A DNA stretch of 64,000 bases, taken from contig OX597831.1 of the NCBI GenBank assembly GCA_951406725.2, positions 30,132,001 through 30,196,000 on the forward strand, given 5' to 3'. Shown here one piece after another: positions 1-64,000 of this stretch; within the stretch, counting starts at the first letter, position 1; each line of letters starts with the position of its first letter. Source of the DNA: Octopus vulgaris. Taxonomy: Eukaryota. The notes below the pieces were generated by a model that was not told the DNA's origin, did no database searches, and was given only the letters and a program-made list of their open reading frames with translations. Position numbers and translations under genes: made by a program.

Positions 1-309
1 CCGACAATTTTCCGAAAATTTTAACCAAAAAGTTATCGAAAATTACCGAAAATTTTAACCAGAAAGTTTTCAAAAATTTTCATCGAAAGCTTTACCCAAA
101 AATTTACAGAAAATTTCACCCAAAAAGTTTTCGAATATTTTCCCCAAAAATTTCTCGAAAATTTTCACCTAAAATTTTCCCCAAAAATTTTTCGAAAATT
201 TTCACGGAAAATTTTCCCAAAAGTTTTTCGAAAATTTTCACGGAAAATTTTACCCAAAATTTTTCGAAAGTTTTACCCCAAAATTTGTCCAAAATTTTCC
301 CCGAGCTAA

Positions 310-500
310 AAATGGCTAAAAATAGATTTTTAGGTGGCTGTTGCTGCTGCTTTCTGTGTATAGAGTGAATTCTGGTTTACTCCTACTGTCAAGATGCCTC
401 ACCATCGACGATACACCAGATTCTGCTTTACACTTAACAACTATGACGATATCGACGTTTATAGACTTCAGCATATGGAGCATATTCGTTATATGGTTTA
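310..500. repeat. ~190-bp complex module embedded in satellite (copies ~10105-10303, ~10597-10680 partial, ~11120-11320)
   Basis: ggctaaaaatagatttttaggtggctgttgctgctgctttctgtgtatagagtgaattc...cttcagcatatggagcatattcgttatatgg occurs four times with divergence. Confidence 0.9.
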
Positions 501-842
501 TCGAAAATTTTAACCGAAAATTTTTGGCGAAACTTTTATCCAAAATTTTTTTTAAAATTTTCACTGAAAATTTTCAGCAAAAATCTTTCGAAAAATTTCA
601 CCGAAAATTTTCCCCAAAAATTTTTCGAAAATTTTCCCCAAAGATTTTTCGAAAATTTTCACCGAAATTTTACGCAAAAATTTTCCCCGAAAATTTTCTC
701 AAGAATTTTTCCAAAATTTTCATCGAAAATTTTCCACAAAAATTTTTCCAAAATTTTCACCGTAAATTTTTCCCCAAAAATTTTCCAAAATTTTCACAGA
801 AAATTTTACCTAAAAATTTTAGCGGTTCAAAAATCAGAAATT

Positions 843-1366
843 ATGGCTTTCCATACTTTGTGATTTTGGCACCGCTGGCCTTCCATACTTTTTGAAGTTG
901 GCACAGCTGGCCTTCCATACTTTTTGAGTTTGGCACCGCTGGCCTTCCATACTTTCTGATTTATGACAACCGATGCTGGTGTGTTTATGACAAAAATCAC
1001 AAATTATGGCTTTCCATACTTTGTGATTTTGGCACCGCTGGCCTTCCATACTTTATGATTTTGGCTCCGCTGGCCTTCCATACTTTTTGAAGTTGGCACC
1101 GCTGACCTACCATACTTTTTGAAGTTGGCACCGCTGGCCTTCCATACTTTTTGATTTTGGCTCCGCTGGCCCTCCATACTTCTTGATTTTAGCACCGCTG
1201 GCCTTCCATACTTTATGATTTTGGCTCCGCTGGCCATCCATACTTTTTGATTTTAGCACCGCTGGCCTTCCATACTTTTTGATTTTGGCACAGCCGGCCT
1301 TCCATACTTTTTGATTTTGGCACAGCTGGCCTTCCATACTTTTTGATTTTGGCACAGCTGGCTTTG
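843..1366. repeat. 32-bp minisatellite (gattttggcaccgctggccttccatacttttt)n; further blocks ~2730-3250, 4605-5065, 6373-6800, 8025-8320 and inverted 8788-9064
   Basis: Period read directly, e.g. gatttt at 1025 and 1057. Confidence 0.95.
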
Positions 1367-1594
1367 TGATTTTCGAAAATTTTTATTTAGAATTTTTCCA
1401 AAATTTTAACCGAAAATTCTACCCAAAAATTATATATGCACGTATATATATATGCACGTATATATATATATATACATGTAGGTATGTACATATATGGATG
1501 TATACATGCATATATTTATATATTATTTATATTATTATATGATCGAACGCCACGATTATATTTTCCAAGTAAGTTTTATATATATATATATATG

Positions 1595-1648
<54 letters not shown>

Positions 1649-1650
<2 letters not shown>

Positions 1651-1833
1651 CTCTCTTACTCTTTTACTTGTTTCAGTCATTTGACTGCGGCCATGCTGGA
1701 GCACCGCCTTCAATCGAGCAAATCGACCTCGGGACTTATTCTTTTGTAAGCCCAGTACTTATTCTATCGGTCTCTTTTGCTGAAAGTACTTATTCTAGGG
1801 GACAAACACAGACACACAAATACTCACACGCAT

Positions 1834-1866
<33 letters not shown>

Positions 1867-2002
1867 CATATATACGACGGGCTTCTTTTAGTTTCCGTCT
1901 ATCAAATCTACTCACAAGGCTTTGGTCGGCCCGAGGCTATAGCAGAAGACACTTACCCAAGGTCCACGCAGTGGGACTGAATCCGGAACCATGCGGTTGG
2001 TA
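1649..2002 (-). mobile_element. SINE group A (tRNA-derived, internal TA/CA tract), head-truncated, inside tandem unit; sister copies ~3526-3879, 5338-5701, 7023-7413, 9095-9484
   Basis: Matches the full copies at 26122-26530 and 50610-51030 (ttacttgtttcagtcatttgactgcggccatgctggagcaccgcc...gtgggactgaatccggaaccatg). Confidence 0.9.
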
Positions 2003-3462
2003 GATATATATATCATGGAAAATTTTCCCCAAAAATTTTTGCCGAAAATTTTCCCCAAAGATTTTTCGAAAATTTTCACAGAAATTTTACCTAAAAATTT
2101 TACGAAAGTTTTCCCTAAAAACTTTTCGAAGAGTTCCACTGAAAATTGTACGAAAAAATTTTTCGAGAATTTTCCCTAAAGATTTTTCGAAAATTTTAAC
2201 CATAAATTTTACGAAAATTTTCCCCAAAAACTTTTCGAAAATTTTACCCAAAAATCTCTCGAAAGTTTTCACCGAAAATTTTAACCAAATATATGTGTGT
2301 GTGTATGCGTGTGAGTATTTGTGTGTCTGTGTTTGTCCCCTAGAATAGTACAAAAACTTTTCGAAAATTTTCATAGAAAACTTTCCCCAAAAATTTTTGC
2401 CGAAAATTTTTACCAAAGAGTTTTCGAAAATTTTCCCCAAAAACTTTTCGAAGAGTTTCACTGAAAATTGTACCCAAAAATTTTTCGAAAATTTACCGAA
2501 AATTTTACCCAAAAATTTTTTACCGAAAATTTTACCCAAAAATTTTTACCGAAAATTTTCCCCAAAGATTTTTCGAAAATTTTCCCAAAATTTTTTCCAA
2601 AATTTTCATCCAAAATTTTCCACAAAAATTTTTCCAAAATTTTCACCGTAAATTTTTCCCCAAAAATTTTCCAAAATTTTCACAGAAAATTTTACCTAAA
2701 AATTTTAGCGGTTCAAAAATCAGAAATTATGGCTTTCCATACTTTGTGATTTTGGCACCGCTGGCCTTCCATACTTTTTGAAGTTGGCACAGCTGGCCTT
2801 CCATACTTTTTGAGTTTGGCACCGCTGGCCTTCCATACTTTCTGATTTATGACAACCGATGCTGGTGTGTTTATGACAAAAATCACAAATTATGGCTTTC
2901 CATACTTTGTGATTTTGGCACCGCTGGCCTTCCATACTTTATGATTTTGGCTCCGCTGGCCTTCCATACTTTTTGAAGTTGGCACCGCTGACCTACCATA
3001 CTTTTTGAAGTTGGCACCGCTGGCCTTCCATACTTTTTGATTTTGGCTCCGCTGGCCCTCCATACTTCTTGATTTTAGCACCGCTGGCCTTCCATACTTT
3101 ATGATTTTGGCTCCGCTGGCCATCCATACTTTTTGATTTTAGCACCGCTGGCCTTCCATACTTTTTGATTTTGGCACAGCCGGCCTTCCATACTTTTTGA
3201 TTTTGGCACAGCTGGCCTTCCATACTTTTTGATTTTGGCACAGCTGGCTTTGTGATTTACGAAAATTTTTACTTAGAATTTTTCCAAAATTTTAACCGAA
3301 AATTCTACCCAAAAATTATATATGCACGTATATATATATGCACGTATATATATATATATACATGTAGGTATGTACATATATGGATGTATACATGCATATA
3401 TTTATATATTATTTATATTATTATATGATCGAACGCCACGATTATATTTTCCAAGTAAGTTT

Positions 3463-3527
<65 letters not shown>

Positions 3528-5262
3528 CTCTCTTACTCTTTTACTTGTTTCAGTCATTTGACTGCGGCCATGCTGGAGCACCGCCTTTCAATCGAGCAAA
3601 TCGACCTCGGGACTTATTCTTTTGTAAGCCCAGTACTTATTCTATCGGTCTCTTTTGCTGAAAGTACTTATTCTAGGGGACAAACACAGACACACAAATA
3701 CTCACACGCATACACACACACATATATATATATATATATATGTACATATATACGACGGGCTTCTTTAGTTTCCGTCTATCAAATCTACTCACAAGGCTTT
3801 GGTCGGCCCGAGGCTATAGCAGAAGACACTTACCCAAGGTCCACGCAGTGGGACTGAATCCGGAACCATGCGGTTGGTAGATATATATATCATGGAAAAT
3901 TTTCCCCAAAAATTTTTGCCGAAAATTTTCCCCAAAGATTTTTCGAAAATTTTCACAGAAATTTTACCTAAAAATTTTACGAAAGTTTTCCCAAAAACTT
4001 TTCGAAGAGTTCCACTGAAAATTGTACGAAAAAATTTTTCGAGAATTTTCCCTAAAGATTTTTCGAAAATTTTAACCATAAATTTTACGAAAATTTTCCC
4101 CAAAAACTTTTCGAAAATTTTACCCAAAAATCTCTCGAAAGTTTTCACCGAAAATTTTAACCAAATATATGTGTGTGTGTATGCGTGTGAGTATTTGTGT
4201 GTCTGTGTTTGTCCCCTAGAATAGTACAAAAACTTTTCGAAAATTTTCATAGAAAACTTTCCCAAAAATTTTTGCCGAAAATTTTCCCCAAAGAGTTTTC
4301 GAAAATTTTCCCCAAAAACTTTTCGAAGAGTTTCACTGAAAATTGTACCCAAAAATTTTTCGAAAATTTACCGAAAATTTTACCCAAAAATTTTTTACCG
4401 AAAATTTTACCCAAAAATTTTTACCGAAAATTTTCCCCAAAGATTTTTCGAAAATTTTCCCAAAATTTTTTCCAAAATTTTCATCCAAAATTTTCCACAA
4501 AAATTTTTCCAAAATTTTCACCGTAAATTTTTCCCCAAAAATTTTTCCTAAATTTTCACAGAAAATTTTACCTAAAAATTTTAGCGGTTCAAAAATCACA
4601 AATTATGGCTTTCCATACTTTGTGATTTTGGCACCGCTGGCCTTCCATACTTTTTGAAGTTGGCACCGCTGGCCTTCCATACTTTTTGATTTTGGCTCCG
4701 CTGGCCCTCCATACTTTTTGATTTTTAGCACCGCTGGCCTTCCATACTTTATGATTTTGGCACAGCCGGCCTTCCATACTTTTTGCTTTTTGGCACAACT
4801 GGCCTTCCATACTTTTTGATTTTTTGGCACAGCTGGCCTTCCATACTTTTTGATTTTGGCACCGCTGGCCTTCCATACTTTATGATTTTGGCTCCGCTGG
4901 CCCTCCATACTTTTTGATTTTTAGCACCGCTGGCCTTCCATACTTTATGATTTTGGCACAGCCGGCCTTCCATACTTTTTGATTTTGGCACAGCTGGCCT
5001 TCCATACTTTTTGATTTTGGCACAGCTGGCCTTCCATACTTTCTGATTTTGGCACCGCTGGCTTTGTGATTTTTCGAATATTTTTACCGTAAATTTTAAC
5101 CGAAAATTCTACCCAAAAATTATATATGCACGTATATATATATATGCACGTATATATATATATACATGTCGGTATGTACATATATGGATGTATACATGCA
5201 TATATTTATATATTATTTATATTATTATATGATCGAACGCCACGATTATATTTTCCAAGTAA

Positions 5263-5316
<54 letters not shown>

Positions 5317-5522
5317 TATACATATATATATATATATTACTCTCTTACTCTTTTACTTGTTTCAGTCATTTGACTGCGGCCATGCTGGAGCACCGCCTTC
5401 AATCGAGCAAATCGACCTCGGGACTTATTCTTTTGTAAGCCCAGTACTTATTCTATCGGTCTCTTTTGCTGAAAGTACTTATTCTAGGGGACAAACACAG
5501 ACACACAAATACTCACACGCAT

Positions 5523-5571
<49 letters not shown>

Positions 5572-8044
5572 TACGACGGGCTTCTTTTAGTTTCCGTCTA
5601 TCAAATCTACTCACAAGGCTTTGGTCGGCCCGAGGCTATAGTAGAAGACACTTACCCAAGGTCCACGCAGTGGGACTGAATCCGGAACCATGCGGTTGGT
5701 AGATATATATATCATGGAAAATTTTCCCCAAAAATTTTTGCCGAAAATTTTCCCCAAAGATTTTTCGAAAATTTTCACAGAAATTTTACCTAAAAATTTT
5801 ACGAAAGTTTTCCCTAAAAACTTTTCGAAGAGTTCCACTGAAAATTGTACGAAAAAATTTTTCGAGAATTTTCCCTAAAGATTTTTCGAAAATTTTAACC
5901 ATAAATTTTACGAAAATTTTCCCCAAAAACTTTTCGAAAATTTTACCCAAAAATCTCTCGAAAGTTTTCACCGAAAATTTTAACCAAATATTTTTCGAAA
6001 ATTTTCACCAAATATTTTTACCAAAAACTTTTCGAAAATTTTCATAGAAAACTTTCCCCAAAAATTTTTGCCGAAAATTTTCCCCAAAGATTTTTCGAAA
6101 ACTTTCCCCAAAAACTTTTCGAAGAGTTTCACTGAAAATTGTACCAAAAAATTTTTCGAAAATTTACCGAAAATTTTACCCAAAAATTTTTACCGAAAAT
6201 TTTCCCCAAAGATTTTTCGAAAATTTTCCCAAAATTTTTCCAAAATTTTCATCCAAAATTTTCCACAAAAATTTTTCCAAAATTTTCACCGTAAAATTTT
6301 CCCCAAAAATTTTCCAAAATTTTCACAGAAAATTTTACCTAAAAATTTTAGCGGTTCAAAAATCAGAAATTAATGGCTTTCCATACTTTGTGATTTTGGC
6401 ACCGCTGGCCTTCCATACTTTTTGAAGTTGGCACCGCTGGCCTTCCATACTTTTTGATTTTTGGCTCCACTGGCCCTCCATACTTTTTGATTTTAGCACC
6501 GCTGGCCTTCCATACTTTATGATTTTGGCACAGCCGGCCTTCCATACTTTTTGCTTTTGGCACAACTGGCCTTCCATACTTTTTGATTTTTTGGCACAGC
6601 TGGCCTTCCATACTTTTTCATTTTGGCACCGCTGGCCTTCCATACTTTATGATTTTGGCTCCGCTGGCCCTCCATACTTTTTGATTTTAGCACCGCTGGC
6701 CTTCCATACTTTATGATTTTGGCACAGCCGGCCTTCCATACTTTTTGATTTTGGCACAGCTGGCCTTCCATACTTTCTGATTTTGGCACCGCTGGCTTTG
6801 TGATTTTTCGAATATTTTTACCGTAAATTTTAACCGAAAATTCTACCCAAAAATTATATATGCACGTATATATATATGCACGTATATATATATATACATG
6901 TCGGTATGTACATATATGGATGTATACATGCATATATTTATATATTATTTATATTATCATATGATCGAACGCCACGATTATATTTTCCAAGTAAGTTTTA
7001 TATATATATATATATATATATATTACTCTTTTACTCTTTTACCTGTTTCAGTCATTTGACTGCGGCCATGCTGGAGCACCGCCTTTAATTGAGCAACTCG
7101 ACCCCGGGACTTATTCTTTTGTAAGCCCAGTACTTATTCTATCGGTCTCTTTTGCCGAACCGCTAGGTGACGGGGACATAAACACACCAGCATTGTTTGT
7201 CAAGCAATGCTAGGGGACAAACACAGACACACGCATACACACACGCATACACACATATATATATATATATATATATACATATATACGACGGGCTTCTTTC
7301 AGTTTCCGTCTATCAAATCTACTCACAAGGCTTTGGTCGGCCCGAGGCTATAGTAGAAGACACTTACCCAAGGTGCCACGCAGTGGGACTGAATCCGGAA
7401 CCATGCGGTTGGTAGATATATATATCATGGAAAACTTTCCCCAAAAATTTTTGCCGAAAATTTTCCCCAAAGATTTTTCGAAAATTTTCACAGAAATTTT
7501 ACCTAAAAATTTTACGAAAATTTTCCCCAAAAACTTTTCGAAGAGTTCCACTGAAAATTGTACCAAAAAATATTACGAAAATTTTCCCTAAAGATTTTTC
7601 GAAAATTTTCACCGAAAATTTTAACCAAAAATTTTACGAAAATTTTCCCCCAAAATTTTTCGAAAATTTTACCCAAAAATCTTTCGAAAGTTTTCACCGA
7701 AAATTTTACCCAAATATTTTTCGAAAATTTTCTCCAAATATTTTCACCAAAAACTTTTCGAAAATTTTCATAGAAAACTTCCCCAAAAATTTTTGCCGAA
7801 AATTTTCCCCAAAGATTTTTCGAAAATTTTCACAGTAATTTTACCCAAAAATTTTACGAAAATTTTCCCCGAAAATTTTCCCAAAACTTTTTCCAAAATT
7901 TTCATCGAAAATTTTCCACAAAAATTTTTCCAAAATCTTCACCGTAAATTTTTCCCCAAAAATTATCCAAAATTTTCACCGAAAATTTTACCTAAAAATT
8001 TTAGCGGTTCAAAAATTACAAATTATGGCTTTCCATACTTTGTG

Positions 8045-9064
8045 ATTTTGGCACCGCTGGCCTTCCATACTTTTTGAAGTTGGCACCGCTGGCCTTCCAT
8101 ACTTTTTGAAGTTGGCACCATTGGCCTTCCCTACTTTTTGATTTTGGCACCGTTGGCCTTCCATACTTTTTGATTTTGGCTAAGCTGGCCCTCCAAACTT
8201 TTTGATTTTTAGCACCGCTGGCCTTCCATACTTTATGATTTTGGCACAGCCGGCCTTCCATACTTTTTGATTTTTGCACAGCTGGCCTTCCATACTTTCT
8301 GATTTTGGCACCGCTGGCTTTCTGATTTTTCGAATATTTTTAACTAAAATTTTTCCAAAATTTTAACCGAAAATTCTACCCAAAAATTATATATGCACGT
8401 ATATATATATACACGTATATATATATATACATGTAGGTATGTACATATATGGATGTATACATGCATATATTTATATATTATTTATATTATTATATGATCG
8501 AACGCCACGATTATATTTTCCAAGTAAGTTTTATATACATATATATATATATATATATAAAACTTACTTGGAAAATATAATCGTGGCGTTCGATCATATA
8601 ATAATATAAATAATATATAAATATATGCACGTATACAACCATATATGTACATACCTACATGTATATATATATATATACGTGCATATATATATACGTGCAT
8701 ATATATATACGTGCATATATAATTTTTGGGTAGAATTTTCGGTTAAAACTTTGGAAAAATTTTAGTTAAAAATATTCGAAAAATCACAAAGCCAGCGGTG
8801 TCTAAATCAGAAAGTATGGATGGCCAGCTGTGCCAAAATCAAAAAGTATGGAAGGCCAGCTGTGCCAAAATCAAAAAGTATGGAAGGCCGGCTGTGCCCA
8901 AATCATAAAGTATGGAAGGCCAGCGGTGCTAAAAATCAAAAAGTTTGGAGGGCCAGCTTAGCCAAAATCAAAAAGTATGGAAGGCCAACGGTGCCAAAAT
9001 CAAAAAGTAGGGAAGGCCAATGGTGCCAACTTCAAAAAGTATGGAAGGCCAGCGGTGCCAAAAT
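8045..9064. repeat. ~1 kb imperfect palindrome centred on (TA)n at ~8548
   Basis: ttccaagtaagtttta(TA)n taaaacttacttggaa at the centre. The 32-bp repeats right of centre are reverse complements of those on the left. Confidence 0.93.
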
Positions 9065-9325
9065 ATATGTATATATATATACATATATATATATTACTCT
9101 TTTACTCTTTTACTTCTTTCAGTCATTTGACTGCGGCCATGCTGGAGCACCGCCTTTAATCGAGCAACTCGACCCTGGGACTTATTCTTTTGTAAGCCCA
9201 GTACTTATTCTATCGGTCTCTTTTGCCGAACCGCTAGGTGACGGGGACATAAACACACCAGCATCGGTTGTCAAGCAATGCTAGGGGACAAACACAGACA
9301 CACAAATACACACACGCATACACAC

Positions 9326-9356
<31 letters not shown>

Positions 9357-11559
9357 CGACGGGCTTCTTTCAATTTCCGTCTATCAAATCTACTCACAAG
9401 GCTTTGGTCGGCCCGAGGCTACAGTAGAAGACACTTACCCAAGGTGCCAAGCAGTGGGACTGAACCCGGAACCATGCGGTTGGTAGATATATATATCATG
9501 GAAAACTTTCCCCAAAAATTTTTGCCGAAAGATTTTTCGAAAATTTTCACAGAAATTTTACCTAAAAATTTTACGAAAATTTTCCCCAAAAACTTTTCGA
9601 AGAGTTCCACTGAAAATTGTACCAAAAAATTTTTCAAAAATTTTCCCTAAAGATTTTTCGAAAATTTTCACCGAAAATTTTAACCAAAAATTTTACGAAA
9701 ATTTTCCCCCAAAATTCTTCGAAAATTTTACCCAAAAATCTTTCGAAAGTTTTCACCGAAAATTTAACCCAAAAATTTTTCGAAAATTTTCACCAAGTAT
9801 TTTCACCAAAAACTTTTCGGAAATTTTCATGGAAAACTTTCCCCAATAATTTTTGCCGAATATTTTCCCCAAAGATGTTTCGAAAATTTTCACAGAAATT
9901 TTACCTAAAAATTTTACGAAAATTTTCCCCAAAAACTTTTCGAAGAGTTCCACTGAAAATTTTCCCTAAAGATTTTTCGAAAATTTTCACCGAAAATTTT
10001 AACCAAAAATTTTACGAAAATTTTACCCAAAAAGTTTTCGAAAATTTTCAGCAAGTATTTTCCCCAAAAACTTTTCGAAGAGTTCCACTGAAAATTGTAC
10101 CAAAAAATAGATGTTATGGCTAAAAATAGATTTTTAGGTGGCTGTTGCTGCTGCTTTCTGTGTATAGAGTGAATTCTCGTACAATATTACAGTCAAGATG
10201 CCTCACCATCCCCGGTACACCAGATTCTGCTTTACAACTTTACAACTATGACGATATCGACTTTTATAGACTTCAGCATATGGAGCATATTCGTTATATG
10301 GGTTTTCGAAAATTTTCACCGAAAATTTTAAGCAAAAATTTTTCAAAAATTTTAACCGAAAATTTTCCCAAAAATTAAAAAAAAAATTTTTGCCGAAAAT
10401 TCTCCCCAAAAATTTTTCGGAAATTTACCGAAACTTTTCACCGAATATTTTACCCAAAAATCTTTCGAAAGTTTTCCCCGAAAATTTTACCGAAAAATCT
10501 TTCGAAAATTTTCACCGAAAATTTTCACCACAGATTTTTTTGAAAATTTTCGCCGAAAATTTTACCCCAAAATTTGTCGAAAATTTTCCCAGAGATAAAA
10601 ATAGATGTTATGGCTAAAAATAGATTTTTCGGTGGCTGTTGCTACTGCTCTCTGTGTATAGAGTGAATTCTGGTTCAATATTTAAAAACAAATTTTTGCC
10701 GAAAATTCTCCCCAAATATTTTTCGAAAATTTAACGAAAATTTTCACCAGAAATTTTTCGAAAATTTACCGAAAATTTTACCCAAAAATCTTTCGAAATT
10801 TTCACCGAAAATTTTACCCAAAAATTTTTCGAAAATTTTCACCAAATATTTTCACCAAAAACTTTTCGAAAATTTTTACCGAAAATTTTCCCCAAGTTTT
10901 TCGAAAATTTTCACCGAAAATTTTACCCAAAAATCTTTCGAAAATTTTCACCGAAAATTATCCCCAAAAATCTGTCGAAAATTTTCACCGAAAATTTTAC
11001 GAAAATTTTCCCCAAAAATGTTTCGAAAATTTCGAAGGGTTTCACTGAAAATTTTACCAAAAAATTTTCTAAAATTCTCTCCAAAAACTTTTTCCAAAAT
11101 TTTCACCGAAAATTTTTCCCAAAAATAGATGTCAAAGTTAAAAACTGAGTTTTAGGTGGCTGCTGCTTTCTGTATATATATAGCGTGAATTCTGGTGTTC
11201 TACTACAGTCAAGATGCCTCACCATCCCCGATACCCCAATTTCTGCTTTACACTTAATAACTATGACGTGATCGACGTTTATTGACTTCAGCATATGGAG
11301 CATATTCGTTATATGGGTTTTCGAAAATTTTCACCAAAAACTTTCCCCAAAAATTTTTCCAAAGTTTTCACCGAAAATTTTACCCAAAAATTTCTCGAAA
11401 ATTTTCACCGAAAATTTTCCCCAAAACTTTTTCGAAAATTTTCACCGAAAATTTTCCCCAATAGATTAGAAATTGTGATAAAAAAATCACGTTGACAAAA
11501 CATGTCACCGCAGAGATATGTCAATGAAAGCAGAGTGCAACACTTCTGTAGAAACAATT

Positions 11560-11770
11560 CAAATGTTATTTATACCAAAGGACCTTGAGGTTTCAAAACA
11601 TGGCATCTAAGAATGTCAACTATATCTGATCTGTGAACATAGGAGCTTTGGGGACAATACCTGAAGGCGCTCTTAAACACCATGGACAAATATCTGGAAA
11701 CTTAAAAGCATCAGAAGTACAAAAAGTTGTTCTCCTGGATACTGTCAACGTTCAAAGAAAAAGTTGTCAA
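11560..11770 (+). mobile_element. Degenerate C-terminal (RLE-type) fragment of R4/Dong-like non-LTR retrotransposon
   Basis: Translates with disruptions to ...IGALGTIPEGALKHHGQISGNLKASEVQKVVLLDTVNVQRK, resembling the IGALG...QK.VLLGTA.ILRK end of this clade. Confidence 0.7.
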
Positions 11771-12124
11771 CTTGGAAATGCCTGATTCTCTGAAAACTCT
11801 TTCAAAACTGAAGTGTTACAAATTTAACAGTCTTAATGCAATGTTATAACCAGTTCAAATCTTCTTGCGGCACGACTGGACTAATAAAGAAGCCATTCAT
11901 TTTGTTTTATCGCGGAGAAAATTTCTTGCTGTTGACAATGGTGTAGATACACCTAGATTAGTTCGCAGCGCCCCGTTTCCAGACTGTGAGATGCAGTCTT
12001 TCGGAATAGTTATCTCTTCTTCGGTCACAGATACTGGGCAGAGGGCATTTCAAACTGATGAAAAAGAGCGACTCTCATGTTATTTCAGTCACCCTATGAT
12101 GGCTGATGTGGAGGCACAGGAACC

Positions 12125-12515
12125 TAGTTTCAAAGTGGCCAGATTACAAGAAAGCCTTTGACTCTGTTCCCCACTCATGGATGCCAGAAGCTCCTAAACT
12201 TGCTAAAGTTCCAGAGGGAATAGTCAAAGCCATAGCTGACCTGACTTCATCGAGGGCCACCATCTTGAAATTAAACACAAAGAATGACTGTATTGTCACC
12301 CATAGAATACAGTGTCGCAAACGTATATTCTAAGGAGACAGCCTCTCTGTGGTGTTGTTTATGCTTTCCGTAAACCCTTTGTCATTCATGTTAAGAGAAT
12401 CTGAAGGATATGTCACTGGTTCACAAGGAAACAGAAATACCAAAATTATACACTGTTTCTTTGTGGATGACTTAAAACTTTATGCAAAGAATATGCATGA
12501 GATGGAAAAGAGCCT
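12125..12515 (+). pseudogene. Reverse-transcriptase fragment of R4/Dong-like non-LTR retrotransposon
   Basis: DYKKAFDSVPHSWM, RIF*GDSLS, LFMLSVNPLSFML and HCFFVDDLKLYAKN motifs in one frame with a stop. Confidence 0.85.
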
Positions 12516-13029
12516 TGTGTTCCACAGGGGGGGGGGGGGGAACTAGTGTAGTCCTTCAAAAAGAAAAAAAATTGTCAACCCAAAGTACGTTGTTGCCAGT
12601 TGCAAGGTGAGGGTGAAGCTGCAGCAATGGAACAGTCACCCTCCTGACAGAACCGTCGATGACAAAATTGCCATTACTTGCAGAAATTAAAAAAAAACCC
12701 AAAAAGAATAATGGTATAACCCCCCCCGCCACAAAAAAAAAACAAACAAACAAAAGAAAAAAATCTAAATAAAAATACACTCCATCACTGCGATCTAGTG
12801 ATTCTAATGTAACATGAACGTTAAATTAAATTATGTTCCTTATTCCACTCAGCTATGGACACAGTAAGCCACCCGCTCACCACCCCGCCTTCAAGAATTA
12901 AGGTTCTGCCAAGGAGTGGGAGAATCCACTAACATGAGAGTCACATAAAAGACTTCTATCTTGGCCCAAGGGCAATTAATGTATCAGAACTCCGGCCGAA
13001 ACTTATTTCAGTATATACATACATACATA

Positions 13030-13600
13030 CAGTAATACCTCGCCATATAGCGGTTCACTTATCACGGGTCACCTAACACGGTTTATTATTTAAGCTTACG
13101 TCGATTCCTCCATGGTGTTGTTTGGCATTTGTAATAGAACAAATACAGACAAATGATGATGATGACGACGACGACACATTTAGGCGGCGATAAACATTAC
13201 TTCTCAGTATAAATACTAATTTTGTCTTTAATAGAGATTTTCTTAACGAGTTAGTTTCCATAAAAAAAATGAAGTATTTAAAAAAATTAATTAAAAAAAT
13301 GAAAAATAAAATGGTTGGGAGAGAACTGTTTAATCAAAGTAGCCGCCCTCAACACCCTCCTTTGCCTCAAGACGGCCCCGGAACCGCACCGCGTCTTGTA
13401 GCCTTTACAGCGTTTATAGAGAACTGAGCAGCCGTTAAGACGTTGGCATTTTGATATCCGGTGCAAATCATCACGATTCAATATTCAAATAATTTTCATT
13501 CCTCCATGTGTGAAAGCTTTTTCCCGATCACAACTTTAATCCTTATGCTTCCGATGCCATTGACCGTTCACCCATGCATCGAACTGTTCCTGAAAAAAGG
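13030..13600. mobile_element. Possible pogo/Tigger-like DNA transposon remnant
   Basis: TA followed by cagtaatacctcgccatatagcggttcacttatcacgg resembles a Tigger-type TIR. No partner TIR or clear transposase seen. Confidence 0.3.
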
Positions 13601-13956
13601 AGACATACAATAATGGTCAAATTTATCCCAAACACTGCATCAATATTAATACATATTATAGGGGAGGTAACTCTTGTAAGGAATATAGGAGTTACTTCTC
13701 CTTGAATTATTTGATTCGGGTTCAGCGTATCTCGTATATAGTACTCTCGTGTTTTTGTCCGTCACAAGAGACGACTGACGAAGGAAGGGGTGATATCCAC
13801 CGATGGAAGTGGGATGCTGAAAATTTAACAGTGGAACCCCCCCGCAAAAAAAAAACAAACAAAAAACCGGCGCTTTAACTCTGTGTGAGGATATGTGTGT
13901 ATGTGCGTGCGTGTAAAAGAGAGCTATATGAACGTTTGTGTGTGTGTGTGTGTGTG

Positions 13957-14112
13957 TTTACTCCTTTACTTGTTTCAGTCATTTGACTGTGGCCATGCTG
14001 GAGCATCGCTTTTAGTCGGGCAAATCGACCCCAGGACTTATTCTTTGTAAGCCTAGTACTTATTTTTATCGGTCTCTTTTGCCGAACCTGTAAGTGACGG
14101 GGACGTAAACAC
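13957..14112 (-). mobile_element. SINE group A, 3' part
   Basis: Same tail as the 26122-26530 copy. Confidence 0.85.
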
Positions 14113-14134
14113 TATCGCCTTAAAACTCGCCGCC

Positions 14135-14448
14135 TTAAAAAGGAATGTTTGTTCCTTCTCGAGCCATGCCTGGCTCATAAGGGTTGGTTTCCCGGTTTCC
14201 TTGGCGCATAGGTTCCCCACCTGGACGGGACACCGGTCCGTCGCAGATGAGCTGCAAGATGCAGGAGGAAAGAGTGAGAGAAAGTTGTGGCGAAAGAGTC
14301 AGCAGGAGTTCGCCATTACCTTCTGCCGGAGCCGCGTGAAGCTTTGGTGTTTCGCTCACAAACACACACATCGCCCGGTCTGAGATTCGAACCCGCGATC
14401 CTTCGACCGCGAGTCCGCTGCTCTAACCACTAGGCCATGTGCCTCCAC
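14135..14448 (-). mobile_element. SINE group B (tRNA-like head gtggaggcacatggcctagtggttagagcagcggactcgcgg...ggttcgaatc), tail type 1
   Basis: A-box and B-box in head; head and core shared with 32543, 41676 and 48533 copies. Confidence 0.88.
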
Positions 14449-14625
14449 CGTAAAAAGGGATATTGGCAACGAAAACCTTCACTGAGCGCTTGTAACCAAA
14501 GAACCGGAATGTATAGCAGGATGAGGCGAGCGCAAGTGGTGAGAAAAGAACTGGGGCTTTCCTACAGATGAAATTTCAAAAATCCTTCAGCAAAACCGAA
14601 ACAACAAAATTACTGCTGATAGAGT

Positions 14626-14654
14626 AAGGCGCAGACCGATTGCAACACAGATAT
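14626..14654 (-). pseudogene. Remnant of tRNA-Asn 5' half
   Basis: Reverse complement atatctgtgttgcaatcggtctgcgcctt resembles gtctctgtggcgcaatcggttagcgcgtt, and a copy of the Asn upstream flank lies next to it at ~14720-14880. Confidence 0.5.
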
Positions 14655-14914
14655 AAGCAATGCCTATGTGTTTCTGCCAAGCAGCGCATTATGCTTTTAA
14701 TGAATATAACGACATCAGTGATATAACTTTTTCTTAAGATTTCTTCGTTTGTAGCAGAGAAATTTACACGTGAAAGAATTTTAATTCTCTTTTACAACCA
14801 CCAAGAAGAAACACTATTGCCAAAGTGATTTACCTTAAGAGAGGAATGTGTCTCGTCAAATCTCTCCGGAAAATGCAGATTTATTTTATACAAATTTTTC
14901 GAAATATGTTTAGA

Positions 14915-15018
14915 GGCAAAGTCAACCTCGGCGGAATTTGAACTCAGAACGTAGCGACAGACGAAATACTACTAAGCATTTCGCACGGCGTGCTAACGAT
15001 TCTGCCAGCTCGCCGCCT
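14915..15018 (-). mobile_element. SINE group C, head only
   Basis: ggcggcgagctggcagaatcgttagcacg...gagttcaaattccgccgaggttgactttgcc on the minus strand. Confidence 0.85.
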
Positions 15019-15189
15019 TTTTTTATAATATCCGTTTACATTTACTAAGCACCTGTAAAGGGTAGAAGAAGCAAAATAAAGCTTATTATAAACCACAACT
15101 GCAGAAACTGTTTTTTTTTCTATTCCCCGCAATGGGCGAGAAAAGAGAAGCTTCAACGCTGGTATATTTTCAGCAACAATGAAAGAGTC

Positions 15190-15217
15190 CGTCCCTGGGT
15201 GGGACGGAACCACCAAT

Positions 15218-15257
<40 letters not shown>

Positions 15258-15263
15258 AAAGAC
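15190..15263 (-). pseudogene. tRNA-Asn(GTT), probable pseudogene
   Basis: 74-nt copy of the 28480 gene with T-loop/B-box GGTTCGAGT changed to GGTTCCGTC plus two further substitutions. Confidence 0.8.
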
Positions 15264-15653
15264 ACCTATAGAATGAGTGCGAGATATATTTTTCTTTTAG
15301 TTTTCTTCATTTGTAGCAGAGAAATGTGGGCGTGAAATAATTTTAAGTCTCTTCTACAATTACCAAGGGAAAAAACTATTTCCAAAACAATACCCGTAAC
15401 TAGAGGAATGCATCTCACCTAATCTTTCTTAAAAATGTACATTTTTTGTTTGAAAATTTCCAAACATAGTTATTAATTAAAATTGCATCATAAAACGTTG
15501 AAAAAATAATAATTTTCACTGGTCTGTGATCTGTTTCCTTCCATTTACAATGATGTTGCGTAGTTCAACAATGTTTATGGAGAGATGGCATGAAGAAAAC
15601 CAAGTTGTCATAGAAATTTCGTAAATATTTATTATTCGATTGAACCTAAGACC

Positions 15654-15663
15654 AAAATAAAAA
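15654..15663 (-). terminator. Pol III oligo-T terminator (TTTTTATTTT), repeated in every unit
   Basis: T5 starts 10 nt after the discriminator base on the tRNA strand. Confidence 0.8.
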
Positions 15664-15673
15664 TGAGGTACGA

Positions 15674-15746
15674 TGCCGAAACCCGGGATCGAACCAGGGA
15701 CCTTTAGATCTTCAGTCTAACGTTCTCCCAACTGAGCTATTTCGGC
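15674..15746 (-). tRNA. trnF-GAA: tRNA-Phe(GAA) copy 1, G24A variant (also copies 2-5 and 8)
   Basis: Plus strand reads cgttctccca instead of cgctctccca, giving a C11:A24 mismatch in the D stem. Confidence 0.9.
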
Positions 15747-16673
15747 TATGCGTTGCTGGTTTACCATTTTATTGACATGGAGAGATGGCATGAAGAAAAC
15801 CAAGTTGTCATAGAAATTTCGTAAATATTTATTATTCGACTGAACCTAAGACCAAAATAAAAATGAGGTACGATGCCGAAACCCGGGATCGAACCAGGGA
15901 CCTTTAGATCTTCAGTCTAACGTTCTCCCAACTGAGCTATTTCGGCTATGCGTTGCTGGTTTACCATTTTATTGACATGGAGAGATGGCATGAAGAAAAC
16001 CAAGTTGTCATAGAAATTTCGTAAATATTTATTATTCGACTGAACCTAAGACCAAAATAAAAATGAGGTACGATGCCGAAACCCGGGATCGAACCAGGGA
16101 CCTTTAGATCTTCAGTCTAACGTTCTCCCAACTGAGCTATTTCGGCTATGCGTTGCTGGTTTACCATTTTATTGACATGGAGAGATGGCATGAAGAAAAC
16201 CAAGTTGTCATAGAAATTTCGTAAATATTTATTATTCGACTGAACCTAAGACCAAAATAAAAATGAGGTACGATGCCGAAACCCGGGATCGAACCAGGGA
16301 CCTTTAGATCTTCAGTCTAACGTTCTCCCAACTGAGCTATTTCGGCTATGCGTTGCTGGTTTACCATTTTATTGACATGGAGAGATGGCATGAAGAAAAC
16401 CAAGTTGTCATAGAAATTTCGTAAATATTTATTATTCGACTGAACCTAAGACCAAAATAAAAATGAGGTACGATGCCGAAACCCGGGATCGAACCAGGGA
16501 CCTTTAGATCTTCAGTCTAACGTTCTCCCAACTGAGCTATTTCGGCTATGCGTTGCTGGTTTACCATTTTATTGACATGGAGAGATGGCATGAAGAAAAC
16601 CAAGTTGTCATAGAAATTTCGTAAATATTTATTATTCGATTGAACCTAAGACCAAAATAAAAATGAGGTACGA

Positions 16674-16746
16674 TGCCGAAACCCGGGATCGAACCAGGGA
16701 CCTTTAGATCTTCAGTCTAACGCTCTCCCAACTGAGCTATTTCGGC
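16674..16746 (-). tRNA. trnF-GAA: tRNA-Phe(GAA) copy 6, first canonical copy
   Basis: Intact stems, A-box and B-box. Confidence 0.97.
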
Positions 16747-19700
16747 TGTGCGTTGCTGATTTACCATTTTATTGACATGGAGAGATGACATGAAGAAAAC
16801 CAAGTTGTCATAGAAATTTCGTAAATATTTATTATTCGATTGAACCTAAGACCAAAATAAAAATGAGGTACGATGCCGAAACCCGGGATCGAACCAGGGA
16901 CCTTTAGATCTTCAGTCTAACGCTCTCCCAACTGAGCTATTTCGGCTGTGCGTTGCTGATTTACCATTTTATTGACATGGAGAGATGACATGAAGAAAAC
17001 CAAGTTGTCATAGAAATTTCGTAAATATTTATTATTCGATTGAACCTAAGACCAAAATAAAAATGAGGTACGATGCCGAAACCCGGGATCGAACCAGGGA
17101 CCTTTAGATCTTCAGTCTAACGTTCTCCCAACTGAGCTATTTCGGCTATGCGTTGCTGATTTACCATTTTATTGACATGGAGAGATGACATGAAGAAAAC
17201 CAAGTTGTCATAGAAATTTCGTAAATATTTATTATTCGATTGAACCTAAGACCAAAATAAAAATGAGGTACGATGCCGAAACCCGGGATCGAACCAGGGA
17301 CCTTTAGATCTTCAGTCTAACGCTCTCCCAACTGAGCTATTTCGGCTATGCGTTGCTGATTTACCATTTTATTGGCATGGAGAGATGACATGAAGAAAAC
17401 CAAGTTGTCATAGAAATTTCGTAAATATTTATTATTCGATTGAACCTAAGAACAAAATAAAAATGAGGTACGATGCCGAAACCCGGGATCGAACCAGGGA
17501 CCTTTAGATCTTCAGTCTAACGCTCTCCCAACTGAGCTATTTCGGCTATGCGTTGCTGATTTACCATTTTATTGGCATGGAGAGATGACATGAAGAAAAC
17601 CAAGTTGTCATAGAAATTTCGTAAATATTTATTATTCGATTGAACCTAAGAACAAAATAAAAATGAGGTACGATGCCGAAACCCGGGATCGAACCAGGGA
17701 CCTTTAGATCTTCAGTCTAACGCTCTCCCAACTGAGCTATTTCGGCTATGCGTTGCTGATTTACCATTTCATTGGCATGGAGAGATGACATGAAGAAAAC
17801 CAAGTTGTCATAGAAATTTCGTAAATATTTATTATTCGATTGAACCTAAGAACAAAATAAAAATGAGGTACGATGCCGAAACCCGGGATCGAACCAGGGA
17901 CCTTTAGATCTTCAGTCTAACGCTCTCCCAACTGAGCTATTTCGGCTGTGCGTTGCTGATTTACCATTTTATTGGCATGGAGAGATGACATGAAGAAAAC
18001 CAAGTTGTCATAGAAATTTCGTAAATATTTATTATTCGATTGAACCTAAGAACAAAATAAAAATGAGGTACGATGCCGAAACCCGGGATCGAACCAGGGA
18101 CCTTTAGATCTTCAGTCTAACGCTCTCCCAACTGAGCTATTTCGGCTATGCGTTGCTGATTTACCATTTCATTGGCATGGAGAGATGACATGAAGAAAAC
18201 CAAGTTGTCATAGAAATTTCGTAAATATTTATTATTCGATTGAACCTAAGAACAAAATAAAAATGAGGTACGATGCCGAAACCCGGGATCGAACCAGGGA
18301 CCTTTAGATCTTCAGTCTAACGCTCTCCCAACTGAGCTATTTCGGCTATGCGTTGCTGATTTACCATTTCATTGGCATGGAGAGATGACATGAAGAAAAC
18401 CAAGTTGTCATAGAAATTTCGTAAATATTTATTATTCGATTGAACCTAAGAACAAAATAAAAATGAGGTACGATGCCGAAACCCGGGATCGAACCAGGGA
18501 CCTTTAGATCTTCAGTCTAACGCTCTCCCAACTGAGCTATTTCGGCTGTGCGTTGCTGATTTACCATTTTATTGACATGGAGAGATGACATGAAGAAAAC
18601 CAAGTTGTCATAGAAATTTCGTAAATATTTATTATTCGATTGAACCTAAGACCAAAATAAAAATGAGGTACGATGCCGAAACCCGGGATCGAACCAGGGA
18701 CCTTTAGATCTTCAGTCTAACGCTCTCCCAACTGAGCTATTTCGGCTATGCGTTGCTGATTTACCATTTTATTGACATGGAGAGATGACATGAAGAAAAC
18801 CAAGTTGTCATAGAAATTTCGTAAATATTTATTATTCGATTGAACCTAAGACCAAAATAAAAATGAGGTACGATGCCGAAACCCGGGATCGAACCAGGGA
18901 CCTTTAGATCTTCAGTCTAACGCTCTCCCAACTGAGCTATTTCGGCTATGCGTTGCTGATTTACCATTTTATTGGCATGGAGAGATGACATGAAGAAAAC
19001 CAAGTTGTCATAGAAATTTCGTAAATATTTATTATTCGATTGAACCTAAGAACAAAATAAAAATGAGGTACGATGCCGAAACCCGGGATCGAACCAGGGA
19101 CCTTTAGATCTTCAGTCTAACGCTCTCCCAACTGAGCTATTTCGGCTATGCGTTGCTGATTTACCATTTTATTGGCATGGAGAGATGACATGAAGAAAAC
19201 CAAGTTGTCATAGAAATTTCGTAAATATTTATTATTCGATTGAACCTAAGAACAAAATAAAAATGAGGTACGATGCCGAAACCCGGGATCGAACCAGGGA
19301 CCTTTAGATCTTCAGTCTAACGCTCTCCCAACTGAGCTATTTCGGCTATGCGTTGCTGATTTACCATTTCATTGGCATGGAGAGATGACATGAAGAAAAC
19401 CAAGTTGTCATAGAAATTTCGTAAATATTTATTATTCGATTGAACCTAAGAACAAAATAAAAATGAGGTACGATGCCGAAACCCGGGATCGAACCAGGGA
19501 CCTTTAGATCTTCAGTCTAACGCTCTCCCAACTGAGCTATTTCGGCTGTGCGTTGCTGATTTACCATTTTATTGGCATGGAGAGATGACATGAAGAAAAC
19601 CAAGTTGTCATAGAAATTTCGTAAATATTTATTATTCGATTGAACCTAAGAACAAAATAAAAATGAGGTACGATGCCGAAACCCGGGATCGAACCAGGGA

Positions 19701-20073
19701 CCTTTAGATCTTCAGTCTAACGCTCTCCCAACTGAGCTATTTCGGCTATGCGTTGCTGATTTACCATTTCATTGGCATGGAGAGATGACATGAAGAAAAC
19801 CAAGTTGTCATAGAAATTTCGTAAATATTTATTATTCGATTGAACCTAAGAACAAAATAAAAATGAGGTACGATGCCGAAACCCGGGATCGAACCAGGGA
19901 CCTTTAGATCTTCAGTCTAACGCTCTCCCAACTGAGCTATTTCGGCTATGCGTTGCTGATTTACCATTTCATTGGCATGGAGAGATGACATGAAGAAAAC
20001 CAAGTTGTCATAGAAATTTCGTAAATATTTATTATTCGATTGAACCTAAGAACAAAATAAAAATGAGGTACGA

Positions 20074-20146
20074 TGCCGAAACCCGGGATCGAACTAGGGA
20101 CCTTTAGATCTTCAGTCTAACGCTCTCCCAAATGAGCTATTTCGGC
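20074..20146 (-). tRNA. trnF-GAA: tRNA-Phe(GAA) copy 23, G15T + G52A, likely impaired
   Basis: Plus strand gaactaggga and aatgagctat; breaks the 15:48 tertiary pair and the 52-62 pair. Confidence 0.75.
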
Positions 20147-23100
20147 TTTGCGTTGCTGATTTACCATTTTATTGGCATGGAGAGATGACATGAAGAAAAC
20201 CAAGTTGTCATAGAAATTTCGTAAATATTTATTATTCGATTGAACCTAAGAACAAAATAAAAATGAGGTACGATGCCGAAACCCGGGATCGAACCAGGGA
20301 CCTTTAGATCTTCAGTCTAACGCTCTCCCAACTGAGCTATTTCGGCTGTGCGTTGCTGATTTACCATTTTATTGACATGGAGAGATGACATGAAGAAAAC
20401 CAAGTTGTCATAGAAATTTCGTAAATATTTATTATTCGATTGAACCTAAGAACAAAATAAAAATGAGGTACGATGCCGAAACCCGGGATCGAACCAGGGA
20501 CCTTTAGATCTTCAGTCTAACGCTCTCCCAACTGAGCTATTTCGGCTGTGCGTTGCTGATTTACCATTTTATTGACATGGAGAGATGACATGAAGAAAAC
20601 CAAGTTGTCATAGAAATTTCGTAAATATTTATTATTCGATTGAACCTAAGAACAAAATAAAAATGAGGTACGATGCCGAAACCCGGGATCGAACCAGGGA
20701 CCTTTAGATCTTCAGTCTAACGCTCTCCCAACTGAGCTATTTCGGCTGTGCGTTGCTGATTTACCATTTTATTGACATGGAGAGATAGCATGAAGAAAAC
20801 CAAGTTGTCATAGAAATTTCGTAAATATTTATTATTCGATTGAACCTAAGAACAAAATAAAAATGAGGTACGATGCCGAAACCCGGGATCGAACCAGGGA
20901 CCTTTAGATCTTCAGTCTAACGCTCTCCCAACTGAGCTATTTCGGCTGTGCGTTGCTGATTTACCATTTTATTGACATGGAGAGATGACATGAAGAAAAC
21001 CAAGTTGTCATAGAAATTTCGTAAATATTTATTATTCGATTGAACCTAAGAACAAAATAAAAATGAGGTACGATGCCGAAACCCGGGATCGAACCAGGGA
21101 CCTTTAGATCTTCAGTCTAACGCTCTCCCAACTGAGCTATTTCGGCTATGCGTTGCTGATTTACCATTTTATTGGCATGGAGAGATGACATGAAGAAAAC
21201 CAAGTTGTCATAGAAATTTCGTAAATATTTATTATTCGATTGAACCTAAGAACAAAATAAAAATGAGGTACGATGCCGAAACCCGGGATCGAACCAGGGA
21301 CCTTTAGATCTTCAGTCTAACGCTCTCCCAACTGAGCTATTTCGGCTGTGCGTTGCTGATTTACCATTTTATTGACATGGAGAGATGACATGAAGAAAAC
21401 CAAGTTGTCATAGAAATTTCGTAAATATTTATTATTCGATTGAACCTAAGAACAAAATAAAAATGAGGTACGATGCCGAAACCCGGGATCGAACCAGGGA
21501 CCTTTAGATCTTCAGTCTAACGCTCTCCCAACTGAGCTATTTCGGCTGTGCGTTGCTGATTTACCATTTTATTGACATGGAGAGATAGCATGAAGAAAAC
21601 CAAGTTGTCATAGAAATTTCGTAAATATTTATTATTCGATTGAACCTAAGAACAAAATAAAAATGAGGTACGATGCCGAAACCCGGGATCGAACCAGGGA
21701 CCTTTAGATCTTCAGTCTAACGCTCTCCCAACTGAGCTATTTCGGCTATGCGTTGCTGATTTACCATTTTATTGGCATGGAGAGATGACATGAAGAAAAC
21801 CAAGTTGTCATAGAAATTTCGTAAATATTTATTATTCGATTGAACCTAAGAACAAAATAAAAATGAGGTACGATGCCGAAACCCGGGATCGAACCAGGGA
21901 CCTTTAGATCTTCAGTCTAACGCTCTCCCAACTGAGCTATTTCGGCTATGCGTTGCTGATTTACCATTTTATTGGCATGGAGAGATGACATGAAGAAAAC
22001 CAAGTTGTCATAGAAATTTCGTAAATATTTATTATTCGATTGAACCTAAGAACAAAATAAAAATGAGGTACGATGCCGAAACCCGGGATCGAACCAGGGA
22101 CCTTTAGATCTTCAGTCTAACGCTCTCCCAACTGAGCTATTTCGGCTATGCGTTGCTGATTTACCATTTTATTGACATGGAGAGATGACATGAAGAAAAC
22201 CAAGTTGTCATAGAAATTTCGTAAATATTTATTATTCGATTGAACCTAAGAACAAAATAAAAATGAGGTACGATGCCGAAACCCGGGATCGAACCAGGGA
22301 CCTTTAGATCTTCAGTCTAACGCTCTCCCAACTGAGCTATTTCGGCTATGCGTTGCTGATTTACCATTTTATTGACATGGAGAGATGCATGAAGAAAACC
22401 AAGTTGTCATAGAAATTTCGTAAATATTTATTATTCGATTGAACCTAAGACCAAAATAAAAATGAGGTACGATGCCGAAACCCGGGATCGAACCAGGGAC
22501 CTTTAGATCTTCAGTCTAACGCTCTCCCAACTGAGCTATTTCGGCTATGCGTTGCTGATTTACCATTTTATTGACATGGAGAGATAGACATGAAGAAAAC
22601 CAAGTTGTCATAGAAATTTCGTAAATATTTATTATTCGATTGAACCTAAGAACAAAATAAAAATGAGGTACGATGCCGAAACCCGGGATCGAACCAGGGA
22701 CCTTTAGATCTTCAGTCTAACGCTCTCCCAACTGAGCTATTTCGGCTGTGCGTTGCTGATTTACCATTTTATTGACATGGAGAGATAGCATGAAGAAAAC
22801 CAAGTTGTCATAGAAATTTCGTAAATATTTATTATTCGATTGAACCTAAGAACAAAATAAAAATGAGGTACGATGCCGAAACCCGGGATCGAACCAGGGA
22901 CCTTTAGATCTTCAGTCTAACGCTCTCCCAACTGAGCTATTTCGGCTGTGCGTTGCTGATTTACCATTTTATTGACATGGAGAGATGGCATGAAGAAAAC
23001 CAAGTTGTCATAGAAATTTCGTAAATATTTATTATTCGATTGAACCTAAGAACAAAATAAAAATGAGGTACGATGCCGAAACCCGGGATCGAACCAGGGA

Positions 23101-24673
23101 CCTTTAGATCTTCAGTCTAACGCTCTCCCAACTGAGCTATTTCGGCTGTGCGTTGCTGATTTACCATTTTATTGACATGGAGAGATGGCATGAAGAAAAC
23201 CAAGTTGTCATAGAAATTTCGTAAATATTTATTATTCGATTGAACCTAAGACCAAAATAAAAATGAGGTACGATGCCGAAACCCGGGATCGAACCAGGGA
23301 CCTTTAGATCTTCAGTCTAACGCTCTCCCAACTGAGCTATTTCGGCTGTGCGTTGCTGATTTACCATTTTATTGACATGGAGAGATAGCATGAAGAAAAC
23401 CAAGTTGTCATAGAAATTTCGTAAATATTTATTATTCGATTGAACCTAAGAACAAAATAAAAATGAGGTACGATGCCGAAACCCGGGATCGAACCAGGGA
23501 CCTTTAGATCTTCAGTCTAACGCTCTCCCAACTGAGCTATTTCGGCTGTGCGTTGCTGATTTACCATTTTATTGACATGGAGAGATGGCATGAAGAAAAC
23601 CAAGTTGTCATAGAAATTTCGTAAATATTTATTATTCGATTGAACCTAAGAACAAAATAAAAATGAGGTACGATGCCGAAACCCGGGATCGAACCAGGGA
23701 CCTTTAGATCTTCAGTCTAACGCTCTCCCAACTGAGCTATTTCGGCTGTGCGTTGCTGATTTACCATTTTATTGACATGGAGAGATAGCATGAAGAAAAC
23801 CAAGTTGTCATAGAAATTTCGTAAATATTTATTATTCGATTGAACCTAAGAACAAAATAAAAATGAGGTACGATGCCGAAACCCGGGATCGAACCAGGGA
23901 CCTTTAGATCTTCAGTCTAACGCTCTCCCAACTGAGCTATTTCGGCTGTGCGTTGCTGATTTACCATTTTATTGACATGGAGAGATAGCATGAAGAAAAC
24001 CAAGTTGTCATAGAAATTTCGTAAATATTTATTATTCGATTGAACCTAAGAACAAAATAAAAATGAGGTACGATGCCGAAACCCGGGATCGAACCAGGGA
24101 CCTTTAGATCTTCAGTCTAACGCTCTCCCAACTGAGCTATTTCGGCTGTGCGTTGCTGATTTACCATTTTATTGACATGGAGAGATAGCATGAAGAAAAC
24201 CAAGTTGTCATAGAAATTTCGTAAATATTTATTATTCGATTGAACCTAAGAACAAAATAAAAATGAGGTACGATGCCGAAACCCGGGATCGAACCAGGGA
24301 CCTTTAGATCTTCAGTCTAACGCTCTCCCAACTGAGCTATTTCGGCTGTGCGTTGCTGATTTACCATTTTATTGACATGGAGAGATGGCATGAAGAAAAC
24401 CAAGTTGTCATAGAAATTTCGTAAATATTTATTATTCGATTGAACCTAAGAACAAAATAAAAATGAGGTACGATGCCGAAACCCGGGATCGAACCAGGGA
24501 CCTTTAGATCTTCAGTCTAACGCTCTCCCAACTGAGCTATTTCGGCTATGCGTTGCTGATTTACCATTTTATTGACATGGAGAGATAGCATGAAGAAAAC
24601 CAAGTTGTCATAGAAATTTCGTAAATATTTATTATTCGATTGAACCTAAGACCAAAATAAAAATGAGGTACGA

Positions 24674-24746
24674 TGCCGAAACCCGGGATCGAACCAGGGA
24701 CCTTTAGATCTTCAGTCTAACGCTCTCCCAAATGAGCTATTTCGGC
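24674..24746 (-). tRNA. trnF-GAA: tRNA-Phe(GAA) copy 46, G15T
   Basis: Plus strand aatgagctat. Confidence 0.8.
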
Positions 24747-25073
24747 TGTGCGTTGCTGATTTACCATTTTATTGACATGGAGAGATGGCATGAAGAAAAC
24801 CAAGTTGTCATAGAAATTTCGTAAATATTTATTATTCGATTGAACCTAAGACCAAAATAAAAATGAGGTACGATGCCGAAACCCGGGATCGAACCAGGGA
24901 CCTTTAGATCTTCAGTCTAACGCTCTCCCAACTGAGCTATTTCGGCTGTGCGTTGCTGATTTACCATTTTATTGACATGGAGAGATGGCATGAAGAAAAC
25001 CAAGTTGTCATAGAAATTTCGTAAATATTTATTATTCGATTGAACCTAAGAACAAAATAAAAATGAGGTACAA

Positions 25074-25146
25074 TGCCGAAACCCGGGATCGAACCAGGGT
25101 CCTTTAGATCTTCAGTCTAACGCTCTCCCAACTGAGCTATTTCGGC
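25074..25146 (-). tRNA. trnF-GAA: tRNA-Phe(GAA) copy 48 (terminal), T47A, diverged flanks
   Basis: Plus strand gaaccagggt; flank gtgtgttgcaggtttgcc differs from the internal consensus. Confidence 0.9.
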
Positions 25147-25284
25147 TGTGTGTTGCAGGTTTGCCATTTTATTGACGTATTCTGTATTGAAATAGTTTGT
25201 CGCAAATTTTCGAAACAAAAGTATCACCGAGAAAATTCGATAGCTGACCAGTGGCAGTTCAGTGATGTGTTTCGCTAGACTTGG

Positions 25285-36872: not shown

Positions 36873-38800
36873 TGTTATGTTCCGAAATCGTCGATAGAAT
36901 GTTTCTATCTGGCACTGTACGACCCCCAGTCGTACAGTGTTATTATCCCCAAAAGGTCGGATAGTTTTAACGTCCACTCAGTATCGCAGTATAATTACTA
37001 TATCATCACAGACACGACTATCAGCATAGTTTACACGTACTCTCGACCTTCTGGCCTCCTTGGCCTTTCTGATCTCTTGTCGACTGGCTACTGGTTTATT
37101 TATAATGGCTGACTCCTACCACATTTTACCCGGAGGGGTGTACAGTTTCACCACACAACATCTCCCCTTTTAATTTTTTATTTAAAATCAATATCTTTTA
37201 TTCACCCTACGCCCTCCTTTACGCGCGCGCGCACACACACACACATGCTCAATATCTTTTCTTCTTAGGGTCTATTTTTAGGAATTCATTGTTCTTCCTT
37301 TTCTTTGTACGTGTGGTTTCGAGTTCCTGTAACGATGCTGGAACCTGAAAAGTGTCATATAGCCAATCATGGGTATTTCTACTCTTGTTGGTTCCTTTTT
37401 TATGACTCTTTCCTTAAGCTGATTTCTGTCTCATTTCCATTCCATTTCTGCTTCTTACACCATTCACCATTCCTCCTATGTATGCTACAATTTTTCCTTC
37501 TTCCCAGTATTGGTTACCATTTTTGTACGTTCTTACATATACCAAATCACTTATTCTAAAGAATTTTGGCATGTCTTTACTAGCACGTATTTTTTTTCTT
37601 CACTGGTAACAGTTAATTGAACACTGACTTCACCTTTCTGGCAAACATTAATTCTGTTGGTGACCTTCCTTCTGGCGCATTTGGGTTCGGAGTTACCCAG
37701 TATACCCTTAAGAATTGTTGGATCGCGACCTCGTCAGTCGCTTCCTTATTAGCCTTCTTTAATGCTCCCTTAAAAGTGTCCTCGAAACGTTCGACTTGGC
37801 CAGTGTAAGAAACTTCGCAGCAGCGCTTTTATTCTACAGATACCCAGCTGTCCCACATGAAACTCTTTTAGCATTCTCTTCTGTAATATCTGTGATATGA
37901 CCAGCCTCTGAGTGTATATTTGTACACCATCACATATAGTGTACACGTTCATATTTTGGCGGTTCTTTGAATCAGACCTTTTATATTTCCTTTTGTCGAC
38001 CACAGTTCCATTAAAAAGTTTGTCATTTCTCGCATTTCTTTTTATTTCTTCCAAAGTTACTGGTAGTTCACGCACGACGTGATGTTCCACATTGCTTTTA
38101 TTCTTGTTTCATTTCATCGACCTCTTTCGATCATTTGACTACTCCATTTACGCTAATACACGAAGCGCTTATGGGTGCATCCAATACATTAAATTTCCCC
38201 ATACATTTGGTGACAAATAAATTCATGGATTTTTTTTCAACACATAAACATTCACTTTTTTGGTTCGATCTTTGAACATTATATTACAAACGCGTTCGTT
38301 CGTGAAATAAAATTTTCTTCCTGTAACACCGCACGTTATTTCGTTTGAACTACATAATTTGGGTTTTTCTCATTTGTTCCTGTTTTTTTTTTTTTATTTA
38401 TGAGTCTGATATCGCTTCCCGACTCTAATTCCATTCTGACACTAGTATTTTCAATTTTCACATTCACGAATTTTCTGTTTGTTGTAGTCACAACATTTTC
38501 TGCTGACAAACTATTTATTTTTTTGTTTGTTTCATTTTCCTATCATTCTAGTTTTGCAACACGATTTCATATCTCCTATAAACCCGCAGCAAAAACACTT
38601 TTTATACAGACATTCTTTTTTCAAGTGCATCCCACCACATTCCATACATGCGTCTACATACCGATATTTTTTCTGTTTTTCCTGCAACACTTTATTTGTC
38701 TTCCGACTTTTTTTGCATTGGTCTTATGTGAAAACACTCTTTCCGTTGAAATTCTTCCGTGTCGTGCCTTAATTTTAATATCCTGTCACACTCTTCTGAC
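36873..38800 (-). mobile_element. Decayed, internally deleted Gypsy/Ty3 LTR retrotransposon with 3' LTR (~36873-37160) and PPT
   Basis: Minus strand: knuckle-like CLYKKCFCCG, protease-like KFVNVKIENTSVRMELESGSDI, integrase EFHVGQLGICRIKALLRSFLHWP and GQVERFEDTFK...FLRVYWVTPNP...SPTELMFARK. PPT taaaaggggaga directly before TGTTGTG at 37160. Confidence 0.85.
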
Positions 38801-38854
38801 GGTTTCTACGAGATGACATCAAGAATATTATTCACACACTATCGTGTGTGAATG

Positions 38855-39074
38855 ATATATACATATGTATGTGTCTGTGTTTGACCCCACACCATCGCTT
38901 GACACAGATGTTGGTGTGTTTACGTCCCCATAACTTAGCGGATCGGCAAAAGACTACTGATAGAAGAAGTACTAGGCTTACAAAGAATATGTTCTGGGGA
39001 TCGATTTTTTGACTAAAGGCGGTGCTCCAGCATGGCCGCAGTCAAATGACTGAGACAAGTAAAAGAATAAAAGA

Positions 39075-39075
<1 letters not shown>
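38855..39075 (+). mobile_element. SINE group A, 3' half
   Basis: catcgcttgaca...ggcggtgctccagcatggccgcagtcaaatgactga. Confidence 0.85.
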
Positions 39076-39156
<81 letters not shown>

Positions 39157-39607
39157 ATAAATATGTGCACACAAATCGCAGTTATTCACACTGACATACT
39201 TATACATATATATATGTGTGTTAGTATGGGTGTATGAGTTAGAGATTGATTTTACAAAACATTTGAATTTCAAAAAGAAACTGTAAACAGCTTTAAGAGA
39301 CAGTTTTTGTTTTGATGTCGAGAATAGATGTCATTAGTAGTGGGTGCTTTATCTTTGAAGTATTAATTCCAGCGTGAGATTGTTTTGCCGTGCGTTAGAT
39401 AAAGGCTGGCTTCGTTATGGAACTTATTAAGTTTATATACTAGCGGCTGGTTTAATCACATGAATTGTTGCTCTTGTAATTATCTATGTATATGCGTACA
39501 CGCACACACACGCATACGCATACACACATACACACAACACTTACACACACACACATATATATATATATACTTCACAAAGGACTGTGAGATGTGTAAGCTT
39601 ATTTATC

Positions 39608-39692
<85 letters not shown>

Positions 39693-39719
39693 ATAGATAG
39701 ATAGATAGATTGATATATA

Positions 39720-39755
<36 letters not shown>

Positions 39756-39762
39756 TGTATGT

Positions 39763-39815
<53 letters not shown>

Positions 39816-39818
<3 letters not shown>

Positions 39819-40706
39819 GGTGAACTAAAATTAGTGTCTCAACTTTATGTGTCCCAATTGTATGTCTATTAGTTCTGTAGTTTCTTGAGGTATCCTCTTA
39901 TTATGTCATTGATTATTTCTATACGTCATTGATTATTCGACGCGTCGAATTTTGTGAGAGAATGCTGGCAGAACCCAGAGATTATAGATTTTTCATCGAC
40001 TCATTTGCTCTCATGAAGCAATCTTCCATGTTTCCATTCACATCAACCGCCATAACTGCTTCTATTATTCAGAAGGTGACCCTGAAGTGGTTTGGGAAAA
40101 GTACGTCAATTCACCTTTTCTTGTGATTTGGGCGGCGATATCGTCTTCAGGAAATTGTGTATTTTATATTCAACGAGAGACGATGGATGGTTATCGTTAC
40201 CTGGCATTGAGTGAAAACATCATCTGGCCGTATTTTCGATATCGTCATTCCAAAATCTTTGTGCAATATGGAGAACTTCCTCATCATGACAAACGTCTAA
40301 GAAACTTCCTCGATCAGCACCTACGAAATCGATGGATAGGACGTCGCGGCAGCTTTTCTGAATATCCAGCAAGTTCTCCGGATTTAACTCTGTGTGACGT
40401 TTTTCTCTGGGGATACTTCAGAGATCAAGTCTAGAAAGAAACGATCCTTAATTTGAACCAATTGGAAGAACACGTAACTGTATGTCACAGTCGACTTTGT
40501 GAACAAATGTGTCGTAATACATTCGCCGGTTTGGCCAGGTGTTATGAGAGGTGCATATCAACGAACGGCCGCCACTTTGAATAACCTGTCAAATTGATGT
40601 TCTCTTCGTGTTTCACATAAAACTTGTGCAGGTTTTCCCATTTTCATTACATTTCATGTATATTGTCAAAAACTCAAGTTGGGGCACTAATTTTGGCCCA
40701 CCCATG
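39816..40706 (+). mobile_element. Internally deleted Tc1/mariner-superfamily transposon
   Basis: RRVEFCERML, VIWAAISSSG, NRWIGRRG..EYPASSPDLTLCDVFLWGY. TIRs gggtgaactaaaattagtgtctcaactt / aagttggggcactaattttggcccaccc. Confidence 0.88.
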
Positions 40707-40782
40707 TATTTGTATGTATGTTTAAATGAATCTATATATAATACATCCACACACACATGTACATACATATGTGTGTATATAC

Positions 40783-40834
<52 letters not shown>

Positions 40835-40853
40835 GTAAACACACATATATACG

Positions 40854-40923
<70 letters not shown>

Positions 40924-41675
40924 CGTATGTGTTTATACACACGCACATACACACATGTATCTATTTATGTATACAGATACGTATGTGTATCCTGAGCGCA
41001 TGTGTGTATATATGTAGGTGTGTGTCATGCACATACAATTGCAATTGAATAAAGAATTTAAGTATTCTTTGATAAATGAATCGGTAGAAGGTTGTAAGAT
41101 ATGTTTTCACTCGAAGACAAATACAGTATAACATCTTCACCGCAAAAGATCGCTTTAGAAACAATAGCTAATCGAATGTAGTTATCTTAATCTGCTTTGA
41201 TTAAAACGAAGATTTCTCCCTGGTTACAATTCTACTCATAATTAATGTCAGTTACTGCTGAATAGTTTGAAATTTGATCCATTGTCGTGGTCAGCTGTAA
41301 TTTTGCTTAAATGGGAAAGGCTAGGAACTAAATAACGTTATATATTAGAATATTATTTACAGAGAATCAGAGAATCAATCATGGTTGTAGCGAAGCGTAG
41401 TCTAACATATTTAACGCAAGAATAAAACAGATCAGTTAACCGCGTATAATTATATCTGTAATGAGAAGAAAAAAATTTATACTAATGAATATTTATGACG
41501 ATGAACACAAGCAGTAGCAAAGAGCTCAATAGGAAAAGAAATTAAAGGAAGAATGGAGAGTATCTCTGATATTTGGCAATTTCGATGAAAACTCTCGACA
41601 TATATTGATCTTATTTACCCTCAAATGACATAGCTATGTCTGAGAGGATATTCGGCGTGAGATTAGTGGTTAAGT

Positions 41676-42048
41676 GTGGAGGCGCAATGGCCCAGTGGTT
41701 AGGGCAGCGGACTCGCGGTCGTAGGATCGCGGTTTCGATTCCCAGACCGGGCGTTTTGAGTGTTTATTGACCGAAAACACCTAAAAACTCCACGAGGCTC
41801 CGGCAGGGGATGGTGGTGATCCCTGCTGTACTCTTTCACCACAACTTTCTCTCACTCTTACTTCCTGCTTCTGTTGTACCTGTATGTCAAAGGGCCGGCC
41901 TTGTCACTCTCTGTGTCACGCTGAATATCCCCGAGAACTACGTTAAGGGTACACGTGTCTGTGGAGTGCTCAGCCACTTACACGTTAATTTCACGAGCAG
42001 GCTGTTCCGTTGATCGGATCAACCGGAACCCTCGTTGTCGGAACCGAC
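41676..42048 (+). mobile_element. SINE group B, tail type 2
   Basis: gtggaggcgcaatggcccagtggttagggcagcggactcg...; matches 45375 and 48533 copies. Confidence 0.92.
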
Positions 42049-42419
42049 GCGCACACATACAAACACACACACGCGCATACAGACAGAGATTTGTTGTTGG
42101 GTAACAATTTTGAAGAGTACTCAGTAAGAAACGTCAAGTGTTGTACTTCATTGAAACCGCTCCTGTTACTCGTAACCTAGAAGTTTCCACGGTGTGCAAC
42201 CACAAAACTTCCTTCATGCATATTACTTGTTAGAAAATCGGTAGCCCTATTTAATGTTCAGGCATCGCATTCTCTAACTGTTGTTATCACTTCACCTTAT
42301 TCAGCAATATTCAGCAATGAGCAATATTCAAAGGCGTTTCAACTAGAAGGCTCTTGTCTTTTTTTCATACAATGCATATCTGTGTTTTATACAAAGTATC
42401 TCTGCATTCATTATTAACT

Positions 42420-42905
42420 ACCTTATGTGTCTTGTAGCTGTAGCGACAGAGGTAGTATGGTGGACCCGTTTGAAAGGGTTGAAGACAGACACTTACCTCT
42501 TTGGCCAAGCCCTCCTCAACTTTTTCCAGTTTCACTTGAAAAGGAAGTTGAGGGTGGAGAGGGAAGTGTTGCCTTGTAGCAAATTTGTTGAAAGGTGGGT
42601 GAATGTTGGAAGAATGGCCAGTGTGAAAGGACCAATTTTGAGCGTGCACCTGTAAAAAGGGAATTAAAGGAGAAGGGCTCTTGCTCTATTGATCAGGCAC
42701 CCGTGGCTTTTGGGGTTTATCCGCGAGGACCTTAAAGCGCTTCCCTTATTGGGGAATTTTAATTTGTTTAATTTCTTTATTGATATTTATATTATTTACA
42801 CGCTATAAAACCATTGTATCGTCCTGTTTTTTGTCTTTTATGTTACTGTAAGTCATTTAATGTTTTTGTATCTGAAACCTTGTGGCTAATAAAAGAATCA
42901 TTTAT
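42420..42905 (+). mobile_element. 3' end of L1/Tx1-like LINE (ORF2 C-terminus + 3' UTR)
   Basis: VATEVVWWTRLK...FFQFHLKRKLRVERE...FVERWV resembles Tx1-type termini; UTR ends with aataaaa. Confidence 0.6.
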
Positions 42906-43810
42906 TACCTGCCTAATAAAATCCTCATGTGTGTATAGTAGTTTAAGTGAAAATTGGATGAAAATTGGATACCAGTTTTAGCAGGTTGCACAATTTAAAG
43001 TTCAGATGCTTTCCTTCTTACTTACAGACGATATAATGCTGATTAGTATGAAGTTCAGTTCTGACTGTGAATATATATGATTAATGCTATTCCCTTATTA
43101 ACTAAGCCATCCTTTTAGCCTGCGTAGTGCTTATAGGAATGCAATATCCAACTCTCCCTCCCTTTTGAAGAGGCTAAGTAAACTTTAGCTGCGTTTTCGA
43201 GCTTACCAAGTGTCTACTTGATGATAACTTTCTTTAAAAGTACGCTTGACTAGCATACTTGGCTTGGAGCAATATATTTCATATAAAGAGTCAGAACGTC
43301 ACTGAATATTCAGAAACATACAAGACCATCTTTTGAGTAGATGTGATTAATGTTAGTTATGTGTTCGCTAGATAATTAGTGAGTGGGTGGACGACCTTCA
43401 AGACACCAGCTATTGGGAAAGATTATGTATGCAAAGTGTATGTTAGCTGGTCACTTTGCCTGAAAACACACACTTTTCGAGATAATCACTTAAATATTTG
43501 CAAACAGCCATGAGCAGCTGCAGTAATTATCTGTAGAAATGTGAATTCATAATCTGCAGAGGTTGTCTATAAATATTCTCTTTGTAACTAATTGTGGAAG
43601 AAATGCTTACGTCCGTGGTGCAGCTGACTTCTCAGACATTTCATGATTTTTCTTTTCTTGCTCGACACGTCTGTATCAGTCGCAGATTCGGCTGTGTGGT
43701 TAAGAAGCCCACTTAGAAACTACGTGGGTTCGGGTTCAATGGTTCAATCTCACCGATGCGTGAATTTGGTGGACAGAAACTGTGTGGAAGCCCGGCATGC
43801 ATGTATGTAT

Positions 43811-43857
<47 letters not shown>

Positions 43858-44367
43858 ATTAATTATCAAACGCAGGGTAATAACTGTGAAAATAGCTTTA
43901 GAAAATCGGGTAAAAATACTTCTATAGATGGAAAATAGTCGGCAGCAGCCCTTAATGAAGTATGTACTGGGGCTGATCTGGTTGACTAATACGTTTCAAG
44001 ATGATGCCCCAGCATGGCTGCAGTCTATCTATCTTTTTATTTTAGAAAATGGCGGGTATTTTCATAGAGATATTCCACCTGTTTATCTTCGGTCGATATT
44101 TAAGTATTCATTTACCGAAGTAGTCTCCATATATATATCCCGAGGCAGTCTTTCTCGCTGTTGGCATTGTATGTTTATTTAAACAATGACATCATGCAAC
44201 AATAGAACTTAGTTACCTGATGACATTTTGGGGCAGCTGAATATCAAATATTTTCCAGAGAAATCTATTCAAATTGACGTTTTTTGTTATCTTCACTGTT
44301 TTCATTTTTTACATTATGTATTTCGTAGTTATTTCGTGATTTTTGTATTGTAAAAGATCAACATGTC

Positions 44368-44444
<77 letters not shown>

Positions 44445-44685
44445 CAATTGAGGGTAAAATTAATTAATTATTAATCAATTTCACCAAGTGTTCAGTATGC
44501 AAAGGGACCATTTAAGGCGAATTCAAATTATTACATTATATAAAAGGGCTTAGTAAAATAAATTACTTTGCGCATACTGAATCATTAGAAATAGCAGCTA
44601 AAAAACTTTTTAAAGCTATTTCTAATACTTAAAAAATCTCTCTCATATATAGTGTTTGCTTAATTCAACTCACAAAAGTTTGGGG

Positions 44686-44738
<53 letters not shown>

Positions 44739-44775
44739 TACATACATATATATATATGTATATATACACATACGT

Positions 44776-44824
<49 letters not shown>

Positions 44825-45374
44825 AGTATATATACATATACATGCACAAGCACATACACGCACGCACACATACATACACATCTATTTATATATGATTGAT
44901 TGATTGATTCCAGTTCCAGCCTATGAGCTGTGGCCATGCTGGGGCACCGCCATATATATTTATATATAGGTATATATATATGTATGAATAAATGTAATGA
45001 ATATATATGAGTTTACCTGTGTGTGATGGTGCACAACCCAATTTAATAAATAACGAATATAGGCGTGTTTGTCTAACTAAGGAGAGCCTTAAAATTCGTC
45101 AGAGAAGCCATACACACAAGGAGGTTGTTAACTGTGCATTCTGTCACGTCTCTACTAGCAATCAGTGTGGAAAAATACGCGCGTTAGGGGACGAACTGAA
45201 TTGCTATATGAAGGTCCACCAAAACATTATTATAACAACTAACTCATGAGGTGTCCATCGTTGCTACATCTGTACAAAAGCGTGTAATTCATTATCGGAA
45301 CTGAAAAGCCAAAGTGAACCTTCAAGCGATGGCATTACTCGAAAATGAGTCGCAGTCATCATGTATGTATGCAT

Positions 45375-45665
45375 TATTGAGCGAAAACACCTAAAGCTCC
45401 ACGAGGCTCCGGCAGGGATAGTGGTGATCCCTGCTGTACTCTTTCACCACAACTTTCTCTCACTCTTACTTCCTGTTTCTGTTGTACCTGTATTTCAAAG
45501 GGCCGGCCTTGTCACTCTCTGTGTCACGCTGAATATCCCCGAGAACTACGTTAAGGGTACACGTGTCTGTGGAGTGCTCAGCCACTTACACGTTAATTTC
45601 ACGAGCAGGCTGTTCCGTTGATTCGGATCAACCGGAACCCTCGTCGTCGTAACCGACGGAGTGCT
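45375..45665 (+). mobile_element. SINE group B, headless, tail type 2
   Basis: Near-identical to 41765-42048. Confidence 0.9.
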
Positions 45666-46590
45666 TAAAAAAATGCATACATGTAGCTTGCATGTGTTTA
45701 TCTATTCTGGTTTTATTTCCCGAACTAGTTTCTAATCTAGAATCAAGCTTCTTTCATTGGAATTTAAACAACATCAACGAGATAGTTGGATTACATTGTA
45801 TAATGTTCTCTCGCCAAAACACCATACCTCGTAACTAGTATCGGGATATCATTTTTGACAGCTACTTGTAATGTAGCTGATATTTTCATTCTTAATTCTA
45901 ACAGTCTCACAGTCTCCATCAGTTGTCACATCGATCTCTATTACCTGAATCCTTATCATGTTCTTGTGTATCAGTTATCTCATTGTTATTTTCATTTTCC
46001 GGATTACAAAACCACACTTTTCTGAGCAAGAACTAAAATATCTTTTGAATAAGCTTTTAGTCCAAGACAAACTACTTAGGTTATCTATGCGACTGTCATA
46101 TCTAAACTCTCTAACATTATTACCACCTACGATCTTTTACAGATAAAGAGAAAAACTTGCATGCGATATTGTTTTGCGATAGAAGTATGCAAATTGCTAG
46201 GGTGTATTTCTTTGGGCATTAAGAGGAGCACATTTCAAAATCTTTGTCTTTGTATCGATTTTGCTTACTTGCTGAATGAACACAGTTTGACTTTCAGTGG
46301 TTCGTATATACTGCCGAATAAATTTAATGGGATTGTGAAAGTCTTTTCAAATTAGTGTTAAGGCACGGCCTCCTTGTTTGCCTTTTTGTTTGAAACGGGT
46401 GTCTCTGTCACTGTTGATGTAGGAATTTCTGGTGCTGCTAACAAGTTTCGGTGTTTTAGCATCAAGGGCAAAATCTGATTTATCGTCCAAGTACTGGAAT
46501 GTGAGTTTTGGTCTTTCAAATACAGTGTGAAGGCAAAGGTCACGAACCAAATTTAAACTCATGTAATATATGATGCACTGAATAATAATA

Positions 46591-46654
<64 letters not shown>

Positions 46655-46677
46655 TGATGATGATGATGATGATGATG

Positions 46678-46718
<41 letters not shown>

Positions 46719-46877
46719 CACCAAAACAATTCAGAGACACAACATAATAATGATAAATGCCCTGATGCAGTACCAGTCAGTGGGTCTCATAGCTTCTTAT
46801 TTTAATCTTAACTGATTGGAAGTCAGTAAACATTTTATTCGTTTCAACTGAATTTCTTATAAATTAATTTTCTTTCT

Positions 46878-47595
46878 TAACGTAAGGTGTACTAGCCATC
46901 TGAATGTGGCTAGCCACTGGGGGTGGGGTGTTACTGATGCTTTTAGCCCCAGGCGATCAACGTCACCAGATTGACTTTAGACACTATCTCAGTGCCCTTG
47001 TGTTATTTGCAAAGGGAGGTCATCCTCCCTCGAAGACCTAAGTACTACATACGGACTATAGTCCCTTTGCAAATAACACAAGGGCACTGAGATAGTGTCT
47101 AAAGTCAATCTGGTGACGTTGATCGCCTGGGGCTAAAAGCATCAGTAACACCCCACCCCCAGTGGCTAGCCACATTCAGATGGCTAGTACACCTTACGTT
47201 GTCGAGCGGTTACTGTTTATATCTCGTTCAGAGATTTATTATTGCTTTCAGACAGTTTTTCTAAATCAGTGACAGTGGTTGCTGTGAAAAACGTTATATA
47301 TTATTTGCAGGGGCACTCCTTCATCGAAGACCGGTGCTTACCATGCGTTGACGAGAGGCAATTACCTTGAAACTATAGTCCGTATGTAGTACTTAGGTCT
47401 TCGAGGGAGGATGACCTCCCTTTGCAAATAACACAAGGGCACTGAGATAGTGTCTAAAGTCCATCTGGTGACGTTGATCGCCTGGGGCTAAAAGCATCAG
47501 TAACACCCCACCCCCAGTGGCTAGCCACATTCAGATGGCTAGTACACCTTACGTTGTCGAGCGGTTACTGTTTATATCTCGTTCAGAGATTTATT
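46878..47595 (+). mobile_element. Retrozyme-like insertion: inverted partial copy + 1.5 tandem copies of a 355-bp monomer, 15-bp TSD
   Basis: TSD attaattttctttct at 46863-46877 and 47596-47610. 47062-47243 repeats at 47417-47598. 46879-47062 is the reverse complement of 47372-47555. No ORF. Confidence 0.85.
47333..47394 (+). ncRNA. Type I hammerhead ribozyme (U3 core variant), predicted cleavage after GUC at 47380
   Basis: Stem I CAUGCG/CGUAUG; core UUGACGA; stem II GAGG-caauua-CCUU; GAAA; palindromic stem III ACUAUAGU; C17. Confidence 0.8.
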
Positions 47596-48532
47596 ATTAA
47601 TTTTCTTTCTGTTCTCTTTTAATACCGAAATTTCATACTGGAAGTTTTAACTCCCATTTGATAGTCATCAATTTATACGAATATATGAATATATATATAT
47701 ATACAACATATTTTTACTCTCCTTTCCCCAAACGTTGTTTCTGACAGTACTCCACTTTTATTGATAAAAATGGTACTTATTTGATTGTTTTCTTGAGATA
47801 ATTATTGCTCCATAACTGAGGGTCTTCTATGGATTAACAATCTCTTTCTCCATTTTCCATATCTATGATACTACCGCTTTTTAATTTATTTAATTAATAT
47901 TTCCATGGTAGTACTTCGCAGTTGTTCAGAGCACGTATACAATTGTTAATATACTAAATCGAAGGGACATTACTCTGTTGTTAATAGTCAGCCTCGATTT
48001 CGCTAATCACCATTAATATCATTTTAGAGATATGTGGTGTAACGGAACTTTCAAAACCAAAATAAACTCTTCCTGAAATATTTTAATACGAGAAATTTAA
48101 ATTGTTTATATTGTTTGCTCTTCCAGTTTGTAGTAGACTGCTTATTGTCGCTACTTTTATAATCTCTGTCACTTTGGGGAACAGTCAGTCTTACTACAGA
48201 TAGGGAACTAAAATAAATAAGTCAGTGTAGTCAGCGGTAGGTACTTGAACAACGTAGACAGATATAGGTATATCAAATACCATACAACATGACTTTTTGA
48301 TTTATTAAAATCAACTTCTCGAGATGTGTCATAATTATCAAATAACAATTAAAAACAGCTCCACTTTAGAAGGCTAGACAATTTGGTATGAAGTCGGCTC
48401 GATTCTATAGCAGAAGACACTTGCCCAAGGTGCCACGTACTGGAACTGAATCCGGAGGTTAGGAATCATGAGTTAGGAAGCAAGCTTCTTACCATACTGT
48501 CACTCCTGCTCTTATCTTTATTAAATAGGATA

Positions 48533-48915
48533 GGAGTACTCCGTCGGTTGCGACGATGAGGGTCCCTGCTGATACGATCAACGGAACAGCTTGCTCGTGA
48601 TATTAACGTGTAAGTGGCTGAGCACTCCACAGACACGTGTACCCTTAATGTAGTTCTCGGGGATATTCAGCGTGACACAGAAAGTGACAAGGCTGGTCCT
48701 TTGAAATACAGGTACAACAGAAACATGAAGAAAGAGCGGGAGAAAGTTGTGGTGAAATAGTACAGCAGGGTTCACCACCATCCCCTGCCGGAGCCTCGTG
48801 GAGCTTTAGGTGTTTTCGCTCAATAAAACACTCACGATGCCCGGTCTGGGAATCGAAACCGCGATCCTACGACCGCGAGTCCGCTGCCCTAACCACTGGG
48901 CCATTGCGCCTCCAC
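48533..48915 (-). mobile_element. SINE group B, full length, tail type 2
   Basis: Reverse complement of the 41676 copy. Confidence 0.92.
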
Positions 48916-49533
48916 CCTTTTATTAAATACACATTTAATAAAATGTACTTCATACTTTCTGCTTCTAATTTAACTACAGCAAATAAAATTATAATTGGCT
49001 TCCTCAGTTTTGTTTTTCCGCGTTTCTTCGCAGGTATTGTTTGTTCTTGACATGTTCAACCACGATGTCTGTGGCAAATCTCCGAAGGGTGAATACAAGT
49101 TTGAGTTGGATATCACTACGAGCTTCAATAAAAAGGTTTCTCCTATGCCGATAATAGCAAGAATAATCAATTATTTTAACGAGGATGACAGCTGTGGTAT
49201 TAATGTTGGAGATAATACTCATCACTGATTCAATGAATAGTCTTCCACGCCAGTTATGTAATTGCTCGCGTCGAGTGTTTGTATGTATGCTACTATGTAT
49301 GCATACATGCACGCACGCATATATGTATGCATGTATGTGTGCATGTATATACGTATATATGCATGTATGTAAGTATGTATGTATGTATACATGCATGTAT
49401 AGATGGATGTATGTATGGATGTTTATTTATGGATAGATGTCTGGACTGACAGATAGATGAATGTATGTGTGTTTGGAGGGGTGGATCAATGTTTGTATGT
49501 ATGTATGTATGTACCATTGTATCTATGTTTCTA

Positions 49534-49596
<63 letters not shown>

Positions 49597-49680
49597 CCAT
49601 GTTGATTCGCTAGCTTCTGCACGCATTTTTTTCTCTCCTTGTTTCTCTCCTTGTTTCTCTCCGTGTTTCTTTTCTGTGTA

Positions 49681-49718
49681 TCTTTCTGTCGAAGAGCGTA
49701 GGCTCGAAACGTAAAAGA
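49681..49718 (+). ncRNA. Minimal hammerhead-like motif with variant core in a (TA)n-flanked repeat (~49594-49815)
   Basis: UCUUU-CUGUCGA-A-GAGC-guag-GCUC-GAAAC-GUA-AAAGA; A6 replaced by U. Confidence 0.6.
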
Positions 49719-49814
49719 CTTGTTTTATTTATATTCCTGAGCGCCACACTAATACAACTGTTTGTTTATATTCCACCTGCCTTCGTCTTTTGTTTATTTT
49801 CATAAAGCATCCCG

Positions 49815-49851
<37 letters not shown>

Positions 49852-49855
<4 letters not shown>

Positions 49856-50477
49856 TATATGTATGCACTTGTTAAATTTTCAAATTTCTAACCAAAAGAG
49901 AAAAACCAAGTCTCTAACCAAGAAAAAAGCTCTGCTCTTTCATTTGAATTTAGTTAATATCAACAGGGTAAAATGCGGTGAATAATGTAGTTCGCAGTCG
50001 AATGAAATGTCTGCAAGGATAACTTTAGCATTTAGTGGAAGAACAATCCCGCCCGTCTTTCCACGACCTGTGGAATATTATCAGATTAGATCCAATTGGA
50101 ATAATTGATGTTAAATTATTTTTAAAATCGTAGACTCATCGTTGACGCGCGCTAATAGTCAGACGGGCTCGATATGAATCACGACTATAAGATACCCGAA
50201 TTTGGTTAAACTGCACCACAAAATGTGGGAGGAGTTAGGAATCTAAATCGAAGGGGACAGACACTCACACAACTAGAGTTTTATATATATAGATATATGT
50301 ATGCACTTGTTAAATTTTCAAATTTCTAACAAAAGAGAAAAACCAAGTCTCTAACCAAGAAAAAGCTCTGCTCTTTCATTTGAATTTAGTTAATATCAAC
50401 AGGGTAAAATGCGGTGAATAATGTAGTTCGCAGTCGAATGAAATGTCTGCAAGGATAACTTTAGCATTTAGTGGAAG
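49852..50477 (-). mobile_element. Helitron-like 5' terminal segment in partial tandem duplication (period ~438 bp)
   Basis: Minus strand a-tctatatatataaaactctagttgtgtgagtgtctgtc resembles Helitron 5' ends; 49852-50043 repeats at 50290-50478. Confidence 0.5.
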
Positions 50478-50609
50478 AGACACTTGCCCAAGGTCTTTCC
50501 ACGCACCTGTTGGAATGATTACCCGGAACCAATGTGGTTGGTTAGCAAGCTACTTACCACCGCCACTCCTGCGCCTATGTTCTCTACAAGTATAAGGTGA
50601 CTGATATAT

Positions 50610-51030
50610 TCTTTCTTTCTTTTACTTGTTTCAGTCATTTGACTGCGGCCCATGCTGGAGCACCGCCTTTAGTCGAGCAAATCGACCCCGGGACTTATTC
50701 TTTGTAAGCCCAGTACTTATTCTATCGGTCTCTTTTGCCGAACCGCTAAGTGACGGGGACGTAAACACACCAGCATCGGTTGTCAAGCAATGCTAGGGGG
50801 ACAAATACAGACATAGAAACACACACATACACACACACACACACATATATACATATATACATATATACGACAGGCTTCTTTCAGTTTCCGTCTACCAAAT
50901 CCACTGACAAGGCATTGGTCGGCCCGGGGCTATAGCAGAAGACACTTGCCCAAGATGCCACGCAGTTGGACTGAACCCGGAACCATGTGGTTGGTTAGCA
51001 AGCTACTTACCACACAGCCACTCCTGCGCC
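50610..51030 (-). mobile_element. SINE group A, full length
   Basis: Complete head ggcgcaggagtggctgtgtggtaagtagc to tail. Confidence 0.93.
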
Positions 51031-51059
51031 TATGTTCATTTCTATATATTTTATTTTAT

Positions 51060-51480
51060 TTTATCTTTTACTTGTTTCAGTGATTAGATTGCAGCCATGC
51101 TGGAGCACCCACTTGAGGAATTTAATCGAATGAATCGACCCACTACTTTTTGCTTTTAAACCTGGTAGTTATTCTACCCGTCTCTTGTTGCCGAGCCGCT
51201 TGTCAACACCGGTTGTCAAGCGCTGGTGGGTGACAAACACAGGCACAAAGACACACAGACAATGACACACACACACACACACACACATGCGTGCACATTC
51301 ACACAGCATATATATGAAGGGCTTCTTTCAGTTTCCGTCTACCAAATCCACTCACAAGGCTCTGGTCGATCAGAGGCTACAGTAAGTAGAAAACACTTGC
51401 CCAAGATGCCACACAGTGGAACACAACCGGGAACCGTGTGCTTGGCAAGTAAGCTTCTTACTGCAAAGCCACGCCTGGGC
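51060..51480 (-). mobile_element. SINE group A, older subfamily
   Basis: Colinear but diverged from 50610-51030. Confidence 0.85.
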
Positions 51481-51816
51481 ATATATTTTCTGAACAGGCG
51501 GCATAACAGGTTTAATGAGAGGATAACGAACACTTGCAGAGTGCCTTGTCGGTCATGTATCATTGATTGATTTTTGTTATCGACTTGGCAACAGTGCTGT
51601 ACTAAGAATGGTTTCTGAGTTGAATTTGGATCTCAAATTTTGGGTAATTGTATTGATTTGTTAATCCACCCATTGGTACACTATCAAAGGCTTTCTGGCA
51701 GACTGACCACATTACAGCCAAATTGCCGTGGTGCTTCACTGTATCCACAATTCTTTTATTGATTAAATAGCTCTATAAATAACAGGAAACCATAATCATT
51801 ATGTGTGTGTGCGTGC

Positions 51817-51908
<92 letters not shown>

Positions 51909-52244
51909 TATATATACATATATATATTTATATATATACATATACATATATATATATATGCATGTATGTATGTATGCATGTATGTATGTATGTATGTATG
52001 TATGTATGTATGTATGTATGTATGTATGTATGCATGTATGTATGTAGGTATGTATGTATGTGTATGTGTGTGTGCGTGTGTTATGAACGAAATCTCAGCC
52101 TTTGAATTGCTTTGTAGCCCTTACGGCTTAGTAATATATGTATATATATATGCACTTCTGTACGTACATATATGCATACATAGGTTTTTATGTCGAGATG
52201 TTTGTATTCGCACTTATTACACTCTAAAATTATACACTCTAAAA

Positions 52245-52425
52245 TCGTTAAGAAGCCGGACAAAATGCTTGGTGGCATTTCATCCGTCTTTACTTTCTGA
52301 GTTCAAACTCCTCTGAGGTCGACTTTGCATTTCATCCTTTCGGAGTCGATAAAATAAGTACCGGTTAAGCATATCGACTTAACTCCTCTCCAGAACTTGC
52401 TGGCTTTGAGTCAAAATTTGAAATC
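52245..52425 (+). mobile_element. Old SINE group C copy
   Basis: gagttcaaactcctctgaggtcgactttgcatttcatcctttcggagtcgataaaataagtacc. Confidence 0.8.
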
Positions 52426-52545
52426 AATAATTACAGTGGAGTAATTAGATTATTATCAATGTCGTCTTTTTTTCATTTTACTTCAATATTAACACAGCGG
52501 CGCGCACACACAAACATGTGTGTGTGTGTGTGTGTATATATATAT

Positions 52546-53031
<486 letters not shown>

Positions 53032-53174
53032 CTCTGAGATGTATCTTCAGTGATGTGTCGAGTCTTTCAAAATCAGACCCAATCGCCCAGTTTATCCAGC
53101 CGAGGTCGATCAGGTCCCAGCTTACATCTCATTAACAGCACATCAATAGTCTTCTCTATTTACACGTATGGTCC

Positions 53175-53480
53175 AGGTCGCGTGGCCTGGTGGATAGGTT
53201 GTTGCAATAATGACCTGGAGACCGTGGTTTCGATTCCCGTACCATAGGGTGCATCGTGTTTTTGAGCAAAACATTTCATCTCACATTGCTTTGCGGTCAC
53301 TTCGACATCTGACGTGTGGCAAACTGTACGCCTTTAAAAGAGATGTATGTCGAGTTGATGGATGGATTAAGCTAATATACAGCAAGAAAATGTGAGCACT
53401 ATAAACAAATCATCTGCGCACGATTGTTCAGCAAGAAATGTTATAATCCCTCATCTGCCGTCTTTGACAGTAAAATCCAC
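53175..53480 (+). mobile_element. Diverged tRNA-derived SINE, group B-related
   Basis: gtggcctggtggatagg...gtggtttcgattcccgtacc...ttgagcaaaaca. Confidence 0.6.
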
Positions 53481-53527
53481 GATATACAAAATGTATTTAT
53501 GTACACAAACATGTTAGTATGTATGTG

Positions 53528-53991
53528 CATCCATCCATCCATCCATCCATCCATCCATCCATCCATCCATCCATCCATCCATCCATCCATCCATCCATAC
53601 ATGCATGCATACATACATACATACATACATACATACATGCATGCATACATACATACATACATACATACATACATACATACATACATACATACATGCATGC
53701 ATGCATACATACATACATGCATACATATATGCATGCATGCATACATACATACATGCATGCATGCATACATACATACATACATGCATGCATGCATACATAC
53801 ATACACACACACATACATACATGCATGCATGCATACATACATACATGCATGCATGCATACATACATACATACATACATGCATACATACATATGCATACAT
53901 ACATACATACATACATACATACATACATACATACATACATACATGCATGCATACATACATACATACATGCATGCATACATACATACATACA

Positions 53992-54020
<29 letters not shown>
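53528..54020. repeat. Compound tetranucleotide repeat (CATC)n(CATA/CATG)n
   Basis: Direct reading. Confidence 0.97.
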
Positions 54021-54022
<2 letters not shown>

Positions 54023-54130
54023 TATATATATACAAGTTTGGCTGCTGTTTCCAGAATAACTTCAGATTTCTCATTAATGCGGTACAGCTGATTTGTTTTC
54101 ACTGATATTTAATATTATATTAACATTTGA

Positions 54131-54568
54131 AGGCTGCGAGCCGGCAGAACTGCTAGTGCTACCACGCAGGGTAATATGCTTAGCGGTATTCCGTCCGTCT
54201 TTACGTTCTGAGTTCAAATTCCGCCGAGGTTGACTTTACCTTTCATCACTTCGAGGTCGATAAAATAAGTACCAGTTGGGCACTGGAGTCGATGTAATCA
54301 CTATCCCCCACCTCAGAACTTGCTGGCTTTGTGCCCCCATCAATCTTTTTCAAGGTGGCGAGCTGGCAGAATCGTTAGCACGCCGGGCAAAATGCTTAGC
54401 AGCAGTTCGTCTGTTTTTATGTTCTGAGTTCAAATTCCGCTGAAAACGACTTTGCCATATTCCTTTCGGGATTTATAAAATATGTACTAGTTAAGCACTG
54501 AGTTTGATGTAATCGACTGTCCTCCACTCACGAAATTTCAGGTCTTGTGCCTGTAGTAGAAAGGAATA
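54131..54568 (+). mobile_element. Two adjacent SINE group C copies (~54131-54335, ~54353-54568)
   Basis: Two heads, each with gagttcaaattccgc and the central domain, with different tails. Confidence 0.82.
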
Positions 54569-54739
54569 GTATGTTAACAGTTGCAAGGCAGACATATTTA
54601 CATTATCGCGCACAGTTTCTTTCTTTAACCTCACATTGTATTTTACTGCAATCTTAACACGAGAAGTCTTCACTTCATAGTGTAGGCCATAACCTAGTCC
54701 CTGGATTGCTCTGTACAATGTTTCGCCTCACAATCAATA

Positions 54740-55580
54740 CAGGGTGTTCGGGTTAAATTTGACGGATTTTTTTTATGTCTCCTTTTTTCAGAAACAATCC
54801 GATATATTTGTGAAAACTCAACAGCATTGAAGAGCATAAAGATTAAAGATCTTGTCAAGAAGAAGTTACCTGATATAGAGGACTGGAAACTATCAGAATT
54901 TTTGGAAAAGAGTTCCCTGTATAATGATGATTCGAACCGTGTATTTAAATGCCGACATCATGACTGCTGTTCATTGCTCTCTAAGGTGTGACATGGACAG
55001 CAGCAACGGAGATTATGAAGCTGTGGTTTAGTAGGAAGAGAGACACAGCAGGTATTCTGACTGCGTCTCTACACCGGAATTAATCCTACAACTGCAAAAA
55101 AAGGTGACGGAAGAATCTGGTATTTGGTGAGAAAGAGTTGTTGAAACCACCACCATAAAGCTGGCTCGAAATGAGGACCTTTGCTACCACTCGTACAAGA
55201 GGTGCCGCATGAGACAAATTCTGACAGCCAAGAGCAAGGGGAACCGTTTGACGAGAGCAATGAAGCCCCCAAAAGGGCTGAGGCATCCTGTTGAGCCGGG
55301 GATGATCTGATTCCTCTCAGATGAAAAGAAATTCTGCCAGAACCAGTTGATGAACACGCAGAAGACAGGTCTCTTACCTATAATCCATGTGATGTCCCAC
55401 GAATCACGAAATCCAAACTGTGATGGTCTTTAGGTGTGTCTCCGTGAGGGTAAAGACATGCCATCCTACATCTTTGAACAGAGCCTTAGGTTCAATTCAA
55501 ACGGCTATGTGAATTTGCTGGCAACCGTGGTCAAAGCCTGGCTGGAGTGGATTACCACAGGAAGGCTATATGTATGGTGG
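54740..55580 (+). mobile_element. Decayed Tc1/mariner (maT/DD37D-like) transposon, 5' part
   Basis: TA-cagggtgttcgggttaaatttgac TIR; FLSDEKKFCQ, DVPRITKSK, MPSYIFEQSLRFNSNGYVNLLATVVKAWL..GRLYVW. Confidence 0.8.
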
Positions 55581-55925
55581 ATAGTATCGCAATGGCACTT
55601 TTTGATCGTTGTTTATAATATGGATGGTTCGTTGGATATTAATTTCACAGAATCTGCATTAGTCGATGCATCAAAGTGTACTACCTGCACAAATCGCATC
55701 CTTCAATGTAAGATTTAATAGTCTGGTTGTTGCTCCACGATAATTTACTCTTGGCTGTCTATGTTGCCTTAGCTATTAAGGTTCCCTGTGGAGCAACTGC
55801 GTTGTGGGACATTCTTTGTCCCAGTTTCTACCATGTTTGTAGACTAATTTTAGGGTGAAAATCTTACTAGATGAACTTTTGGGTAAAAATTAAAGATTTA
55901 GATAAAAATTAAAGACATTGTCATG

Positions 55926-56323
55926 GGCGCAAGAGTGGCTGTGTGGTAAGTAGCTTGCTTGCCAACAACATGGTTCTGGGTTCAGTCCCACTGCATGACA
56001 CCTTGGCAAAGTGTCTTCTACTATAGCCTTTGGCCGACCAAAGCCTTGTGAGTGGATTTGGCAAGCGGAAACTGAAAGAAGTCGGTCGTATATATGTATA
56101 TATATATATGTGTGGGTATATGTTTGTGTGTCTGTGTTTGTCCCTCTCTCCAACATCGCTTGACAACCGATGTTGGTGTGTTTACGTCCCCGTAACTTAG
56201 CGGTTCGGAAAAAGAGACCGATAGAATAAGTACTAGACTTACAAAGAATAAGTCGTGGCGGTGCTCCAGCATGGCCGCAGTCAAATGACTGAAACAAGTA
56301 AAAGAGTAAAGAGTAAAAGAGTA
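55926..56323 (+). mobile_element. SINE group A, near full length
   Basis: Head to (aaagagt)n tail with a small internal deletion. Confidence 0.92.
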
Positions 56324-58289
56324 GTAACATACAAAGTGCAGAAAACCTTGCCGAAACTATTACCTTCATACGACCTGAGAACATTCAACAGGAGCACAAA
56401 TGTTAAAGCTGTGTGCACGATACTACTTTGCCTTCAGTTATCATTAGTGCAGTTAAGTATGCATTCGATGAGATTTTTGTAACAATTTATATTATTTCGA
56501 GAGTGAAAACATGCGGTATCTTCTATTTTACATCTCAAATAGATGGAACACTTGCAATTATATTTGTTATAAAGCAATATGCATTTTCTCTCGAGTACAC
56601 GTCAAGTGATAATTCTGTCCAAATAACGTAATATAATTAGCTCTAAGCCCTTCTCTCACGCATTTTGCTCTTTTTACAATGACATGATGCATTATGCTCT
56701 TAGTATATTAGATTTGTTTTAGGGCTTATGGCAATACCTTGAGGAGTTAACCTACTAGTTTTCCCCCTTACTGAAATGGATCACTGTATTATAACGTATA
56801 TGCATTGCTTAACTATTGCATATGTGTACCTAGAATTGCAATTTGAACTTGATGCATGATGTTGGCGGAAAGGAGCATTAGATTTAATTAGCTTAATGCA
56901 TGATTCCTTGGTAAACTCGTCTCGAAACTATTCATCCTTAATCGTTTTACGATCCAAACAAAATTGCAGACAGTCCGAGTCGTTCGTCCATGAGAGAATT
57001 ATAATAATTTCTTTCTTGAACAACTTGCAAACTGTATGAGAATCTCCCCACAATTAATGTTTTAGGGTCATACTCTGATTACATGGCAACTGGTGTGTGT
57101 AAGGAGAATGCAACGCAAAAAGAAAAACGAGTAAAATCAAGAACCATAGGACTTGTTGTGGTACGAAGTTTGAAGAAAATCGTGGTAAAACCTTCCGGAT
57201 GGCACCAACAGATACCTTTACTTGAATAAAAACCTTCCTGAAACGTGAGTTCAATATTATGTAAAGCATCAATTGAGAACATTTTAGGCATAAATTCCAT
57301 AAACTTATGAAATATAGTTGTAGCTTGCAATATACAAAATGTCGGTAAGATCAAATTAGGAATACTATTTCATCATTCGTATATCACAAAATGTATTGTA
57401 TTAATTAGTTAATTTGTAAATATTTAGTAGATAGCCTCGTAGATAATTAGCTTTCCTCTCTGTATCTAAAACGTTTCCCAAAATACTAAATTTCGGTTTT
57501 GTATTCAGAGTTTTACCCAAAATATATTTATGATTGCATATATAATTATGAGCACAACATTCACACACACACACACACACACACACTACACACGTGTATG
57601 TGTGTGTGTTGATGCATGTGAGTGTTGGTGTGTGTGTGCGTGTGTATCTTTTAACGTTTAAAATTTAGTCATTGGACTGCGATATATATATGTATATATG
57701 TATGTATGTATGCATGCATAGATGTATGCATACATGTGTGTATGTGTGTGTGTATGTATCTATGTATGTATGCATGCATGTCCTTAATTATTCAAAGTAT
57801 TATTTCCGTGAGTTACATTTTTAGTCTTTAGGCATTTCACTATAAGGAATAATATTGAGCACCGTATATTCCAGCGTAGAAGATGCATTTTCGCAATAGA
57901 ACACTTTCCTATTTACAAGTATATTTCAAAGCAGAAAAAACTAATTTAATATGTTTCATAATACACCGTTGCAATATATTTTAAAGCTGTTTTGCAGGGG
58001 AAAATGTATGATTCTGTGAATGTAAATACGATGTTGCTGCAGTAAACTTAAATAACGTATGAAACCATAAATTTATCAAAAATATGCTATGTTATATGAG
58101 TATGTGTCTCAATTATTTCTTCTTTCATAATAACTGTACAGATGTTTATATTTTGGTCAAGAGAATTGCTATGAAGACTGTAAAACTCGTATCTTGGTTA
58201 TGTTGTTTTCTTGTAGCGATCGTCCACCAGGGTGACATACTACTGCTGTTTTGCTTGCAAATGACTGTGTTTGTAGCTCTGTGTGCATG

Positions 58290-59050
<761 letters not shown>

Positions 59051-59342
59051 GGGCATACACACAAACAGAGATACAAAAACACTCATTTGCATACCCACTT
59101 ACATGTAGACACATTCTTATGTACTTGCTTACATACATGCATATACACATACATTAATATATATTTATATATATATATATATATACATATGTGCATGCAT
59201 TTTGTGTTTGCGTATATCTGCGTATATAATTGTGTGTACAACCTTCAAAACACAGCTTACACTCAGGTTTGGAAGCAATTATTGATATTATTTTGGGAAG
59301 CATATACCAAGCAAGATTCTAAGGGTAATAATAATAATAATG

Positions 59343-59412
<70 letters not shown>

Positions 59413-59614
59413 TAATAATAATAATAATGATGATAATCATAATAGTAAAGATAATAATAACAACAACAACGGTAACAAGAATAACAACAAAATGAATGTT
59501 GAAACAGAAAGTGGTTCAATATCTTGAAATGAATATAAAATAAATAGAATTTCTTTTTGGGGTTCAACTTTCTGAGAATATATATATATATATATATATA
59601 TATGCATATGTATA

Positions 59615-59680
<66 letters not shown>

Positions 59681-59962
59681 TATACATATATACATATATA
59701 TATATGAATATACACATATATATGTATAGATATAAATATATATATATATATATATATACATATACATACGTATATAGATATACAGATAAACACATGCATA
59801 TGAATACGAGTGTATGTGCATATATTGTAGATATATATACATGTGAAGTACATATATGTAATATACGTATACATATATATATATATATACACCTATATAT
59901 TTGTTTATATATGTACATACAGATTTACATACATATACACACACATATATATACATGCATAC

Positions 59963-60010
<48 letters not shown>

Positions 60011-60613
60011 TACACACACACGTATGTGCTCACACATGCATACAGAATCGACTGATGTTTGAAATGTTTATAGATCTTGTTTTGAATCAATAATGTTCAT
60101 ACTTTTTTCTTTTCCCGTATCTATACAGTCAAATATTCCATATATTTCTCTCTACTTTAACAGAACAAATCTTCTTCGGCAAATGAAAATCATATTTGAC
60201 AATCACAAACAGATATAAATAGATAGAAATAATAATACAAGATAAGATTGCAAAACACAAAAAGATGATAAAAAGTACAGAAATATAAGCTAGACTCCAC
60301 CAAGTATTTCAAACACCAAGTGTGGTCTATTGAAAAGAAAATAATATTATACAGTTTCTGAATCTCCTCGACTGTAATCGCTTGTAAATAGTAAATTAAG
60401 TTGCGTTCTGTTTTGTTATTATTGTGTTCTTCTTTTGAATATAGACAAATGCATTTGTATGGTGTTAAATAAAGATATGTTTGTGACAGGTTTGAATAAT
60501 TTCTTAAATCTTGGGGAAAGTGTAAAATACCTAATATTTTTGAAGGTGATGTTTTCTTTTCCTCGTTTGTTTTTTTTTTTGGGTGTCAATTATTATTATT
60601 ATTATCATTATTA

Positions 60614-60737
<124 letters not shown>

Positions 60738-62871
60738 CATTATTATTATTGTTATGTTAAGTTATTATCTTCTTTTGTTCATGTTTCTGATATTTATTGA
60801 GAGTTTTATTTTATTCAGTGGTAAAGTTTCGAATCATAGCACAAACGAACAAAAAGAGAAAAAAAAATCCCCAAAAACAAAACAAAAAAAACAAGAAAAA
60901 ACAATGTCATGTAGTTTTCATAACAAAGAAAAAAATGTTATCATAATAGTCTGTGTATAATTAATGAAATAATGTATGTACATACATGCATACATACATA
61001 TATACATACATACATGTATACATACATACATACATACATACATACACATTATATATATATAATATATAAATGTATATATGTATATATATATATATATATA
61101 TGCACATATATACACATACATATATATGTACATATCTATATGTATGTATTTATATTTACATTTGAAGATATATATATATATATATATATATATGAACAAA
61201 CTATAGACAATCTTTCCGATTAGACGTTGAAACTTTCACTCATTTTAAACTTTCATGTATTTGGTTGAGACGGTTTGCATCTCTCACTCGCAATGACTTC
61301 CGTATTTCGAAAATATAAAATAAAAAAAAAGAGGAAATATGTAAGAACCCATTTCAGTTTTGGTTTGTTTGCCGAATTATCGTAGAGGGCCCAGCTGGAG
61401 TTAATAGTTAATAAGTAATTACAGTTTAAAAAGTTACTCCAGTCTCCGACGACAGAATATTGCTAACAATAACAGCAGTGATATTTAATAATATTAACCA
61501 TAACAATAACAATAATAATAATAATGATAACAATTGAGTTTTGGAAATTGAATGTTAATCTTTCTTTGTTTTTTTTTCTGGCTGTTTTTAGTTTCATTTT
61601 CTTTGTTTATCTCTCGTTAAGTTTTTAGGATGACATTGATTTTGTTATAAATTAAAAATTGTCATTGATAATTTTTTTTCTGGTAATAGCTTGCTTTCTA
61701 TGTTTTCATTTGTTTATTTTATCAATTTCCGAATCCTCTCCAATATGTGGTAATTCGCTCTACAATCGTGTTTTGCAGCGACAACAGTTGTAGCATGTAG
61801 TGAAATGTCACCATGAAGTATTCCGATCTTTTTTGCAGTCCACCATCTTGCTATTGCGAAATTACACAGAATCTTTATTTGTTTCCTTGTTTAGAATAAT
61901 GTAATTCTGCTATTTGCCAATATTTATTCACCGTCGTTTACAAAGCAAGCTATCTGGTAAATACTCGTGACGAAGAAAACATTAGCTCCAATACTTGATC
62001 TTCTCAGTTTTTATTTCTCAAGATTGTTTATGATCAATATTATTCTTATTATTATCATTTCTCTTTTATTCTTCCAAAATTTATCTAACATTCTTTGATG
62101 AACTGTGCACATATATCTGGCTTCATCTGTCGTTAGAACTCTGATCTAAGCAAATATCATTGCACTGCGATATACACAGAAAATACACCGGCGCCAAAAT
62201 TTCTTTGTTCCTTTGCAATAAAAGCCCGGAAGCTTATTCAACATCCTTTACAACTCATGCAGTTATTGGTCTCAGCTGCTTTTATTCACAGTTTTATTTG
62301 ATGATGCTGTCATCCCAAGCCTATTTCAACACAAACCCACCTTATTTTATTTTATTATATTTTTTTAATTATAATTTTCTATCCAAATATCCAACACAAT
62401 TTGTTTTTGTTTTTTTTTTCTTCTTCATATTTTGAAAATATATTTCAGTTTATTGAATTTATTAGAAAAAGATTATTTTGGGAATCGAATTAGTAAAAGC
62501 AGTCATGTTCTTCATATTTGAACATTATTCGAAGATTCCAATTTAGGAAAAAAAATTCAGGAAGGAATATAAATAAAAGAAAAAATATTCTCTGTTAAAA
62601 TATAAACGTTTTACATATACTCGAAAATTTACCATAAAACAAAAATACAGTTTTTCAGTAAACAACTTGACCGGACAGTTACAATGTGGGCAACTCGATT
62701 GTAAATCATGTGACATTCTTTTCTCATTCCTCAAACAGTTTATTATCATTTTTTTTAAAATAATGATTTGGGAGAGAAAAATACGCAAGAGTCAGGGTTT
62801 CACGTGCAAGTGGGCAAAAGTATTATTTATCACGCTTTGATAGTCTTTTTACGAATTAGCATCGTTAAAAA

Positions 62872-63204
62872 TTATCATCATCATCATCATCATCATCATT
62901 ATCATCATCATCGTCGTCGTCGTCGTCTTCGTCATCATCATCATCATCATCATCATCGTCATCGTCGTCATCATCATCAGCAGCATTGTCGTCGTCGTAA
63001 TCGTCATCATCATCATTATATTTATCGTTATCATTATCACCATCACCAGCACATCATCGTCGTCATCGTCATCGTCATCATCATCATCGTCATCATCAGC
63101 ATCATTGTCATCCTCCTCACCATCATCATCATCATCGTCATCATTGTTTTGATATTATTGAAAAGATTATTATTATTGTTATTATTATACTTATAATTCT
63201 CCTC

Positions 63205-63235
<31 letters not shown>

Positions 63236-63335
63236 CATCATCATCGTCATCACTATCGTCGTCGTCGTCACCATCATCATCATCGTCATCATTGTCATCA
63301 TCGCCGCCGTCGTCGTCATCGTTAATGTCGTCATG
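62872..63335. repeat. Compound (CAT/CGT/TAT)n trinucleotide repeat
   Basis: Direct reading; source of poly-H/I/M ORFs. Confidence 0.95.
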
Positions 63336-64000
63336 AGGATTGCGAGGGCGTAGGTGGCGGAGAGCCGGACTAAGTGCTTTATCGTATCGTGTTCAGCAGC
63401 ACATTTCTTAAGTAATATCAGACCGGAGACGACTTTGTCTCTAACCCCTTCCGAGATCAACACTGTCTTGAATCACTTCCCAGTTGCATAAATAAAAAAT
63501 ATATTGCTTTAAGCTGATTAAACACATTATATCCCATTACAAATACACCACACACACACACACACACACACATACACACTCACACACGCACACACACACT
63601 CACACACTTGTACATACACTTACATACACATACTTCTATCAGCCAAAGTCAACCTCCCTCCTCCTTATCATGCTACCTTTTATTATCATCGAACATTCTT
63701 CTCCGGAGAAAAATCCCATTAAATGTGGCGGCTATACCAATTAAAGTTTGGGCTGACTCCCAATTTAAAAATGCAAAATAAAATAAGGAAGCGTTTCAGA
63801 AGTAGAGGTTGTTACGGTGTTCTGTTGTTTAAAGACACGTCTGGGTGTAGAAATTATATCCACGTAAAGGATTAAAAACTATTTATGAAACATAATCTTA
63901 TAAGACCAAGTAAAACTAAACATTATTGTTTGGACTTTACATTAGTTTTAGTAAAGTTAACCGTATTGTTATAATCCTTCGACAAGTTAATCCCTTCGTC

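Follow-up and report, generated by a model that had tools for sequence, protein, structure and literature searches.

Compact single-isoacceptor tRNA gene arrays in the Octopus vulgaris genome: a 48-unit tRNA-Phe(GAA) array within a Phe-Asn cassette

Tandem arrays of tRNA genes are already known in protists, plants, and vertebrates, and the kind itself is not new. In Entamoeba, nearly all tRNA genes lie in tandem arrays that represent more than 10% of the genome, each unit comprising up to 5 genes, with spacers filled with STRs (PMC2652664). The Arabidopsis SYY (Ser-Tyr-Tyr) array is composed of 27 triplet units of intact head-to-tail tRNA genes, for which unequal crossing-over and concerted evolution have been described (PMC2886086, PMC12308677). 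An 81-gene tRNA array of this plant has been modelled as the product of unequal crossing-over, with a copy number drifting neutrally (PMC2886086). Another Arabidopsis cluster harbors four tRNA-Cys-GCA genes in short repeating units of 0.4 kb, and varies among ecotypes (PMC10701932). The human 1q23.3 tDNA VNTR displays 9-43 units per allele, each being a 7.3-kb GC-rich, multi-gene segment with a CTCF site, conserved in mouse (PMC4041453). Zebrafish possesses 9,904 predicted tRNA genes, mostly on one chromosome arm, including large single-anticodon clusters with maternal-type isodecoders beside dispersed copies (10.1101/869651, PMC11075544). In Drosophila, tRNA tandem arrays grow and shrink between species (PMC7919458). 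Further background is found in PMC12704002, PMC9858662, and PMC7305587.

The window analysed here, a 64,000-nucleotide stretch of Octopus vulgaris DNA, contains a local 9.6-kb array of tRNA-Phe(GAA) genes (Table 1). As in the SYY array, its genes are intact and arranged head-to-tail; however, SYY units carry three genes of two isotypes in a plant, whereas the octopus unit has one gene per 200 bp. The SYY array is silenced in most tissues and active in the root cap (PMC12308677). The Arabidopsis tRNA-Cys-GCA cluster also involves a single isoacceptor, in a plant and with units twice as long. Like the human VNTR, the Phe array is an animal tandem repeat with tens of units, but its unit is young, AT-rich, and single-gene. 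The octopus genome shares with zebrafish the occurrence of single-anticodon clusters beside dispersed copies; its clusters, however, have tens of copies, reside on several chromosomes, and the Phe isodecoder is that of the dispersed genes. Unlike the Entamoeba arrays, the Phe array has one gene per unit, plain flank-derived spacers, and many dispersed copies in the genome. No published description of tandem tDNA arrays in cephalopods was found among titles and abstract openings, subscription journals being mostly outside this search and supplementary tRNA tables of genome papers possibly bearing on it. Nor was an animal tDNA array with a stated unit as short as 200 bp found in the literature searched, which is not proof of absence.

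TRF delineates an array of period 200 and 48.0 copies, with 99% matches and a score of 18393 that excludes chance. ARAGORN and Rfam both call a minus-strand tRNA-Phe(GAA) gene in all 48 units, in a single orientation throughout, the Rfam scores being 61-70 bits (gathering score, 29). The 48-copy array recognized in an initial annotation, made from the letters of the window, is therefore recovered in full. Each unit is composed of 30 bp of 5' flank, the complete 73-nt gene, and 97 bp of 3' flank; 46 units measure 200 bp, one 199 bp, and one 201 bp. The Pol III type-2 elements are present, namely the A box, the B box, and a downstream T-run. In the five of 48 units inspected, a T5 run begins at +11, past a 10-nt trailer, in agreement with the minimal cassette first described (73-nt gene, T5 after 10 nt, 127-bp spacer). 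The most frequent 40-nt downstream sequence is common to 32 of the 48 units. Unit junctions, where +97 is joined to -30, are devoid of microhomology. In some haplotypes, a 7-bp word spanning the junction has a second copy 13 bp upstream, which could hint at templated end-joining, although this is not claimed.

The 48 units fall into 21 haplotypes defined by 16 variable columns, four in the gene and 12 in the spacer. As the initial annotation had it, the genes are mostly canonical (39 of 48 are identical and canonical) and the spacers differ by few SNPs. The most common variant, G24A, breaks a D-stem pair in six genes; five are neighbours and the sixth lies at 17074-17146, making it a locally spread variant of the array 3' end. 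G15T, in the A box, is found in two genes, one of which also carries G52A in the T stem. Stem or A-box damage affects eight of the 48 genes. Minimum-free-energy folding of the canonical gene returned no cloverleaf, and the variants are not rankable by this means. The 5'-terminal unit is the most diverged, with eight differences from the consensus versus 0-5 in the other units.

Table 1. Features of the window (positions in window coordinates) and further tandem arrays detected in the genome (contig and position).
Feature	Location	Strand	Description
Native 3' flank of founder cassette	15017..15576	-	In register with C18:4.25-4.26 Mb paralogues, 89-91% identity
tRNA-Asn(GTT), founder-cassette partner	15190..15263	-	T-loop/B-box damaged; Rfam 58.8 vs 70.8 bits
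Tandem array, 48.0 units x 200 bp	15577..25176	-	TRF, ARAGORN, Rfam
Five neighbouring G24A genes, 3' end of array	15674..16546	-	Rfam 61.1 vs 69.8 bits
Higher-order repeat	17177..19976	.	Units 17177-18376 identical to 18777-19976
Example 127-bp spacer, unit junction 20376/20377	20347..20473	.	+97 abuts -30
5'-most gene, T47A	25074..25146	-	Only unit keeping native upstream flank
Native 5' flank of founder cassette	25177..26084	-	91% identity to C18:4,248,998-4,249,894
Single tRNA-Phe(GAA), inverted Phe-Asn cassette	27597..27669	+	ARAGORN; ~71% identity, gene plus flanks
Intact tRNA-Asn(GTT), inverted cassette	28480..28553	+	ARAGORN, Rfam
Ala-TGC array	C5:51.79 Mb		183 bp x 43.6, 40 ARAGORN genes
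Asp-GTC array	C5:51.23 and 51.30 Mb		158 bp, blocks of 7, 15, 10, 8 genes
Arg-ACG array	C2:211.90 Mb		206 bp x 9 and x 5
Leu-TAA array	C3:164.79 Mb		~169 bp x 11
Cys-GCA array	C12:25.26 Mb		~155 bp x 13
Tyr-GTA array	C4:51.91 Mb		189 bp x 5
Arg-TCG array	C3:160.03 Mb		191 bp x 3
Non-tRNA array	C30:12.99 Mb		167 bp x 102
Non-tRNA array	C14:7.43 Mb		125 bp x at least 30
Non-tRNA array	C7:15.97 Mb		189 bp x 9

The array is located within a Phe-Asn cassette, a feature beyond the initial annotation, and its unit is the -30 to +97 slice of one Phe gene of this founder cassette. Both array ends are in register with the native flanks, which gives an integer copy number, as predicted by an A-X-X-B duplication, and rules out a rolling-circle insertion elsewhere. 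The partner tRNA-Asn(GTT) gene is likely a pseudogene, judging from its T-loop and B-box damage. The native 5' flank also contains a broken Tc1/mariner-like transposase remnant; a Pfam search with a 33-aa transposase-like piece returned 0 families. An older, inverted Phe-Asn paralogue cassette lies at 27597-28553. On a larger scale, the region and C18:4.244-4.258 Mb, 26 Mb off, are segmental duplicates with rearrangement, at ~85-96% identity. The C18:4.2-Mb counterpart harbors eight Phe genes, none tandemly repeated, the Phe cassettes being single, and lacks the satellite block of the window. Compared with the array unit, the four nearest paralogues show 6-8 changes over the 97 downstream sites and 0-1 over the 73 sites of the gene. 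Array units differ from each other by 1.7% on average, versus ~9-11% for the flanks compared between segmental-duplicate copies; the segmental duplication is thus several times older than the array, on a relative scale not calibrated in years. This contrast supports the recent amplification or homogenisation proposed earlier.

Difference between units grows with their distance: neighbours (lag 1) differ by 1.7 sites, units 20 apart by 3.9 (Mantel rho 0.43, p = 0.0005). A six-unit block is repeated exactly at an offset of eight units, that is 1600 bp (permutation p = 0.0002, 5000 shuffles), and all four gametes are observed in 13 of 36 pairs of common sites. Such marks are expected from tandem-repeat theory for unequal crossing-over with conversion. 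Together with the diverged end unit, they point to this process, and the Phe array appears to undergo concerted evolution via unequal exchange. Variable sites are more frequent in the 30-bp 5' flank than in the 3' flank (7/30 versus 5/97, p = 0.007); the contrast fades when the end unit is left out (4/30 versus 4/97, p = 0.09), and transcription-associated mutagenesis is not claimed.

The initial annotation had named an assembly expansion from a few units as a case that would undo its reading. With one 127-bp spacer as query, 24 read runs were listed, 17 with part of it, from 7 studies; nine of the 24 contain half or more of 10 sampled spacer words. No RNA run is listed among those with the spacer, which carries no information on expression. 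In a run from a second organism (X7), the share of spacer words, 0.7, could stem from a single orthologous cassette. Contigs were examined from four runs, and array contigs came from two of them (X6 and X8), belonging to different samples and studies; X7 and X1, the latter presumably an RNA run, gave none. Two X6 contigs (0 and 1 mismatches, depths of 142 and 343) run across the junction, with just 19 letters on their shorter side, under the 31-letter bridging threshold (the reference permitted a maximum of 30). An exact 75-bp array contig of the same run reaches a depth of 480, versus 24 for a 3-mismatch contig covering the same stretch; paralogue C18:4,259,363 displays that mismatch count, and no array unit does. 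In X8 (76% read), array-type pieces have depths of 423 and 600, the divergent pieces 14-35. One loose end coincides exactly with the unit boundary and reads as native flank, the junction lying outside coverage. Array sequence is then ~20-fold deeper than paralogue-type sequence in public contigs of two samples, contig depth not being copy number and one sample possibly being the assembly's own. This contrast makes an expansion of one or few units unlikely, and the 21 ordered haplotypes with their distance gradient also argue against it. In its favour, the ratio of ~20 in one run is lower than 48, and no spanning read was seen. Assembly expansion is largely refuted and retains only a faint chance; a real multi-copy array is very likely.

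The 2.80-Gb assembly (227 contigs) was searched with a pattern of three T-arms spaced 101-291 bp, and variants were run after it. The three-T-arm pattern gave 188 matches versus four in the control; one variant yielded little beyond noise (201 matches, with 111 in the control). Array counts are lower bounds, established among the matches listed (88, 85, and 101 further matches belong to three of the pattern searches) and for the spacings searched. The first 13 regions fetched comprised seven with tRNA genes and six without, and nine further regions revealed full-gene arrays in two. At least eight compact single-isoacceptor tRNA arrays, including that of Phe, are found in this genome, representing seven amino acids with units of 155-206 bp (Table 1). 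None of the others equals the Phe array in size or homogeneity. TRF matches range from 79 to 99%, by which measure the eight arrays differ in age. The view that such an array is unusual for an animal gives way, since the same genome has at least seven more, one of near-equal size.

The same searches also uncovered arrays without tRNA genes. The periods of 30 of these, hand-read from listings, have a median of 160, versus 186 for the eight tRNA arrays (p = 0.07). Given these similar periods, the near-nucleosome period pointed out earlier is not special. Non-tRNA segments are likewise amplified, to 102 and at least 30 units in two instances, and the Phe array is probably one outcome of a tendency, across this genome, for segments of 100-250 bp to multiply in tandem. 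All the long tRNA-derived arrays found, however, contain complete genes and a T-run, and the two candidates with seemingly partial genes have only 3-4 units. This bias leans to selection for whole cassettes.

The first 46 nt of the Phe gene have 71 exact matches in the genome, 40 in the array and 31 elsewhere. A 29-mer of Ala-TGC has 41 of its 68 exact matches in the array and 27 outside, and one of Asp-GTC 35 of 93 in the arrays and 58 outside. These three arrays contain 38-60% of the exact matches for their own isoacceptor and, given the matches outside, are not the sole source. The main gene sequence of the Phe array is that of dispersed Phe genes on C6 and C18, and the array would add redundant genes for the commonest Phe isodecoder. 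The Phe-tRNA dosage role put forward initially is therefore a possible one: the array holds more than half of the exact matches, but many are found elsewhere.

In the Phe array, variable sites number 4/73 in the gene versus 12/127 in the spacer (p = 0.42; p = 0.77 in a second count), and nucleotide diversity is 0.5% versus 2.4%. Diversity is lower in the gene than in the spacer in 12/12 blocks and 8/8 arrays (sign test p = 0.008). Pooled variable sites amount to 45/886 in genes versus 208/1218 in spacers, excluding the Tyr intron and units whose length departs by >25% from the period; the Leu and Cys arrays, which are older, drive this signal. Taken singly, four of the 12 blocks are significant: Leu (p = 2e-13), Cys (p = 2e-11), and two Asp blocks. 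Ascertainment was via intact T-arms, a bias to arrays whose genes are conserved; the pattern could equally result from conversion between identical tRNA genes, or from the mutability of T-runs. The lower gene diversity fits expression and purifying selection, and hints weakly that the array genes are expressed.

The 48-gene array probably arose by in-place tandem duplication and unequal exchange, with a near-neutral copy number and predicted Pol III copies under weak purifying selection. A single, blunt 200-bp tandem duplication would have captured a whole Pol III type-2 unit, and unequal exchange would then have expanded and homogenised the units. The internal A and B boxes would be bound by TFIIIC, with Pol III stopping at the T5 run. 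The extra copies would provide redundant tRNA-Phe, their number drifting under little constraint. The local spread of G24A and the lack of a significant deficit of variable sites in the Phe gene are in line with this reading, as is the neutral model of the Arabidopsis 81-gene array. With just 30 bp of native 5' flank left, the internal units may be less active. Growth of the array is likely due to ordinary unequal recombination, and not to a special function. The complete-gene bias of the long arrays runs against this reading. So would, by analogy, the Arabidopsis array once modelled as neutral, for which a cell-type role was later shown (PMC12308677).

A selected dosage module would have the Phe and sister arrays co-activated in a cell of high demand, such as the oocyte or early embryo, in a zebrafish-like fashion. 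The shares of exact matches held by the Phe, Ala-TGC, and Asp-GTC arrays and the gene conservation in all blocks point to it, as do the zebrafish maternal-type tRNA genes, found mainly in large clusters (10.1101/869651), and the cell-type specificity of the Arabidopsis SYY cluster (PMC12308677). However, the maternal role of clustered zebrafish tRNAs is itself termed a hypothesis (PMC11075544), and array sizes are erratic, from 3 to 48 units, for seven amino acids so far. Moreover, the Phe array contains no special variant such as the distinct isodecoder of maternal-type clusters, eight of its genes are damaged in a stem or the A box, it is far younger than the segmental duplication, and non-tRNA segments are amplified to the same degree. 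Such a module is unlikely. A co-regulated, stage-specific supply (e.g. in the oocyte) by the Phe, Ala, Asp, Arg, Leu, Cys, and Tyr arrays, with copy number varying between animals and tuning the pool, would be a cephalopod counterpart of the zebrafish clusters at an early stage, and is a rather improbable scenario. Conversely, the array might be an inert, silenced tRNA-derived satellite, its genes being intact merely from youth. The non-significant gene-versus-spacer constraint in the Phe array alone, the damaged B-box of the partner Asn gene, and the spread of G24A are consistent with it; the lower gene diversity, in the same direction in all sister arrays, the strong contrasts in Leu and Cys, and the intact A/B boxes and terminator in most units are not. 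The unit comprises a complete canonical gene between stretches of its native flanks, and not the degenerate head and unrelated body of a tRNA-derived SINE or satellite. Inertness appears improbable as well.

tRNA genes are established barriers. The boundary beside a satellite domain, suggested in the initial annotation, would be an array of TFIIIC-bound B boxes shielding the flanking DNA from the neighbouring satellite. The paralogous locus has neither satellite block nor array, as this idea would have it, and the human 1q23.3 tDNA repeat has been proposed as a boundary (PMC4041453). The satellite, however, is a local block of ~12 kb (about -390 to 11,458 in window coordinates) that ends 4.1 kb from the array, and no gene was recognized that it would protect. 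Within the 8-30 kb fetched, the sister arrays mostly lack a long short-period satellite, the exception being one ~11 kb from the Cys array, and the periods of tRNA arrays are not clearly distinct from those of non-tRNA arrays. A barrier function is unsupported and highly improbable.

Recurrence over seven amino acids in one genome is a more interesting result than the Phe array alone. Within a single animal genome, at least eight compact arrays form a natural series of differing age, and for the Phe array both the founder cassette and a single-copy paralogue are preserved. This recurrence also calls for caution, as a few unstable loci may dominate the tRNA gene count of a single assembly. The array-specific trailers and junctions render transcription and copy number measurable per locus, and such sequences make the choice between selected dosage and drift in tRNA gene amplification directly testable.

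The compact tRNA arrays found elsewhere in the assembly (G000; contigs are numbered C2, C5 and so on) include those on contig C5, for Ala(TGC) and Asp(GTC). Of the 68 exact genome matches to an Ala(TGC) 29-mer, 67 fall inside ~0.5 Mb of this contig. The Asp arrays are organized in blocks separated by spacers of ~2.2 kb and are nested within a larger repeat, an inverted copy lying at a distance of 65 kb. Tandem arrays are also found outside tRNA genes. The unit of the array on C30 is a SINE-head-like segment carrying a B-box-like motif, and no tRNA gene was called in its 102 copies.

Coordinates of the repeat, tRNA and transposase features
Feature	Location	Strand or orientation	Details
Tc1/mariner-like transposase remnant (presumed), broken	window 25300-26100	minus	WPPRSPDL motif
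Local satellite block	window 1-11458, beginning ~390 bp ahead of the window		~12 kb
Tandem array	G000:C30:12,987,767-13,004,819		167 bp x 102; 99% matches
Dispersed tRNA-Phe gene cluster	G000:C6:130.88-131.01 Mb	mixed	at least 21 genes
tRNA-Ala(TGC) tandem array	G000:C5:51,792,789-51,800,746		183 bp x 43.6
tRNA-Asp(GTC) arrays	G000:C5:51,226,825-51,236,089 and 51,300,859-51,302,111		158 bp

Odd calls were returned by ARAGORN at two loci. In the region C12:25,268,099-25,268,399, two genes amid the Cys(GCA) copies were called differently, one as Cys(aca) and the other as Ser(act); they are possibly anticodon mutants in a decaying part of the Cys cluster. At G000:C29:8,820,092-8,823,400, five intron-containing genes are labelled Met(cat), and their T-arm, as we read it, suggests Leu instead. 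Next to them, a partial gene recurs as a 112-bp x 3.8 repeat.

Within the window, the satellite block is built of a higher-order unit of 1886 bp, which combines A/T-tract repeats, a 32-bp repeat, and SINEs. A direct duplication of ~670 bp flanks the block, which is not present at the paralogous locus, a segmental duplicate at C18:4.244-4.258 Mb. The remnant bearing the WPPRSPDL motif, in the native 5' flank of the founder cassette, is one we take to derive from Tc1/mariner-like transposases; a Pfam search with a 33-aa piece of it gave no match.

On C18, the contig holding the window, four far-apart sites of this one chromosome (4.25, 30.15, 80.9, and 82.0 Mb) have Phe genes interspersed with Asn genes, and Lys(CTT) genes adjoin two of these sites. 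In the dispersed tRNA-Phe cluster of C6, most genes carry G57A and several are degenerate. This cluster is a second mode of Phe expansion.
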